64,000 nucleotides of DNA from positions 462,165-526,164 of the forward strand of contig OZ253471.1 in NCBI GenBank assembly GCA_965261715.1, in the 5' to 3' direction. Every line of letters starts with the position of its first letter. The stretch's first letter is position 1. Shown in pieces: positions 1 to 64,000 of the stretch. Both the position numbers and the translations under genes were made by a program. The DNA comes from Dehalococcoidia bacterium. Lineage in GTDB: Bacteria > Chloroflexota > Dehalococcoidia > Bin125. The notes below the pieces were generated by a model that was not told where the DNA came from, did not search any database, and was given only the letters and a program-made list of their open reading frames with translations.

Positions 1-1
1 A

Positions 2-1087
2 GCCGAGCGTGAAGCGGTCTTCGCCAAGTACTCCGGCGAAGAGGGCGGCATCCTCAGCGGCGACGTCCAACGCGTCGAGCCTCATCAGGTCATTGTCGAG
101 CTAAGCGACCACACCGAAACCATCATGCCGGCCCAGGAGCAGGTGCGCATGGAGCGCTACCGCACCGGTCAGCGCGTCAAGGCGATCATGGTCGAGGTCC
201 TGCGCGCCAACAAGGGACCGCAGATTGTCATTTCACGGTCGCGCCCCGATTTCGTCCGTCGCTTGTTCGAGCTTGAAGTCCCGGAAATCACGCGTGGCGT
301 GGTCGAAATCCGCGGCGTCTCTCGTGAGGCGGGACACCGCACGAAGATTGCCGTCTTTTCGCGGCAACCCGGAATCGATCCCGTCGGCAGCTGCATCGGT
401 ATGCGCGCGATGCGTATCCAGAACATCGTCAATGAACTCCACGGCGAGCGTGTGGATGTCATCCAGTGGGATCGCGACCCCCGCCTCTTCGTTGAGCATG
501 CGCTCAGCCCGGCTCAGATTCTCGCCGTTCGGATCGACCCCGAGACGAATACGGCCGAGTGCGCCGTTCCCGATATGCAGCTCAGCCTGGCGATTGGACG
601 CGAGGGCCAGAACGCGCGGCTGGCGGCGCGACTGACCGGCTTCCGCATCGATATCAAGCCGCAGACCGTGGCCGAGCGTATGCAACTTGAAGGCCGCGGA
701 CCATTCGCGCCGCAGGCCGATATTGAGATCGAGCCGGATCCGGCTCCCGAGCCCGTTCGCGCTGCTCCAGAAGTCGAGCGAGCGATTGACGCGCCGCTGG
801 CGCTGCCAGCATCGGAAGTTGCTCCGGCGCCCACGCCTCAGCCGGTTGTCGAACCAGAAGTCGTTGAAGAAGTGCCGGAACTCGAACCCGTGCTTCGGGC
901 GGTTGAACTCGCTCCCGCCGCTCGCGACGATGGGCAGATTCGATTTGCCGAGGACGTTCTGCGCCGCGAACAGGAACAACAGCAACAACGTGACCGACGC
1001 CGGCGTCGACCTCGCTACCACGAGAGCGACGAAGGCCTCGAAGAAGATCCCTACGCCGCGTACAGCGAATACGAGGAAGACCGCTAG
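2..1087 (+). CDS. nusA: Transcription termination/antitermination factor NusA (5' end outside window)
   Basis: Reading frame of ORF 125..1087 stays open to the window edge. S1/KH-type motifs are present ([56 protein letters not shown]). Classic nusA-ylxR-infB-rbfA-truB synteny. Confidence 0.9.
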
Positions 1088-1155
1088 GCCACTCGTTCGC
1101 CGCTTCCTCACCCGTCTGTCGACAACGCGGGTTCCAGCCCCGCGCAGTACGAAAG

Positions 1156-1443
1156 ATGCCGATGTCCCCTGTTTGCTCCAATGTCAGCCCCACTGATCGA
1201 CCGATCCGCCGCTGTGTGGTCTGTCGTGAGTCTGCGCCTCAGCGGGAACTGCTTCGGGTGGTGCGCCGCCCCGACGGCGTCGTCACACTCGCCGCCCGCG
1301 ACCCGGGCAGAGGCGCCTACATTCATCGCCAATCGGATTGCCTGGCCACTGCCGCGTCCACTCCCCGGTTCCTCGCGCGCGCGCTGCGGCAACCGCCGCC
1401 GGACGAAATCTTGCTTCAGATTGCCCAATCTGCACCGAACTAA
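1156..1443 (+). CDS. YlxR/RnpM (DUF448) family RNA-binding protein
   Basis: 95 aa with RRCVVCRESAPQRELLRVV and GRGAYIH motifs typical of YlxR. Located between nusA and infB. Confidence 0.8.
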   Translation: MPMSPVCSNVSPTDRPIRRCVVCRESAPQRELLRVVRRPDGVVTLAARDPGRGAYIHRQSDCLATAASTPRFLARALRQPPPDEILLQIAQSAPN

Positions 1444-1491
1444 TTCATCAACTCTCGCAACACCCGTTCAAACTCACGGCTCGGAGACCCT

Positions 1492-3351
1492 ATGACGACA
1501 CAACAAACGATTCGGCAATCCACCCCAGCGCCACAGGCAGAGGGCGGCGTCCAGATTCCCCGCACCTTGACGGTGCGAGAACTCGCCGACCTGCTCAATG
1601 AAACACCCGTCACCATCATCAAGACCCTGATGACGAACGGAATCATGGCGGATGTTTCGAAGACGCTCGACTACGGCACCGCGGCCATCGTCGCGATGGA
1701 TCGCGGCTTCGATCCCGAGGAAGCCGGCGATGTGGTCCAGGAGCAAGAGGCGCCGTCGACCATTGACATCCTCGGCGCGCCCGAAGAGGAGGACGAGGAT
1801 CCGGCCAACCTGCGACTGCGACCGCCGGTCGTGGCGGTACTCGGCCATGTTGACCATGGCAAGACGTCGCTGCTCGATCACATCCGCGACGCCAAGGTCG
1901 CAGATGGCGAAGCCGGCGGTATCACGCAACGAGTTGGCGCGTACCAGGCGAATGCCAATGACCGCTTGATCACATTTATCGACACCCCCGGCCACGCTGC
2001 GTTCACGGAAATGCGATCGCGCGGCGCGCAGGCCACCGACATCGCCATCCTGGTTGTCGCTGCCAACGACGGCGTGATGCCGCAGACCCGCGAGGCGATC
2101 AGCCACATTCACGCGGCCGGCGTTCCCTACGTCGTCGCCCTGAACAAGATGGACCTCGAGAACATCAATCCCGACCGAGTCAAGGCCGCTCTGGCCGATG
2201 TCGGCGTGCAGATCGAGGAGTACGGCGGCGATGTGCCGCTCGTATCCGTCTCCGCGACTCGCGGCGACGGCATGGACGACCTGCTTGACACCCTGCTGCT
2301 CGTGGCAGACATCGCGGAGTTCTCCGCCAACCCCGATCGCGCGGCCTCCGGCGTCGTCCTCGAGGCGGAGCTCGATCGTCGCCAGGGCCCGAAAACCACG
2401 CTGCTGGTCCAGAAAGGCACCTTGCGGCAGGGCGACCCCGTGCTTGTTGGTCAGACCTGGGGCCGAATCAAGGCGATGACGGACTTCGTTGGCAAGCGGA
2501 TCCTCGAAGCTGGGCCGTCCACACCGGTCGTCGTGCTCGGCATGCAGGATGTCGCCGAAGCCGGCGACAACTTCCGCGCTGTCGACAACGACCGTGAAGC
2601 GAAACGCATCTACGTACGCGCGCGACGCGCGCGCGAAGCGCGCGAAGCGCAGGTCCAGCACTCGGCGACCCTGGACGCGCTCTTCGGCGAGATCTCGCGC
2701 GGCAATGTGTCGGCCCTCAACCTGATCGTCAAGACCGATGTCGTGGGCTCGGTCGAGGCGCTGCGCGATTCGCTGGAGCAGCTCTCGAATGAAGAGGTCA
2801 CCGTGAAGGTGATTCACGCTGCTGCAGGACCCGTATCTGTGGCGGATGTCAACCTGGCGCTCGCCTCCGAGGGCCTGGTGATCGCCTTCAGCGCTCCCGT
2901 CGAGCCCGGCGCCGAGCGATTGGCCGACCAGGAAGGCATCGAGGTCCGCAGCTACTCCATCATCTACGACGTGATCGAAGAGGTCGAAGCGGCGATCAGC
3001 GGCCTGCTCGAGCCGATCCAGATGCAGGTCGTCGATGGCCACGCCGAGGTCCTGCAAATCTTCCCCATTCGTGGGCTGGGCAACATCGCCGGTTGCCGTT
3101 CGCTCGACGGATCGATTCGCACCGACGCCCAGGTGCACGTGTACCGCAACGGCGAGCAGATCGCCGAGTCCACAATCTCCGGCTTGCGACGCTTTCAGGA
3201 TGTCGTTCAGGAAGTCGACGCCGGACAGGAATTCGGTGTGGCGCTGGCGCGCTACGAGAAGTTCCAGTCGGGTGATCAGCTGGAGTTCTTCCACATCGAA
3301 ACGCAGTCGCGGATCGTCCAGGGCGGCGAAATCCGCAACGTAACTCGGTAG
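1492..3351 (+). CDS. infB: Translation initiation factor IF-2 (short form, 619 aa)
   Basis: GTPase motifs [17 protein letters not shown] and NKMD. C-terminal IF-2 domains are present and synteny fits. Confidence 0.95.
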
Positions 3352-3365
3352 GTGTGACTCCGACC

Positions 3366-3782
3366 ATGGCACGTAGCAATCGACCCTATGCCGCCACCCG
3401 AGACGGCGGTGGCGTTGACCGCATGGAACGCGTCAACGACCTGCTCCGCGACACGATCGCAGAGGTCGTGTCACGCGAACTCAAGGATCCGCGACTTGAC
3501 ATCGCGTTGCTCAGCGTGACCGAGGTCCAGGCCTCGCGTGACCTGCGCCACGCGACGGTGAGAGTGTCGGCGATGTCGTCGCCCAACACGACCCAACAGG
3601 AACAGGCGGAGGAGGCGGTAGCCGCGGTCGACGCATTGACTCGGGCGGCGCCCTACATTCACCGGACGATTCGGCGTCGGCTGCACATGAAGCGGGTGCC
3701 GTGGCCCACATTCGAACTCGACCTGCGCATTGCGGGCGCTGCCGAAGTCCAGGAGCGCATCCGCATGCTGGGCGTGTCATGA
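3366..3782 (+). CDS. rbfA: Ribosome-binding factor A
   Basis: RVNDLLRDTIAEVVSRELKDPRLD motif. The ORF track starts at GTG 3354. ATG 3366 or ATG 3423 are alternative starts, so the start is uncertain. The stop overlaps the truB start (ATGA at 3779-3782). Confidence 0.85.
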   Translation: MARSNRPYAATRDGGGVDRMERVNDLLRDTIAEVVSRELKDPRLDIALLSVTEVQASRDLRHATVRVSAMSSPNTTQQEQAEEAVAAVDALTRAAPYIHRTIRRRLHMKRVPWPTFELDLRIAGAAEVQERIRMLGVS

Positions 3783-4696
3783 CCCGCCGTCGCCGAGAAC
3801 GCCACCACCCCGGCGCCGTCTTCCTGGTCGACAAGCCAACCGGTCCGACATCGCACGACATCGTGCGCGATGTCCGCCGCTGGACCGGCCTGCGCCGGGT
3901 CGGCCACGGAGGCACGCTCGATCCATTGGCCAGTGGACTGCTGCCGATCTTCGTCGGCGCCGCCACCCGCCTGAACGAATATCTATCGCCTTACCGCAAG
4001 TCTTACGAGGCGACAATTCTGCTCGGCCAGGCGACCGACACCGATGACAGCGAAGGTCAGGTCATCGCCGAGGCTGAAGTCCCTGCGTTGAGCCCCCAAC
4101 AGATCGATGAAACGCTCGCTCAATTTCGCGGCGAGATCCAGCAGGTGCCACCGCAATACAGCGCGATCAAACGCGCCGGCGTCGCCGCTTACCGCTCGGC
4201 ACGCGCCGGCGAGCACGTGGACATCGATCCACGAGCAGTCACCGTGCACGAGCTCTCAGCCACCGCCGTCGAACTGCCGTTCGTCAGTTTGACGATGTCG
4301 GTCAGTACCGGCACATATGTGAGAGCGATTGCGCGTGATCTCGGGGAGGCGCTCGGCTGCGGCGCTCACGTCACCGAGATGCGACGCATCGCCATCGGCA
4401 ATCAGACGGCAGCAGATGGCCACACTCCGGAAGAGCTTCAGGCCGCAGCAGATGAAGACAACGTCTGGTCATTGTCCATTTCGCCCGCCGACCTGTTCCC
4501 CGACTGGCCGCACTTCCGCCTACACGGGGAACAGCTCCAGCGAATCAAGCGAGGACAGGCAATCAGGCACGCTTCGGTCGACGGTTGGGACAAGGCGCTC
4601 GCAATCAACGCTGAGAATCACGTCACCGCCGTCCTCCGCCGGGACGAGTTCAGCACAGCCACCTGGCAGCCGGAGAAGGTCCTCGCGGCGGGATAG
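3779..4696 (+). CDS. truB: tRNA pseudouridine(55) synthase TruB
   Basis: VFLVDKPTGPTSHDIV and GHGGTLDPLASGLLPIFVG (catalytic Asp motif). ATG 3779 overlaps the rbfA stop. The upstream part of track ORF 3701.. is regarded as an extension. Confidence 0.9.
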   Translation: MTRRRRERHHPGAVFLVDKPTGPTSHDIVRDVRRWTGLRRVGHGGTLDPLASGLLPIFVGAATRLNEYLSPYRKSYEATILLGQATDTDDSEGQVIAEAEVPALSPQQIDETLAQFRGEIQQVPPQYSAIKRAGVAAYRSARAGEHVDIDPRAVTVHELSATAVELPFVSLTMSVSTGTYVRAIARDLGEALGCGAHVTEMRRIAIGNQTAADGHTPEELQAAADEDNVWSLSISPADLFPDWPHFRLHGEQLQRIKRGQAIRHASVDGWDKALAINAENHVTAVLRRDEFSTATWQPEKVLAAG

Positions 4697-4719
4697 GTCA
4701 CCGGAACACACTGAGTTTC

Positions 4720-4870
4720 GTCATTCCCGCGCTCCGTCGCGGGAATCTCGCCGAACCCCGCACCGATGATCGAGCCCGAGCAAGCCCGCCTGATTCGATC
4801 ACTCATCCGGCTCGTTACCTTCGTGCCAAGCACATCGAGATACCCGCGGCAGAGCGCGGGTATGGCGGAG
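4720..4870. repeat. Family A bipartite palindromic intergenic repeat, copy 1
   Basis: Hairpin 1 is gtcattCCCGCGctccgtCGCGGGaatctcgccga. Hairpin 2 is gagatACCCGCGgcagagCGCGGGTatggcggag. The same two modules recur at 21669..21825 and 32221..32324. Confidence 0.8.
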
Positions 4871-4899
4871 GTAACGGTCAGGCAGGATTCTGAGTCGGG

Positions 4900-5184
4900 C
4901 TAGGTGGCCGTCGGCATGGAGAACAGCAGCGCCAGCGAGTCCGTCTCTGCGATCAGCGAGTATGGGGCGTTCGCCTCGAGCAGCACGCCTTCGCCGGCTT
5001 TGAGCGTGGCGTTGTCGTCGAGCGTGCCGATGGCGATCTCACCCTCCGCGACGATTAGCGCCGTGGGACCAGTGGTCTCGCGATTGAGCGCTCGTTGACC
5101 GGCGGGCAGGCGGATCGCCTCCGAGGCGAGGCTTGAGGCACTTGGGCTGAATGCGCCGCCCACGCTGGCGGTGATGCGACGCAA
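4900..5184 (-). CDS. Small cupin-like beta-barrel protein (His-free), function unknown
   Basis: 94 aa with a pattern resembling a single cupin barrel (ALIVAEGEIAIG...KAGEGVLLEANAPYSL). Starts 8 nt downstream of the ACP stop on the same strand. Recognised by eye only. Confidence 0.4.
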   Translation of the reverse strand: MRRITASVGGAFSPSASSLASEAIRLPAGQRALNRETTGPTALIVAEGEIAIGTLDDNATLKAGEGVLLEANAPYSLIAETDSLALLFSMPTAT

Positions 5185-5192
5185 GGTTATCG

Positions 5193-5456
5193 CTATGCGA
5201 TCCCGGCATTTGTGAGGTAGTCGAGCAGGTCCTGCACCGTCCGGATCTCAGCCGCGGCTTCCTCGGGAATCTCGAGCTGGTTGTCGTCCGTCGAGAACTC
5301 TTCCTCCACCGCAATGGTGAGGTCGACAATGTCGAGCGAATCTGCGTCGAGGTCGTCGATCAGGTGCGCTTCAGCCGTGACCTGGTCAAGCGGCTGGCGT
5401 AGTTGGTCGGCAACGAGCTGGAGGAGTCGGGATTGCAGGCTGTTGTCGTTGGACAT
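5193..5456 (-). CDS. Acyl carrier protein
   Basis: 87 aa with the phosphopantetheine attachment context DDLDADSLDIVDL. Confidence 0.85.
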   Translation of the reverse strand: MSNDNSLQSRLLQLVADQLRQPLDQVTAEAHLIDDLDADSLDIVDLTIAVEEEFSTDDNQLEIPEEAAAEIRTVQDLLDYLTNAGIA

Positions 5457-5525
5457 ATGGCGGCTCCCATCTAGCTAATCGGTGGGCTGTCAGATGTCTG
5501 CCGGATGTTGGGGAGAGGGTAGCGG

Positions 5526-6800
5526 TCAGTTGTCGATCCGCGAGAGTGCCACGACACCGTTCTGTCCGCCAAAGCCAAAGCCATTGACCAGCGCCGCCGA
5601 CAATTCACAATCGCGCGCTTCATTGGGGACATAATCGAGGTCGCACTCTGGATCGGGCGTCTCATGATTGATCGTCGGCGGCAGCACGCCGTGGTACAGC
5701 GCGAGCGCCGTCGCGGCGCCGGAGAGCGCTCCGGCTGCACCCATCAGGTGCCCGGTCATCGACTTCACCGACGATACCGCCAGATGGTCGGCGTGAGCGC
5801 CGAAGACGGTCCGGATCGCCCGCGTCTCGACGGCGTCATTGAGCGGGGTCGACGTGCCGTGAGCGCAGATGTAGCCGATTTCCTCTGGATTTAGCCCCGA
5901 GTTGCGCAGCGCCGTCGCCATTGCGCGCGCCGCGCCGGCGCCGGCAGGATCGGGAGCGGTGATGTGATAGGCGTCGGCAGTGCGGCCGCCGCCGAGCACT
6001 TCGGCGTAGATCCGAGCATCGCGCGCCCGAGCGCTGGCCAGCGATTCCGTGACACAGACGACGGCGCCCTCGCCAAAGACAAAGCCGTCACGGTCGCGGT
6101 CGAAGGGACGAGAGGCAGCCTCAGGGTCATCATTGCGACGCGACAGCGCCTGCATGTTGGCCAGGCCGGAAATTCCCAGCACCGAGACATTGGATTCCGT
6201 CCCGCCGGAGAGCGCGAGATCGGCCTCGCCGCCCAGCAGCAGTTGTCGGCTGTCGATGAACGCGTAGATGCTCGCGGCGCAGGCGGCGAGCGAGGTCAAC
6301 GCGGGACCGCGGAGTCCGAGTTCAATCGAGACCTGGCAGGATGCCATGTTGCCCGCCATCATCGGCACGAACATCGCCGAGACCCGACTGGGTCCCTTGC
6401 TGTTGAGTACTTCCGTCTGTTGTGAAATCGTCGTCACGCCGCCGCCGCCGGTGTTGATCACCGCTGCAACGCGCTCAGGATCATGCGCCTCGAGGTCGAG
6501 CCCGGCGTCTTCCACAGCCAGTCGAGCAGCAGCGACGCCCAGCTGAGCAAACCGCGCCATGCGCCGGGCCGACTTGCTCTGCATGTAATCGGACGGCTCG
6601 AATTCGGGAATATCGGCTGCAATATGCACCTTGAGGCCGGCATCAACCAGCTCGGGCACTCGACGAGCTCCGGAGCGCCCAAGTGTCAGCGAGTCCCAGA
6701 AGGCGTCAACGCCCACCCCAATCGGCGTGACCGGACCGATACCGGTGATCACGATCCGCTCCTCCGGTGGACGTTCTGAAGATCGAATTTGCCCACTCAC
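5526..6800 (-). CDS. Beta-ketoacyl-ACP synthase II-like (KAS-2)
   Basis: Thiolase-fold KAS with LAACAAS (Cys), AHGTSTPLND (His) and MTGHLMGAAG (His). The GTG start overlaps the KAS-1 stop (GTGA at 6797-6800). Confidence 0.9.
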   Translation of the reverse strand: MSGQIRSSERPPEERIVITGIGPVTPIGVGVDAFWDSLTLGRSGARRVPELVDAGLKVHIAADIPEFEPSDYMQSKSARRMARFAQLGVAAARLAVEDAGLDLEAHDPERVAAVINTGGGGVTTISQQTEVLNSKGPSRVSAMFVPMMAGNMASCQVSIELGLRGPALTSLAACAASIYAFIDSRQLLLGGEADLALSGGTESNVSVLGISGLANMQALSRRNDDPEAASRPFDRDRDGFVFGEGAVVCVTESLASARARDARIYAEVLGGGRTADAYHITAPDPAGAGAARAMATALRNSGLNPEEIGYICAHGTSTPLNDAVETRAIRTVFGAHADHLAVSSVKSMTGHLMGAAGALSGAATALALYHGVLPPTINHETPDPECDLDYVPNEARDCELSAALVNGFGFGGQNGVVALSRIDN

Positions 6801-8068
6801 TCGTTAAAACGCCTCAATAGAACGGCTGCGTTGTGTCCGCCCAAGCCTACGGAAAACGAGAGCGCGGCTTCAACACTGAGCTCGCGTGCCTCATTGGGAA
6901 TCACATCGATGTCGAGTTCGGGATCGGGCGTCTCGTAGTTCAAGGTCGCTGGCGCGACGCCCTCTTTGATCACCATCGCCGAGACGATCACTTCCAATGC
7001 GCCCGAAGCGCCCATCATGTGGCCGGTGGCCGGCTTGATTGAGGAAAGCGACAGGTGGTCCGCATGCGCTCCGAACATACGCTTGATCGCCGTCACCTCG
7101 ACCAGATCTCCCAGCTTGGTGGCTGTCCCATGCGTCGAAACATAGCCGACGCTCTCCGGATCGATCTGCGCTTCATTCATCGCTTGCTGAACGCTGACCA
7201 TCAGGCCCCGTCCGTGTGGTTCCGGTTGGGCAATGTCATGGGAATCGTTCGCCGATCCGCCGCCGACCACTTCTGCATAGATCGTAGCGCCGCGTTCCAG
7301 CGCGTGATCGAGATCCTCGATCATCATCGCTGCCGCGCCCTCGCCGGGAACGAACCCATTGCGGTGCAGGTCGTATGGGGCGCTTGAGGCAGAGAGCGGC
7401 TCGGCTGGAGTCGCGAGCACCCCCATGCGTTCAAAGCAGATGTGGAATAACGGCAGGATGATCGCTTCCGAGCCACCAACGATCAGGGCGTCTGCGCGTC
7501 CTGCCTTGATATGCAGCATGCCATCGGCGACGGCATTGGCGCCGGTCGCGCAGGCGGAGGTCGGCGAATAGTTCGGGCCGGTCGCTCCAGTGGCGATTGA
7601 GAGATGGCCGGACGCTGCGTCGGCAATCAGGTTGGGCATCGCGAACGGCGAGACGCGCCGCGCGCCGCGCTTGACCAACGTGTCCTGCCAGCGCGTCACC
7701 AACTCCATCCCACCGCCGCCGGAACCGAAGATGATCCCGACCCGGTGTTGGTTGTCCTCGTTGATCTCCAGCCCCGAGTCAGCCAGGGCCTCAAGTCCGG
7801 CCGACATGCCGTATTGGGTATTCAGGTCCATATGACGCAGCGCCTTGACATCGGGCAGGACGGACTCCGGGTCGAAGTCCCGCACTTCCGCCGCGATTGG
7901 CATCTTGACGCCCCACGCATCGGGGTCGAATCGCTGGATCCGACCGACGCCGCTCTGACCGTCGAGCAGGTTGCGCCACGTCGATGGCATGTCATTGCCG
8001 ACAGGTGTGACGGCTCCAACGCCGGTGATCACGACACGGCGTGGAGATGTGGACGAGTTGGAAGCCAC
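6797..8068 (-). CDS. Beta-ketoacyl-ACP synthase II-like (KAS-1)
   Basis: RRVVITGVGAVTPVG, TSACATG (Cys), THGTATKLGD and ATGHMMGASG. Start reassigned to GTG 8068, which overlaps the fabD TAG stop. The track ORF extends to 8800, but that part overlaps fabD. Confidence 0.9.
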   Translation of the reverse strand: MASNSSTSPRRVVITGVGAVTPVGNDMPSTWRNLLDGQSGVGRIQRFDPDAWGVKMPIAAEVRDFDPESVLPDVKALRHMDLNTQYGMSAGLEALADSGLEINEDNQHRVGIIFGSGGGGMELVTRWQDTLVKRGARRVSPFAMPNLIADAASGHLSIATGATGPNYSPTSACATGANAVADGMLHIKAGRADALIVGGSEAIILPLFHICFERMGVLATPAEPLSASSAPYDLHRNGFVPGEGAAAMMIEDLDHALERGATIYAEVVGGGSANDSHDIAQPEPHGRGLMVSVQQAMNEAQIDPESVGYVSTHGTATKLGDLVEVTAIKRMFGAHADHLSLSSIKPATGHMMGASGALEVIVSAMVIKEGVAPATLNYETPDPELDIDVIPNEARELSVEAALSFSVGLGGHNAAVLLRRFNE

Positions 8069-9108
8069 TACTTGGGGATCCCGTCGCTCTTGTCCGGGTA
8101 ATCGCGCTGCGACAGACCGTTGTCGTCGTCGGACAGCGGGAAGGTCCAGGATGTGCGTGAGATCCGCCGAACCAGCTTGGAGAGCACATCGCCCGGGCCG
8201 GCTTCGACAAACAGGGTCGAGCCCTGGGCCGCCATCGTCTTGACGGCCTGCTGCCACTGCACGGGCGCCGTCAGCGCTCCCGATAACTCCTGCGCGAGCT
8301 GATCCTTCGTGTGCATAATTCCGCCGCTGATGTTGCTGACGACCGGCACCACCGGGTCGCGCCATGGGATCGCGTGGACGGCCTCGGAGAAGTGTGCCTG
8401 CGCCTCCGCCATCAACGGCGAGTGTGAGGCGATCGAAATCGGCAAGCGGACCACGCGACGCGCGCCATGTTCGTCGGCCAGACGCATGATCTTGCGCAGC
8501 GGCGCTTCGTCGCCAGAGACGACCGTTTGCCCGGGGCAGTTGTCGTTCGCCACGACCAGCGTGCCTTCTTGGCCGGCTTCGCCAATCAGGCGTCGCAGGA
8601 CACGGTCTTTCATGCCGATGATTGACGCCATGCCGCCGGGCCGAAGGCTGTCGGCGGCGTGCATCACTTCCGCGCGGCGTCGAACGAGTTGCAGCGCCTC
8701 GTCGAAGTCGACCGCCCGGGCGGCCAACATCGCCGTGATCTGCCCCATGCTGTGTCCGGACACGACTTTCGGTGACAGTGTCCGGCCAGCCGCTTCCCAC
8801 TTGTCGCGCAAGGCCTCAAGCCATGCGACAGAGGCGACAAAGATCGCCGGTTGCGAATGGGTGGTTTCGTTTAGCTGCTCAGTGGGACCGTGTTCGATCA
8901 GATGGAGCAGGTCGTAGTCCAGGACTTCGTTGGCGCGCTCGAACCACTGCTGGGCATTGGGGTAGACGCGCAGCACTTTGCCGGCCATGCCGACCGACTG
9001 CGATCCCTGCCCGGGGAAGAGCAGGGCGTACTCGTCGTCCGTGAGCGCCGGGTATTCGCCGCTTGGCGGATCATCGGCGGCTTCTTCTGGTTCGGTGAGC
9101 GTTTCCAT
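8068..9108 (-). CDS. fabD: Malonyl-CoA:ACP transacylase
   Basis: LFPGQGSQSVGM and the GHSMGQ active-site serine motif. Confidence 0.9.
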   Translation of the reverse strand: METLTEPEEAADDPPSGEYPALTDDEYALLFPGQGSQSVGMAGKVLRVYPNAQQWFERANEVLDYDLLHLIEHGPTEQLNETTHSQPAIFVASVAWLEALRDKWEAAGRTLSPKVVSGHSMGQITAMLAARAVDFDEALQLVRRRAEVMHAADSLRPGGMASIIGMKDRVLRRLIGEAGQEGTLVVANDNCPGQTVVSGDEAPLRKIMRLADEHGARRVVRLPISIASHSPLMAEAQAHFSEAVHAIPWRDPVVPVVSNISGGIMHTKDQLAQELSGALTAPVQWQQAVKTMAAQGSTLFVEAGPGDVLSKLVRRISRTSWTFPLSDDDNGLSQRDYPDKSDGIPK

Positions 9109-9285
9109 CTCGGCTCCTGCCGTCCGGCGTCATCGTGCCTGTGACGCGGCGTCGGACGTGTGATGTCTAATTCTACTGACTCTCAGGTCTTTCATGGCGC
9201 TGCAACGGCAAAGCTGTGCGGATCAGCGAACAGTATGGCTAACAGAAGCAGTTGATCGGGCCAAACACTCCTCCGCCTGTCGCGA

Positions 9286-10050
9286 TCAGCCCATCACCAT
9301 GCCGCCGTCGACATGGATGATCTGCCCGGTGATGTAGGCCCCGCCCGGTCCGGCCAGAAACGCGACCAGCGGCGCCACGTCCGAGGGTTCGCCGAGGCGT
9401 TCCAACGGAATCCGTTGCATCACGCTGCCGATCACGTCTGCCGAGAGATCGGCGGTGATGTCGGTCTGGATGAACCCTGGCGCAACGAGGTTGGCCGTGA
9501 TCCCTCGTGAACCAAGTTCATGCGCCAGCGAACGGGTCAAGCCGGCCAGTCCGGCCTTGGCCGCGGCGTAATTCGCCTGGCCGGCATTGCCGACCGTGCC
9601 GATCACCGAGCCAATCGTGATGATCCGGCCCTTGCGCGCGCGCAGCATCCCGCGCAGCACGGACTGCGTGGTCAGAAACGAGCCGGTCAGGTTCGTCCCG
9701 ACGACCGCGTCCCAATCGGCCGACTTCATCCGCATCGCAAGCATGTCGCGGGTGATGCCGGCGTTGTTGATCAGAATGGTCGGCGCGCCCAACTCGCTCG
9801 TGACCGCTTTGGTCATCGCCGAGACCGCATCTCCGTCGGAGATATCAGCCTGCACGACGAGCGCCTGCCGGCCCAGTTCGCGAATCTGCTCAGCCACCTC
9901 ATGTGCTGCATCGGACGAGGCGGTGTAGTTCACACCGACATCCGCGCCGTGCGAGGCCAACTCCAGGGCAATCGCTCGACCAATCCCACGCGACGCCCCG
10001 GTCACCAGGGCGACCTCACCAGATAACGGGAGTGCTTCGGAGTCAACCAT
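9286..10050 (-). CDS. fabG: 3-oxoacyl-ACP reductase (SDR)
   Basis: VALVTGASRGIGRAIA, NNAG and YAAAKAG motifs. ATG at 10050 gives 254 aa. The upstream track extension to 10269 is not credited. Confidence 0.85.
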   Translation of the reverse strand: MVDSEALPLSGEVALVTGASRGIGRAIALELASHGADVGVNYTASSDAAHEVAEQIRELGRQALVVQADISDGDAVSAMTKAVTSELGAPTILINNAGITRDMLAMRMKSADWDAVVGTNLTGSFLTTQSVLRGMLRARKGRIITIGSVIGTVGNAGQANYAAAKAGLAGLTRSLAHELGSRGITANLVAPGFIQTDITADLSADVIGSVMQRIPLERLGEPSDVAPLVAFLAGPGGAYITGQIIHVDGGMVMG

Positions 10051-10208
10051 TAGGTCGAGGTTATCACCGATCCCGGATTCAAATTCATACGTTCGTAACA
10101 AGCATGCAGCGCCGCTCCGCGACACTGCGCAGACTGGTTCCGCGGAACAATCGGGTTTCGGTTGCGTTACTCTTCTTACGTCAACCGCGCCCGGAGGGGA
10201 AATAGCGT

Positions 10209-11510
10209 ATGGATTCCGGAAATACTGCCTGGCTGTTGACCTCAGCGGCGTTGGTGCTGCTAATGACACCGGGCCTGGCGTTCTTCTATTCGGGCTTGGT
10301 CCGTACCAAGTCAGCCGCCGCCACGATCATGCAGTCATTCATCATGATCGGTGTGGCGACGATTGTCTGGGTGCTGTGGGGCTACTCACTCGCATTCGGC
10401 ACCGACATCGGCGGCTTCGTCGGCAACCTGACTAATTTTGGCCTACGCGGGCTCGAAGGCGACAGCCTGCTCTTCATGGTCTTCCAGCTGATGTTCGCGA
10501 TCATCACGCCGGCCCTGATTACCGGCGCGTTCGTCGAACGTATCTCGTTCAAGGCGCTGCTCGTCTTCACCGTCGCCTGGATCACGCTCGTCTACGCCCC
10601 GCTCTGTCACTGGGTCTGGGCTGAGGGCGGCTGGCTGCTCGATCTCGGCGCAGCCGACTTCGCCGGCGGCACCGTGGTCCACATCAACGCGGGCGCCGCG
10701 GCCCTGGCCGGCGCGCTCTTCGTCGGACGACGGCGCGACTCGGTCGCCGAGACCCGTCCGCACGATGTCTCCAAGGTCGTCCTTGGCGCCGGGCTGCTCT
10801 GGTTCGGCTGGTTCGGATTCAACGCCGGCTCGGCTCTCGCCGCGAACGACTCCGCAGTCAACGCATTTGTCCAGACTCAGATTTCCGCCGCTGGCGGCCT
10901 CGTCGCCTGGACACTGCTCTCCTGGAAGTACACCGGACACCCATCGATCATCGGCGCAGCGACCGGCGCGGTTGCCGGCCTGGTCGCGATCACGCCGGCG
11001 GCAGGATTCGTCGGCCTCTGGCCGGCGACCGACGGCTACCTGAATTTCTTCCCTGCGATGTGCATCGGAGTCGTGGCTTCGGTCCTCGGTTTCTACGCAG
11101 TCCGAGCGCTGCACAACTGGCGCGACATGGACGACACGTTGGACGTCTTCGCCGTTCACGGCGTCGGCGGCATGTGGGGCGCCTTTGCAACCGGCATCTT
11201 CGCGGTTTCCGAGGTTGGCGGGGTAAACGGCTTGATCGGCGGCAGCGCCGACCTGCTCTGGCGGCAGGTTGTTGGCATCTTTGCCGCGCTGGCCTGGTCA
11301 TTCGTCCTCTCGGTCGGCATCTTCCTGGTGATTCAGCGGTTCATGCCATTGCGGGTCGAAGAGACCGACGAAATGATCGGACTCGACCGCAGCACGCACA
11401 ACGAGCCAGCCTACGAGTTTGATGAGATCGGATTCGGCTGGGACGCCAGCGAGGCAATCGACCAGGAAATCCCCTCAGGAACTGAAGCGCTGAAGAGGTT
11501 GGTGTCATGA
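10209..11510 (+). CDS. amtB: Ammonium transporter
   Basis: DSGNTAWLLTSAALVLLMTPGLAFFYSGL and DFAGGTVVHINAG motifs, with about 11 TM segments. Confidence 0.95.
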   Translation: MDSGNTAWLLTSAALVLLMTPGLAFFYSGLVRTKSAAATIMQSFIMIGVATIVWVLWGYSLAFGTDIGGFVGNLTNFGLRGLEGDSLLFMVFQLMFAIITPALITGAFVERISFKALLVFTVAWITLVYAPLCHWVWAEGGWLLDLGAADFAGGTVVHINAGAAALAGALFVGRRRDSVAETRPHDVSKVVLGAGLLWFGWFGFNAGSALAANDSAVNAFVQTQISAAGGLVAWTLLSWKYTGHPSIIGAATGAVAGLVAITPAAGFVGLWPATDGYLNFFPAMCIGVVASVLGFYAVRALHNWRDMDDTLDVFAVHGVGGMWGAFATGIFAVSEVGGVNGLIGGSADLLWRQVVGIFAALAWSFVLSVGIFLVIQRFMPLRVEETDEMIGLDRSTHNEPAYEFDEIGFGWDASEAIDQEIPSGTEALKRLVS

Positions 11511-11848
11511 AAAAGGTCGAAGCAATCGTCCGGCCGGAAGCGCTCGAGCCGGTCAAACGCAGGCTGATCGAGGCGGGCATCACCGGCTTGCACGTAGAAC
11601 GAGTCGCCGGTCACGGCTACCAGGGCGGCGTCGTCCAGGCCGGCCGCGGCGGCCAGTTCTATGTCGTCGACATGATCCCCAAAGTCAAGATCATCACGAT
11701 CATCTCGGACTTCAACGTCGAGCCGGCGATCGAGGCGATCATCGCCGGCGCCCGCACCGACAACACCGGAGACGGCAAAATCTTCATCACCGACGTAGAG
11801 GAAGCCGTCCGAGTCCGAACCGGCGAACGCGGCCACGACGTCCTCTGA
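11507..11848 (+). CDS. glnK: Nitrogen regulatory protein P-II
   Basis: MKKVEAIVRPEALEPVKRRL..., 113 aa. ATGA overlap with amtB. Confidence 0.95.
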   Translation: MKKVEAIVRPEALEPVKRRLIEAGITGLHVERVAGHGYQGGVVQAGRGGQFYVVDMIPKVKIITIISDFNVEPAIEAIIAGARTDNTGDGKIFITDVEEAVRVRTGERGHDVL

Positions 11849-11904
11849 GGCTTCGCGTGTTCGGGGGGGGCTTAGGCAACGTCCTGTGGCCTTATCCCGA
11901 TCCC

Positions 11905-11997
11905 GTAGGGTCGACCCTTGTGGTCGCCCGCGCCCCAGATGGTTGCTGGCGACCGTACGGCGAGATCCGGCAGGGCGACCACAAGGGTCGCCCCTAC
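11905..11997. repeat. Family D long inverted repeat (25-nt arms)
   Basis: The arm gtagggtcgacccttgtggtcgccc (11905-11929) pairs with gggcgaccacaagggtcgcccctac (11973-11997). Confidence 0.75.
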
Positions 11998-12010
11998 AGA
12001 GCGCGACGAC

Positions 12011-12039
12011 GCAGAGACCTGGCGTTTACAGGTCTCTGC
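12011..12039. terminator. Perfect 11-bp stem hairpin between convergent genes (putative bidirectional terminator)
   Basis: GCAGAGACCTG gcgttta CAGGTCTCTGC, lying 3 nt from the CoA-transferase stop and downstream of glnK. No clear U-tract. Confidence 0.5.
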
Positions 12040-12042
12040 CCG

Positions 12043-14607
12043 CTAGTAAACAACCTGCTCGATCAGCAGTTCCACGTACCGCTCATCTTCGACGCCGAAC
12101 TCCTGCTTCAGGATCTCCTCCGAGTGCTCACCGAGGCCCGGGGATGGGCGCGTGCCCAGACGCGCGCCGTTCCAGGTGAACGGTTGGTGCTGGGTCATGA
12201 ACGGCACGTCGCCGCGGTTGTAGCGGAAGAACAGGCTGTCGGCGCCCTGATCCCGCTCGACCAGATCGGCCGCTGTCTCGGCCGGCGAGGCGGGGATGCC
12301 CCGAGCTTGCAGCATTGACGAGGCCTCCCACACTTCGTGCTTCGATGACCATTCAGACAGAGCTGCCTCAATTTCTTCCTCCGCGGCCTTGCGGCCTTGA
12401 AGAGTCAATAGGTCGTCCCGATTCGCCAGGTCTCCTCGACCGATGAGATCGCACAGCTCGCGCCACTCTCGGCGATCGCGGACGGCGATAGCCAACCAGG
12501 AATCATCTCCGGCGGCTGGGAACAGACCGTGCGGGCAGAACTCGGCCGAACGATTGCCGATGCGTGGCGCGTCGACGCCGTTGATCAACGCATCCATCAA
12601 CTCGTGGTCGAGCAGATGCACGGCGGCTTCGTACTGCGCAATCTCAATCTCCTGACCCTCGCCGGTGCGGTCGCGGTGCAGCAGCGCTGCCATCAGCAAC
12701 GACGCCGCAATCGGCGCAAGCGTGAAGTCCGTGTGCAGCGTCCCGATGCCGATTGGTGGCCGGTCCGGCTGTCCCGTGTGTCCGGCAATGCCGGACAGCG
12801 CGGTCACTCCATTGCCGATCCCTCGATAGGACTTCTTCGGACCCGACGTGCCCATGACCGGGAACGAGGCGTAAATCAGGTCGGGCTTGTGATTGCGTAG
12901 CTCGTCGTAGGTGAGCTGGAACTTCTCCATCGCGCCGGGCGCGAAGTTGTTGGTCACCAGATCGAAGTGCGGCAGCATCTCGATGATCAGCTCGCGCGTC
13001 TTGGGATGGTGCAGATTCAGCGTCAGCGAGCGCTTGTCGGTGTTGGTGTCGTTGAAGAACGCGCCGGTGTCGATCGTGAATCCCTTGGGTGGATGCGAGA
13101 ACTCGCGAACGGTGTCTACGCCCGTCACCGACTCAATCTTGATCACATCGGCGCCAAGGTTTGCCAGCAACTCGGTGATCAGCGGTCCTGCCGCCATCCA
13201 ACAGAAATCCAGCACGCGAACGCCTTCGAGTGGCAGCCTCGTGGCTGGTTTCGGATCGACGGCGATCGGAGAGCGAACAGATGTTTCACGTGAAACAATT
13301 TCGTTCGGCCGCTCTCCGCGAACGATACCGAGGTCGATCAGCGCTGCGATCTCCTGATCGGAGCAGCCTCCAAGCTCGCGCAAGACATCGGTGGAGTGCT
13401 CGCCGAGACCGGGAGCTGGACGCGCATGGTGTTCCAGTGCGGTCGAGCGGTAAGCAGTGCGCGGCAGCGGCAACGTTTTTCCAAGGACGGGGTGCTCGAC
13501 CTCAGGGAAGAAGCCGCGCTCGTGCAGATGCTCGTCATGCGCAATGTCCAGGCCAGTCTGAACGGGCAGGCCGAGGTCGGCGTTGCGTTGCGCCCGCAAA
13601 ATCAGGGCATCGCGCTCCTGGGCCGCACAGAAGCGCCGGGTGAACTCCTGCTTCTGCACGAGATGGCTCCACCGGTACGACGGATCGGTCCACGGTTCGT
13701 GGCGCAGCGTGTCGTCGCCGGTGACTTCGGCATACCACTCGGGGAAGTCCTTCCAGGTCCGGTTAGTCGGCGACTGCATGTAAGTCACCCAGAGCCCGTC
13801 GGCGGTCTCATAGGTCGCGCCCGGTGTGTCGATGAAGACGATCTCACCGCTCTCGAAATCGCCCGACGCGAAGGAGCCGGGTCCTCTGCCGACGACCGGG
13901 TACCTCAGGCCGCCGGTGCCGGTGCGTTCGGCGACCATCCCGTGCCAGACGTAGAGATTCGGGTTAGCGGCCTGGATGATCGTGGAGATCACTGCCTCTT
14001 GCAACGAAATAGTCGAGGAGACCGCCGGACCGCCGCGGGCGCGCTGGAAGACCGTCGCCACCGCTGCCGCAACGGCCAGAGACGACGACTGCTTGTAGCC
14101 CAGCTTGCCTGCGGGATAGTCGGGCGCGATGTCGGGAAAGCCATTGCAGACGAGCTGACTCCCCGCCGCCATCGCAATCAGGTCGGTCGTCTGCTCGGAC
14201 GGGTCGTCTCGGCGGAAGACCACGTCAATGACAGACGGTCCCCCGCCGTTGTGGGCGGAGTCGTGCAGACGCTCGATGAGCTGGGCGGCGCGGTTCGACT
14301 TCTCCAATGGCGCGATCACGACATCGGTTTGCGAAGCCAATCGCTCGACGATCTCCCACGACTCCGGGGCATCGAGATCGAGCGCCAATGACTCCTTGCC
14401 CTGGTTGTAGAGCAGGTGCCGCAGCGCCCGTTCATTCCCCGCTTCGCCATCGACCCACGGTCCGACTCGACGGATGCGGTCACCGTTGGCCGACTCAACC
14501 CGCACCACCCGAGCACCGAGGTCGGCGAGGTAGCGACCGGCAATGATCAGCGGTTCGTCCGAGAGGTCGAGAACGATTGCGCCGTCAAGGGGTTGGGTGT
14601 CGGGCAT
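12043..14607 (-). CDS. Tandem-fused double family III (CaiB/BaiF) CoA-transferase, 854 aa
   Basis: Two complete CaiB-like halves, each opening with the Rossmann-like motif (LDGAIVLDLSDEPLIIAGRYLADLGARVVRVE; LEGVRVLDFCWMAAGPLITELLANLGADVIKIES). Confidence 0.85.
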   Translation of the reverse strand: MPDTQPLDGAIVLDLSDEPLIIAGRYLADLGARVVRVESANGDRIRRVGPWVDGEAGNERALRHLLYNQGKESLALDLDAPESWEIVERLASQTDVVIAPLEKSNRAAQLIERLHDSAHNGGGPSVIDVVFRRDDPSEQTTDLIAMAAGSQLVCNGFPDIAPDYPAGKLGYKQSSSLAVAAAVATVFQRARGGPAVSSTISLQEAVISTIIQAANPNLYVWHGMVAERTGTGGLRYPVVGRGPGSFASGDFESGEIVFIDTPGATYETADGLWVTYMQSPTNRTWKDFPEWYAEVTGDDTLRHEPWTDPSYRWSHLVQKQEFTRRFCAAQERDALILRAQRNADLGLPVQTGLDIAHDEHLHERGFFPEVEHPVLGKTLPLPRTAYRSTALEHHARPAPGLGEHSTDVLRELGGCSDQEIAALIDLGIVRGERPNEIVSRETSVRSPIAVDPKPATRLPLEGVRVLDFCWMAAGPLITELLANLGADVIKIESVTGVDTVREFSHPPKGFTIDTGAFFNDTNTDKRSLTLNLHHPKTRELIIEMLPHFDLVTNNFAPGAMEKFQLTYDELRNHKPDLIYASFPVMGTSGPKKSYRGIGNGVTALSGIAGHTGQPDRPPIGIGTLHTDFTLAPIAASLLMAALLHRDRTGEGQEIEIAQYEAAVHLLDHELMDALINGVDAPRIGNRSAEFCPHGLFPAAGDDSWLAIAVRDRREWRELCDLIGRGDLANRDDLLTLQGRKAAEEEIEAALSEWSSKHEVWEASSMLQARGIPASPAETAADLVERDQGADSLFFRYNRGDVPFMTQHQPFTWNGARLGTRPSPGLGEHSEEILKQEFGVEDERYVELLIEQVVY

Positions 14608-14652
14608 GAGCGACTTCCTACAGATACTCCGTTAGTTCCACGGCATATCCCT

Positions 14653-14689
14653 GTTCCAGTCCCCGCCCCCGAGCGGGGACCCGTTCCAC
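14653..14689. repeat. Family E palindromic repeat
   Basis: gttccaGTCCCCGCccccgaGCGGGGACccgttccac. Reverse-oriented relatives lie at 59752..59787 and 59638..59670. Confidence 0.7.
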
Positions 14690-14761
14690 GTTGGCCAACC
14701 GGGCCGAGCGGGCCCCGGTTCGTGGACGGGGGCTGGAGATTGCCGCTCGCTTGGATGGTTG

Positions 14762-15697
14762 CTAGAACATCGCAATCGGATTGATCGGCGACGCTGTCCC
14801 GCCGACCAGACGCAACGGCGCGATCGTCAGCAGGAACTCCCAGCGATTGCGAGCAGCGCAGGCCTCACCCAGGGGGCCGAGGCGGGCATTGTCGACCAGG
14901 TGGATGCCCATGTACGTGATGATGATGTGGTGGATCGGCAACGGTGAATCGGCGACGTTCGACGGGATCATGTCCGAGACGCCGTCGCAACCGAGAATCG
15001 CGACCTCGCGCTCGCGGATCCAGGGCAGCGTTTCCATTAACAGACCGGCCAGCCCGTCGAACGGTGGCCAGGCGCCCTCAGCTTCGCGCCGCGTGTCGCG
15101 ACCGGTTCGAATCAGAAGAATGTCTCCTGAGCGCACCTGAACCCCCTGGCGCGCTTCAGCAGCCTCGAGGTCGGCCACCGAGATCGCGTCGCCGGGCTCG
15201 AGCCAATCGACACCCTTGAGCGCCGCAATATCGAGCAGCACGCCTCGAGTCGCGATGCCCTGCTCGCCGGCGAGGATGGAATTCTTCTCCGCGCCGGTCG
15301 AGAGCACGTCCGACGCGGGAAAGCCGTTGTACATCTTGCCCTGGTCGAGGATGTGGCAGAGCGCGTCCATGTGCGTGTTGGCCATCCCGTGCGGCGAGAT
15401 CATGAAGCCGTCACCGGTCGCCTCCAGGCCGCGAATGCGTCCCTGATCGCTGACATCCCCTGCGCCGGTCATGAAGTGCAACACGGGAGTCGGGTTGTCG
15501 GCGGCCGGCGTCTTGGCCAGCTCCAGCGCACAACTGACTGTCACTCCATCTGAAACCAGCGCCGCCGCCGCGGCCGAGACCTCCGGCGTGATGAAGTTCA
15601 GCGCGCCGCGCTCGTCATCGGGTCCCCAGCGACCCCAGTTGGAGAGTTCTTGCGCCATCGCATCGACATCGGCTCGGGTTCCCTGCTGCTCGGCCAT
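14762..15697 (-). CDS. Cyclase-family protein (kynurenine formamidase-like metal hydrolase)
   Basis: NWGRWGPDDERGALNFITPE and HGMANTHMDALCH motifs. ATG 15697 chosen, with the track extension to 15853 ignored. Confidence 0.75.
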   Translation of the reverse strand: MAEQQGTRADVDAMAQELSNWGRWGPDDERGALNFITPEVSAAAAALVSDGVTVSCALELAKTPAADNPTPVLHFMTGAGDVSDQGRIRGLEATGDGFMISPHGMANTHMDALCHILDQGKMYNGFPASDVLSTGAEKNSILAGEQGIATRGVLLDIAALKGVDWLEPGDAISVADLEAAEARQGVQVRSGDILLIRTGRDTRREAEGAWPPFDGLAGLLMETLPWIREREVAILGCDGVSDMIPSNVADSPLPIHHIIITYMGIHLVDNARLGPLGEACAARNRWEFLLTIAPLRLVGGTASPINPIAMF

Positions 15698-15890
15698 CAC
15701 GTTCCGCCTTTCCTGTTGGTCACCGTCGGGAGGCAGTATGCCAGAGCGCAGACCATCTCGGCGACTGCGGATAAGGTGAATAGCGGTCACCTGTTCCCGA
15801 CCGAGCCCATCTGCACGAGCGAGCTCACAGACCGGGCGGCTGCCAGCAGACACTGCGTGGCATCAGGAGGCTTCAGGAGGAAGTACCCGA

Positions 15891-17303
15891 GTGCTGCCCG
15901 CACTGCTCGGCCGGTCCGGTTCAAGCGGCAAGATCTTCTACGGCTGGTACATCGTTGGCGCCGGCATCCTGCTCAACATGCTCATGGGCGGGCTGATCAT
16001 GCACGCCTTCCACTTCTACGTGGCCGAGCTCAAGGCTGAGTTCCTCTGGCCCGCGACGCTGTTCGGCATCGCCTTCATGATCACCCGGATCGAATCGGGC
16101 GTCCTCGGTCCGATCCAGGGTTGGCTGATCGACCGATTCGGACCGCAGACGATGATGCGGCTCGGCATCCTGTCTACGACCATCGGCCTGGTCGCCTTCT
16201 CTCAGTTGAATAGCCAGGCCACGTTCATCGGCTTCTACTTCGTCGTCGCAATCGGCGCGTCCGTGGGCGGATTCATGACCGTCTCGGTGGCGGTCGTGAC
16301 CTGGTTCGAGCGGCTGCGATCACGGGCTCTGGGCTACATGTCCACCGGATTCGCATTCGGGGGATTCCTGGCGCTTCCGGTCGGACTGATGATTACTGAG
16401 ATCGGCTGGCGACACTCCGCATTGGTCTCAGCCGCGGTCTTGTTCATCGTCGGCCAGGCAGTGGCCTTCCTGTTTGTGCGGCGTCCCGAGGATCGGGGAC
16501 TGGTCAAGGACGGCGGACCGGCGGCTGCGAGCGAAGCCGGTACAACCGGGACCGCAGCGAGGACGCGGTCGGCCGCGAGTGTTCACCGACATCGAGATTT
16601 CACCGTGAGAGAAGCCCTCCGAACGAAGGCCTTCTGGGGCCTGGCGCTCGCTCACGGGGCGCCGCTCCTGGTCGTGTCCGGCGTGTTCGTCCACTTCACG
16701 TTGCTGGTTGTCGAGATCGACGGACTCACTGCGTTCCACGCAGGCATCGCCTACACGGTGATGAATGTGGCCCAACTGGTCGGCCAGCTGGTCATGGGCT
16801 ATCTCGGCGACAAATTCTCCAAGCGGCTGTTGTTGATTCCGGCGATGTTTGGGCATTGCGCTGCTGCTATTTTGCTGGGCTTCGCGGGGTCGTATGAGAT
16901 TGTGCTGTTAGCCGCGATCATCAACGGATTGGCCTGGGGATCGCGCGCGCCCCTGCTGACTGCGCTGCGTGCCGACTATTTCGGCGCTTCGCATTTCGGA
17001 CAGATCATGGGCTGGTCTTCGGTCGTGATGTCGACATTCATGACCCTTGGCGGATTCCTCTCGGCGGTGCTCTACGACGCCACCGGCAGCTACGAGATCC
17101 CCTTCCTTGTGCTCGGCCTGGGTGCGCTGAGCGGTGTGATCTGGGTGTTGATGGCCGGCCGCCCGCGACTGCCCGGCATCCGAGTCATGAGCGCCGGAGG
17201 AGCGCTCAGATCCGCCCAACCGATCGCCATGTTCCGGCCCAACCGTGCGGCCCCCAGCCCAGCTGCTCGGCCGGCGCCACAGCGCACGGGCAGTAAACGG
17301 TAG
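15891..17303 (+). CDS. MFS transporter (paralogue 1 of 3)
   Basis: Polytopic protein with N-terminal KIFYGWYIVGAG...RIESGVLGPIQGWLIDRFGP, shared with the next two genes. Confidence 0.85.
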   Translation: MLPALLGRSGSSGKIFYGWYIVGAGILLNMLMGGLIMHAFHFYVAELKAEFLWPATLFGIAFMITRIESGVLGPIQGWLIDRFGPQTMMRLGILSTTIGLVAFSQLNSQATFIGFYFVVAIGASVGGFMTVSVAVVTWFERLRSRALGYMSTGFAFGGFLALPVGLMITEIGWRHSALVSAAVLFIVGQAVAFLFVRRPEDRGLVKDGGPAAASEAGTTGTAARTRSAASVHRHRDFTVREALRTKAFWGLALAHGAPLLVVSGVFVHFTLLVVEIDGLTAFHAGIAYTVMNVAQLVGQLVMGYLGDKFSKRLLLIPAMFGHCAAAILLGFAGSYEIVLLAAIINGLAWGSRAPLLTALRADYFGASHFGQIMGWSSVVMSTFMTLGGFLSAVLYDATGSYEIPFLVLGLGALSGVIWVLMAGRPRLPGIRVMSAGGALRSAQPIAMFRPNRAAPSPAARPAPQRTGSKR

Positions 17304-17331
17304 CGAACCATCGATACCTGATACTGGACGA

Positions 17332-18675
17332 ATGCGTTCGCGTTTGATCCCGCGCAACATCTTCTACGGCTGGTACATCGTCGGCGCCGGGCTGCTGATC
17401 AACATGATGATCGGCGGGCTGACGATGAACGCCTTCGGCTTCTACGCGGCTGCCCTCAAGGATGAGTTCGGCTGGTCGGCGACGATCTTCGGGATCGCCG
17501 CCGCCGTAACCCGTGTCGAATCCGGTCTGCTCGGACCGATTCAGGGCTGGATGATCGACCGCTTCGGGCCGCGCGCCATGATCCGGTTGGGCATCACTAC
17601 CACCGCGCTCGGGATGATCCTGTTCGGCACGCTGACGGATGAAGTCTCGTTCATCGGCTTCTACATCCTGCTCTCGATTGGAACCTCCATCGGTGGGTTC
17701 ATGACGGTCTCGGTCGCCGTCGTCACCTGGTTCGAGCGCAAGCGCTCCCGCGCAATCGGCTTCATGTCGATGGGGTTCACCTTCGGCGCCCTGATTTCCG
17801 CGCTCGTGGGAGTGTTGATTCTGGGTGTCGGATGGCGAGAGACGTCCTTTGGAACCGGTGCATTTCTGCTCGTTGCAGGCTGGGGACTTTCATTCCTGTT
17901 CGCTCGCCATCCAGCGGACAAGGGCCTGGAGGTTGATGGCGGCCTCGAGGATGCCGCCGATGGTTCTGGCCCGATTCTGCGCCAGCAGAACCCATATCGC
18001 CATCGAGATTTCACCGCGCGGGAGGCGCTGAGAACGAGGGCGTTCTGGGGCCTCGGACTCGCTCACGGGGCGCCGCTGATGGTGGTCGGCATGTGGATCG
18101 GTCACGGCGTATTGCACATCGACGAGTTGCCCGGCTTCAGCGCCGGCGATGCCGCTGTTGTGGTCACCGTGATGGTTGTCGCCCAGCTGACCGGACAAGG
18201 GTTGTCTGCCTGGGCAGGCGATCGATTTCCCAAGCGTCCTCTGCTGGTCATCTGCATGATCGGACACTCTCTAGGTGGAATTGCGCTCGGTCTGGCAACC
18301 GACTGGCTGATGTTGATGGCCTTCGCATTGCTCAATGGCGTCGCCTGGGGCGCGCGCGGGACCCTGATCACGTCCTTGCGAGCGGACTATTTCGGCGCAT
18401 CCCAATTCGGCCGGATCATGGGCTGGACCTCGATGGTGATGATGCCCTTCATGACGATTGGCATGCTCGGCTCGGGCATCATGCGAGACATCTTCGGCAG
18501 CTACGATCTGGCCTTCATCATCTTCAGCATTGGGGCCGGGTCGGGGGTGTTCTGGATCCTGATGTCGACGCGGCCGCGCCTGCCCGGACCGCCACGGATG
18601 CCGCTCGTGCCACCGCTGCCGCCGACCGCCAGGATGGTGGTCGCGACACGGCCGAACCGCCCTGCGGGTCGCTAG
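17332..18675 (+). CDS. MFS transporter (paralogue 2 of 3)
   Basis: NIFYGWYIVGAG...RVESGLLGPIQGWMIDRFGP. ATG 17332 chosen. Confidence 0.85.
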   Translation: MRSRLIPRNIFYGWYIVGAGLLINMMIGGLTMNAFGFYAAALKDEFGWSATIFGIAAAVTRVESGLLGPIQGWMIDRFGPRAMIRLGITTTALGMILFGTLTDEVSFIGFYILLSIGTSIGGFMTVSVAVVTWFERKRSRAIGFMSMGFTFGALISALVGVLILGVGWRETSFGTGAFLLVAGWGLSFLFARHPADKGLEVDGGLEDAADGSGPILRQQNPYRHRDFTAREALRTRAFWGLGLAHGAPLMVVGMWIGHGVLHIDELPGFSAGDAAVVVTVMVVAQLTGQGLSAWAGDRFPKRPLLVICMIGHSLGGIALGLATDWLMLMAFALLNGVAWGARGTLITSLRADYFGASQFGRIMGWTSMVMMPFMTIGMLGSGIMRDIFGSYDLAFIIFSIGAGSGVFWILMSTRPRLPGPPRMPLVPPLPPTARMVVATRPNRPAGR

Positions 18676-18700
18676 GAGGTCGCACGTTACGTTGCTCTGA

Positions 18701-20008
18701 GTGTTACGACGCTACGCCACGGGTCGGGTCTTCTTTGGCTGGTACATCGTGTCCGGCGGGATTCTCGTGCAGTTTCTGCTCGGCGGATTGGTCATGCACG
18801 CGACCGGCTTCTATGTCGCCGCGCTCAAGGCCGAGTTCGCCTGGTCGGCGACGCTGTTCGGCGTCGCCCTGGCGATGACTCGGATCGAGTCCGGCGCTCT
18901 CGGACCGCTACAGGGCTGGGCGATCGACCGCTTCGGTCCCCGCATGATGATGCGCTTCGGCATCGCGGCTACCGCGCTTGGACTGGTGCTCTTCAGTCAG
19001 ATCACGAACGAAGCCACGTTCTTCATCTACTACTTCATCATCTCGATCGGCGCAGGCGTCGGCGGATTCATGACCCTCACCGTGGCGGTCGTGCACTGGT
19101 TCAAGCGAACGCGCGCGCGGGCCATGGGCTATCTGATGACCGGGTTGGCGTTCGGTAGCCTGATGACGCCGCTGATCGCATTCCTGATAGACGATGTCGG
19201 CTGGCGCACGACCTCACTCGGTTCGGGGATTCTGCTATTCGTCGCCGGTCAAATCATTGCCACGCTGATCGTGCGGCCGAGCGATCGCGGGGAGTCGTCC
19301 GAGCCGGCGCGGGCTGCCACCGTGTCGCGTCCGAATGCGCCCATTGAGACGATCGAGCAGAGCCGCGACTTCACGACGCGTGAAGCGATGCGCACCCGCG
19401 CGTTCTGGGCGTTGTCCCTCGCCCATGGCTCACCCTTGCTGCTGGTCGCGGCCTTCAGTGGCTTCTTCGTCGTGCGCGTCAGCGAGATCGATGGTCTCAA
19501 TGCCGGTCACGCAGCGCTGGCGATGGTTGTTGGCACGGTCTGCCAGGTGGCAGCGCAACTGATTGCCGGATACGCGGGTGACTTCATCTCAAAACGACTG
19601 ATCATCGGCCTGTGTCTCGTCGGCCACGCCGCGGGCGCGGTCGTCGTCGCGATCGCCGATTCGTTCCCATTGATTCTCCTCGCCGCCGTCCTGCATTACA
19701 CAGCCTGGGGCGGCCGCGGTCCAAACATCAACTCGCTGCGCGCCGACTACTTCGGATCCGCAAATATCGGCAAGATCATGGGTTGGGCATCGGTCGTGAT
19801 GATGGTCTACTCGGCTGGTGGCTCGCTGTTGGCCGGCGCCCTGCGCGACATCAGCGGTGGCTGGACGCTGCCCTTCATCGTGGTCGGCATTGGAGCGGCG
19901 AGCGGCCTGTTCTGGCTCGCCCTCGCAACCCGGCCCACGCTGCCGGACGTGCCACCGGACGATGACCCAACCAATGCGGCGATGTCGTACCCTCAGGCTC
20001 GCAGATGA
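18701..20008 (+). CDS. MFS transporter (paralogue 3 of 3)
   Basis: RVFFGWYIVSGG...RIESGALGPLQGWAIDRFGP. Confidence 0.85.
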   Translation: MLRRYATGRVFFGWYIVSGGILVQFLLGGLVMHATGFYVAALKAEFAWSATLFGVALAMTRIESGALGPLQGWAIDRFGPRMMMRFGIAATALGLVLFSQITNEATFFIYYFIISIGAGVGGFMTLTVAVVHWFKRTRARAMGYLMTGLAFGSLMTPLIAFLIDDVGWRTTSLGSGILLFVAGQIIATLIVRPSDRGESSEPARAATVSRPNAPIETIEQSRDFTTREAMRTRAFWALSLAHGSPLLLVAAFSGFFVVRVSEIDGLNAGHAALAMVVGTVCQVAAQLIAGYAGDFISKRLIIGLCLVGHAAGAVVVAIADSFPLILLAAVLHYTAWGGRGPNINSLRADYFGSANIGKIMGWASVVMMVYSAGGSLLAGALRDISGGWTLPFIVVGIGAASGLFWLALATRPTLPDVPPDDDPTNAAMSYPQARR

Positions 20009-20048
20009 CTGTACTCGCAGATGACAGTACTCGCGGATGACAGTAATT
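20001..20048 (+). repeat. 3 x 16-bp tandem direct repeat spanning the MFS-3 stop codon
   Basis: gcagatgactgtactc / gcagatgacagtactc / gcggatgacagtaatt. Confidence 0.85.
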
Positions 20049-20068
20049 GACGGAGTGTGGAGGAGCCG

Positions 20069-21634
20069 ATGGAATACGACGTAATCATTGTGGGCGCCGG
20101 ATCGTCCGGCGCTGTGCTGGCGACACGGCTGAGCGAGGACCGCTCACGGTCGGTCTTGCTGCTCGATGCCGGACCCGACTACCGGACGCTCGGCGAGCTG
20201 CCGACCGACATCAACAGCATTCACGAACCGTCGGTCACGCGTCACGACTGGGGCTTCGGCGCCACCTTCGTCCCCGGGCGAGAGGCGCAGTTGCCGCGCG
20301 GCAAGCTGGTCGGCGGCTCGTCGGCGGTCAACACCGGCGTCGCGATCCGCGGCGCGCCCGGCGACTACGACACCTGGGCTGAGCTGACCGGCGACGACCG
20401 CTGGAGTTGGGAGCAATGTCTCCCCTATTTCCGCGCCATCGAGGACGACAAGGACGAGGGCGGCGACTTCCACGGTCAGGGAGGCCCAATTCCGGTCCGT
20501 CGCTGGAAACGCGACGAGATGGAGCCGGTGCAGCGCGGCTTCTACGACGCCTGCGTCGCCTACGGCTTCGAGGAGACCAACGACCAGAACGACCCTGAGT
20601 CAACCGGCATCTCGCCGTTGGCGATGAATCGCGACGGTCCCGACCAGATGACCCGCTGGTCGGCCAACATGGGCTTCCTATCGCAGGGCCGCAACCGGCT
20701 CAACCTGACCGTGCGCGGCCATTGCCTGGTCGACCGCGTGCTGTTCGAAGGCGGACGCGCGGTCGGTCTCGCGGTCGAATGCGACGGCGAGTTGCAGGAA
20801 GTGCGCGGCAACGAGATCATCCTCTCGGCGGGCGCGATCATGAGTCCCGCCATCCTGCTGCGCAGCGGAATCGGCCCAGCTTCCGATCTGGCACAGTTGG
20901 GCATTCCCTCGATGGTTGATCTGCCGGGCGTTGGCAAGCACCTGATGGATCATCCAATGACGCCGATGCTGCTGAACCCCACCCCGGGAACGGTCGATCC
21001 CGATCGCCCGCTAGCGCAGACATTGCTCCGCTACACGTCCGAGACCGGCGAGTTCAACGACATGCAGGTCTACCTGCTCGGCCACATTCTGGTCGGTCCT
21101 GAAGCGCGCTTCGGAGCATGGGTCGGAGAGAGTGCTGAGAATCTTGAGGCAGGCTGGGTCTTCGGCATCGCTCCCGGAGTACAACTACCGAACTCATACG
21201 GTTCAGTCACACTCGCGAGCGCCGACTACACGGATCACCCAACCATCGACCTCAAGTTCGATGAGAACGAGGCCGATCGCGTACGGCTGCGTGAAGGCAC
21301 AAGGATTGCCTGGAAACTGGCGCAGTCCGAAGCGATGGCGCCGTATCACACGGGTGCACTCGATATCACCCAGGACATCATCGACGACGACGACAAGCTC
21401 GACAAATGGATCCACTCCGCCGCAACCAGCATGGCCCACCCCACCTGCACCTGCCCGATGGGCCCCGACTCGTCCGAAGGCGCAGTCGTCGACAGCGAGG
21501 GCCGCGTCTACGGAGTCGAGGGTCTACGTGTCGTCGACGGTTCAATCATGCCAACCCTCATCCGAGCCAACACCAACTTCACCTGCATGATGATGGGAGA
21601 ACGAATCGCCGAATGGATGTCGGCGGAGGGCTAG
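20069..21634 (+). CDS. GMC-family FAD oxidoreductase
   Basis: YDVIIVGAGSSGAVLATRLSED and the C-terminal AHPTCTCPMG motif. ATG 20069 is preceded by GGAGGAG. Confidence 0.9.
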   Translation: MEYDVIIVGAGSSGAVLATRLSEDRSRSVLLLDAGPDYRTLGELPTDINSIHEPSVTRHDWGFGATFVPGREAQLPRGKLVGGSSAVNTGVAIRGAPGDYDTWAELTGDDRWSWEQCLPYFRAIEDDKDEGGDFHGQGGPIPVRRWKRDEMEPVQRGFYDACVAYGFEETNDQNDPESTGISPLAMNRDGPDQMTRWSANMGFLSQGRNRLNLTVRGHCLVDRVLFEGGRAVGLAVECDGELQEVRGNEIILSAGAIMSPAILLRSGIGPASDLAQLGIPSMVDLPGVGKHLMDHPMTPMLLNPTPGTVDPDRPLAQTLLRYTSETGEFNDMQVYLLGHILVGPEARFGAWVGESAENLEAGWVFGIAPGVQLPNSYGSVTLASADYTDHPTIDLKFDENEADRVRLREGTRIAWKLAQSEAMAPYHTGALDITQDIIDDDDKLDKWIHSAATSMAHPTCTCPMGPDSSEGAVVDSEGRVYGVEGLRVVDGSIMPTLIRANTNFTCMMMGERIAEWMSAEG

Positions 21635-21668
21635 GCAAGAGTTCAAACGACGTGTTTGTCAGCCCGTC

Positions 21669-21825
21669 AAACTCCGTCATTCCTGCGCTCCGGCGCGGGA
21701 ATCTCGCCGAGTTTTGCATCGACCCTCCAACCTGAGGAGCCCCACACGCCCTAACCGCTAAGCGGCCTCGCGCCCTGAGTACCGCGCACTGCGAGATACC
21801 CGCGGCAAGCGCGGGTATGACGGAG
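21669..21825. repeat. Family A bipartite palindromic repeat, copy 2
   Basis: aactccgtcattCCTGCGctccggCGCGGGaatctcgccga ... gcgagatACCCGCGgcaagCGCGGGTatgacggag. Confidence 0.8.
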
Positions 21826-21867
21826 CAAAGGTGGAATGACTGACGCGTCCGAGTTGGTGAACAGTCG

Positions 21868-23100
21868 CTAGCTCAGAGCGCCCGATGCGGCCAGGGTTTC
21901 GATCTCGGTCTCGCTCAGGCCGAGCACATCCTTGAGGATTTCTTCGTTGTGTTCGCCGTATTGAGGCGCGGGACGCACTGCCCCCCCAGGCGTCTCAGAG
22001 TGCAGGTATCGCGGCGCCTCGAGGACGGTCTCGCCGTGCAGCGAGTGCGGTAACCGGCGGAAATGGTTTCGGTGGACCAGTTGCGGGTCGTTGGCGGCGT
22101 CCTCGCTTGTCGAGAGGCGATGCGCTGAGATTCCGCTCGATTGCAGCATCGTCTCGACCTCTTCTGCGGTCAGTTGAGATGTCCACGCTGCGAGGGCGTC
22201 GTCGATCTCGGCCTGACGCTGTTTTCGCGCGGCGAAGGTCAGCGATGCATCGATCCCGATTAGTCCGGCCAGGGTGCGCCATTGCTCTTCGGTCGAAACG
22301 ACGATTGCGATCCAGGACTCGGCGCGACCTTCCGGCGGCTGGCAGGGATAAACCCCGTGCGGACACATCTGGTCGTCGTCGTTGCCCCGAGCTTCCAGCG
22401 CCGGGCCGCCGTTCATGTAGTCGATCAGCGCCGGAGCGAGGAGTTGCAACGTGCCCTCCGCCTGCGCCTGATCGATGAACACGCCCTGTCCCGTCCGGTT
22501 TCGATGATCGACGGCAGCCAGCAGCGCAGTCAGGGCGAAGCGCGGCGCGGGATAGTCGGTGTACGGACCGAACGGTCCTGCCGGCGCACGGTCGGGCCAG
22601 CCGGTCAGGTGTTGCACACCCGACATCCCAGCGCCCTGGCTGCCAAAGCCGCTGACCTGGTTGTACGGACCGGTCTGTCCGAGCAGGGTGCTGCTGAGCA
22701 TGATCAACTCAGGCTTCAACTCGCGAAGATGTTGGTAATCGAGCTGCCAGCGCGCCAGGATGCCGGCCGTGAATGACTCGCTGACGATGTCAGCCCACAG
22801 GACCAAGCGTCGGAAGATGTCCTGCGCCTCAGGAATGTTGAGGCTGAGCGTGAGACCCCACTTGCCCGCATTGACGTTTCCGTAGAGCCCGGAATGTTCA
22901 ACACTCGGCTGGTCGCCATGGAAGGGGCCCACGACGCGGGCTGTGTCGACGCGGATCGGGGACTCGACTCGAATCACCGTCGCGCCAAAGTCGGCCATCG
23001 CGCGACCGACCGTTGGTCCCGCGACGATCCAGCTGAGATCGAGCAGCTTCAGCCCGGCCAGCGGACCAGCGTCTTCGGGCAGGCCATTGGCCGTCGTCAT
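21868..23100 (-). CDS. Family III CoA-transferase (subunit lacking the usual Asp context)
   Basis: LAGLKLLDLSWIVAGPTVGRAMADFGATVIRVE. GFGSQGAGMSG sits where the catalytic Asp motif is expected. Confidence 0.85.
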   Translation of the reverse strand: MTTANGLPEDAGPLAGLKLLDLSWIVAGPTVGRAMADFGATVIRVESPIRVDTARVVGPFHGDQPSVEHSGLYGNVNAGKWGLTLSLNIPEAQDIFRRLVLWADIVSESFTAGILARWQLDYQHLRELKPELIMLSSTLLGQTGPYNQVSGFGSQGAGMSGVQHLTGWPDRAPAGPFGPYTDYPAPRFALTALLAAVDHRNRTGQGVFIDQAQAEGTLQLLAPALIDYMNGGPALEARGNDDDQMCPHGVYPCQPPEGRAESWIAIVVSTEEQWRTLAGLIGIDASLTFAARKQRQAEIDDALAAWTSQLTAEEVETMLQSSGISAHRLSTSEDAANDPQLVHRNHFRRLPHSLHGETVLEAPRYLHSETPGGAVRPAPQYGEHNEEILKDVLGLSETEIETLAASGALS

Positions 23101-24335
23101 ATGACACCGTCCGAACTCAGCGCCGCCAGCTCACTCTGCGTCAGGCCTAGCTCGCCGTAAAGCTCTTCATTGTGCTCTCCGAGCTCGGGCGGAGGGCGCT
23201 CGTTGCCGGCCCGGGGTTCTCCGTCGAGGAAGACCTTGAGCGGCGGCCCCGGATAGGTCACCTGTCGCCCGTCGCCATGCTCGATCTCCCGCCAGAAGTC
23301 TCGTGCTTCGAGCTGGATGCTTTCGGCCAGATCGACGACCGTGAGAACGGGAACGAGCAGCAGGTCGTATTTGATCGAGACCGCGAGCATCTCTTCTTTC
23401 GTCCGTTTCGCGACCTGCTCTGTCATGGCCTGCTGGATCGTTGGAAACAGCCCAGGGTCGGCGTCGCCGGTTGCAACACGGTCGGCGTACGTTCTGAAGT
23501 TCTCATTGAGCAGGCTGGCGTCGAGCGCGCCGATGTTGACCAGCCACTCCACTGCGTGGTTGGCGAAGTGGCCGACCGCAGGGCCGGGGGCCATGTTCAG
23601 CACGATGTGTCCGTTCTTGACCGCGGCCGAGACGCGAAAGCCGATCCCGCGCGACTTGACCCCGCCGGCGAACCGCTCAGGCTCGGTGGCGCCCAACTGG
23701 TAGGCGAGGATTTGTCCCAGCGTCGCCTGCGCCGCGGAGACCTGGGCAGACACGTCAACATGTTGTCCCGATCCCGACTGATGACGAGCGTGAAGCGCGA
23801 GCATCAGCCCGCCCGCCGCATCGGCGGCTGCATGTCCCCACGCTTGCGGTTGCGAGACGCGAATCGGCGCGCGGTCATCGTCGCCGGTCATCAACAGCGG
23901 CGTTCCCGCCGCCCAGATTGCGAGGTCGGAGCCTACATAATCGGCCTTCGGACCGGTCTGACCGAAGGCGGAGATTGAGGCGTAGATCAGTCGAGGATTG
24001 CGTTCGTGGAGGGTGTCGTAGTCGAGACCAAGTTCAGCCATCCGACCGACATCGGAGGATTCAATCAGGAAATCGGCGCTGTCAACAAGCTGCAGGAAGA
24101 GTTCGCGGCCACGAGGTCGTTCGAGGTCGCAGGACACGCCACGCTTGCCTCGCGTGTAGGCCGCCCAGTAGATCGACTGATCGGGATGGTCGGCGAAGAA
24201 TGGCGCGACACCGCGACCCGAGGAGCCTGTCGGCGGCTCCACCTGGATGACATCCGCGCCGAGATCGGCCAGCATCTGTCCAGTCAGAACGCCACGCTCG
24301 TCGCTCAGGTCAAGAACGCGATATGGAGAGAGCAT
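23097..24335 (-). CDS. Family III CoA-transferase (Asp-containing subunit)
   Basis: YRVLDLSDERGVLTGQMLADLGADVIQVE and the YVGSDLAIWAAG motif. 4-nt overlap with the downstream paralogue. Confidence 0.85.
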   Translation of the reverse strand: MLSPYRVLDLSDERGVLTGQMLADLGADVIQVEPPTGSSGRGVAPFFADHPDQSIYWAAYTRGKRGVSCDLERPRGRELFLQLVDSADFLIESSDVGRMAELGLDYDTLHERNPRLIYASISAFGQTGPKADYVGSDLAIWAAGTPLLMTGDDDRAPIRVSQPQAWGHAAADAAGGLMLALHARHQSGSGQHVDVSAQVSAAQATLGQILAYQLGATEPERFAGGVKSRGIGFRVSAAVKNGHIVLNMAPGPAVGHFANHAVEWLVNIGALDASLLNENFRTYADRVATGDADPGLFPTIQQAMTEQVAKRTKEEMLAVSIKYDLLLVPVLTVVDLAESIQLEARDFWREIEHGDGRQVTYPGPPLKVFLDGEPRAGNERPPPELGEHNEELYGELGLTQSELAALSSDGVI

Positions 24336-24370
24336 GAGCCGCAGGGTAGCGGCAGGTCGGCCTATTTCGG

Positions 24371-25153
24371 CTATCCGGCCTGCGGCTGTCTGCCCTCGCC
24401 CGGCGGTCCGGCGAAGGCCTGTGCCACCTGGAGGAACTCCTCGGCCGCTCCAGTCGTGAAGTAGAGGTCGGTGTCCGCGTAGTGGATTCGTTGCGTGACG
24501 ACGCGGCAGAAGTCGGGCGCCACGCCTCGAACGACGTTTGTCGCACCTTCATCACCACGTGACCATTCGGCGCCGGAGGGTAGCGTCAGTTCGACTCGGA
24601 GCGGCTCGACGTTCGCCTCCATTCCCCGTGTTTGATAGGCGAATTGGCGCGTAATGTAGCCGAGATGCGCGATGTGCTGTAGGCGATCCGAGTGAACCGG
24701 CTCAACGCCTGCGCCATCAAGTGCGTCAAGTCCGTGCGACCAACACTCCATCAGCCGCGCAGTGGCGAAGGAGCGGGCGCTCATCGGCGGGCCGGCCCAG
24801 GGCATCCGATCTCGACCGTCGTGCGCTCGCAGCGCCGTCTCCATCCGGTCGCGGCCGGCGCGCCACCAGTCGACGAGCTGGTTCCGTGTCATATGCCGTG
24901 AACTGTCCTGCGTCGCCGATCGAGTCCCATCCGCCGATCGCTCACCTGCCGGCATCGACCGCGCCGCTCCGCTCGCTACCATCGTCGCCATCTCGTCAAC
25001 CTCGGCCAGGTGCGAAATCACATCGCGAACCATCCAGCCGCGACACGGCGTGTCGTTCTGCCAGACCTCGTCGGGTAGGTCGGCCAGTTGAGCGTCGAGG
25101 TACTGCTGTTCGGCGACAAGGTCGTCGAGGAGTTCTTGGTAGGGGTCGGACAT
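24371..25153 (-). CDS. DinB/MDMPI_N superfamily protein (TIGR03084-like)
   Basis: N-terminal LVAEQQYLDAQLADLPDEVWQNDTPCRGWMVRDVISHL pattern. ATG 25153 chosen. Confidence 0.65.
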   Translation of the reverse strand: MSDPYQELLDDLVAEQQYLDAQLADLPDEVWQNDTPCRGWMVRDVISHLAEVDEMATMVASGAARSMPAGERSADGTRSATQDSSRHMTRNQLVDWWRAGRDRMETALRAHDGRDRMPWAGPPMSARSFATARLMECWSHGLDALDGAGVEPVHSDRLQHIAHLGYITRQFAYQTRGMEANVEPLRVELTLPSGAEWSRGDEGATNVVRGVAPDFCRVVTQRIHYADTDLYFTTGAAEEFLQVAQAFAGPPGEGRQPQAG

Positions 25154-25231
25154 TGAAGAGACCTTTCGCGGCTTGTCAGTAAGGATAATTCGTGCTGCCA
25201 CTCTGGATAGACTGAGAATCGGAGGCGGTTC

Positions 25232-25933
25232 ATGAGACGACCCGATGACCCACGGTTCACAAGTGATCGCTACGCCTTTTCCGAGGCCGGCCGGATTCTC
25301 GGTGTTCGGTCACAGACGGTGGGCAACTGGTTTCGCGGTTACCGAAGAGGGGCCAAGCACTATGGCCCGCTGTTTGGGCAGACCTTGGGCGTGGTCAAGC
25401 CCCGAAGCAAGATCAGTTACCTGGAGCTTGTTGAGGCCAAAGTTGTCGCGGCCTGCCGTGCTCACGGGATCAGCGCGGTACGTATTCGCCGAGCAAGGGA
25501 GTTTGCTCAAGTTCATCTGGACGCAGAGTTCCCGTTTGCGACGCGCCAATTCACAACTGACGGCTCACGAGTGCTGTACGAGTTCCAGGAAAACGAAGAG
25601 GAGCGGCCTGACGGTCCGATGTTCGTCGACATCGGCAGCGCTGCGGCTCAGACTGTTCTGCCCGGCTACATACGCGAGGTAGTCGACTTATTCGAGTTTG
25701 CGACCGACGGCGTCGATTGGCCGACATGCTTTTATCCACGCGGCCGGGATGTTCCTCTGTCAGTCGATCCGACGTTTCGGTCAGGACAAGTCACGATTGT
25801 CAATCGAGGGATTCCAGCTGAGTCCGTGTGGCGTCGATGGCTAGCGGAAGAGCCGCGTTGGTTCATCGCACAGGATCTGGAGATCGATTTGACCGCAGTT
25901 GACGCGGCTATCGCATTCAGAAGCGCTGCATGA
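25232..25933 (+). CDS. HTH + DUF433-type putative antitoxin
   Basis: N-terminal YAFSEAGRILGVRSQTVGNWFRGY (HTH-like) and a C-terminal DUF433-like region (IPAESVW...IAQDLEIDLTAVDAAIAF). ATGA overlap with the next ORF. Confidence 0.55.
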   Translation: MRRPDDPRFTSDRYAFSEAGRILGVRSQTVGNWFRGYRRGAKHYGPLFGQTLGVVKPRSKISYLELVEAKVVAACRAHGISAVRIRRAREFAQVHLDAEFPFATRQFTTDGSRVLYEFQENEEERPDGPMFVDIGSAAAQTVLPGYIREVVDLFEFATDGVDWPTCFYPRGRDVPLSVDPTFRSGQVTIVNRGIPAESVWRRWLAEEPRWFIAQDLEIDLTAVDAAIAFRSAA

Positions 25934-26343
25934 AGTTGTTCTTCGATGAATGCCTTGGCACCGGAGTGCCAAAGGCGCTCAGGCTCGTCCGCTTCACGAA
26001 CGTGCTGTACCTCAAGAGTGTGTATCGCTGGAAGATCGAACAGGGAACGGTAATCAGTGATGACGAATGGATTGCCCGAGCAGGGCGTCAAGGCTGGTTG
26101 GTCGTAACAGAGGACTTGGCGATTTTGGACAGCTCCAGTGAGCGGTCATTGTTGGTTGAGCATCAGGTGGGAATCGTCTTCCTCGAAGCGGCGAAGCTGA
26201 AGAGTCGCGATGTCTTGGCCTTCACGCTGAGGCGCATGAACTGGTTTGAAGAGATCGATTCTGAGCAGCGACCGTTTGCATATGTAACGACCCTCCGAGG
26301 CAGGCCGCGGAGGGTCGAGTTGAAGTCCGAAACGGACTCTTGA
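25930..26343 (+). CDS. DUF5615/Mut7-C-like PIN-fold putative toxin
   Basis: MKLFFDECLG...DDEWIARAGRQGWLVVTEDLAI pattern typical of DUF5615 partners of DUF433. Confidence 0.55.
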   Translation: MKLFFDECLGTGVPKALRLVRFTNVLYLKSVYRWKIEQGTVISDDEWIARAGRQGWLVVTEDLAILDSSSERSLLVEHQVGIVFLEAAKLKSRDVLAFTLRRMNWFEEIDSEQRPFAYVTTLRGRPRRVELKSETDS

Positions 26344-26346
26344 CTG

Positions 26347-27444
26347 CTAGTCGACCACCGGCGTCGCTCCCAGCGGACGCAATTCGTCCATGAGCCAGGA
26401 GAGGCGTTCCTCGGTGAGGCCGGCCGGCTTGCTGGCGTCCTTCGAGCCCGGGTAGCCGAAGCTGCTGCGACCCTCATTCTGCTGGCGGACGTACTGGCCC
26501 AGCGAGATTCGGCTGGCGTAGCTGAGGTTGGTGCGCACGTATTTGGGCAGGTCGTCCCAGGTGGTGGCATGCGCCATTTCCGCGGCGACCTCGAAGTTGA
26601 CGGCGTCAGCCATCTTGTCCCACTCGCCTCGTAGCGAGAGCTCGTGCAGCTGCATGCCCAGCGACTCGATGCCGTGGGCGCGGAAGACGTGGTGGTAAGA
26701 CCGCGTCGAGCCATAGAAGGAGATCGCGCGACGCAGGCCGTCGATCGACTGTTCGACCTCGGACTCGTTCTCGCCGAAGGCCATGAAGCCGCCGACGCCG
26801 AGGTCGATGTCCTCGAAGTTACGGCCGGCGCGCTCGGCGCCCTTCTTCACATTGGGAATGACCGTTTCCATCATCACCTTGTGGGTCATGAAGCCGTGCG
26901 GTCGCAGACCATCGGCGCAGGCGCCGGCAACCTGGGCCATCAACGGGCCCACGTTGGCCAACGAGATCTTCGGCGCGTCGTACTCAATCGGACCCGGGTC
27001 GAACATCGGCGTCATCAGCGTGTAGGTGTAGTTGTCCGAGATGAATTCGGGGCGCTCGCCGGTCTGCCAGGAGTGCCAGATGGCGCGCATCATGTTGATG
27101 TAGTCCTCCATGCGCTTGGCCGGCGGCGACCAGGTGCCGCCGAAGCGTCGCACGTTGTGACCCTTGACCTGGCTACCGAGACCGAGGTTGATCCGGCCCT
27201 TGGAGAGGTCCTGCATGTCCCAGGCGGCCTGCGCCATGATCATCGGCGTGCGTGGGAAGGCGATGGTGACCGACGACGAGATCTCGACGCGCTCAGTGTG
27301 TTCGGCGGCGATCATCATCTGGAAGAGGGAGTTGTGCTTGGTCTCGGGGACGACGATCGAGTCGAAGCCTCGGGCCTCAAGCGCCTTCACCTGCTCCGGG
27401 ATACCACCGAGCCAGCCGCCGCCAAATCCGGTTTCGATCTTCAT
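26347..27444 (-). CDS. LLM-class (luciferase-like) F420/flavin-dependent oxidoreductase
   Basis: ARGFDSIVVPETKHNSLF...GRINLGLGSQVKGHNVRRFG pattern of the luciferase-like monooxygenase family. Confidence 0.85.
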   Translation of the reverse strand: MKIETGFGGGWLGGIPEQVKALEARGFDSIVVPETKHNSLFQMMIAAEHTERVEISSSVTIAFPRTPMIMAQAAWDMQDLSKGRINLGLGSQVKGHNVRRFGGTWSPPAKRMEDYINMMRAIWHSWQTGERPEFISDNYTYTLMTPMFDPGPIEYDAPKISLANVGPLMAQVAGACADGLRPHGFMTHKVMMETVIPNVKKGAERAGRNFEDIDLGVGGFMAFGENESEVEQSIDGLRRAISFYGSTRSYHHVFRAHGIESLGMQLHELSLRGEWDKMADAVNFEVAAEMAHATTWDDLPKYVRTNLSYASRISLGQYVRQQNEGRSSFGYPGSKDASKPAGLTEERLSWLMDELRPLGATPVVD

Positions 27445-27600
27445 CTGTTTCCTGACCTTTCCGGCAAAGCCGTAGTGCTTGATTTCGTGAAGTTAGTCAC
27501 AGTCTAGAGCGGTATCGGTCAGGGCCCAATCCGCCGTTTGTGACTCGCAATCGGGATAGACTCAAGCCACTGTTGACGCACGAAGCAAGGCAGGAAACAC

Positions 27601-27891
27601 GTGGTTGCGGAAGAGATCGGTAAGCGAGTGTTCTGCACGCTCGACGAAGTGAGGGATCGCTTTGATGAGGTGCTCGCGCGAGTTGAGAACGGGGAGTCGT
27701 TCGCCATAATGCGCGAGGGCAAGGTTGTCGCGGAGTTGTCCCCGGAGTCAGAGCCGGAAATCGATGCGGAAGATCGAAATGCTGCATTCCAGCGTTTCTG
27801 GGACGAGCTCAGGGAGTTGAGAAGAGCGGAGCCAACAGGCATCACGCGCGAAGAAATTCTCAAGTGGCGTCATGAGGGCCATAAGAGGTGA
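27601..27891 (+). CDS. Phd/YefM-type antitoxin (VapB-like)
   Basis: 96 aa with RDRFDEVLARVENGESFAIMREGKVVAEL. The stop overlaps the start of the PIN gene. Confidence 0.7.
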   Translation: MVAEEIGKRVFCTLDEVRDRFDEVLARVENGESFAIMREGKVVAELSPESEPEIDAEDRNAAFQRFWDELRELRRAEPTGITREEILKWRHEGHKR

Positions 27892-28295
27892 CCCTGATCG
27901 TTTTAGATGCGTCAATTACGACCAGCTGGCTGCTGGAGGACGAGCAAGGTCCGCTTTCGCTTGCTGTCTTTGAGATAGCAAAGCGTGAAGGCGCGACGGT
28001 GCCGCAACCTTGGCGCTTTGAGGTCGCCAACTCGCTCTTGTTCGCAGAACGTCGAAGCCGGTTGCGGCCCGGTCGAGCCATATTTCACCTGAAGTCACTC
28101 GACGACTTATCCATCCAGATTGACGATTCCCCCGATTTAGTCGCGATCCTCACCTTGGCGTTCGAGTACGGATTGACCTTCTATGACGCGCTCTATCTGG
28201 AACTCGCATTGCGGCGCGAGCTGCCGCTGGCAACCCTCGACTTTGACCTGGAGAGAGCCTCTCGCTCCGCGGGCGTGGAGGTCTTCTCCGCCTAG
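27888..28295 (+). CDS. vapC: VapC-family PIN-domain toxin
   Basis: IVLDASITTSWLLEDE ... TFYDALYLELAL ... LATLDFDL (PIN acidic residues). Confidence 0.85.
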   Translation: MTLIVLDASITTSWLLEDEQGPLSLAVFEIAKREGATVPQPWRFEVANSLLFAERRSRLRPGRAIFHLKSLDDLSIQIDDSPDLVAILTLAFEYGLTFYDALYLELALRRELPLATLDFDLERASRSAGVEVFSA

Positions 28296-29824
28296 CCGCC
28301 GGTTCGCGACAATTCTCGCGGCGCCAGCGATGCCCAGAAATCGCGCTCCTCTTCGCCTGGCGCATTCACGACTTCACTGTCGTGATTCAACGTCATCACG
28401 GCGCGGTCGTCTGCGTCGTATGTGGGCCACTCAGGCAGGTGTTCGTTGTTGGGATTTCCGGTCTTCGCGAATGCGAGATATGTCTGCATCATCGTTTCCG
28501 ACAGCGACTCCAGCTCCGGAGACGCATCACCACAGAACTGCTTCATGTTCTCGGCTTCGTACGTACCCCAGATGAAGGGGATGTCGAGCGAGTGGCAACT
28601 GCCGAGCTTGCCTTCGTGTGCCGGCGATGGATAGTCGAAGCGGTAGCTCCAGACGCCCTCGGTGTGCCGACGCTGCGCCTCCGCCGTCTTGACCGCCGGG
28701 ATGCGGAACATCGAGTCGGTCATGATCGCATTCCAGACCGCCGTGTTGTCGGTCGCCTCGCCGCGAACCTCGCGGGCTCGTTGGTAACGGTCGACGCCTT
28801 CCGCCGCTCGCATGCCGCCGAACGGCGCCGTCGCCGCGGCGAGCAGGTCGTTATTGGACATCTCGACGGAACCGGTGCTAGCAGGATTGAAGAGATTGAA
28901 CTCGTCCCTGGTGTGACCGATCAGTATCGGCATGCCCTTGGTCTGGATCCCCGCACCGATCCGAGCTTCAGCGTCGAGGCCAAGCGAGTAACCGTCGGCG
29001 ACCGGGCCGAATCTTGCGCCTCCGAATCCTCCACCAGTGAGTTCGACCTGATAGTCGAGAATGTCGCCGGCGTCGGCGCGTCGCATCCGCTCTGGATCGT
29101 CCCAGCCGCCGAAACGGAGCAGGAACTTCTCGGCGATGGCGCGCGCCTCGACCTTGGTGATCGTCGGGATCAGCGAGCCGCTCATCGGAATCGCCTTGTC
29201 GAACGCGCCGGTCGCGGCAGGCATCGCCATCAGGTGTGCGATGTCAAAACCGCCGGCGGACTGTCCGAAGACGGTGACATTGTTGGGGTCGCCACCGAAT
29301 GCTGCAATCTCACGCCGGACCCAGAACAGCGCCGCTGTCTGATCGAGCAGACCCTCGTTGCCATACGCCCCGAGAGTTGGTGCGTGCATCCATCCAAAGA
29401 CGCCGAGCCGGTAGTTGAGCGTGACCATGACCACGTCGCCGGTCATCGCCAAGCGCTTGCCGTCGATCCGCGGCTGCGTCCCCGAACCCACCGTGTTGCC
29501 GCCGCCGTGAATCCAGACCATGACGGGCCGCTTGCGGTCGTCGCAGGCCGGCGTCCAGACATTGAGGTAGAGGCAGTCTTCCGATTGCGTCTGCGCAGGA
29601 ATAACGATCAGGTCGCCGATTCCTCCAGCTAGCTGCCGTTGCATCGCGGAGGCTGAGAACTCGGTCGCGTCGCGGACCTCGTCCCATGGCGCACACGGCT
29701 CGGGAGGTCGCCAGCGAAGCTCGCCGACCGGCGGCTGAGCAAAGGGAACGCCGCGAAACACGACGCAACCGTCGTCCTCCGCGCCCTGAAGTTTGCCGAG
29801 AGATGTGCTGACTTGTGCTGGCAT
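28292..29824 (-). CDS. Type-B carboxylesterase/lipase
   Basis: FRGVPFAQPPVGELRW, WIHGGG and FGQSAGG (nucleophile elbow). ATG 29824 chosen. Confidence 0.85.
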   Translation of the reverse strand: MPAQVSTSLGKLQGAEDDGCVVFRGVPFAQPPVGELRWRPPEPCAPWDEVRDATEFSASAMQRQLAGGIGDLIVIPAQTQSEDCLYLNVWTPACDDRKRPVMVWIHGGGNTVGSGTQPRIDGKRLAMTGDVVMVTLNYRLGVFGWMHAPTLGAYGNEGLLDQTAALFWVRREIAAFGGDPNNVTVFGQSAGGFDIAHLMAMPAATGAFDKAIPMSGSLIPTITKVEARAIAEKFLLRFGGWDDPERMRRADAGDILDYQVELTGGGFGGARFGPVADGYSLGLDAEARIGAGIQTKGMPILIGHTRDEFNLFNPASTGSVEMSNNDLLAAATAPFGGMRAAEGVDRYQRAREVRGEATDNTAVWNAIMTDSMFRIPAVKTAEAQRRHTEGVWSYRFDYPSPAHEGKLGSCHSLDIPFIWGTYEAENMKQFCGDASPELESLSETMMQTYLAFAKTGNPNNEHLPEWPTYDADDRAVMTLNHDSEVVNAPGEEERDFWASLAPRELSRTGG

Positions 29825-29883
29825 GAGTGTCGCCTGTTGTTGAGGGCCGGAGATGGATCGATGGTAACGGTGGATAAAAGCCT

Positions 29884-30154
29884 CCCCCGTTGGAGACTTG
29901 CGCGTAAATCCCCTTCTCCCCCCGCAAGGAGACCTTTGCAAAACTCATGATTCCCCTCTCCCCCCCTTGCGGGGGGAGATGTCACGGAGTGACAGAGGGG
30001 GGGTCCGCCGACAGCGACCAGATAGGCCACGAGATGGGGAGCCCCCCCCGCCTTCGGCATCTCCCCCGCAAGGGGGGAGATGGGGAGTTTTTCAAAGGTC
30101 TCCGCAAGGGGGGAGAGGGGATTCATGAGTCTACGCGCAGGTCTCCACAGGGGG
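29884..30154. repeat. Family B mosaic G/C-run palindromic element, copy B1 (nested inverted repeats)
   Basis: Outer inverted repeats: cccccgttggagacttgcgcgtaaa (29884-29908) and tctacgcgcaggtctccacaggggg (30130-30154). Inner inverted repeats: ggagacctttgcaaaact and agtttttcaaaggtctcc. Core hairpins include TCTCCCCCCcttgcGGGGGGAGA, GTCACggaGTGAC and CATCTCCCCCgcaaGGGGGGAGATG. Confidence 0.8.
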
Positions 30155-30159
30155 AGCGC

Positions 30160-30798
30160 TTACATTTCGCAACCGACGAAGACAATTGAGCGCCCATTTC
30201 GATCCTGCAAGGCGCGGGCATTCGGGCCGTGAGTCAGTGCTTGCAACTGCTCGACTTGTCGCTGCGATACGGTCCTGATCGTCCGACTCACGTACCACTG
30301 GACCGGTTCGCTGAATGGCGGCGCGGTGAGCGACCCACTGTAGTGATAGAAGCCAAGGGCATCGGGTGCGTAATCGGCAGCGCACAGAGAAGGCACTGCG
30401 CCCTCCTCCTGGCCGGTCTGCGGACTCTCTTCGATCAGGCGCTGAATGGCATCGTTCGCCTCACCGATGCGGTAGACGGTTCCCGCCACAAGCAACTCGC
30501 GTTGCTCATTCCGGTGCACGAGATGGAGTTCTGCAGCGAACTCTTCGCCCTCAATCGTGTGTTCGGCAGGCGTGTGCCAGTGGATTTGAAGCAGCCGGAA
30601 TCGGTCATCGCCGAGCCGTAGCCCGCTGCCGCGAGCGAAGTGGATCAGCGGCAGGCCCTGCAGCCGCTCAACGCGGACAGCGACGCTGGCGTACTCGAAC
30701 TTGGGCGATGGACCATCGCTCGGAATCCAGCCGCAAATGTCGACGGGTGATTGTCCCCGACCGATGTCGCCTGACCTTGCCATATCAACCACATTCAC
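30160..30798 (-). CDS. Alpha-class carbonic anhydrase, compact, no evident signal peptide
   Basis: GQSPVDI, LLQIHWHTPAEH..ELHLVH (three Zn histidines), YSGSLTAPPFSEPVQW and NARALQDRNGR. Confidence 0.8.
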   Translation of the reverse strand: MNVVDMARSGDIGRGQSPVDICGWIPSDGPSPKFEYASVAVRVERLQGLPLIHFARGSGLRLGDDRFRLLQIHWHTPAEHTIEGEEFAAELHLVHRNEQRELLVAGTVYRIGEANDAIQRLIEESPQTGQEEGAVPSLCAADYAPDALGFYHYSGSLTAPPFSEPVQWYVSRTIRTVSQRQVEQLQALTHGPNARALQDRNGRSIVFVGCEM

Positions 30799-30895
30799 AT
30801 TTCATTGAGTCATCGAGCGGTAGATTAACTGGCGACCGTCGATTGATTCCGCTTACGCCGACACACAAGCGGCGGAGTGTCTTGAGGACGAAACA

Positions 30896-31768
30896 ATGAC
30901 TGTGCAGCAATACGAGACGTATGACCCGGCGGTACATAACCGCTCAACGCCGCAGGAGATCTTCGGTCCTGTGGTCAAAGTCGACAAGCTGGCGGACGGT
31001 GGGATCTATCTGATCACTCTGAATCGGCCGCATCGGTTGAACTCGATCGGCGACGGATTGAGTGACGCGCTCTACGACGCCTTCGTCGAGTATCGCGACG
31101 ATCCGAACGCCCGTTGCGCCGTGCTGACCGGAGCGGGTCGAGCCTTTTGCGCCGGCGCCGACTTGATCAACACGGCCGAGACTCGCGAGGCGGAGCGCGA
31201 CGGTCGGACCGGGAACGCGCCGATCATCACTCGCAGCAAGAATCCCGTCCCCCTGTCCGAGAACCTCAACCTGTGGAAGCCGACGATCGCCGCGATCAAC
31301 GGTTGGGCCGTCGCCGGTGGGTTCATGTACGCGATGCAGTGCGACATCCGCATCATGTCGGAAGAGGCTAAAATCGGTATCGCCGAGACGCGCTGGAACA
31401 TGGGCGGCGCCGGCTGGATGGCTCCGTTGACACGGCAAATCGGCCTGGGCTCGGCGATGGAGCTCACGCTCTGGGGAGACACGCAGTACGACGCCGAACG
31501 CTGCTATCAACTCGGCTGGGTGCAGCGAGTCGTGCCACGTGAGATGCTGCTGGAGACCGCACTCCAATACGCCCGCCGCATGCTCTACCTCGCCCCTCGC
31601 GAAGTGCGAAACATCAAGCAGGCCCTGTATCGCGGCTACTACATGGAGCCAATCATGGGCCAGCAGTTCGGCGCCGCGATCGAGCAGAACCTGCAAGGCA
31701 TGAACGACTCGATCGAGGGCCCCAAGGCGTTCTCCGAAAAGCGCCGCCCAAAGTTCACGGACACCTAA
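30896..31768 (+). CDS. Enoyl-CoA hydratase/isomerase (crotonase) family
   Basis: ITLNRPHRLNS, VLTGAGRAFCAGADL, INGWAVAGG. Confidence 0.85.
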   Translation: MTVQQYETYDPAVHNRSTPQEIFGPVVKVDKLADGGIYLITLNRPHRLNSIGDGLSDALYDAFVEYRDDPNARCAVLTGAGRAFCAGADLINTAETREAERDGRTGNAPIITRSKNPVPLSENLNLWKPTIAAINGWAVAGGFMYAMQCDIRIMSEEAKIGIAETRWNMGGAGWMAPLTRQIGLGSAMELTLWGDTQYDAERCYQLGWVQRVVPREMLLETALQYARRMLYLAPREVRNIKQALYRGYYMEPIMGQQFGAAIEQNLQGMNDSIEGPKAFSEKRRPKFTDT

Positions 31769-31776
31769 GAATGCCC

Positions 31777-31850
31777 TGAACAACCTGGATCCCCGCTTCC
31801 CCCCTTGCGGGGGAAGCTGCCGAAGGCTGAAGGGGGGGGTCCCCGCTCGA
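31777..31850. repeat. Family C repeat, copy C3 (right end missing)
   Basis: tgaacaacctggatccccgCTTCCCCCcttgcGGGGGAAGctgccgaaggctgaaggggggggtccccgctcg. Compare 42504..42596 and 62880..62972. Confidence 0.8.
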
Positions 31851-31885
31851 CCACCAGCAGGAATGACGCGGAAGAGTCCAAAGCC

Positions 31886-32206
31886 ATGTCAGAGTCAACT
31901 TCACTACGCATCGTCTGGCACGAGCAGACCTCCGACTTCGGCGAGCCGATGCCCTGGTTCGGCTCATGGCTCGTCGGCGAAGGCGAGTCCGAGGGCGATT
32001 GGTTCCACTCCGGTCGCGGAGCGGCGGAGACGACCCACGAGCCGCCGGATGGCGCGGTCGGCGTGAGGCTGCGCTTCTGGCCGTCGGAGGGGCTGGATCC
32101 GGAGTACATCGACTTGCCGCTGCCCGAGAGCGGTGTGATCGAGACGATCACGCTGAATTACGACCATCCGGGTCCGCATTCACGGTTGGATCTGTCGCAG
32201 CTGTAG
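31886..32206 (+). CDS. Hypothetical protein (106 aa)
   Basis: ORF bracketed by repeats C3 and A3. ATG 31886 chosen because the upstream part of the track ORF lies inside repeat C3. No recognisable motifs. Confidence 0.35.
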   Translation: MSESTSLRIVWHEQTSDFGEPMPWFGSWLVGEGESEGDWFHSGRGAAETTHEPPDGAVGVRLRFWPSEGLDPEYIDLPLPESGVIETITLNYDHPGPHSRLDLSQL

Positions 32207-32220
32207 TCACCGCTATCCAA

Positions 32221-32324
32221 AACTCCGTCATTGCCGCGCTTGCCGCGGCAATCTCGCTGTGCTCTGCAACGCGGTCCGTGCTCGGCTCAGCGAGATACCC
32301 GCGGCAAGCGCGGGTATGACGGGA
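32221..32324. repeat. Family A bipartite palindromic repeat, copy 3 (short spacer)
   Basis: aactccgtcattGCCGCGcttgCCGCGGCaatctcgct ... gcgagatACCCGCGgcaagCGCGGGTatgacggga. Confidence 0.8.
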
Positions 32325-32421
32325 ATCCGCTCTCTGAGATGTCACTTCTGTTACGGCTCCGTTAGACTTCCACTAACTATCGAGTGATGGCCTGCTCCGT
32401 CGGGTTTTGGAAGGAAATTGC

Positions 32422-33642
32422 ATGGTTACCGCTGAACGTCCCGCAGCCGATCCGGTCGGATATGAGATTCCAGAACATCGCACGCTGAGCCCGGGCATTG
32501 AGGGTTGGGCTCGGACGGCGCGGCCGGAGGACCCGAAGAAGTACTTCATGGTCTCCGCCGATTGCCACGTGCATGAGCCGGTTGACCTCTGGGAGCGACG
32601 TGTCGATGAGAAGTACCGACATCGTCTGCCCCGCATTGAGGTCGACGAGGATGGCGTCCGCTGGCAGGTGACCGAGGGTCACCGCCCGACCAAGATTCGC
32701 GATCTGAAGCTCGCCGGCGAGGACCTCGTCCGCGACAAGCACGGCAACGCCTTCCCCGAAGAGCGTTTCCGCGACATGGACCGTGACGGCGTCGACACCG
32801 AGATCATCTTCCCGAACAAGGGTCTCTCAATGTGGGCGACCTCCGACCCGGTTTTCTCCAACGCCATGTGCAGCGCCTGGAACGACTGGGCCTGGGAAAC
32901 CTTCAGCGAGACGTACCACCGTTCCTCTCCGCTGGCCTGTGTTGCTTCTGGCGACATCCCCGGGGCGATTGCCGAAATCCAGCGCTCGGCCGAGCGCGGC
33001 TTCCGCGGCTTCTCCTTCCCGGCCAAGCCGGTCTGGGGACCGACCGGCGAGGACTCCCGCAACTACAACCTGCCCGAGTTCGACCCGCTCTGGGCGGCCG
33101 TCGAAGAGACCGGCCTGCCGATCACGTTCCACGTCTCGACCGGACGCGACCCGCGCGGCGCGCGCGGCAATGGCGGTGCGGTCACGAACTACGTCTTCCA
33201 CTCGCTGGCGATGACGATGGAACCGATCATCAACATGTGCGCCTCGGGCGTGTTCCAGCGCTTCCCCGGCCTGCGTGCCGGCACCATCGAAGCCGGCATC
33301 GGCTGGATTCCCTGGGCGATGACGGCGATGGACGAGGCCTACCACAAGCACCACATGTGGGCCTTCCCCAAGCTCGAGGGCCTGCCCTCGGACTACTACC
33401 GAGCACACTGCTTCGGTTCGTTCCAGGAAGACGCTCCCGGCATCGACCTGGCTCGCAAGAACGACCTGATCGACAATCTGCTCTGGGCCAACGACTACCC
33501 CCACCACGAGGGTTCCTGGCCCCACTCGGCGTCGGCGATCGAGCGTTCAATGGGCGATCTGACCGACGAGGAGCGGGCCAAGATACTCGGTCTGAACGCC
33601 GCCAGGCTGTTCAAATTCGATGTACCGGAGTCGAAGCGATAG
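32422..33642 (+). CDS. Amidohydrolase-2 (ACMSD-like metal-dependent hydrolase/decarboxylase)
   Basis: SADCHVHEP, FHVSTG and ANDYPHHEGSWPHS. ATG 32422 is preceded by GGAAGGA. Confidence 0.8.
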   Translation: MVTAERPAADPVGYEIPEHRTLSPGIEGWARTARPEDPKKYFMVSADCHVHEPVDLWERRVDEKYRHRLPRIEVDEDGVRWQVTEGHRPTKIRDLKLAGEDLVRDKHGNAFPEERFRDMDRDGVDTEIIFPNKGLSMWATSDPVFSNAMCSAWNDWAWETFSETYHRSSPLACVASGDIPGAIAEIQRSAERGFRGFSFPAKPVWGPTGEDSRNYNLPEFDPLWAAVEETGLPITFHVSTGRDPRGARGNGGAVTNYVFHSLAMTMEPIINMCASGVFQRFPGLRAGTIEAGIGWIPWAMTAMDEAYHKHHMWAFPKLEGLPSDYYRAHCFGSFQEDAPGIDLARKNDLIDNLLWANDYPHHEGSWPHSASAIERSMGDLTDEERAKILGLNAARLFKFDVPESKR

Positions 33643-33757
33643 ACGGTATTTGTACCCTATCGAGAACGAAGGCAGTCTCGCCAATCTGTGTATACTCCGC
33701 GAGGAGCGAGACGGTCTAGCTCGCATAACGAGTAGACGCTGAAAGGACCTGGAACAC

Positions 33758-34930
33758 ATGAGATGGCCAAGCTTGAAGGGGCGGCGACTAGTAAGCGCTC
33801 TGCTATTCGCAGGAGCGGCATTAATCGCTGGAGTGGTGATCGGCGCTTGTACGTCAGACGAAGACCAACAGCAGGCGCAGGCTGGCGACCAACAGACGGC
33901 AATGCAGGATCAGGATCAACCGCAGACCCAGGTCTCCGGCGAGCCTCGTGGCAACACGGTGCAGCTGGTCAAGGATCGCGGCGTGCTCAAGTGCGGCGTC
34001 AAGCAGACGCAGCCGTTGTTCGGTTTCCGCGAGCCCGATGGTTCGGTGGTCGGCTTTGATGTCGACTTCTGTAAGGCCATCGCCGAGGCACTGGAAGTTG
34101 ACCTCGAACTGGTTGACGCGTCCGACGCCTCGACTCGATTCGAGCTCCTCGCCGACGGTCAAATCGATGTGCTGATCCGCACAACGACCATCACCGCCTC
34201 GCGAGACCGCGAACTCGGCGTCGACTTCGCACAGACCACGTTCTACACCGGTCAGGGCTTCGCAGTTCACGCCGGCGCCGGCATCAACTCGACTGCCGAC
34301 ATGGGCGGCGCGACCATCTGTGTTCAGTCCGGTACGACAACTGAGCAGAACCTCGCTGACCACTTCACCGACATCGCGCTGAGCTACACGCCGCTTGGCG
34401 GTTCCGACCAGGAAACGCAGGACGCGTTCCTTGCCGGCCGCTGTGACGTATGGACCGCCGACCAGTCCAACCTCGCCTCCCGTATCGGCGTGCTCGAGAA
34501 CGCCGACGACTTCGTCATCCTCGGTGAGCTGATCTCCAAGGAGCCGCTGGGTCCTGGCGTCCGCGACTACGACTCCGAGTTCAAGGATGTCGTGAACTGG
34601 ATTGTGCATGGTCTGATCGCTGCTGAGGAAATGGGCGTCAACCAGTCCAACGTGGCAGCCATGGCCTCGAACCCGCCGAACACCGCCATCGCGCGTTTGC
34701 TCGGTGTGCCGTTCGAAGGCGGCGAGGTCTCGACGCTAGGCTTCGACTCGGTCGGTGCGCAGTTCATCCAGCGCGCGCTGATCGCAGTGGGCAACTACGG
34801 CGAGATCTACGAGAACAACGTCGGTAGCGCGGTTCCGCGAGCCTGCACGTTGAACGCCTTGGCCTCGGAGGACAAGAGCAACTGTCCGCCAGGCACCGGC
34901 GGCATCCAGTACGCACTGCCGTATCGCTAA
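33758..34930 (+). CDS. Amino-acid ABC transporter substrate-binding lipoprotein (general L-amino-acid type)
   Basis: Lipobox VVIGAC. GVLKCGVKQTQPLFGFREPDG..GFDVDFCKAIA pattern of family-3 SBPs. Confidence 0.85.
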   Translation: MRWPSLKGRRLVSALLFAGAALIAGVVIGACTSDEDQQQAQAGDQQTAMQDQDQPQTQVSGEPRGNTVQLVKDRGVLKCGVKQTQPLFGFREPDGSVVGFDVDFCKAIAEALEVDLELVDASDASTRFELLADGQIDVLIRTTTITASRDRELGVDFAQTTFYTGQGFAVHAGAGINSTADMGGATICVQSGTTTEQNLADHFTDIALSYTPLGGSDQETQDAFLAGRCDVWTADQSNLASRIGVLENADDFVILGELISKEPLGPGVRDYDSEFKDVVNWIVHGLIAAEEMGVNQSNVAAMASNPPNTAIARLLGVPFEGGEVSTLGFDSVGAQFIQRALIAVGNYGEIYENNVGSAVPRACTLNALASEDKSNCPPGTGGIQYALPYR

Positions 34931-34954
34931 ACCGTCGTTCAACGGTTCAACGGA

Positions 34955-34982
34955 GGGGCCGCCCGCAGGGGCGGCCCCTTTT
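34955..34982 (+). terminator. Intrinsic terminator/attenuator after the SBP gene
   Basis: GGGGCCGCC cgcagg GGCGGCCCC followed by TTTT. Confidence 0.7.
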
Positions 34983-35018
34983 GCTACCCCAACCCATCGG
35001 AGCGGTCTCCGTTAACCT

Positions 35019-36287
35019 GTGGCGCAACGCACGCGCCTTGAGTTGAACATCGAGCAGGATCGCATGTCCGCACAAGCGCCTCCATCGCCTGCACCTCCCA
35101 GTGGGCCGCCGACGCCCGCCGGTCACGTGCCGCTGTTCTACCGGCGCGGATTCCGCAACGTCCTGCAGCAGGCGATCTACGTTGCGATAACGGCGATCAT
35201 TGCCTGGTACGTGTACACGTCGCTGGGCTTGCGAGAATTTGGCTTCGGATTCCTCGGCGAGCCGGCAGGATTCGCGGTCGGTTCGCAATGGCTGACCGAG
35301 GTCGACGGCGTCTCCAGCTCGCGCCTGGAGATTTACCTCGTCGGCGTGTGGGCGTCGATTCGCGCCGTCCTCGTAGCAATGTTCCTTTCCACCATCGTCG
35401 GCGTAGTGGTCGGCGTGGCGCGGCTGTCGTCCAATTTCCTGGTCGCCAAGATGGCGACATTGTTTGTCGAGATATTCCGCAACACGCCGCTGCTCGTCCA
35501 GGTGGTGCTCTGGTACGCCGTCTTGCTCGTCGGCGCGCCGATCATTCAGAACGTCGTCAACGTCGGCGATTTCTTCTTCCTCTCCAATCGCGGCATCGCG
35601 ATTCCCTGGCCCGTGCCTTCGGGCGGCCTGTGGGGCCTTCCTGACTGGTTCGTTGGCGTCTGGGTATTGCTGCTGATTCTCGCCGCATTCGTTGCGATGA
35701 GGGTTCGTGCATCGCGACAGGAAATCGAGCGTGAGACTGGACAGCCGCACTACCCGAATCGTTGGGCATTTGCGATCTTCGCAGGCGCCGCGCTGATCTC
35801 TTTCTTGCTGCTCGGTGTGGTCGTCTCGATTGACCGGCCGATTCTTTCTGGCACGCAGTATGCCGAAGGCATGGTGATCAAGCCTGAGTTCGCCGCGTTG
35901 GTGCTCGGCCTGACCGCGTACACCGGCGCATTCATCGCTGAGATTGTCCGCGGCAGCATCCAGGCGCTGCCACGCGGGCAGAGCGAAGCGGCCAATGCCA
36001 TCGGCCTGTCGGGCTATCAGCGTCTGACGCTGATTATCCTGCCGCAGGCCTTGCGCCAGATGGTCCCCTCGGTGACCAACCAGTACCTCAACGTGAACAA
36101 GAACTCATCGCTGGCCTACGCGGTCCTCTACGACGACCTGTTCCGTATCGCAACGGTGATCCAGAACAAGGCTGGTCACGCGCTCGAGATGTTCTTCGTG
36201 ATCATCGTGACCTACATGATCATCTCATTCGCGATCTCTGCGGTCATGAACATAGTCAACGCGCGGGTCACCGCGCAGCGGTTGTAG
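35019..36287 (+). CDS. Amino-acid ABC transporter permease (AapQ-like)
   Basis: Polytopic protein with the permease EAA-like region GSIQALPRGQSEAANAIGLSGYQ. Start is either GTG 35019 or ATG 35064. Confidence 0.85.
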   Translation: MAQRTRLELNIEQDRMSAQAPPSPAPPSGPPTPAGHVPLFYRRGFRNVLQQAIYVAITAIIAWYVYTSLGLREFGFGFLGEPAGFAVGSQWLTEVDGVSSSRLEIYLVGVWASIRAVLVAMFLSTIVGVVVGVARLSSNFLVAKMATLFVEIFRNTPLLVQVVLWYAVLLVGAPIIQNVVNVGDFFFLSNRGIAIPWPVPSGGLWGLPDWFVGVWVLLLILAAFVAMRVRASRQEIERETGQPHYPNRWAFAIFAGAALISFLLLGVVVSIDRPILSGTQYAEGMVIKPEFAALVLGLTAYTGAFIAEIVRGSIQALPRGQSEAANAIGLSGYQRLTLIILPQALRQMVPSVTNQYLNVNKNSSLAYAVLYDDLFRIATVIQNKAGHALEMFFVIIVTYMIISFAISAVMNIVNARVTAQRL

Positions 36288-36296
36288 GGGGCGCCG

Positions 36297-37565
36297 ATGT
36301 CTGAACTTCCCCCGATCCCGCGGCCCGTACAGTTACCGATGCCGCCGCCCGGCCAGCGCAAGATCGTGTTGCCGCCGCACCGACAACGCTCCAGTCGACC
36401 GTGGTCGGTTCGCGCCCGCGAGTGGATTCTCCGCAATCTCTTCCCTTCGTTTGGAGGCTCGCTGCTGACCCTCGTGTCGGGCGGATTCCTCGGGCTGTTG
36501 CTGATTGGAATTCTGTGGTTCGTGCTCATCGACGCGAACTGGAGCGTCGTCACCGAGAACCGTTGGCTGCTGTTCGCCGGATCCTTCCCGCGCGAGGAGG
36601 CCTGGCGGCTGTGGACCAGCATCGCCCTCGTGATGTTCCTGATCGGTCTCGCCTACGGCACCTGGTCGAGCCTCGGACAACGAGACACGCTGTTCATCGC
36701 GTTGACCGGCGGATTTGTGATTTTCTTGATGGCGCACGGCGGCGCAACGATCTGGTCGTCGATCTGGTTCCTCGCCGCGATCGGCTTCCTTTACTTCGGC
36801 TACTTCCTGACCGTCTGGATGCCACGCGAAACGTCCCCACGGCGCACGCTGCAACAGCGGGTCGTGGGAGGATTGATGGCGCTTTCGTTACCGCTCGTGC
36901 TTGTGATCCTGATGGTCGCCGGCGGCGCAAACACGCGCCAGTTCGACGGCTTCGTGTTGAACCTGATCCTGGCCCCGGTGGGCATCGTCGGCGGACTGGT
37001 CGTTGCAATCCCGCTCGCACTGGGCCGCGCGTCCAACATGAAGACCATCAAATGGACCTGCACGGCCTACATCGAGGTCGTACGCGGCGCCCCGCTCTTG
37101 GGCTGGCTATTCGTGGCGCTGTTCATCCTCGATGACGTCATCGGCGGCGATCTGATTGTCCGCACGATGGTCGTGCTGGCCGTGTTCACTGGCGCCTACA
37201 TGGCGGAATACATTCGCGGCGGACTGCAGGCCTTGCCGAGAGGCCAATCCGAAGCGGCGCAGGCCGTCGGACTGACCAAGTTCCAGTCAATGCAGTTGAT
37301 CGTCATGCCGCAGGCGCTGAGGATTTCAATCCCGCCGATCGTCGGTCAGGCCATTGCGATCTGGAAGGACACGACGCTCGTGACGGTCATCCTGACCTTG
37401 CGCGAACTCAAGGGAAACGCCGACTCCGCGATCGCCCAATCGGAGTTCATTCCCGACCGGATCGAGGCCTACGTGTTTGTCGCCGTGGTCTTCTGGGTGG
37501 TCGCGTTCATGATGTCGAGGATTTCCCAGCGAGTAGAACGCGCCCAAGGAATCGGTGAGCGCTGA
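36297..37565 (+). CDS. Amino-acid ABC transporter permease (AapM-like)
   Basis: GGLQALPRGQSEAAQAVGLTKFQ. Polytopic. Confidence 0.85.
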   Translation: MSELPPIPRPVQLPMPPPGQRKIVLPPHRQRSSRPWSVRAREWILRNLFPSFGGSLLTLVSGGFLGLLLIGILWFVLIDANWSVVTENRWLLFAGSFPREEAWRLWTSIALVMFLIGLAYGTWSSLGQRDTLFIALTGGFVIFLMAHGGATIWSSIWFLAAIGFLYFGYFLTVWMPRETSPRRTLQQRVVGGLMALSLPLVLVILMVAGGANTRQFDGFVLNLILAPVGIVGGLVVAIPLALGRASNMKTIKWTCTAYIEVVRGAPLLGWLFVALFILDDVIGGDLIVRTMVVLAVFTGAYMAEYIRGGLQALPRGQSEAAQAVGLTKFQSMQLIVMPQALRISIPPIVGQAIAIWKDTTLVTVILTLRELKGNADSAIAQSEFIPDRIEAYVFVAVVFWVVAFMMSRISQRVERAQGIGER

Positions 37566-37579
37566 CGACGAGAATGAGT

Positions 37580-38050
37580 TCAGTCGGCGACCGGCTCAGC
37601 GCGTGCCACAACCACCTCGATGAACGATCCACTACTTTCGGGTACCGGGACGAGGTCCCCAAAATCCTCCAGAGCTTCAATGTGGAATTCGATTGCTTCC
37701 TTGATCATCGCCCGCATTTCGGCAAGCGTGTCTCCAACTGACAGGCAAACCGGAAGATCTGGCACCCAGGCTGCGTAATTGTTGGGAGCCTTGTCGATTA
37801 CGACCAGATAGGTAGTAGTTTCGGAATCGGCGGAATTCAGCAGAGCTGCCTCGATTAGCTCTGTCTTGGCCGTTGGAGCCTCAATCGCTTCGCCCTGTTG
37901 AAGCATCGCCTCAAGGTGACTCTGGAGAGTGTTTCGCAGTGCGTTGATCGCATCTTCAGCCGATTCGCCACGCGACTCGCAGTCCGGATGATCCGGTACG
38001 AATGCCTCATATCCATTGGCTGCATTCTTGGTGACGACCGCGTATCTCAT
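37580..38050 (-). CDS. hicB: HicB-family antitoxin with two tandem HicB-fold repeats
   Basis: [24 protein letters not shown]... and TTYLVVIDKAPNNYAAWVPDLPVC... are two alignable repeats. ATG 38050 overlaps the hicA stop by 4 nt. Confidence 0.75.
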   Translation of the reverse strand: MRYAVVTKNAANGYEAFVPDHPDCESRGESAEDAINALRNTLQSHLEAMLQQGEAIEAPTAKTELIEAALLNSADSETTTYLVVIDKAPNNYAAWVPDLPVCLSVGDTLAEMRAMIKEAIEFHIEALEDFGDLVPVPESSGSFIEVVVARAEPVAD

Positions 38051-38250
38051 CGCTGTTCTGGGTCTCTCAGTTGAGCTTGTTTCAAGATAGCTTTCCACAG
38101 TGGCGTTGGGAGGTCTTTCGATGGCCGCCCAGCGATCACGACGACTCCCTCTTTGCTCGGGTGATGAAACACGCGGTGACTTCCCCGTTGCCGAACGAAA
38201 TACCAACCGTCTGCTTCGACCAGTTGGATTGCCTTCCTGACCTTCGGCAT
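38047..38250 (-). CDS. hicA: HicA-family mRNA interferase toxin
   Basis: 67 aa with [27 protein letters not shown], typical of HicA/YcfA. Confidence 0.85.
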
Positions 38251-38360
38251 CGATCCGAGACGCTATCACTCTGCGCGCCGTTTCACATCGGGACTCTCTC
38301 GCGTGCCGTGTTGCGTACCGTTACCATCGCAGCAAGCGTTTGAAGGATGAGGTAAGTGCG

Positions 38361-39209
38361 ATGCCAGACGAGATATCAGCCAACATCATCGCCGAGTCGG
38401 CCGGGCCGAAGAGTGCAATGGCGACTGTCGCTGCGCCCGTTCCTGACTCCGAGGTGTTCGCACCCCGCCTGGCTGGGGCGAAGGACATCATCATCACTGA
38501 GAACGTGGACAAGTGGTTTGGCGATTTCCAGGCCCTGGACGATGTGTCGCTGCGGATTAAGGAAGAGGAAATCGTCGTGATTCTCGGACCCTCCGGGTCC
38601 GGAAAGTCGACCTATATTCGATGTCTCAATCGACTTGAAGAGCATGACGCCGGGCGGATCGTGATCGACGGAATCGAGCTGAACGAGGATGTTCGGGCAA
38701 TGGCGGCGATTCGCTCGGAAGTCGGGATGGTCTTCCAGCAGTTCAACCTCTTCCCTCACCTCTCGGTCTTGGGCAACATCACGCTCGGTCCGCAGAAAGT
38801 TCGGCACATGCCGAAGCTCGAAGCCGAGGCGCTGGCGATGCAACTGTTGGAGCGAGTCGGCATCCCCGAGCAGGCCGACAAGTTCCCTGCTCAGCTCTCA
38901 GGCGGCCAGCAGCAGCGCGTGGCGATTGCTCGCTCGCTGGCGATGCAGCCGAAGATCATGTTGTTCGATGAGCCGACCTCGGCGCTCGACCCCGAGATGA
39001 TCAAAGAGGTCCTCGATGTCATGCAGGAGCTGGCCGAGTCGGGCATGACCATGATCGTGGTCACCCATGAAATGGGCTTCGCTCGCGAAGTCGCCGACCG
39101 CTTGGTCTTCTTCGATGAGGGCGCGCTAGTCGAGCAGGGGACGCCGGAACACTTCTTCACCAATCCGCGCGAGGAGCGCACCAAGCTGTTCCTCAGCCAG
39201 ATCCTCTAG
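38361..39209 (+). CDS. Amino-acid ABC transporter ATP-binding protein
   Basis: GPSGSGKST (Walker A), [13 protein letters not shown] (signature), [11 protein letters not shown] (Walker B). ATG 38361 chosen. Confidence 0.9.
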
Positions 39210-39218
39210 GAACACCGC

Positions 39219-39938
39219 ATGTCCCCAGATCTGAGTCAGGTGCGGGCGCTCACGTTCGATGTGTTTGGCACGGTGGTCGACTGGCGCTCCTCTGTTTCGG
39301 CCGAGGTCGCGTCGTTTCTGAAACGGCACGGCGTCGATGCCGACGCAGGCATGTTCACCGACCGCTGGCGACGCGAAGGCTACGCGGGCGGGATGCGCAT
39401 GGTCCGCGACGGCAAGCTCCCGTTCCAGACAGCCGACCAGCTGCATCGACGGATGCTCGACATCTTGCTCGCGGAACTCGGCATAGAGGCGGAAGACTCC
39501 GAAGTCACCGAGCTCAACCGAGCCTGGCATCGACTGCAGCCGTGGGTCGATTCGCCCGGCGGACTGCAGCGCCTGCGCTCGCGATTCGTCGTCTCCACGC
39601 TGTCAAATGGCAACGTGGATTTGCTCGTCAACATGGCCAAGTTCGGAAGACTGCCCTGGGATTGCGTGCTATCGGCAGAGCTCACCGGTGCATTCAAGCC
39701 GGAGCCGCAGTGTTACCAGCGAGCGGCCGAGCTGCTGGGTTGCAGCTCCAATCAAGTGATGATGGTCGCGGCACACCAGGGAGACCTGCTTGCTGCCGCC
39801 AAGACGGGCATGAGGACGGCATTCGTCCCCCGACCAGATGAGGCAGGACCAAACTTCCCCGTCGATCTAACCCCCGACCCATCCTTCGACATCGTCGCCA
39901 CCGACTTCCATGACTTGGCCGCGCAGCTGGGCTGCTAA
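39219..39938 (+). CDS. HAD superfamily, haloacid dehalogenase type II-like
   Basis: LTFDVFGTVVDW nucleophile motif, STLSNGN, VAAHQGDLLAA. Confidence 0.75.
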   Translation: MSPDLSQVRALTFDVFGTVVDWRSSVSAEVASFLKRHGVDADAGMFTDRWRREGYAGGMRMVRDGKLPFQTADQLHRRMLDILLAELGIEAEDSEVTELNRAWHRLQPWVDSPGGLQRLRSRFVVSTLSNGNVDLLVNMAKFGRLPWDCVLSAELTGAFKPEPQCYQRAAELLGCSSNQVMMVAAHQGDLLAAAKTGMRTAFVPRPDEAGPNFPVDLTPDPSFDIVATDFHDLAAQLGC

Positions 39939-39956
39939 CAGCAACTGGAGTTTCCG

Positions 39957-40754
39957 ATGAGCCTCAATCCTGACGCCTACACGACGATCGATATCGACAA
40001 GCGCTCCGACGGTGTGACCGTCGCGACGCTCAATCGTCCCGAGAAGCTGAACGCCGTTAACTCGGCCATGCACCGCGAACTGTCCACGCTGCCCGTTGAC
40101 GCCAATCGCGATCCCGAGGTGCGCGTGCTCGTGCTGACCGGCGCCGGTCGCGCGTTCTGCGCCGGCGGCGACTTCTCCGCCAACCGTGATGAGCCGATGG
40201 GTGGTCGCTACCTGAATCGGATGAACGAGGCGCGGCTGATCGTCGACAACTGGCTCGACTGCGAGAAGCCCGTGATCTGCGCCGTCAATGGCTACGCGCT
40301 GGGTCTCGGCGCGACCGTCGCGTTGATGGCCGATGTCGTCTACATCGGCCGCTCGGGCGTGCTCGGCGACACGCATGTCAACATGGGCATCGGCGCTGGT
40401 GACGGCGGCGGCGTGATCTGGCCGATGCTGGTTGGACCGTCTCGAGCCAAGTACTACCTGATGACCGGCGAGCACATCCGCGCCGAGCAGGCCAAGCAGC
40501 TCGGACTGGTTCAGGATGTCGTTGAGGACGACGACCTGATGTCAACGGCGCTCGCCCTGGCCGAGCGGCTGTCCAAGGGACCGTTGGGCGCCATCTCGGC
40601 GTCCAAGGTGCCGATCAACAAGTGGATCAAGCACGTCTCGAACATGGTTCTGCCGCTGTCGTTGTCGATGGAAGAAACGACCATGTCCGGCACTGACGCA
40701 GCGGAAGCGCAGGCGGCGTTCCGCGAGAAGCGCCAGCCCGTCTATCGGCGTTAA
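39957..40754 (+). CDS. Enoyl-CoA hydratase/isomerase family
   Basis: TLNRPEKLNA, LTGAGRAFCAGGD, VNGYALGLG. Confidence 0.85.
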   Translation: MSLNPDAYTTIDIDKRSDGVTVATLNRPEKLNAVNSAMHRELSTLPVDANRDPEVRVLVLTGAGRAFCAGGDFSANRDEPMGGRYLNRMNEARLIVDNWLDCEKPVICAVNGYALGLGATVALMADVVYIGRSGVLGDTHVNMGIGAGDGGGVIWPMLVGPSRAKYYLMTGEHIRAEQAKQLGLVQDVVEDDDLMSTALALAERLSKGPLGAISASKVPINKWIKHVSNMVLPLSLSMEETTMSGTDAAEAQAAFREKRQPVYRR

Positions 40755-40833
40755 CCCTGAATCCCGAATCATCGATAGGCTGACTCGTAGTGCGGGGTGC
40801 GTCGCGTCGTTTGGGCATTGACGCGGCCGGGCA

Positions 40834-42491
40834 TTGACATCGCTGATTGGCAGGCTTCTTCATATGCTGCTGCGTCTGATACTGTCCCCGCGCGGGGCGT
40901 TGACGACCGTGTGGTTGCCGACTTCCATCGTTCTGCTCGCGCTCCTGGCGTTTGCGGCGCTCACCGCTTGCAGCGACTCGATGGAGCAATCGGATGGAGA
41001 TACGGCGCAGTCCCAGGAATCCCCGGCGCAACCCGAGCAAGCGGGCCAAGCGTCGGCTGCTCAGTCTGATGCGGTTGAAGAAGAGGAAGCGGAAGAACAG
41101 TCGGCCGCCCCCGAATCCGGGCAGCAATCACAGGACGGTGAAGCCTCGGCAGCGCAGGCGATGGATCGCGGACAGCCCGAGCAACAGCAGCAGTCTGACG
41201 ACTACGGTTCGTCCGACCCGTACGCCTCCGACCAGGATGAGGCTGAAGACCAGGCGCCCGCGGCTCCGGTCGCTCCAATCCGTCAGTGGCTCGCGGAGGG
41301 CGTGCCCCTGACCCCCAGCGTGCCCGCCGAGCGAGACGAGTACGGCTGGTCGGCGGTGATTGAGGGAGATGTGCTCGCCGTGAGCGCGCCCTATCACGAC
41401 GTGCTGGGCGAAGACTCCGGCGCCGTGTTCGTCTTTGAGCGAGTCGATGGCGAATGGGTTGAAACCGCATACATCCTGCCGCCCTATCCCGATCCGCTCG
41501 GCTGGTTTGGACGCTGGCTCGCGATTGACGATGGACGCATCGTGATTGGCGCGCCATACGAGGATGGACAACGACTCGACGGCACTAGAATCGACGACTC
41601 GGGCGTCGCCTATGTCTTCGAGAAGGTGGCCGGGACCTGGATTCGGACCGGTACGCTCCTGCCCGTCGAGCCGCATGCCGGCGCCTCATTCGGTTGGAGC
41701 GTCGCGATCTCGGGCGACCGGATTGCGGTCTCGGCGTGGGAAGATCCCGTTGAGGGCATCGAAGCGGGTTCGGTCACCACCTACAGGCAACACAAGGGTT
41801 TGTGGCAGGCCGAAGCGGTGTTCCGACCCAGCGACCCCAGCCCTCGTCAGCTGTTTGGTCGCGACATCGACCTGCAGGACGGCGTGTTGGTCGTCGGAGC
41901 TCCCGGCGACGACACGATCGCGGAGGATGCCGGAGCGGTCTTCGTCTGGCACTACTACAACGACGATTGGAATTTTGCGGGAAGCTCGTCGCGTCGGACG
42001 CGATCCCTGGCGACGCACTCGGCTCCCAGGTTGCGCTTCACGGCCTCTGGCTGGCTTCGGGCGCGTACGACCATGATGACCCGATGTGGAGCGCCGGCGC
42101 GACCTACGTCTGGAAACTCAATAACCTCTGGGAGTTCCACGCCAAGCTGCAGGCGTCCGACATGCAGCCGGGCGACTGGTTCGGCTATTCAGTCGATATC
42201 AAGGACGAGCGGATGGTGATCGGCGCGCCACATCGAGCCCACCCAGAGTCGGGCACCTATCGAAGCGGCGCAGCGTACGCCTTCGAGCTGATCGACGACC
42301 AGTGGGTTGAGGTCGGCGTGCTCGGCCCGGTGGACGCGATTGAAGCCCGCGAGCGAGCCGAGTTCGGCTGGGTCGCCGAGATCGATGGAACGACAGCCGT
42401 CGTCGGCGCGTGGCTCGCTGATACGGCAGCGGGCGAAGACGCCGGTGCAGCAGCCGTCTACGAGTTGCCGACGAACGGCGAGTCTGAGTAG
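40834..42491 (+). pseudogene. FG-GAP/beta-propeller-repeat lipoprotein interrupted by a 1-nt frameshift near 41980
   Basis: Lipobox LTAC followed by an acidic, Q-rich low-complexity linker. The repeated unit (F)GWSVAI.GD..VVGAP...D.GAVYVF continues from ORF 40834..42219 into ORF 41802..42491 after a frame change at gcgGGAAGctc. Confidence 0.6.
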
Positions 42492-42503
42492 CCAGGAATA
42501 CCT

Positions 42504-42596
42504 TGAACAACTCCGATCCCCGCTTCCCCCCTCTGCGGGGGAAGCTGCCGAAGGCTGAAGGGGGGTCCCCGCTCAGCCTGCGACACCAGTTGTTCA
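42504..42596. repeat. Family C repeat, copy C1 (complete, 8-bp terminal inverted repeats TGAACAAC)
   Basis: tgaacaactccgatccccgCTTCCCCCctctgcGGGGGAAGctgccgaaggctgaaggggggtccccgctcagcctgcgacaccagttgttca. Confidence 0.85.
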
Positions 42597-42604
42597 GAGC
42601 GTTC

Positions 42605-43390
42605 CTAGCGGTCCGGCCCACGCACCGTGACCCCGCCGTCGACCGGCAGGATCACGCCGGTGACGTACTTTGCTTCGTCGCTGGCGAGGAAGACCGCGGC
42701 CCAGCCGATGTCCCACGGCTCGCCCTCCTGCTTGAGCAGACTGGCGTTCTTGCGACGGTCGCGCAGCTCGTCCGACATCCCGGCCGAGTAGACCATCGGT
42801 GTATACACCGGCCCCGGCATGATGCAGTTGGCGCGGATGCCGTCGCGTCCGTGGTCCACCGCCAGCGCCTGGGTCAGCGTCGCGACCGCCGCCTTACTGA
42901 CGCTGTAGGCCGTCAGCCCGCGAGGTCGCAGCGCGGCGATTGATGAGACGTTGGTGATCGCGCCGCCGCCGTTCTCGCGCAGAGCGGGGATCGCATACTT
43001 GCAGGTCAGCATCATCGAAGTCACGTTGACTCGCATGACGTGGTCCCACTCAACCTCGGAGATCTGCTCGACGGTGCCGCGTCCGCCGATGCCGACGTTG
43101 TTGTGCAGAATGTCGAGTTTGCCGTAGCGGCTGACCGCATCGCCGACGATGCGGGAACAGTCCTCGGTCGAGGTGACATCGGCGACGGCGATGGCGGCGT
43201 CGTTGCCCTCGGCGCGGATCATGTCAAGCGTCGCCTGGACGGCTGCTTCGTCGCGGTCGACGAGCAACACGTCAGCGCCCTCGCGCGCAAAGAGGATGGC
43301 AGTGGCACGGCCATTGCCAATCCCCTCCGCGCGAGAACCGGCGCCAGTAATGATGGCAGATTTGCCAGCAAGTCGATCGGGCATGTGCAC
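42605..43390 (-). CDS. SDR-family oxidoreductase
   Basis: SAIITGAGSRAEGIGNG, HNNVG, YSVSKAA. Confidence 0.85.
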   Translation of the reverse strand: MHMPDRLAGKSAIITGAGSRAEGIGNGRATAILFAREGADVLLVDRDEAAVQATLDMIRAEGNDAAIAVADVTSTEDCSRIVGDAVSRYGKLDILHNNVGIGGRGTVEQISEVEWDHVMRVNVTSMMLTCKYAIPALRENGGGAITNVSSIAALRPRGLTAYSVSKAAVATLTQALAVDHGRDGIRANCIMPGPVYTPMVYSAGMSDELRDRRKNASLLKQEGEPWDIGWAAVFLASDEAKYVTGVILPVDGGVTVRGPDR

Positions 43391-43404
43391 GTTCCTTTCA
43401 ATCG

Positions 43405-44739
43405 CTAGTCGATGTCAACGGGTCTCGGCACCGGCTCCGTTCGGCGCTGCGGCTTCCACAGCACCTCACGCAAGAATTGCGGAACGGCCGGCGGGAGTCT
43501 GAACCGGCCGCGTTCTTGACGGTCCGCACGGACCCAGAGGATCATCACGATCAGCAGTAGCGGTCCAAAGAAGGCAGCCAGGCCCAGGAACACCATCGGC
43601 AATGGATTCGCATCGACAACCTGGCCAAAGATCGGCAAGAAGGGCAGCATGATCAAGGCCCAGCCCATGTGGTTGAGCGATAGCGCTGTGGCTCGCAGAT
43701 GGGACGGGATGCGACGGTTGAGGTAGCCCTCCATCAGCGGCATCTGCGCTCCGCGAGCGAGTCCGAGAATGAGGAAGATTCCAATCGCCCCCAGATGGTC
43801 GAGCAGCCCAATGCCGACGTAGACAAGCACCACCCAGAAGGGCAACGAGGCGAGCGTGCGGACGATGCCGAACCGAGTGGCGAGCCAGAATGCCAGCATC
43901 GCGGCAAAGACCGTGGCAATCCTCGCCGGCGCCTGGAGCGCCGTGAAGAGCCAGCCGACCTCGACTCCCTGCTCCTTGAGGAAGGGTTGGAGAAGGTAGA
44001 ACTCCGGGACCATGGAGGCGATCAGGATCGCGCTGAAGATCAAGGAGTATCGGATCGTCGGAGTCTTGCCGGCGAGCCGGAGCGTTTGCTTCATCAACTG
44101 GAGATATGACGTCGTTTCGCCGCTGTGCCCCGGTTCGTGTCGTGGTGGTTCGCGGAAACCGAATGTGATCAACAGCGCCAGGCCGGTGCCAACCGCTCCT
44201 GCGAGCAGTGCCGCCTGCGCACCGAATACTTGAGCGATTCCGCCACCTGCAAACGTCGCCAACACCATGGCCACCGAGCGGACCGCGAATGCGCGGCCTG
44301 CCTGTCGCTCAAAGTCACGTGCCCGACCCATCGCCTGTAACGAATCGTGGAGAAATGCGCTGTCGCTGCCCGTGATCAAGACCATCGCCAATCCCCAGAG
44401 CGACCAGGCCACTGCGGCCTGCCAGAACGACCCCGAAAATGCAAACCAGATCATGAATGTGATGTAGATGACGAGAGAGATGCGGATCGTTCGAACGCGG
44501 CCGAAGCGGTCGGCGAGCGCGCCGGCCGGCGGCTGACCAAACGACGTAATCACGTAGAACGCGGGTCCGATCGCGCCCAGCTGCGCGAACGTCAGGCCAA
44601 CGTCTTCGGTCGCGAAGATGATCCAAACCGGCAGCCAGAACTGCAAATCGTGGAAGAAGTAGAAGAGCGGATAGAGGCGCAGATTGCGTCGCCACTTTGG
44701 ACGTTCGTCGACTCCGTTGAGGTCGGGCGCAGCACTCAC
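43405..44739 (-). CDS. MFS transporter (unrelated to the 15.9-20.0 kb trio)
   Basis: 12-TM-like hydrophobic profile with the GALADRFGRVRT MFS loop motif. Confidence 0.8.
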   Translation of the reverse strand: MSAAPDLNGVDERPKWRRNLRLYPLFYFFHDLQFWLPVWIIFATEDVGLTFAQLGAIGPAFYVITSFGQPPAGALADRFGRVRTIRISLVIYITFMIWFAFSGSFWQAAVAWSLWGLAMVLITGSDSAFLHDSLQAMGRARDFERQAGRAFAVRSVAMVLATFAGGGIAQVFGAQAALLAGAVGTGLALLITFGFREPPRHEPGHSGETTSYLQLMKQTLRLAGKTPTIRYSLIFSAILIASMVPEFYLLQPFLKEQGVEVGWLFTALQAPARIATVFAAMLAFWLATRFGIVRTLASLPFWVVLVYVGIGLLDHLGAIGIFLILGLARGAQMPLMEGYLNRRIPSHLRATALSLNHMGWALIMLPFLPIFGQVVDANPLPMVFLGLAAFFGPLLLIVMILWVRADRQERGRFRLPPAVPQFLREVLWKPQRRTEPVPRPVDID

Positions 44740-44831
44740 TCAGGCAGGGTAGGGCGTTTGCTTCTTCGGACACCAAAGGGAGCCACATATAGACTTGGGC
44801 CATCTCGATACACAACTGCGAACGGTGGCGA

Positions 44832-45617
44832 TTGATGACGTACGAACAGATCCTGACCGAGACGATTGGGCGCGTTGGCGTGATTCGGCTGAACCGGCCG
44901 GAGAAACTCAATGCCTGGACCAATCAGATGGCCGAGGAGATGACCGACCAGATCGAGGCCTGGAACAACGACAACGGCATCGGCGCAATCGTGCTCGCCG
45001 GCGAGGGTCGCGCGTTCTGCGCGGGCGCCGACCTGCAGGGCTTCAATCAACGGCTGGCCGACGATCCCGAAGCCAGCGCGGGGGCCGGACGCGAGGTCAA
45101 CTGGACCCAGATGATCCGGGAGTCGAAGCCCGTGATCGTGGCGATTCATGGCTACGCCGTCGGTGTCGGGTTGACGCTCGCATTGCCGGCAGATGTCCGA
45201 TACGCGGCCGAAAACACGAAGCTGTCGATTCGCTTCGTCAAAGTTGGTCTGGTACCGGAGTTGGGCTCCACGCGGTTGCTCTCGCAACTGGTTGGCTTGG
45301 GTCACGCAACCGACATCTGCCTCTCAGGACGGATGGTCCCGGCTGACGAGGCCGCCCGAATCGGTCTGGTCTCGGCCGTCGTGCCAAAGGAAGACCTGCT
45401 CGACACGGCCATGGCCAAGGCCAACGAACTGGCGAATAACCCAACAGCCGTCGTGCGCAAGATCAAGACCCTACTCAACGACAACGTCACCGAGCCCAAC
45501 CTCATTCGAGTGATGGAGCGTGAGGGCGCAAGGGACCGAGAGTCGCGTCGACTGCCATCGCACAACGAGGCCGTGACCGCCTTCCTCGAGAAGCGCGAGG
45601 CGGTCTTCAACCAGTAG
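44832..45617 (+). CDS. Enoyl-CoA hydratase/isomerase family
   Basis: IRLNRPEKLNA, LAGEGRAFCAGADL, IHGYAVGVG. Confidence 0.85.
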   Translation: MMTYEQILTETIGRVGVIRLNRPEKLNAWTNQMAEEMTDQIEAWNNDNGIGAIVLAGEGRAFCAGADLQGFNQRLADDPEASAGAGREVNWTQMIRESKPVIVAIHGYAVGVGLTLALPADVRYAAENTKLSIRFVKVGLVPELGSTRLLSQLVGLGHATDICLSGRMVPADEAARIGLVSAVVPKEDLLDTAMAKANELANNPTAVVRKIKTLLNDNVTEPNLIRVMEREGARDRESRRLPSHNEAVTAFLEKREAVFNQ

Positions 45618-45794
45618 GAGACATTTGAAAAACTCATGATTCCCCTCTCCCCCCCTTGCGGGGGGAGATGTCACGGAGTGACAGAGGAGGGGTCCGCCGC
45701 CAGCGACCAGATAGGCCTTGAGATGGGGAGCCGCCCTCTGCCTTCGGCATCTCCCCCGCAAGGGGGGGGGGAAGGGGACGTTTCAAAGGTCTCC
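45617..45794. repeat. Family B element, copy B2 (inverted repeats GGAGACaTTTGAAA / TTTCAAAGGTCTCC)
   Basis: Same core as B1 (actcatgattcccctctcccccccttgcggggggagatgtcacggagtgacagagg...gccttcggcatctcccccgcaagggg). It fills the gap between the crotonase stop and the amidohydrolase RBS. Confidence 0.85.
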
Positions 45795-45821
45795 AGTAGG
45801 GCGTCGAAGAAGGAACAAACA

Positions 45822-47000
45822 ATGCCGACCCCACGCCGCGATCCCATCGCCTGGCCCGTCGACCGTCCCTCGCCGGACATCGGTTGGACGCCGCCGGGCG
45901 ATCCGATCATCATCTCGTCCGACGACCATCTGATGGAGCCGCCCGGTCTGTGGGAGGATCGTCTGCCCGTGTCGATGCGCGATGAGGCGCCCAAGCTGTG
46001 GCGCGACGACACCGGATTCCACCTTGAAGTCGACGGTCGCAGCTTCGACACGCCGGGCCTGAACTCGCTGATGGTCGAGGGACGGCCGGGGATGACCGAT
46101 CAGACGCAACGCATGGTCGACATGGACGCCGAAGGCGTCGATATCGGCTTCGTCTTCCCCCAGAAGGCGCTCGGAATCATGGGGATGGAAGACAAAGAGG
46201 TCATGTACGCCTGTATCGACGTGTACAACGAGTACCTCGCCGAGTGGTGTCAGTACGACCCGGACCGGCTGTTCGGCATCGCCATCCTGCCGACCATCTT
46301 CGACCCTGAGCGAACCGCCGACTACATCGACAAGATCAAGGCCTGGGGATTCAAGGCGATGGAGATTCCCTCCTCACCGCGAGACGTGGAATACAACCGT
46401 TCGCGAATGGAACCGATGTGGGACGCCGTCGAAGACAGCGGGATCCCGCTTTCATTCCACATCGGCGAGTTTCCAAACTGGCGCGGCGCCGGAGCCCTGG
46501 GAACCTACCTGACTTCCAACTTTGAGCCGTTTCGCAAGCTGTGGGCGCTGCTGACGTTCTCAGGAGTGCTTGAGCGCCACCCCGAACTCAAGGTGATCTT
46601 CACCGAGGGCGGAATCTCCTGGGTCGCCTCGGCGCTCTACGACGCCGATCGCACCTACCGCGAGTTCGCCTCGGAGATGCGACCGCAACTGGCCGAGCTG
46701 CCCAGCTACTACTGGTGGCGTCAGTGCTACGCGACCTTCATGAGCGACCCGGCCGGCCTCCGCTTGATGGACATGATCGGCCACGACCACGTGATGTGGA
46801 GCTTCGATTACCCACACCCGGAGTCGACGCTGGGTGAGAGCCGTCGAATCGTCAAGGACATCTACGACCAACTCGGTGACGAGCAGGCGGAGTGGGTGGT
46901 CTCGAAGACGGCGGAGACCGTCTGGGGCATCGAGGATGCTGTCGAGCGCAATCGCCAGAGGAAATCAGCAATGCAAGCAGGCGTCGCCGCCGGCGGCTAG
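45822..47000 (+). CDS. Amidohydrolase-2 (ACMSD-like) family
   Basis: SSDDHLMEPP, FHIGE, FDYPHPEST. ATG 45822 is preceded by GAAGAAGGA. The track ORF N-terminus (45636-45821) lies in repeat B2. Confidence 0.8.
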   Translation: MPTPRRDPIAWPVDRPSPDIGWTPPGDPIIISSDDHLMEPPGLWEDRLPVSMRDEAPKLWRDDTGFHLEVDGRSFDTPGLNSLMVEGRPGMTDQTQRMVDMDAEGVDIGFVFPQKALGIMGMEDKEVMYACIDVYNEYLAEWCQYDPDRLFGIAILPTIFDPERTADYIDKIKAWGFKAMEIPSSPRDVEYNRSRMEPMWDAVEDSGIPLSFHIGEFPNWRGAGALGTYLTSNFEPFRKLWALLTFSGVLERHPELKVIFTEGGISWVASALYDADRTYREFASEMRPQLAELPSYYWWRQCYATFMSDPAGLRLMDMIGHDHVMWSFDYPHPESTLGESRRIVKDIYDQLGDEQAEWVVSKTAETVWGIEDAVERNRQRKSAMQAGVAAGG

Positions 47001-47009
47001 CCATCCGCA

Positions 47010-47459
47010 GTGGCGCTGTCGCAAGAGGAGTTCAAAGCCATCATCGCCGACGAAACCAAACGGATCGTCGGCGATGTCGCGTGGCGTCCTGACCCGGATC
47101 GAGCAGGCGCCTACAAGTTTCGGGTGGCTCTCGAATGGGATCAGGAGGCCGCGCTCGAAGTCTCCGGTTACCAGAGAAGCACGACCGAGCGCTTGACCTA
47201 CACCCTGGTGCATGACCGAGTGCGAATCGCGGGACTCGATCTGGGCGACGCTTCCCACAACAACCTGGACGGGACCAGAGTTGAAGGCAGCCACTTCCAC
47301 TTCTGGTCAGCTCGCTACGGTCGACCAGAAGCACGCGCAGCCACGTCATTGAGCGGCAGGTACGATCAACCCAACCTAGTCTGGGAACAGTTCTGCCGAG
47401 AATTGCGTATCGTGCATCTAGGAGAACTACGAGGACCGATTGTTGAAGAGGCGTCTTGA
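47010..47459 (+). CDS. Hypothetical protein with an HNN...GSHFHFW histidine motif
   Basis: 149-aa ORF starting 10 nt after the amidohydrolase stop. Contains LGDASHNNLDGTRVEGSHFHFW. ATGA overlap with the next ORF. Confidence 0.5.
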   Translation: MALSQEEFKAIIADETKRIVGDVAWRPDPDRAGAYKFRVALEWDQEAALEVSGYQRSTTERLTYTLVHDRVRIAGLDLGDASHNNLDGTRVEGSHFHFWSARYGRPEARAATSLSGRYDQPNLVWEQFCRELRIVHLGELRGPIVEEAS

Positions 47460-47875
47460 TGCGTTCAACTGAACTCCTGCACGTTCTTCAAGGAGTCCTG
47501 CCCGCCCGGTATCGAGACCTTCGGATTCTCGATAGTGGTTGGCTGCGCATTCGTAGTGAGCTACTGATGCCCGACGGCCACAATATCGATGTCTATATCG
47601 AGGCCCGGGACGAGCACTTCCGGGTCCTGGACGGGGGCGCAGCGACGGTGACATTCGAAGCAGGAGAGGGAGGCGAACTCTCCAGCGGGATGCGCCAGAA
47701 CATAGCGGAGAACGCCAACGCTTCCGGAATCCAGATGGACGGGCTTGACCTATTCGTTGATGTATCAGAAACAGCGGCGTTAGCAAGCGCAGTCGAACGA
47801 ATGGCCCGAGCCATTTTCGAGATTTCGAGGAGCGGCGAATCGGCAGAAACGCCAGAGCCAGTGGCAAGCGACTAA
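47456..47875 (+). CDS. DUF1828-like hypothetical protein
   Basis: The pattern PDGHNIDVYIEARDEHFRVLDGGAT...GIQMDGLDLFVDV resembles DUF1828 by eye. Translationally coupled to 47010..47459. Confidence 0.45.
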   Translation: MMRSTELLHVLQGVLPARYRDLRILDSGWLRIRSELLMPDGHNIDVYIEARDEHFRVLDGGAATVTFEAGEGGELSSGMRQNIAENANASGIQMDGLDLFVDVSETAALASAVERMARAIFEISRSGESAETPEPVASD

Positions 47876-48552
47876 CTGTCGAACAGCAGTTCCTGAACCT
47901 CAGGCAGGTCTGTGGCCGTCGCGGTCGCTCCCTGACTGATCAGGAAGTCCGCGTCCCTGAGACCAACGATTCCGATCACACCGGCGAACCCGGCGTTCTT
48001 GCCTGCGCCCATGTCCGATTCCGTGTCTCCGACGATCACCGCCGACTCCGGCTCTCCGTTGAGGATGTCGAGGGCGTGCAGTAGGGGGGCTGCGTGCGGC
48101 TTCGGGTCGCTGGCGGTGTCGGCGCCGATGATCGTCTGAAAGCGATCGGTCCAGCCGAGCAGTTCGACGGTCTTGCGGCCGGCGTCCTCGCGCTTGTTCG
48201 TGACAACGGCCATCGGAACATCGGCCTCGCAGAGCGCGTCGAGCAGCGTCTCGGCCCCGGGCAAGGGACGCGTTCGCGGCATGTAGGTCTCTTCGTAACG
48301 GCGGAGGTAGTCGAAGTAGATCGGCTGCGCCTGCTCCGCGTCGATACCGAGCATGTTGTAGAGCATCACGGGCAGCGGCGGACCGATGTACTTGAGCAGC
48401 AACGCCTCATCAACGGGGTGACCGTGCGCGTTGATCGTCTCGAGCATGCAACCGATGACCAGTGGCTCGGTGTCGGCGAGGGTGCCGTCGAGATCGAAGA
48501 TCACCGATCGGTACCGAGCCTTGACGCTGGTCATGGCAGGCGGATGCGCCAA
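47872..48552 (-). CDS. HAD-superfamily phosphatase (phosphoglycolate phosphatase-like)
   Basis: VIFDLDGTLADTEP, VTNK, GDTESDMGAGKNAG. The start may be the internal ATG 48534. Confidence 0.85.
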   Translation of the reverse strand: MAHPPAMTSVKARYRSVIFDLDGTLADTEPLVIGCMLETINAHGHPVDEALLLKYIGPPLPVMLYNMLGIDAEQAQPIYFDYLRRYEETYMPRTRPLPGAETLLDALCEADVPMAVVTNKREDAGRKTVELLGWTDRFQTIIGADTASDPKPHAAPLLHALDILNGEPESAVIVGDTESDMGAGKNAGFAGVIGIVGLRDADFLISQGATATATDLPEVQELLFDS

Positions 48553-48832
48553 TCATCCGAGCCGGGCTTGTCACGCTCACAGACCGCGAGTTTGCTGCCG
48601 ATGAAGACGCTCACACTGAGCGCCGGTCCGGGCAACGTTCAATCGCGCGCCGTGGGTCGTTCGGCTGCGGCTGCGGCATTGCGGATTTCATCGAGCAGCG
48701 CATCGGAGTCGACATTCAGGACGTCGGCGGCGTTGGCGATGCTGAGGGTTTCTGTCGGTGTAACCATGTCAGAAGAGTAGCGTAGGGTTTGTCTGTCCGT
48801 GGTCTGAACCGGGGACAGCCGCTGTTCGTTGT

Positions 48833-50152
48833 GTGATGGACAGTGCAGGGAGTCGTTCGGTGATTGTGTATTTGGTGCTGCTGGCAGCGCTGTTGGCGTT
48901 GTCGGCGTTTTTTTCCAGCGCGGAGACATCGTTCCTCTCGATCGACGGCGTGCGTCTTGAGCATGAGCGACGGCGACGACTACCGGGCGCAGACCGCGCG
49001 GCCGCGTTACTCCAGGAACCGCGCCGGCTGCTTGCCGCAATCCTGGTCGGCAACAACCTGGTCAACACGGGCGCTGCGACCGTGGGCGCCGTGATTGCGC
49101 AGGAGCTGATCGGCGGCACAGGCGGACTCAGCATCGTCGTGGCGACGGTCGCAGTGACCATCTTGCTCGTCGTCTTCGGCGAAATCGGTCCCAAATCAGT
49201 GGCCCTGCATCACAATCTGACCGTCGCCCGCTATTACTCGATCCCACTCACCTGGTGGGCGCGCCTGACTGCGCCGGCGGTAGCGGCGCTGGACTGGACA
49301 TCGCGGATCTGGCTGAGGGTCGTGGGCGGACAGGAAGAGGCCGGCTCGGCGCTTTCGATGGGCGAACTGCGCACGGCGATTATGCAGTCGCGTGAAGAGG
49401 GCGAGCTGAAGGTGCAGGACACGTCGGTCCTGCTCGGCGCGCTGCGCCTGGGCGAGACCCAGGTGCGCCGGATCATGACCGGTCGGCTGCAAATCACGTC
49501 AATCGACTCGGGGGAGACGCTGGAGGAGGCGGGACGCGCGTTCGGCGCAGCCGGCTTCCTGCGCCTGCCGGTGCGGTCGGGGACGGAAGACCAGTTTATC
49601 GGCTACCTGCACGGCTCCGACGTGCTGGCCGAGCTGGGCCAGGGCAACCGCGAACGACACGTGCGCGACGTCATGCGCGACGCGCCGTTCGAGTCGGAGC
49701 GGGCATCAGTACAACGCGTGCTCACGCAGATGCAGACAACCGGGCATCACCTGATGCTACTGATCGACGAGTTCGGCGGGACGTCGGGCCTGGTCACGCT
49801 GGAGGACATCCTCGAGCTGGTCGTCGGCAACATCCGCAGCGAGACGCGGTTCGGCACTGAGCCGGTGCCGGTGCGCATCGCGGGCGAGCAGTTCGTCGAG
49901 GGTCGCCGCGGCCTCACCGATCTGGGCGCGGAGTTGGAAGCGGACTTCTCGGACGAGGAAGCGGAGACGGTGGCCGGCATGCTGCTGCAGCGGTTCCACC
50001 GAATCCCCAGCGCCGATGAGTCGCTAGACCTGTACGGATACCGCTGGACGGTCGTGGAGTCGGACAGCCGGCGCATCCGGTTGGTGCGCTTCCGCAAGTT
50101 AGGTGTCAGAAGGCCGCGTCCGGACGTCGGCGACGTGCCCCGAGAGTCCTGA
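48833..50152 (+). CDS. CNNM/CorC (DUF21-CBS-CorC_HlyC) family protein
   Basis: N-terminal DUF21 (FFSSAETSFLS), a CBS pair and C-terminal LVTLEDILELVVG... Confidence 0.85.
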   Translation: MMDSAGSRSVIVYLVLLAALLALSAFFSSAETSFLSIDGVRLEHERRRRLPGADRAAALLQEPRRLLAAILVGNNLVNTGAATVGAVIAQELIGGTGGLSIVVATVAVTILLVVFGEIGPKSVALHHNLTVARYYSIPLTWWARLTAPAVAALDWTSRIWLRVVGGQEEAGSALSMGELRTAIMQSREEGELKVQDTSVLLGALRLGETQVRRIMTGRLQITSIDSGETLEEAGRAFGAAGFLRLPVRSGTEDQFIGYLHGSDVLAELGQGNRERHVRDVMRDAPFESERASVQRVLTQMQTTGHHLMLLIDEFGGTSGLVTLEDILELVVGNIRSETRFGTEPVPVRIAGEQFVEGRRGLTDLGAELEADFSDEEAETVAGMLLQRFHRIPSADESLDLYGYRWTVVESDSRRIRLVRFRKLGVRRPRPDVGDVPRES

Positions 50153-50169
50153 TAAGCTGGGCAGAGCGT

Positions 50170-50256
50170 GCCGAGGTGGCGGAATGGTAGACGCGATGGT
50201 CTCAAAAACCATTGGGCCAAAAGCCCGTGCCGGTTCGAGTCCGGCCCTCGGTACCA
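50170..50256 (+). tRNA. tRNA-Leu (anticodon CAA), CCA encoded
   Basis: GCCGAGG acceptor stem, GTGGCGGAATGGTAGACGC D-arm, anticodon loop CTCAAAA, long variable arm, GCCGGTTCGAGTCCGGC T-arm. Confidence 0.9.
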
Positions 50257-50264
50257 GCAAGGAA

Positions 50265-50338
50265 TGCCGAGTGGTGTAACGGTAGCACTAGGGACTTTGG
50301 ATCCCTCAGTTCAGGTTCGAATCCTGGCTCGGCAGCCA
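50265..50338 (+). tRNA. tRNA-Gln (anticodon TTG), CCA encoded
   Basis: U1:A72 acceptor (TGCCGAG/CTCGGCA), anticodon stem-loop AGGGA CTTTGGA TCCCT, T-loop TTCGAAT. Confidence 0.9.
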
Positions 50339-50390
50339 CAACGCCAGAGCACCCTTGTAGGAACTATCGAACTCTGTAGTCGCTCAAATT

Positions 50391-52121
50391 TCAAGTACGA
50401 CTCTGCCAAATGTTGGCCAGGAAATCCCTGGCTCTACTCAGGTCTGGATCAGTCTCCAATTTCCCTTCGCCCAGCACCTCTTGGACCCACAGTGGGCCTT
50501 TCTCGATGCAGTTTCTGTAGAATCCCTCTAACTCGCCTTCGGGTACTAGCCAAAGTCCCACGGCCTCAAATGATGCTTTGAGTTGAGAGTAAGAAGGCTG
50601 AGCCTCACTTGGAATCGATGTTTCGCCGCCTTCTTTGATACGTCCCCAGGGAGTGACCTCCCTAAAGGCCTTTTCGATGTCACTCCGGAGCGACTTTAGG
50701 TTGGCGAAGTCAGATGCCGGCAAAGCGATTATTTCTCCTATTTTGGATTGCATCTGGTCTACAGAAAGTGGCTGATATACCCGGTTGATTTCTTGCTGAA
50801 CCTCAGTAAAGGGCTGTTTCACCGAATCCCAGTTGCCTTGTAGTGCCTCGTACGTTCGCTTCACGATCGTTCGGTCATTAAGAATGTCGATGTCAGCGAT
50901 AACATCCGTTGGTACTCCGAGAGCCACCATCGACTTGGCCAAGCTGTGAAGGCGTTGTTTTCCGTTAGCCACGAGGAATAGTACATCTGGTTCTATCTCT
51001 CCAGCGATTTGTGGTAGCTCCAGCAGAGCTCTATAGAACATAGAGTCGGCGATACCTTCGCAGATGATAACCCTCTTGTGGAACACTCCCGAAATCGCCG
51101 ACGACTGTCGAAGCAACGGATCGTTAGTAAGTTCCCTTGCCATAGTCTTGTCAAGCTCGTGAGGTGTGTTCGAGTTGCCGTGGCGGTCCAACCGAATGAC
51201 CCGTAGTCTGTTCGTCTCGTTGGCTTCCAGCAGTCCATCGAGGACGTGAGGACTGTGAGTGGCAATGAAATGTTGCTTATTCGATGGAGTGTTTGTGGCA
51301 ATGAGCCTGCCGATGAGTTTGGCCTGCGGAGGATGGAGGAACGCTTCGGGTTCATCCAGAAGCGCTACAGAGGCAGTTCGTGTGGCGAAAAGGCTTAGCA
51401 GCACGGTTGCAAAGCTTCGCATGCCGTCCCCTTGTTCCTGGAGCGGTACGGTAGCTTCAAGTAGTCTATCGTCATAGGAGTCGAAGTGGTATTGCTCGCC
51501 GGGAGCGAAAGTAGGGCGTTCACCAACGCGAAGAGGCAGAACTTTACCAGCATTACGATCGACGAGAAGTTCCTGCCCGAAGGCGCGCCTAAAGAAGTTG
51601 CTAGTCTCATGCTCCAAATTGCTACTCTGGTGTAGCAAATGAATGGGATGAGTTGCAGGATCCGTGCGGAAGGAAATGTTTGGAGCGGGGTTGCTGGCGG
51701 AGAGACGTTCGTCGGTGTCTATGCGGCGAACGAAATACCCGACTAGTTCGGTAAGGGATTTGGGCCAACGGTGTCGCACGCTATCAGATTGGATACTGTA
51801 TCCAAAGCCTTGGAGAATAGGGGGGCGGAAGCCTCTCTTGCGGCTCGAGGAGTGATCTTGGATATGCTGTCTGACGGATTCAGCATCGTGATCTGAGTGC
51901 GAATATTCTGCGTGAACAACAACTTGACCGTCTTGTTGCCCGGAAAGCAAGGATTCTATGTCTCGCAGCGCGCGGGTCTTTCCGGCGTTGTTGGGCCCCA
52001 CGAAGACGACGATGTCGGCTGGATCGATATGGACGGTTTGCCCGTCCGAAAAGGTCACGGAAGTGACGGATATGGTCGGATCGGTTGAATTGTCCAGGGT
52101 TTCGCCACTTGGTATCGTCAC
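50391..52121 (-). CDS. OLD-family nuclease (N-terminal ABC-type ATPase + C-terminal Toprim), stand-alone
   Basis: Walker A VGPNNAGKT, QGDGMRSF, Walker B ALLDEPEAFLHP, IATHSP, then Toprim-like VIICEGIADSMFY and ADIDILND. 576 aa. Visibly AT-richer than its surroundings. Confidence 0.75.
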   Translation of the reverse strand: MTIPSGETLDNSTDPTISVTSVTFSDGQTVHIDPADIVVFVGPNNAGKTRALRDIESLLSGQQDGQVVVHAEYSHSDHDAESVRQHIQDHSSSRKRGFRPPILQGFGYSIQSDSVRHRWPKSLTELVGYFVRRIDTDERLSASNPAPNISFRTDPATHPIHLLHQSSNLEHETSNFFRRAFGQELLVDRNAGKVLPLRVGERPTFAPGEQYHFDSYDDRLLEATVPLQEQGDGMRSFATVLLSLFATRTASVALLDEPEAFLHPPQAKLIGRLIATNTPSNKQHFIATHSPHVLDGLLEANETNRLRVIRLDRHGNSNTPHELDKTMARELTNDPLLRQSSAISGVFHKRVIICEGIADSMFYRALLELPQIAGEIEPDVLFLVANGKQRLHSLAKSMVALGVPTDVIADIDILNDRTIVKRTYEALQGNWDSVKQPFTEVQQEINRVYQPLSVDQMQSKIGEIIALPASDFANLKSLRSDIEKAFREVTPWGRIKEGGETSIPSEAQPSYSQLKASFEAVGLWLVPEGELEGFYRNCIEKGPLWVQEVLGEGKLETDPDLSRARDFLANIWQSRT

Positions 52122-52234
52122 GACAAGTCTTTCGGGGCACCAAAGACACGGTGCGGTGGTTTCGGGTCGGGTCTTTTGCGAGGGAAGGTATTGGCCAGTT
52201 GGGAGCAGCGATATTGAGTAGGTGAAGTTAGTAG

Positions 52235-52310
52235 TGGCTGCCCGGGCAGGACTTGAACCCCCAACCTAGCGGTTAACAGCCGCCCGCTCCAGCAAGTGGG
52301 CTACCGAGCG
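52235..52310 (-). pseudogene. Degenerate full-length tRNA-Asn(GTT)-like copy
   Basis: Aligns end to end with the tRNA-Asn at 53261..53336, with about 7 mismatches by manual count. These break the 1:72 pair, one D-stem pair, the D-loop GG and one T-stem pair. Confidence 0.6.
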
Positions 52311-52418
52311 TTGCCAACGCCAGTTCAGCGCGGGGTTGGGTTTCGATGACTTTCCCGGCGGGGGAGTGGGGAAGCTATCTGTGCTGCGTATGGGATCAGC
52401 GTATCAGGTGAGCAGGCC

Positions 52419-52634
52419 TTAGGTCGAAGGAGTTACCAACTCACATGCTGGCGCTGGTATCGGATGCCCGAACTCTTTTGCCGTATCGATCCAGAGCGAT
52501 ATCGCGACCTGTGCTTCGTGGAGCGCGTCCTCATAGGAATCACCGTGCGCTGAACATCCAGACAGCTCTGGGATGTCCGCAACGAAGAGGTTGTCTTCGT
52601 CGCTCCAATAGATCGTGATCGCGTACTTGTGCAT
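52419..52634 (-). CDS. hicB: HicB-family antitoxin-like protein (orphan copy)
   Basis: MHKYAITIYWSDEDNLFVADIPELSGCSAHGDSYEDAL... is alignable over its full length with 52749..52967. Confidence 0.8.
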   Translation of the reverse strand: MHKYAITIYWSDEDNLFVADIPELSGCSAHGDSYEDALHEAQVAISLWIDTAKEFGHPIPAPACELVTPST

Positions 52635-52748
52635 TGGTCGTTCGGTTCTGGCAAGTATGACTGCCCAGGCAGGTGCCGAGTGAATCGAGAAGGCGCGGGA
52701 GACTGTTGGGCAAGTAAACGGGGTTTATCTCCAAGGACGGATACGATT

Positions 52749-52967
52749 TCAATAGCTTGGCGCGACGAGTTCGCCGGCGGCTTGCGGAATCGGCCGTCCA
52801 ATCTCCTCGGCAGCTTCGAGCCAGTATCCAATGGCCGCCTGCGCCTGGGCGAGCGCCTCCTCGTGTGAGTCCCCATGCGCCATACAGCCAGGCAACTCGG
52901 GAATATCCGCGACAAACACGTCGTCCTCATCGCTCCAGTAGATGATGATCTCGTACTTGTGCATCAA
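52749..52967 (-). CDS. hicB: HicB-family antitoxin
   Basis: MMHKYEIIIYWSDEDDVFVADIPELPGCMAHGDSHEEAL... 4-nt overlap with upstream hicA. Confidence 0.8.
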   Translation of the reverse strand: MMHKYEIIIYWSDEDDVFVADIPELPGCMAHGDSHEEALAQAQAAIGYWLEAAEEIGRPIPQAAGELVAPSY

Positions 52968-53209
52968 TCGTCCTCCAGGAGCTTGAACAGCTCATGCTGA
53001 ATGAAAAGCTTACGCAACTGCCGTACCTGGTAGGGTTTGGCGTCGCGGCGCTGCGGTTGCAGGGTAACGACTTCGGACAGGTCCGGCATTTCGTAGATGT
53101 GGTGGCTTCCCCGGATTCGTTCATCAAAACCTAAGGCCAGCAGTAAGGCTCTGAGGTCGCCGAAGCGAATGTTGGCGTCTGCTTGGCCGCTCAAGATCCG
53201 TCGGAGCAA
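52964..53209 (-). CDS. hicA: HicA-family toxin (start uncertain)
   Basis: FGDLRALLLALGFDERIRGSHHIYEMP...VVTLQPQRRDAKPYQVRQL. The track ORF runs to 53290 into the tRNA-Asn gene. The only plausible in-frame start clear of the tRNA is TTG 53209. Confidence 0.6.
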   Translation of the reverse strand: MLRRILSGQADANIRFGDLRALLLALGFDERIRGSHHIYEMPDLSEVVTLQPQRRDAKPYQVRQLRKLFIQHELFKLLEDD

Positions 53210-53260
53210 ACGCTCATGGCGATTCAGCGTGGCTCTCCGTCCTTGGGGGTGACGCGATAG

Positions 53261-53336
53261 TGGCTGCCCGGGCAGGACTTGAACCCGCAACCTAGCGGTT
53301 AACAGCCGCTCGCTCTACCAATTGAGCTACCGAGCA
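53261..53336 (-). tRNA. tRNA-Asn (anticodon GTT), CCA encoded
   Basis: Reverse complement: TGCTCGG TA GCTC AATTGGTA GAGC G AGCGG CTGTTAA CCGCT AGGTT GCGGG TTCAAGT CCTGC CCGGGCA G CCA. Confidence 0.9.
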
Positions 53337-53590
53337 TCGCCTTCGTCATCTTAGCGGGATGCGGCGGGTCGATCATCCCTCGCCTGATGCGGCCGACGCA
53401 CTGAGGCGCTATTCACACACCCGGCCCCGATTCGCCCGAAACCGGGATCGAATACCATGAGAACATATGAACGCAACAAGACAGGAGGTCCCCGACATGC
53501 TCCGCCGACATCCCGACTCCAAGCGAAATATCCCTGGACTCACGCGGACGTTTCCAGCCGCAATCGCTCAAAATCGAGCCGCATTTAGCC

Positions 53591-53620
53591 AAATCTGGAC
53601 AAATCTGGACTGTTCTGGAC
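53591..53620. repeat. 3 x 10-bp phased direct repeat (aaaTCTGGAC aaaTCTGGAC tgtTCTGGAC)
   Basis: Read directly from the sequence. Lies in a 386-bp non-coding, AT-richer gap between the rnd stop and the tRNA-Asn 5' end. Confidence 0.8.
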
Positions 53621-53723
53621 CCCTGAACGCACGGTCCTCAGTGCAGGACAGGAGATCCGACTCAACCGCCCGAGATCTTCGTCTCGCACAGGTCCGACCC
53701 CCTCCGCGCAGTGTGAGCAGACC

Positions 53724-54959
53724 CTACGTCGCCGACGGCAGGCCGGCGACCGCGAGTGGGTTGGCCGAGAGCGGGTCGCTGATGCTCAGGCTGATCCGTC
53801 CTTCGAGCGCGTCGAGCAGCGGCTGGCCGCAGACTTCGCCTCGCCAACCTTGCAGCAGCGGTGGCATCTGTTCCGGCGGGCGCCCGTTCTCGTTCCAGGC
53901 GACCAGCGTGCGTAGCTGCGAGCTGCTGCCCACGAGCTCGGCGTCGATCTCATGGCTGGCGCAAGCGGCGGCGAGCACCGACTCGAGGAAGAGAATCACC
54001 ATCCGCGACGGCTTGCCGCCGTGATGCCGGTTGGCCCGAGCGGGGAGCGCCTCCTCGGGTACCGCGAGCGCGGTTTCGACCGCTTCGAGGACATCCTGAA
54101 AGTACGACTGCTTGAGCTGGCCGATTCCGCGCACGCTCGACAACTCGCTTCGCGATTCGGGCCGCGTCGCGGCAACGGCGATCAGCAGATCGTCGGGGGC
54201 AATACGACGGAAGGGCACATTACGAATGCGCGCGACGCCTTCGCGCCAGCCGGACAGTTGCTGCAAGGCGGCCAACGAACGCGGCGACAGTTTGCTCGCG
54301 CCCGAGAGGCGTCGCCAGCGATCGACCTCACGACGACTGAGTTTGCTCAGGCGGATGTCAGTCTCTTCACGCAGCCACGAGAGACGCTCCTCTGCCGGGT
54401 CTTGCGACATCCGGTCGACGAAGCGCTCGTGCAGGCGGAAGAGCCAGCGCACGTCGGCGGCGGCGTAGCGGCGCTGGGCGTCTGTCAGTGGTCGCTGCAG
54501 CCAGTTGGTTCGCGACTGTGACGGTCCGACGTCGCGGCGCAGCTCGCGTCCGACCAGCTTGTCGTAGGCGATGGGAAAGTAGTGACCGCTGAACGCAGCG
54601 GCGAGTTGCACGTCGAACAGGTCGCCCGGCGGTTTGCCGGTGCGGTGGAGGCAGAACTGCGCTTCCTGATCGTGCGCGTGGACGATGGTGCGGACACCCG
54701 GGTCGGTCATCAGATCCCAGATCGGCTGGTCGGGAGCTTCCTGGATGAGTTCGGACAGCGGATCGATCAGGCAGATCTCGTCGGGCGTGGCGACCTGGAG
54801 CAGGGCGAGCTGGGGCTGATAGGTGCGCTCGGAGACGAACTCCGTGTCAAGTCCCATCATGCCGAATGAGCGAATGCGATCAGCCAACGCGGCGACATCT
54901 TCGTGTCGCTCAAGCAGCCGGACAGCTGAGCTGGAAGCAAGAGCGTTGCTCAATGGCAT
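53724..54959 (-). CDS. rnd: Ribonuclease D (DEDD 3'-5' exonuclease + HRDC)
   Basis: MGLDTEFVSERTYQPQLALLQVA, HAHDQEAQF, YAAADVRWL. ATG 54959 chosen. Confidence 0.85.
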   Translation of the reverse strand: MPLSNALASSSAVRLLERHEDVAALADRIRSFGMMGLDTEFVSERTYQPQLALLQVATPDEICLIDPLSELIQEAPDQPIWDLMTDPGVRTIVHAHDQEAQFCLHRTGKPPGDLFDVQLAAAFSGHYFPIAYDKLVGRELRRDVGPSQSRTNWLQRPLTDAQRRYAAADVRWLFRLHERFVDRMSQDPAEERLSWLREETDIRLSKLSRREVDRWRRLSGASKLSPRSLAALQQLSGWREGVARIRNVPFRRIAPDDLLIAVAATRPESRSELSSVRGIGQLKQSYFQDVLEAVETALAVPEEALPARANRHHGGKPSRMVILFLESVLAAACASHEIDAELVGSSSQLRTLVAWNENGRPPEQMPPLLQGWRGEVCGQPLLDALEGRISLSISDPLSANPLAVAGLPSAT

Positions 54960-55094
54960 ACGCGAATGAATTCTTCCCGGAGCATTAGCCTTATGATAGC
55001 GACCGTTCGATGACGACTCCGCAACAGTGCCGCCGTGTCTGCGGGACCCGGCCCCGTGGTACGATTCCGTGGAAGATTCAGCAACGGAGCCCCT

Positions 55095-55211
55095 ATGAAG
55101 GTCAGAGCCTCGGTCAAGAAGCGGTCCCACGACGACCAAATCGTTCGCCGCAAGGGACGCGTGTACATCATCAACAAGAAAAACCCGCGCAACAAACAGC
55201 GTCAGGGCTAA
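55095..55211 (+). CDS. rpmJ: 50S ribosomal protein L36, Cys-less (YkgO-like, type B) form
   Basis: Not in the ORF track because it is under 60 aa. Translates as [38 protein letters not shown], with GGAG 5-9 nt upstream of the ATG. Confidence 0.8.
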
Positions 55212-55249
55212 GCGACTCAGCTTGGAAATAGGACTGGCGGCCGGTCTGG

Positions 55250-56248
55250 GTGGCTGGCGCTGACGTGAGCGACGATCCGGAACCCCTACAGTCCGAGGTC
55301 CAACTCATCCAGCTCGCATTGTCGTCATGCGGCGTTGACGGCGTCGTCGCGAATATCGAGCGTCTGAGCGGCAAGTCGCACCTGAGCTGGCGAGTCACGC
55401 GGATCGACGCGACTCCGGTCGTCCTGAGGATGGAACCGCGGCGAGGCATCCTGCCGCCCTACGACCTGCCCTCCGAGGCGCGATTGCTGCGCTGTCTGGC
55501 CGAGGCCGGCATTCCGGTTCCGCAAGTCCTGGGAGTTTCGGCTGATCTGTCGGCCTGTGACGGCCTGGACGTTGCCCTCGATGCTGGTCGGAGCTGCATG
55601 GTCGTCGACTGGGTTGACGGCGAAGTGCTGTCAGAGCGTCGCATGGAGACCGACGTCGCTCGCGCCTACTGCGAGAACCTGCGTCGCATACACACACTCA
55701 ACTGGCGCAAGGCGCGCCTCGACTGGTTGCCGCTGCCACCGGCGTCGGGACCGGCAATCCGCGAGCGCACGCAGATCGCTGAGCGGCTGCGAGCATTCGG
55801 CATCGACGATCTGCCGCACATCAAACGCTTACGTGAGGCCCTAAACGGCCGAGTCCCAAACAGCCCGCCGCCAATGCTGGTGCACGGAGACGTGAACTTC
55901 GGCAACTTCATCCTGCAGGCCGGTGACGACGCGATGGGTTCGCCGTGCATTGCCGCAGTGCTCGACTGGGAGCAGGCGCATCTGGGCGACCCGTTGTCGG
56001 ACTGGGGTCGTCTCGCGGCAGAAGACCTGCTCGGCAATCTCAATCTCTCGGAGGGCGCGCGACAGGTGATGCAAGAGGCGCTGCAAAGCTACGGTCGCAG
56101 CCAGGACGACCTGAGCTATTGGACCCTGCATCAGCTCTACAAGCACGCCTCGGCAACAGGAGCCCTCAGCGTGATCCACGGCTGGGACATCGAACCAATC
56201 GCCGAGATGTACGCGGGACCGACGGATCAGTCGGTGTCGCGCCTGTGA
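55250..56248 (+). CDS. Phosphotransferase (APH/ChoK-like kinase) family
   Basis: LVHGDVNFGNFIL and VLDWEQAHLGDPLSDW (Brenner and DxD-type motifs). Confidence 0.75.
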   Translation: MAGADVSDDPEPLQSEVQLIQLALSSCGVDGVVANIERLSGKSHLSWRVTRIDATPVVLRMEPRRGILPPYDLPSEARLLRCLAEAGIPVPQVLGVSADLSACDGLDVALDAGRSCMVVDWVDGEVLSERRMETDVARAYCENLRRIHTLNWRKARLDWLPLPPASGPAIRERTQIAERLRAFGIDDLPHIKRLREALNGRVPNSPPPMLVHGDVNFGNFILQAGDDAMGSPCIAAVLDWEQAHLGDPLSDWGRLAAEDLLGNLNLSEGARQVMQEALQSYGRSQDDLSYWTLHQLYKHASATGALSVIHGWDIEPIAEMYAGPTDQSVSRL

Positions 56249-56249
56249 A

Positions 56250-56675
56250 TCACAGTTCGATGCCCACGCGCGCGGCATCATCCGAGGACAGATAGCGCCA
56301 CGACTGCGGGGCAGAGAGTTCTTCATTGATCTGGCTCAGGCGCAAAGGTCTTTGCAGGGGTTGTGGATCGACGACGCGGATCGCTGTTGCCGATCGGCAA
56401 CCTCGGAAGTAGCGACGGAATCGTGCGCGTGAGATGCCAGCGTGTTTCTTGTGAGCGTTCCAGATATTGGTAGGGCTCGCTGACTCGACTGCTGTGACCT
56501 TGACCCAACCCAGTACTGCGCTCTTGGGCGCGGTGGCGTAAATCACCAGGTGCGAGATAGCGCCGCGCACCCTGGAGCGCCGAAGTTCGACCCGTTTTTC
56601 TCCGCTCAGCAGCTTGTCAGCGTATTCCGGATGGACCGAGATCAGCGCGACTCGTCTATCTGCTGGCTTAGCCAA
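56250..56675 (-). CDS. ASCH (PUA-like) domain protein
   Basis: ALISVHPEYADKLLSGEKRVELRR...HLVIYATAPKSAVLGWVKVTAVESASPTNIW pattern of ASCH domains. The TTG start overlaps the upstream ORF by 34 nt. Confidence 0.6.
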   Translation of the reverse strand: MAKPADRRVALISVHPEYADKLLSGEKRVELRRSRVRGAISHLVIYATAPKSAVLGWVKVTAVESASPTNIWNAHKKHAGISRARFRRYFRGCRSATAIRVVDPQPLQRPLRLSQINEELSAPQSWRYLSSDDAARVGIEL

Positions 56676-57739
56676 TTGAGCGCCTCCTCTTCAGTCACTT
56701 GGGTAATCGATTGTGGCCGGCCAGCAAGGACGCCTGCCTGCTCGAGTGCCTCAAATCCGATGGCCTTCGGCAGTAGCCGATCTTGGCGGAAGCGGATAGA
56801 GATGACTTCCAGGCTCGCTAGTTTAGTGATCTGCTCGAAGCTGTACACGGTACGCAGGTTTGTAAATTGGGCGATTTCAGGGGGTTCCTGCGAGCGTAGC
56901 GTTGATTCGACGACCCCGACAGCTGTGATTCCCCTGATGTCATCGGATCGGTAGAAGAGGATTGTCGCGCCTCGGGGTAGCGCGCGAATTCCGCTTTGAC
57001 TCAGATACGCCTTGCGCAAGGCATTCGCGAAGGGTGGCTGGGGCCAAGGAAGCTGCGCTTGTAGTTCCGTAGCGGCTTGCTGCTCATAGTCCGGGAAGAG
57101 CAACCGGTGGTAGCGAGGTTGGATGGGGATGATAAACGCCGGCGTGCGAGGGAAAGCCAGCGCAGGGGGGCCGTGTCGACGGTGAAACTCGAATGGATCG
57201 CTCTGTGACTTCTCGTCCGCGACAAGTCGTTTCGCTATCACAAGCTCACCTAGCTTGGTGAGCTTCCCCTGGAGAACCTCAAAGCCAAACTCCGCGAGGA
57301 GAGCGATCAACTCTTCGTGCTTTGGAAATATGGTCAACCAGACATGATCGTAGGAGTGGGAATGAAGGTGCTGAAAGAGGGCCTTCAGCAATAGATCGCC
57401 GTACCGGTTGCCGCGATACTGGTCAGAGACCTTGAATGTCGAAGCCTTCATCACCTTCCCGCCTAGGCCGTATTCGTCGTCATTGTCCTTCCAAAGGCAA
57501 AGCCCCGCTAAACCGCCGGCCGGCTCGATAGTCCACCCGCGTCGTCGTTCCCGGGCTGCCCCGTCCAGCCAAGCATCGAAATCGGGGTAGTCAACGCGCA
57601 AGCTGTTGAAGATCGGATCGTTCCGATTCAACTCGTGAACTAATCTCACATGAACATCGGGCGGAGGATCAGTTGGCTCGTTGAGCAGAGTGCGCAAGTA
57701 GAGGACGGCCGGATTGATTTGTAATACCCGCTCGTCCAA
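56642..57739 (-). CDS. GNAT acetyltransferase fused to a C-terminal ASCH/PUA-like domain
   Basis: GNAT motif A context FKVSDQYRGNRYGDLLLKALFQHL. The C-terminal half AFIIPIQPRYHRLLF...RGATILFYRSDDIRGITAVGVVEST is ASCH-like. The nominal TTG start lies 9 nt after an in-frame TGA that ends the PIN-like ORF. Confidence 0.6.
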   Translation of the reverse strand: MDERVLQINPAVLYLRTLLNEPTDPPPDVHVRLVHELNRNDPIFNSLRVDYPDFDAWLDGAARERRRGWTIEPAGGLAGLCLWKDNDDEYGLGGKVMKASTFKVSDQYRGNRYGDLLLKALFQHLHSHSYDHVWLTIFPKHEELIALLAEFGFEVLQGKLTKLGELVIAKRLVADEKSQSDPFEFHRRHGPPALAFPRTPAFIIPIQPRYHRLLFPDYEQQAATELQAQLPWPQPPFANALRKAYLSQSGIRALPRGATILFYRSDDIRGITAVGVVESTLRSQEPPEIAQFTNLRTVYSFEQITKLASLEVISIRFRQDRLLPKAIGFEALEQAGVLAGRPQSITQVTEEEALNWLSQQIDESR

Positions 57740-57748
57740 ACCGAGGCG

Positions 57749-58132
57749 TCACGCCTTTCGGTGAATGCCTTCGTCCTCCGTGATGAGATAGTGCACGGCA
57801 TTGCCCATGACCGCCGCCAATAAGTGATGATCGACCCAATCGTTGCTTTCTGGATCGGCAGCACCGAGTGCATCCTCGACAAGGGAAATCGGCGGTGGAC
57901 TCTCGAGTCGCTCATATGACCTGACCTGCAGCTCGCGAACCTTCCGCCGCTCCTGGTCGCGATCTCCTCGAAGTTCTTCAATGCTCTCAGGATGAAGGAG
58001 AAGGTGTCCGCCGATCTGGCTAGCCATTCGCGCTAGATCGGCTGCGGTCGCGGATTTCTCCTCAATGTCACTTTGACGGGCAAGTGCGAGAGGGATAAAG
58101 GCATTCGTGTCAAGGAGCAGGTGAAGTGTCAC
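57749..58132 (-). CDS. PIN-like domain ORF (possibly the N-terminal part of a longer PIN-GNAT-ASCH protein)
   Basis: LLLDTNAFIPL, DWVDHHLLAAV and YLITEDEGIHRKA (PIN acidic quartet pattern). Ends at a TGA in frame with the next ORF. Confidence 0.55.
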   Translation of the reverse strand: MTLHLLLDTNAFIPLALARQSDIEEKSATAADLARMASQIGGHLLLHPESIEELRGDRDQERRKVRELQVRSYERLESPPPISLVEDALGAADPESNDWVDHHLLAAVMGNAVHYLITEDEGIHRKA

Positions 58133-58220
58133 CGGCGCACACCCATGTCATACAGACGTTCTGGTACCTTACCGCGCGGTCGGAAATCGGGATAGTTAGG
58201 GTTGCCCTTACACTCCTGGT

Positions 58221-58646
58221 ATGTCCGACGACATCCAGTACCTGGTCCCCTTGCCTGAGATCGAGTCCCGCTATGGGACTAACTCCTTGTTTGGTGAGCA
58301 ATTCACGGAAATCTCACGCGGCCGCACGGTGTTGGAGATGCCGATCACTCGGGAGACGGCGGGCGGCGCGCGCGGCGGCGTTCATGGCGGTGTGCTGGCG
58401 TCGTTGGCCGACATCGGCGTCGTCGCGGCGGTGCTCTCGACCTGCCGTGTTGGCGAGGCGATGCAGGGCACGTCGGAGTTGAATATTTCCTACTTGCGTC
58501 CTGCTGTGGGCTCGAAGGTGCGCGTGGAATCGAATGTGATTAAGAAGGGCCGCACGCTGGCAGTCGGCGATGTCGATCTGCTCAGCGACCAGGGCAAGCT
58601 GATCGCCAAGGCGCGGGTGACATACTCGATCACGCAGACAGGCTGA
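58221..58646 (+). CDS. PaaI-family hotdog thioesterase
   Basis: GGVHGGVLASLADIG and GRTLAVGDVDL motifs. Confidence 0.8.
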   Translation: MSDDIQYLVPLPEIESRYGTNSLFGEQFTEISRGRTVLEMPITRETAGGARGGVHGGVLASLADIGVVAAVLSTCRVGEAMQGTSELNISYLRPAVGSKVRVESNVIKKGRTLAVGDVDLLSDQGKLIAKARVTYSITQTG

Positions 58647-58650
58647 ATCC

Positions 58651-59586
58651 ATGGATCTGGAGTTGACTCCGGCGCTCGCCAGCGAGGCGCTGTTGGCGTG
58701 CGGCGTCGGCGGACGCGCAGTATCTGCGGCCCGACTCGACGGAGGCGTCTCCAATCTGACCTGGCGGGTTGATCGAGCGGATGGTGCGCCGGTCGCGCTT
58801 CGATTGCAGCGCGAGCAGGGCATCTTCCAGCCCTATGACGTGCTGCGCGAGGCGCGCGTGATCCGTTGCCTGGAGTCGTCGGCCATTCCCGTGCCACAGG
58901 TGCTTGGAAGCGCTGACGCCGAATCGCCGCTGAAATCGCCATACATCGTGCTGGAGTGGCTGGACTATCCGCACATGGGCATGGTTCCGATGACTGCCGA
59001 AGTGGTGGACAACTACCGCTCAATGGTCGAGACGATTCACGCGCTCGATTGGCGAGCGTTGGACCTGGACTTCCTTGGTCCGCCAACCGCCGGACCAGAG
59101 GCGGCGTTGCGCGATCTCGACGCCGTCCATGCGCGAGCCGTCGCGTTTGGCTGCGACGCCGACCCACAGATCGCCAACCTGGCAGCCGTCCTGCGAGGAC
59201 ATCTGCCCGACAGTCCCGAACCGCGCCTCTGCCACGGCGACATCAACGTGTTCAATTACCTCGTTGGCGAAGACGGCTCAATCGCCGGCGTCGTCGATTG
59301 GGAACAAGCCCAACTCGGCGATCCGCTCTCGGACTGGGGCTTGATCACAGCCCTGGGGTCGCTCAAGGGTCTCGACGCGCCGCCCGAAATGCACCCGCTG
59401 ACCGCGCCGGCCTTCCAGCGCTCAGGCCGCGACGCGCGTGACCTCCGCTATTGGATGCTGCATCAGATGTACAAGCTGGCCGTGATCCATCGCATTTGGT
59501 CGGAGATCGGCGATGTCCCACCCTGGTACACGTGGTCGGACGTCGAGCGGGTGTCGGGGAATGCGCTGTCGTATCTGGGCGTATGA
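58651..59586 (+). CDS. Phosphotransferase (APH-like) family
   Basis: LCHGDINVFNYLV and VVDWEQAQLGDPLSDW. Paralogue of 55250..56248. Confidence 0.75.
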   Translation: MDLELTPALASEALLACGVGGRAVSAARLDGGVSNLTWRVDRADGAPVALRLQREQGIFQPYDVLREARVIRCLESSAIPVPQVLGSADAESPLKSPYIVLEWLDYPHMGMVPMTAEVVDNYRSMVETIHALDWRALDLDFLGPPTAGPEAALRDLDAVHARAVAFGCDADPQIANLAAVLRGHLPDSPEPRLCHGDINVFNYLVGEDGSIAGVVDWEQAQLGDPLSDWGLITALGSLKGLDAPPEMHPLTAPAFQRSGRDARDLRYWMLHQMYKLAVIHRIWSEIGDVPPWYTWSDVERVSGNALSYLGV

Positions 59587-59637
59587 GACATTCGCCGCCA
59601 GCAGGTACGGGCGACCCCCGTGGTTCCCTTCTCTGTC

Positions 59638-59787
59638 TTCCAGTCCCGGCCCCTGCGCCGGGACCCGCTCGGTCTGGTGCAGAGCGCAGTCGGTACCTTC
59701 CAGCCCCAGCTACCAGATGAAGAGTGTGAGTGCAGTTCCTGCGGCCGCAATGGAACGGGTCCCCGCGCGGAGGCGGGGACTGGATCC
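59638..59787. repeat. Two family E-type hairpin repeats
   Basis: ttccaGTCCCGGCccctgcGCCGGGACccgctc (59638-59670) and ggaacggGTCCCCGCgcggagGCGGGGACtggatcc (59752-59787). Confidence 0.7.
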
Positions 59788-59803
59788 AGAACGATCGAGC
59801 GCG

Positions 59804-60637
59804 CTAGCTGCTCAGGTTTGCCAGGTGCTCGACCGCGTGCAGCATGTTCTGTTCGGTGGGCGTCGCCAATGAGACGAGGCGGTGGGCGCCGGCCTCGGCG
59901 TATTGCTCGATGGCTTCGGCGGTCAGCCGCGCCGGCGGTGTGATCGTGATCTCCAGGTCGCCCAGACCCTCGGGCCGGTTGTGCTGCTCCGATAGCTCGT
60001 TGAGGCGGCGGACGTATTCGGCGGTCTGCTCTGGGTCCTGCATCCAGCCGTACCAGCCCTGACCTCGTTGGGCGGCTCGCTTGAGCGCGGCTTCGGAGTG
60101 ACCGCCGATGTGGATCGGCACGCCTGTGGGATTGGTTGGTCTGGGATGCGCGTCGATCCCGCTGAACTGCCAGAACTCGCCCTCGAACTCCGGGTCTGCT
60201 TCGTTCCAGAGTGCGCGCATCGCATCGATTGCTTCATCTGTGCGGCGACCGCGCTCGCGGAAGGGCGCCCCGATGGCGTCAAACTCCGGTTGCAGGTAGC
60301 CCGCGCCAATGCCGAGGATGACGCGTCCGTTGGAGAGCACGTCGGCGGAGGCGAACTCCTTGGCCAGGACGAGCGGGTTGCGTTGCGCGATCAGGACGAT
60401 GCCCGTACCGAGCTTGACGGTCTCGGTGCAGGCGGCGAGGTAGGCGAGCACGACGGAGGGATGGAGGAAGTGGTGCTCGGGGTCGGCCGGTGACGGCACG
60501 ACGCGCGGCTTGGGCAGCAAGACGTGCTCGCCGCACCAGAGCGACTCGAGGCCGGACGTGTCCGCAGCCTCTGCGACGGTCCGCAGCGCGGCCGGGTCGG
60601 AGAAGCCGGTGCCCATGTTGAAGATGCCGAGTTTCAT
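59804..60637 (-). CDS. LLM-class F420-dependent oxidoreductase
   Basis: MKLGIFNMGTG...ESLWCGEHVLLP...RVILGIGAGY pattern. Confidence 0.85.
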   Translation of the reverse strand: MKLGIFNMGTGFSDPAALRTVAEAADTSGLESLWCGEHVLLPKPRVVPSPADPEHHFLHPSVVLAYLAACTETVKLGTGIVLIAQRNPLVLAKEFASADVLSNGRVILGIGAGYLQPEFDAIGAPFRERGRRTDEAIDAMRALWNEADPEFEGEFWQFSGIDAHPRPTNPTGVPIHIGGHSEAALKRAAQRGQGWYGWMQDPEQTAEYVRRLNELSEQHNRPEGLGDLEITITPPARLTAEAIEQYAEAGAHRLVSLATPTEQNMLHAVEHLANLSS

Positions 60638-60666
60638 TCGTTGCCTCCTGCTGTAACCAATCCTCC

Positions 60667-60875
60667 GTCATTCGCGCGAAAGGAGACCTGTTCCTAACTC
60701 CTCTTCTCCCCCCTCGCGGGGGAGATGCCGAAGGCAGAGGGGGGGGCTCTCCATCTCAAGGCCTATCTGATCGCTGTTGGAAGATCCCCCTCTGTCACTC
60801 CGTGACATCTTCCCCCGCAAGGGTGGGGAGAGGGGATTCGCGAGTCTTGCAAAGGTCTCATTTCGCGGGAATGAC
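60667..60875. mobile_element. Family B core (reverse orientation), copy B3, bounded by 23-bp terminal inverted repeats resembling a split family-A-type hairpin (MITE-like)
   Basis: Left end is gtcattcgcgcgaaaggagacct. The right end aggtctcatttcgcgggaatgac has reverse complement gtcattcccgcgaaatgagacct. The interior matches the reverse complement of the B1/B2 core. Confidence 0.7.
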
Positions 60876-60911
60876 GAGCTTGCGAGTAGCTTGCGAGTAG
60901 CTTGCCGCAGG

Positions 60912-62264
60912 CTACGACTTGAGCAGAATGTCGGTCAGGGTGACGTCGTAGTTGCCGTCGATGAACGGTTGCGCGTCGAGCACTCGCTGGAGGAAGGGGA
61001 TGTTGTGCTTGAGACCCTCGATCCGCGTGCCGTCGAGCGCCGTTCGGAGCCGGTCGAGGGCCTGCGGGCGGTCGTCGCCGTGGACGATCAGCTTGGCCAT
61101 CAGCGGGTCGTAAAAATGCGAGACTTCGTCGCCCGAGGCGACGCCGGCGTCAAGCCGCAACCACGGCTCGTCGGGGACTTCCAGCACGTCGATCGAGCCG
61201 GGGCTGGGCAGCAGCGTGACGGGGTCCTCGGCGTAGATGCGGGTCTCGATTGCGTGCCCGGAGATCGGCGGCGGGTCGCCGTAGCCGGGCAGCTCGGTCA
61301 GTGGCTCTCCTGCGGCGATGCGTAGCTGCCACTCGACGAGATCGAGCCCCGTCACCATCTCGGTGACAGGATGCTCCACCTGGAGTCGAGTGTTCATTTC
61401 GAGGAAGAAGATCTCGCCCGATGCGTCGAGCAGGCACTCGACGGTGCCAGCATTCAGGTAGTTCAGACCTGCGACCGCATCACGGACCTGGTTGTAAAGC
61501 CGCTCCCTGAGATCGCTGGTAAAGTGCGGCGCGGGCGCCGGGGCTTCTTCGATCACCTTCTGGTGCCGGCGTTGGACGCTGCATTCGCGGTCGCCAAGGA
61601 TGGCGGCGTTGCCCTGACCGTCGCCGAAGACTTGTAGCTCGATGTGGTGAGGCTCGACCAGCAGCCGCTCGAGATAGACCTCGTCGGAGCCGAAGGCGCG
61701 TTGCGCAGACGAGCGCGCGCGCCGCAGCGAGCGAGAGAACTGATTCGGTCGCTGGACCGTCGCCATGCCGATCCCGCCGCCTCCGTATGAGGCCTTGATC
61801 AGCAGCGGATAGCCGACGGATTCCGCGACCTCTTCAGCGTCCTCATCTGCGACCGTTCCCGGCGAGCCGGGAATGACCGACATGCCCAGTTCGCGCATAG
61901 TCGTCCGGGCCTGGTTCTTGTTGCCCATCAGCTCCATGTGCGCAGCCGCGGGTCCGATAAACGTGATCCCGCGCTCAGCGCAGGCCTGGGCGAAGTGGCC
62001 GTTCTCGGAGAGCAGACCGTAGCCGGGATGGACGGCGTCGCAGCCCGCTTGCACAGCCGCGTCGAGCACCGCGTCAACGTTGATGTATGACTCGGCCACG
62101 GGCGCAGCGCCGATGTGTGTGGCGCCGTCCGCTTCGCGGACGTGCAGCGCGTCGGCGTCGGCGACGGAGTAGACCGCATGCGACTCGATGCCGAGCCTCC
62201 GGCAGGTGCGAGAGACCCGAGCGGCGATCTCGCCGCGGTTGGCGATCAGGACGCGTTGGAACAT
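60912..62264 (-). CDS. accC: Biotin carboxylase
   Basis: MFQRVLIANRGEIA, ATP-grasp GGGGIGM, EMNTRLQVEHPVTE. Confidence 0.95.
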   Translation of the reverse strand: MFQRVLIANRGEIAARVSRTCRRLGIESHAVYSVADADALHVREADGATHIGAAPVAESYINVDAVLDAAVQAGCDAVHPGYGLLSENGHFAQACAERGITFIGPAAAHMELMGNKNQARTTMRELGMSVIPGSPGTVADEDAEEVAESVGYPLLIKASYGGGGIGMATVQRPNQFSRSLRRARSSAQRAFGSDEVYLERLLVEPHHIELQVFGDGQGNAAILGDRECSVQRRHQKVIEEAPAPAPHFTSDLRERLYNQVRDAVAGLNYLNAGTVECLLDASGEIFFLEMNTRLQVEHPVTEMVTGLDLVEWQLRIAAGEPLTELPGYGDPPPISGHAIETRIYAEDPVTLLPSPGSIDVLEVPDEPWLRLDAGVASGDEVSHFYDPLMAKLIVHGDDRPQALDRLRTALDGTRIEGLKHNIPFLQRVLDAQPFIDGNYDVTLTDILLKS

Positions 62265-62291
62265 GGTTCAGTTTGTGTTCGGTCTATCGAG

Positions 62292-62507
62292 TTAGTCGCT
62301 GATCGTGACCAGCACGTCGCCTTCCTGGACCTGATCGCCCTGTCCAATGTGGATCGTGGTGACCGTGCCATTGCTCGGCGCTTCGACCGGGATTTCCATC
62401 TTCATCGACTCCAGGATGACGAGTTCGTCGCCCTCCTCAACGGCATCGCCGACAGCGGCAATCAACTCAAAAATGGTGCCGGCCATCGGCGACTTCACAT
62501 CGGCCAT
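62292..62507 (-). CDS. accB: Biotin carboxyl carrier (biotinyl domain only, 71 aa)
   Basis: ILESMKMEIPV biotinylation motif. Immediately upstream of accC. Confidence 0.85.
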   Translation of the reverse strand: MADVKSPMAGTIFELIAAVGDAVEEGDELVILESMKMEIPVEAPSNGTVTTIHIGQGDQVQEGDVLVTISD

Positions 62508-62524
62508 AGTTACCTTCTCCGCTT

Positions 62525-62560
62525 TCTTGGTCTGTGGACTGATCTTGGTCTGTGGACTGG
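62525..62560. repeat. 2 x 18-bp tandem direct repeat directly upstream of the accB RBS
   Basis: tcttggtctgtggactga / tcttggtctgtggactgg. Confidence 0.85.
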
Positions 62561-62667
62561 GTAGTTCGTGTTGTCGAAATCAGTTCGCGCTGGCGTACAG
62601 TATTGCAGTATGGCCGCAGCGCTGGGTATGCGCATTACGCGAGAGCGACGAGAACGCGAGAAGAACC

Positions 62668-62871
62668 ATGAGACGTGAACTGGTTGAGCAACTGGTCTGT
62701 CCGGTGACACGCGATCCGCTGAAACTGGAGGTCGTGCGCGAAGACGAAAACGGCGACGTGTTGGAGGGCGCCCTGGTCTCGGAACGGATCAACTTCCGCT
62801 ATCCGATCGAGGACGGGATCCCAAATCTCTTGCCCCCGGACATGCAGCGCCGGGCAGGTGAGTCGGTCTAG
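62668..62871 (+). CDS. Trm112/UPF0434 family small protein
   Basis: LVCPVTRDPL ... YPIEDGIPNLLPPD. ATG 62668 chosen within track ORF 62347..62871. Confidence 0.75.
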   Translation: MRRELVEQLVCPVTRDPLKLEVVREDENGDVLEGALVSERINFRYPIEDGIPNLLPPDMQRRAGESV

Positions 62872-62879
62872 GAGCGACC

Positions 62880-62972
62880 TGAACAACTCTGCTCCCCGCT
62901 TCCCCCCTTTGCGGGGGAAGCTGCGGCAGGCTGAAGGGGGGTCCCCGCTCGGCCTGCGACACCGGTTGTTCA
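62880..62972. repeat. Family C repeat, copy C2 (complete, TGAACAAC inverted ends)
   Basis: tgaacaactctgctccccgCTTCCCCCctttgcGGGGGAAGctgcggcaggctgaaggggggtccccgctcggcctgcgacaccggttgttca. Confidence 0.85.
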
Positions 62973-62983
62973 GAGGTTTCCTA

Positions 62984-63259
62984 GGCCTATCTGGTCGCTG
63001 GCGGCGGACCCCCCTCTCTGTCACTCCGTGACATCTCCCCCGCAAGGAGACCTGTGAATAAGTCCCCTTCGCCCCCCTTGCGGGGGAGATGCCGAAGGCA
63101 GAGGGGGGGCTTCCCATCTCAAGGCCTATCTGGTCGCTGGCGGCGGACCCCCCCTCTGTCACTCCGTGACATCTCCCCCCGCAAGGGGGGGAGAGGGGAA
63201 TCATGAGTTTTTCAAAGGTCTCCGCAAGGGGAGGGAAGGGAATGGACTTGCAAGTCTCC
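62984..63259. repeat. Family B element, copy B4, with an internal direct duplication of the core
   Basis: ggcctatctggtcgctggcggcggacccccctct(c)tgtcactccgtgacatctccccc(c)gcaagg occurs twice (about 62984-63046 and 63123-63186). Ends with tcatgagtttttcaaaggtctcc. Confidence 0.8.
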
Positions 63260-63335
63260 AATCCGGGGACACGGTGTCGCGGTAGACAGTGACCTCCAGC
63301 CGTGCGATGTAAGCTCTTTGGAACAGCAGTTGGAC

Positions 63336-63368
63336 TTTAATCCGGTTCCGTGAGGCCGGGAAGGTCAA
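63336..63368 (+). promoter_or_regulatory. PyrR-binding-loop-like RNA motif in the pyrR leader
   Basis: cTTTAATCCGGttccgtGAGGCCGGGAAGGtca. It forms a CCGG/CCGG stem with loop UUCCGUGAGG, resembling the UCCAGAGAGGC PyrR recognition loop. Confidence 0.5.
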
Positions 63369-63425
63369 CGAGATGTATCTGAAGTATCTTCCCACCCCCG
63401 ACGTACACGCGTATCAGCCGCACAA

Positions 63426-63448
63426 CCAGCGCTTGCCGCTGGTTTTTT
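63426..63448 (+). terminator. Intrinsic terminator (attenuator) in the pyrR leader
   Basis: CCAGCG cttgc CGCTGG followed by TTTTTT, ending about 30 nt upstream of the pyrR start. Confidence 0.65.
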
Positions 63449-63479
63449 CGTTAATCCAGACAGCCGGGACCGCATCGTG

Positions 63480-64000
63480 ATGACCTCGATGGATGCGGCG
63501 GCGATGGATCGGGCGATCACGCGAATCGCGCACGAGATCGTGGAGCGTCATCCCGATCCGGATCCGTTGATGCTGGTCGGGATGCGAACGCGCGGTGTTC
63601 CATTGGCTGAGCGACTGGCCATGCGCATCGAGGGAATCGATGGGCGCCGGGCGCCGGTTGGCGCGATCGACATCTCGCTCTATCGAGACGACCTGGCGCA
63701 ACGTCCTCATGCCCGGATGCAACCGTCGAGGATTCCAGAAGACATTGACAGCGCGGTGATCGTGCTGGTCGACGACGTGCTGTTCACGGGCCGCTCCATT
63801 CGAGCGGCGCTGGACGCGCTCATTGACTACGGGCGGCCGGCCGCGATTGAACTCGCGGTCTTGATCGACCGTGGTCACCGCGAGTTGCCGATCCGGGCCG
63901 ACTACGTCGGCAAGAACATTCCCACCCAGCGCGGCGACGACGTGCGCGTGTCGTTGTTGGAAGCGGATGGGCAGGATTGTGTCGGCGTATACGAGGAGAG
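63480..64000 (+). CDS. pyrR: Bifunctional pyrimidine operon regulator / uracil phosphoribosyltransferase PyrR (3' end outside window)
   Basis: [26 protein letters not shown]...[12 protein letters not shown]...[22 protein letters not shown] (PRPP-binding motif). The frame stays open to the window end. Absent from the track because there is no stop. The antisense track ORF 63414..63878 is rejected. Confidence 0.9.

Follow-up and report, generated by a model that had tools for sequence, protein, structure and literature searches.

The window analysed here, a stretch of 64,000 nucleotides from a Dehalococcoidia bacterium, carries on its minus strand three closely packed ORFs that were initially annotated as the PIN, GNAT-ASCH and ASCH components of a candidate undescribed RNA-acylation toxin or defence system. 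The question raised by this locus is whether these ORFs represent a new three-component assembly or belong to something already known. ORF calls returned all three at the positions originally reported, including the 34-nt overlap between ORF2 and ORF3, and the features considered in the following are:

56642..58132, minus strand: gene A (PIN - GNAT - PUA-like/EVE), a 496-codon frame with an in-frame TGA at codon 128
57749..58132, minus strand: ORF1, PIN-domain fragment of 127 aa (Pfam PIN_3, AF2, Foldseek)
57749..57751, minus strand: in-frame TGA nonsense codon, in place of a conserved Arg codon
56642..57739, minus strand: ORF2 (GNAT + PUA-like), 365 aa (ORF call)
57281..57634, minus strand: GNAT acetyltransferase domain, ORF2 residues 36-153 (Pfam Acetyltransf_1)
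56645..57160, minus strand: C-terminal PUA-like domain of A, EVE in Bell et al. (Foldseek, hhalign)
56642..56675, minus strand: A/B overlap, 34 nt (sequence)
56250..56675, minus strand: gene B, equal to ORF3, stand-alone ASCH protein (PDC-M11B), 141 aa, intact, with a TTG start
56580..56603, minus strand: catalytic ASCH motif in gene B, the octapeptide G25-E-K27-R-V-E30-L-R32 (GxKxxExR, 'GKER' type)

The module is AT-richer than its surroundings, as had been noticed, with GC values of 0.55-0.59 over 56400-58200 versus 0.62-0.69 in the flanks, and the neighbours had also been correctly recognised: one codes for a kinase of the APH type (E=7.7e-25), the other for a thioesterase of the 4HBT type (E=8e-14), which is encoded divergently upstream of ORF1. 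Scanning 56000-58400 for sigma-70 promoters and intrinsic terminators returned zero sites. The overlap between A and B suggests that their translation may be coupled, and overlapping or closely juxtaposed A and B genes are also observed in relatives.

ORF1 and ORF2 were then found to constitute a single reading frame upon translation, broken by one TGA ('...GIHRKA*RLGLDERVLQ...') that lies at codon 128, in the linker between the PIN and GNAT domains, with a TTG start 9 nt downstream. The PADLOC profile PDLC04421 (486 positions) extends over both ORFs, ORF1 covering positions 2-124 (E=7e-32) and ORF2 positions 130-485 (E=4e-121). Homologues of A, of which at least 605 were detected at E<=1e-5, are nearly all single proteins of ~485-500 aa, and carry Arg where the window has the TGA. 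The relatives L001 and L028, at 95-98% DNA identity, keep an uninterrupted A within the same 4HBT/A/B/APH synteny, the codon context being GCG-TGA-CGC in the window, GCG-CGA-CGC in L001 and GCG-AGA-CGC in L028, and none of the 34 other loci is broken at this position. The real unit is two genes, A and B, the first of them with a nonsense mutation (CGA->TGA relative to L001), and both this architecture and the lesion are regarded as practically certain. The separate PIN effector of the initial annotation results from one nonsense codon in a gene that encodes a single protein of ~495 aa in nearly all homologues, and the window should be annotated with two genes instead of three, A being a pseudogene or split gene. 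Recoding of the TGA, or its reading as selenocysteine, was ruled out, as TGA ends 15 of the 35 long ORFs (B, both APH genes, 4HBT and HicA being among the genes that terminate in it) and homologues have Arg.

A base-calling or assembly error, in which case the organism would harbour an intact and ordinary pair of the PADLOC PDC-M11 type described below, might be suspected from the fact that one C->T change is all that separates the TGA from the codon of L001, in surrounding sequence that is otherwise essentially identical. Nonetheless, the change is a substitution rather than a homopolymer indel, the presence of T, C and A at the same codon position in three relatives indicates a truly polymorphic site, and an independent lesion in the sister population L029 reveals that A decays in this lineage. 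That this one base was misread in sequencing is still conceivable, but we consider it quite improbable.

Profile searches and structural models were used to evaluate the domains of A, and the three assignments made from the letters alone held. Pfam PIN_3 recognises ORF1 with E=4e-5 and 24.8 bits, slightly below its 27-bit cutoff, and searching the PDB with a profile of the PIN alignment gave nothing significant (best E=0.13), so the fold was tested by AF2 and Foldseek. The AF2 model of ORF1 alone reached a pLDDT of 90.3, and its top Foldseek matches are all PIN proteins (VapC1, VapC11, VapC15, SMG6 and Utp24 included) with TM values of 0.55-0.60. The PIN acidic residues D8, D101 and D120 are present in 109 of 109 full-length homologues, D57 in 106 and E24 in 98, all five being retained in the ORF1 of the window.

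Regarding ORF2, Pfam Acetyltransf_1 scores 31.6 bits against a cutoff of 20.7, Foldseek returns GNAT matches at a probability of 1.0, among them PaiA, NatD and the GNAT toxin 7byy, and the AF2 model containing the GNAT and ZmASCH-like domains has a pLDDT of 90.6. The canonical GNAT motif A, Q/R-x-x-G-x-G/A, serves for binding of the acetyl-CoA pyrophosphate. The A family displays instead a variant, R/Q240-G-x-R243-Y-G245 (R/Q-x-x-R-x-G), in which a conserved Arg replaces the central Gly, with G241 found in 108, R243 in 101 and G245 in all of 109 homologues. Matelska et al. (PMC5499597) described the GNAT motif as degenerate and the domain as probably inactive. The ASCH/PUA-like assignment of the C-terminal half of ORF2 is substantiated by Foldseek matches to ZmASCH (5y6b/5guq; TM 0.72-0.78) and by an hhalign comparison of this domain with the B family (87% probability, E=3.8e-6). 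Pfam EVE does not match the A protein of the window, the closest solved fold of its C-terminal domain being the ASCH of ZmASCH. This domain lacks GxKxxExR, and shows the invariant GNALRKAYL, FYRS, RTVY, FRQ and PQS motifs instead.

Gene B is matched by Pfam ASCH at 33.4 bits (cutoff 21.2), consistent with the stand-alone ASCH domain first proposed for ORF3, and by the PADLOC PDC-M11B profile PDLC04425 at E=1.5e-37. It is homologous over its full length to ZmASCH (5GUS; E=1.3e-19) and contains the octapeptide GxKxx(E/T)xR that marks the ASCH ac4C amidohydrolases and tRNA deacetylases. The G, K, E and R of its GxKxxExR are each conserved in at least 90% of B homologues, a conservation of catalytic residues that we take as practically settled. 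Together with this motif, B retains the equivalents of Tyr47 and Gln127-Ser128 (PQS motif) of ZmASCH, while Lys53 of the latter corresponds to Ser52 in B, whose Lys lies one residue earlier. The two proteins also differ in their surroundings, as ZmASCH has no GNAT-EVE partner, and it was discarded as a member of an A-B pair on account of its upstream neighbour, an unrelated 375-aa protein with neither a PADLOC match nor similarity to A. YqfB differs further, being a 103-aa GKTR-type enzyme with free nucleosides as substrates. Profile searches detected neither an HTH nor an RHH DNA-binding domain in B.

Once A and B are considered as a pair, their identity is almost certain, and the proposal of an undescribed system has to be withdrawn. 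PADLOC assigns the proteins to PDC-M11A and PDC-M11B (E=4e-121 and 1.5e-37), so that the three ORFs fall under a system that has a name, which also corresponds to PIN_15/PIN_17 of Matelska 2017 and to the (PIN)-GNAT-EVE + ASCH modules of Bell 2020. PDC-M11 is the cassette CAS_00069 (FAM_00697>>FAM_00247), one of 145 candidates listed as 'untested' by Payne et al. (bioRxiv 10.1101/2024.01.29.577857), and the literature search found no functional or phage-protection report for it. Both proteins of the window match its HMMs with the same gene order, strand and tight spacing, but A is split by the nonsense codon and does not form the single intact A protein. PIN-GNAT-PUA operons were predicted as TA systems by Matelska et al. 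2017 (PMC5499597), and '(PIN)-GNAT-EVE + ASCH' modules as TA or defence systems by Bell, Wolf & Koonin 2020 (PMC7641849), none of which had been characterised at that time; both works cite Iyer et al. 2013 for the architecture. The N-terminal PIN, the central GNAT, the fused PUA-like domain and the separate ASCH protein of the operon are all found in the window in identical order. Other traits shared with these operons are the sporadic phyletic pattern and, in some copies, a type I RM link or a nearby AAA_17 ATPase, although the window itself has neither the AAA_17 ATPase nor an HTH fused to the ASCH protein. The locus is a new, apparently decaying member of a family already known, and the general idea of a toxin or defence module that acts on RNA and has an unusual partner which does not bind DNA agrees with what has been predicted for that family.

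A PIN-less form from lambdoid E. coli phages is annotated as GevT toxin and GevA antitoxin in GenBank PV340567.1. GevT matches PDC-M11A (2e-133) and GevA matches PDC-M11B (7e-52), their genes overlap in the same order, and identities to the window proteins of about 28-35% reflect homology at the family level only. By contrast, GevT has no PIN domain and its gene is located next to cI in the immunity region of a prophage, whereas the A of the window has a PIN domain in a chromosomal, non-prophage setting; GevTA membership was consequently rejected, the toxin and antitoxin roles being those of the record annotation only. No paper behind these names was found in the literature search. A Tn-seq study of Dickeya dadantii reports that the ASCH gene Dda3937_01763 is essential; it belongs to prophage 1, in which the cI gene 01765 is two genes away (PMC13566846). 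No Dickeya entry appears among the best 120 matches of the GevA search, and homology of that gene to GevA is unsupported there.

Searches of the literature retrieved no experiment on any family member. The toxins of AtaRT, TacAT, ItaRT and KacAT adopt the GNAT fold, and those of VapBC the PIN fold. Structures of the GNAT toxin 7byy and of VapC proteins were indeed among the structural matches, but the GNAT-RHH systems consist of a stand-alone GNAT of ~170 aa with an adjacent RHH protein, while here the GNAT is flanked by the PIN and PUA-like domains within one protein of 496 aa, whose partner is an ASCH, with no RHH, AbrB or HTH antitoxin. Membership of the GNAT-RHH type II TA systems was rejected on these grounds, and that of VapBC likewise failed, since what precedes ORF1 is the thioesterase gene rather than a small ORF for an antitoxin such as VapB (AbrB/RHH/PhD/HTH).

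Pairing of A and B is strict, B being located directly downstream of A in 34 of 34 other loci. These span Chloroflexota, Acidobacteriota, Myxococcota, Cyanobacteria, Planctomycetota, Saccharibacteria and Proteobacteria, and additionally comprise haloarchaeal plasmids, the archaeal provirus psiM100 and lambdoid phages. The family is carried by 33 plasmids and appears in 16 records of phages, GevA-like B proteins amount to 2,441, and among 5,426 complete genomes of E. coli there are 275 with GevT/GevA copies at least 99% identical. There is hardly any doubt about either the pairing or this patchy and mobile distribution. In phage PhiR47_2 the pair sits beside cI and is annotated as GevT toxin and GevA antitoxin, and in a Saccharibacteria MAG (L021) it is found within a type I RM locus beside PDC-S01. 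The pair of the window is not surrounded by BREX, DISARM or type I RM. The expected co-occurrence with a second ASCH protein was found throughout the neighbourhood survey, but the expected mapping to defence islands was not found in general: the 138 neighbouring proteins of 20 diverse loci are mostly metabolic, an AAA_17 ATPase appears among them in 3 cases, and only L021 is clearly in a type I RM locus, so general defence-island enrichment was rejected as unsupported.

Within this Dehalococcoidia lineage the pair keeps its chromosomal site in relatives with as little as 71% protein identity, pyrimidine/biotin-carboxylase genes lying on one side and RNase D/L36 on the other, and such a position between housekeeping genes is unusual for a freshly mobile element. 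This synteny, together with the mostly non-defence neighbourhoods, would be in line with a housekeeping pair for RNA modification or turnover (an ac4C-type writer and its eraser) inherited vertically in Dehalococcoidia. However, the context has already changed at ~51% identity, the family is patchily scattered over distant phyla and archaea, plasmids and phages, GC falls below that of the flanks, A has been lost repeatedly, and its N-terminal PIN is VapC-like, all of which makes such a non-conflict role very unlikely.

Losses of A and B were then compared. The sister population L029, 97.9% identical to the window, carries a +1 G frameshift at A codon ~437 with an identical B, and altogether A is disrupted in 5 of 35 loci and B in 0 of 35, a 5:0 excess that is not significant (P about 0.29) because A is 3.5x longer than B. 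dN/dS values of 0.03-0.12 reflect strong purifying selection on B, versus about 0.25 for A, and the two broken A copies differ by 7 nonsynonymous and 2 synonymous changes, a ratio that fits relaxed constraint on them. Most likely, the copy in the window is an inactivated, decaying toxin gene whose partner gene has been kept.

The stop might alternatively be adaptive, with the free PIN, a re-initiated GNAT-PUA protein and the ASCH protein acting as interacting subunits. Its exact location in the inter-domain linker, the TTG shortly after it, the prediction that the 127-aa PIN fragment folds alone with the pLDDT given above, the presence in ORF2 of everything found in natural PIN-less GevT proteins, and the fact that PIN-less variants are common would suit such a functional split. 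Against it, the break is private to the window among the loci compared and A is uninterrupted in relatives at 95-98% DNA identity, the TTG lacks a good Shine-Dalgarno sequence, the sister population has a different and clearly disruptive frameshift, and the excess of nonsynonymous differences between the broken copies fits relaxed constraint; the split is thus a poor candidate in comparison with simple decay of A. At most, the A of the window would yield a free 127-aa PIN fragment plus, if translation restarts at the TTG, a PIN-less GNAT-PUA product that would resemble the natural 'GevT' forms.

Considered as a whole, the locus is probably a TA-like (PIN)-GNAT-EVE + ASCH (PDC-M11) operon with a broken A, a judgement that blends a near-certain identity with an uncertain mechanism. 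In the intact pair, A would be an RNA-directed toxic effector, its PUA-like domain would dock it on (modified) RNA, for example tRNA, and its GNAT and/or PIN domains would damage the docked RNA, while B would neutralise A, whether through binding to it or through an enzymatic step that reverses or removes what A produces. We tentatively infer that the module may act as a toxin-antitoxin or abortive-infection pair.

A more specific version, which adapts the mechanism of the initial annotation to two genes, holds that the GNAT of A acylates RNA, for example at cytidine N4 or at the amine of aminoacyl-tRNA, that the PIN domain cuts the marked RNA, and that B is an N-acyl amidohydrolase antidote instead of a binding antitoxin. 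TthASCH, EOLA1 and TRIP4 were shown to require the Lys and Glu of the motif in order to deacetylate ac4C in tRNA (bioRxiv 10.64898/2026.02.27.708502), and 19 ASCH proteins, ZmASCH included, are reported in a preprint to strip ac4C from tRNA. This version gains some plausibility because B keeps that Lys and Glu within a complete GxKxxExR, and because ZmASCH, its closest characterised relative and full-length homologue, is among those 19 tRNA ac4C removers. The strong conservation of the GNAT core motifs and the lack of a DNA-binding HTH or RHH domain in B are also consistent with it. Nonetheless, GNAT motif A is atypical, ZmASCH itself is unpaired with any A homologue, and it is also reported as an ssRNA RNase, which makes the activity of B in vivo ambiguous, so that this writer and eraser scheme is judged unlikely. 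Equally doubtful is its extension to the whole family, according to which B-type ASCH proteins would be enzymatic antitoxins, the GNAT-EVE part of A acylating a base or an aminoacyl group of tRNA or another RNA, either with direct toxicity or as a mark for PIN cleavage, and the Lys/Glu amidohydrolase site of B continuously erasing the mark. If true, the A-B pair would be a reversible RNA-acylation conflict module with a logic like that of DarTG, but on RNA, and the modularity of an eraser antidote would be reflected both in the loss of A and retention of B in Dehalococcoidia and in the unrelated partners of B-type proteins (the 375-aa protein of Z. mobilis; FAM_02173 in the tables of Payne et al.).

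B might instead bind modified DNA or regulate A, with A targeting modified phage nucleic acid, as put forward by Bell et al. HTH-ASCH and HsdS-ASCH fusions reported in the family (PMC5499597, PMC7641849) and its association with type I RM (PMC7641849) point in this direction, but the B of the window has no HTH, and the high conservation of its catalytic Lys and Glu (at least 90%) would be needless in a pure reader; such a role is improbable to a similar degree as the enzymatic one.

Returning to the preferred reading of a toxin-like A kept harmless by B, the family offers several practical entries. It is widespread, extending over plasmids, archaeal and bacterial viruses and E. coli genomes, which makes it a tractable target, and B falls in the same ASCH subfamily as ZmASCH, for which solved structures and both RNase and tRNA ac4C deacetylase activities are reported. 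Moreover, natural alleles with a broken A and an intact B exist beside intact ones in near-identical populations. With this spread, this kinship and these alleles, the toxin/antidote hypothesis becomes directly testable.

The three minus-strand ORFs delimited in the initial annotation, ORF1 (PIN), ORF2 (GNAT plus PUA-like/ASCH) and ORF3 (stand-alone ASCH), were recovered at exactly the same coordinates, their PIN, GNAT and ASCH domain calls all hold, and the lower GC content of the module was confirmed (0.55-0.59 over 56400-58200 versus 0.62-0.69 on either side). Their parsing into three genes was not borne out, ORF1 and ORF2 being parts of one gene, hereafter A, followed by ORF3, hereafter B.

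Features of the window at and around the A-B pair (coordinates, strand where assigned, description)
50391..52121, minus, OLD-family ATPase-TOPRIM, 576 aa, the most AT-rich stretch nearby
52419..53290, minus, two tandem HicB-like antitoxin genes (71 and 72 aa), then a HicA-like gene (108 aa)
55250..56248, plus, APH-family kinase flanking the A-B pair
56250..56675, minus, ORF3 (B), 141 aa, ASCH 33.4 bits, above the cutoff of 21.2
56642..57739, minus, ORF2, 365 aa, Acetyltransf_1 31.6 bits, above the cutoff of 20.7
57749..58132, minus, ORF1, 127 aa, PIN_3 E=4e-5, 24.8 bits, narrowly missing the Pfam cutoff of 27 bits
58221..58646, 4HBT thioesterase flanking the A-B pair, followed by the second APH paralogue
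58651..59586, plus, second APH-family kinase paralogue

ORF1 and ORF2 lie in a common frame, with a single TGA between them ('...GIHRKA*RLGLDERVLQ...'), TGA being an ordinary stop in this genome. When compared with PADLOC profiles, they match consecutive stretches of the same PDC-M11A model, PDLC04421, at positions 2-124 (E=7e-32) and 130-485 of 486 (E=4e-121), respectively, while ORF3 matches PDC-M11B (E=1.5e-37). With the read-through protein as query, at least 605 A homologues at E<=1e-5 were detected among 8,000 candidates scored; the best-scoring ones are nearly all single proteins of ~485-500 aa, and at the position of the stop homologues carry Arg, sometimes His or Lys. GCG-TGA-CGC in the window reads GCG-CGA-CGC in a Dehalococcoidia MAG with 97% protein identity (L001) and GCG-AGA-CGC in another compared locus (L028). 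The shared frame, the consecutive profile matches and the Arg codons of the relatives therefore define a two-gene operon, A (PIN-GNAT-PUA-like, 496 codons) plus B (ASCH), in which the linker between PIN and GNAT of A carries a nonsense mutation.

The AlphaFold2 model of an intact A orthologue (P0001) is confident (pLDDT 90.6, pTM 0.86), and Foldseek searches against the PDB relate its middle domain to the GNAT enzymes PaiA and NatD and the GNAT toxin 7byy, and its C-terminal domain to the Zymomonas mobilis ASCH protein, ZmASCH (TM 0.72-0.78, normalised to target). ORF1 modelled on its own (pLDDT 90.3) has exclusively PIN domains as top structural matches (VapC1, VapC11, VapC15, SMG6 and Utp24; TM 0.55-0.60, E about 1e-2, probability up to 1.0). 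Putative catalytic residues are conserved in PIN, GNAT and B. All of 109 full-length A homologues carry the PIN residues D8, D101 and D120, with D57 kept in 106 and E24 in 98, and the GNAT P-loop reads R/Q240-G241-x-R243-Y-G245, with a conserved Arg in place of the central Gly of Q/R-x-x-G-x-G/A. Profile-profile comparison (hhalign 87%, E=3.8e-6) indicates that the C-terminal domain of A is homologous to the B family, with which it shares a PQS motif at the C terminus; the ASCH octapeptide is absent from A, whose own invariant motifs are GNALRKAYL, FYRS, RTVY and FRQ.

A B homologue lies directly downstream of A in all 34 other loci examined, of which 27 come from genomes and 7 from metagenome contigs, phages and plasmids, a strict pairing that in the window includes overlap of both genes. 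Bacterial hosts belong to Chloroflexota, Acidobacteriota, Myxococcota, Thermodesulfobacteriota, Cyanobacteria, Planctomycetota, Armatimonadota, Saccharibacteria and Proteobacteria, and archaeal ones include haloarchaea. The family is horizontally mobile: 33 plasmids carry members, the Methanothermobacter provirus psiM100 carries the pair as ORFD and ORF5, and a PIN-less form adjoins cI in lambdoid E. coli phages, with copies at least 99% identical in 275 of 5,426 complete E. coli genomes. In a Saccharibacteria MAG (L021, 797..9748) the pair lies within a type I RM locus; elsewhere its neighbours are in general unrelated metabolic genes. Beside the L021 pair, directly upstream of HsdR, PDC-S01, likewise an untested PADLOC candidate, was also detected (8.7e-55).

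The architecture, put forward as a candidate undescribed system in the initial annotation, had already been described. PIN_15 and PIN_17 comprise PIN-GNAT-PUA fusions that 'always' occur with a second PUA/ASCH protein and are predicted as TA toxins, PIN-less variants also being mentioned (Matelska et al. 2017, PMC5499597); a proposal of nucleic-acid acetylation is credited there to Iyer et al. 2013. Operons of '(PIN)-GNAT-EVE' proteins nearly always include an ASCH gene, with PIN-containing forms near type I RM and PIN-less ones in prophages, and these modules were read as TA or defence, none being experimentally characterised at that time (Bell, Wolf and Koonin 2020, PMC7641849). As PDC-M11, the pair also appears among 145 untested candidates that were detected inside BREX, DISARM or type I RM loci (Payne et al., bioRxiv 10.1101/2024.01.29.577857). 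The locus is hence a new Dehalococcoidia member of a known, named family; the domains and general class first proposed stand, its novelty does not. The PIN-less phage pair is labelled GevT toxin and GevA antitoxin in GenBank PV340567.1 (2e-133 to PDC-M11A and 7e-52 to PDC-M11B, respectively), roles that are GenBank annotation, our literature search having found no publication for the name. In Dickeya dadantii 3937 prophage 1, the ASCH gene Dda3937_01763 is reported as essential by Tn-seq (PMC13566846). It sits two genes away from 01765, the likewise essential gene of the cI repressor, a layout equal to cI/GevT/GevA in phage PhiR47_2; if a GevA homologue, it would provide in vivo evidence for the ASCH partner as antitoxin.

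We tentatively consider a TA-like or abortive-infection logic, possible though somewhat short of probable, in which A would be an RNA-directed effector targeted by its PUA-like domain, its GNAT and/or PIN would be the damaging activities, and B would neutralise it. That B does so as an enzymatic eraser, as specifically proposed at first, seems unlikely. B is homologous to ZmASCH (PDB 5GUS) over its full length (E=1.3e-19), G25-x-K27-x-x-E30-x-R32 is present with each residue at least 90% conserved among B homologues, and equivalents of ZmASCH Tyr47, Gln127 and Ser128 are found. The eraser idea agrees with the intact Lys/Glu site of B and with the removal of tRNA ac4C reported for 19 ASCH proteins including ZmASCH (2026 preprint, bioRxiv 10.64898/2026.02.27.708502). 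Against it, ZmASCH is also reported as an ssRNA RNase (PMC5615036), the GNAT P-loop of A is atypical, and no A homologue is paired with ZmASCH in the Z. mobilis genome. There (L035, 3825..5447) this crystallised ASCH RNase matches PDC-M11B (8e-29), and the preceding same-strand 375-aa protein shows neither Pfam or PADLOC match nor similarity to A. Payne's tables contain a second cassette with the B family (FAM_02173>>FAM_00247), and B-type ASCH proteins may have several unrelated partners. Residues 8-129 of B also match PRK12279, a fusion protein of ribosomal protein L22, in its C-terminal 'unknown domain' (NCBIfam, E=1.7e-8). In some organisms, then, a B-type ASCH domain is joined to L22, a hint of an association with the ribosome or rRNA.

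Returning to the lesion, 5 of 35 loci have a disrupted A (window, L029, L024, L025 and a complete haloarchaeal RefSeq plasmid) and none a disrupted B; since A is 3.5 times as long as B, this asymmetry by itself is not significant (P about 0.29). L029, a metagenome contig that shares 97.9% identity with the window across 5 kb and has an identical B, encodes Arg at codon 128 and carries a +1 G insertion, outside any homopolymer, at 9852-9853 (equivalent to window 56824, codon ~437 of A), a frameshift independent of the nonsense lesion. On the RefSeq plasmid, pAArc-CO of Halalkaliarchaeum (L034, 3001..4947), A is annotated as two CDSs, a 375-aa 'PIN domain-containing protein' and a 95-aa hypothetical protein, owing to a change of frame around residue 370, and the ASCH gene behind it is intact. 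In intact copies, omega was estimated at about 0.25 (A) and 0.03-0.12 (B). Between the two broken A alleles compared there are 2 synonymous and 7 nonsynonymous changes, small numbers that would fit relaxed constraint. The family member in the window is apparently decaying. The locus itself is of modest interest, the family being a worthwhile experimental target.

In this lineage the pair keeps its chromosomal position, in the order pyr genes, biotin carboxylase, luciferase-like, APH, 4HBT, A, B, APH, L36, RNase D and HicB, down to 71% protein identity, context differing at about 51%. Bracketing of the pair and thioesterase by two APH paralogues is likewise kept down to the 71% relative, L030. 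About 3-6 kb from the pair is a small variable region (GC about 0.50-0.55) with HicAB modules and an OLD/AriA/GajA-like gene. Its ATPase-TOPRIM protein matches AriA (1.6e-21), Old (3.9e-21) and GajA (4.8e-17) in PADLOC, and AAA_21, AAA_15 and OLD-like_TOPRIM in Pfam; L030 has a SLFN_AlbA_2 gene in its place, and in L029 an extra DDE transposase adjoins the ATPase gene, so that the site, 4-6 kb from the pair, looks like a small variable defence islet. The two tandem HicB-like proteins have similar N-termini, versus a single HicB in L029 and L030.
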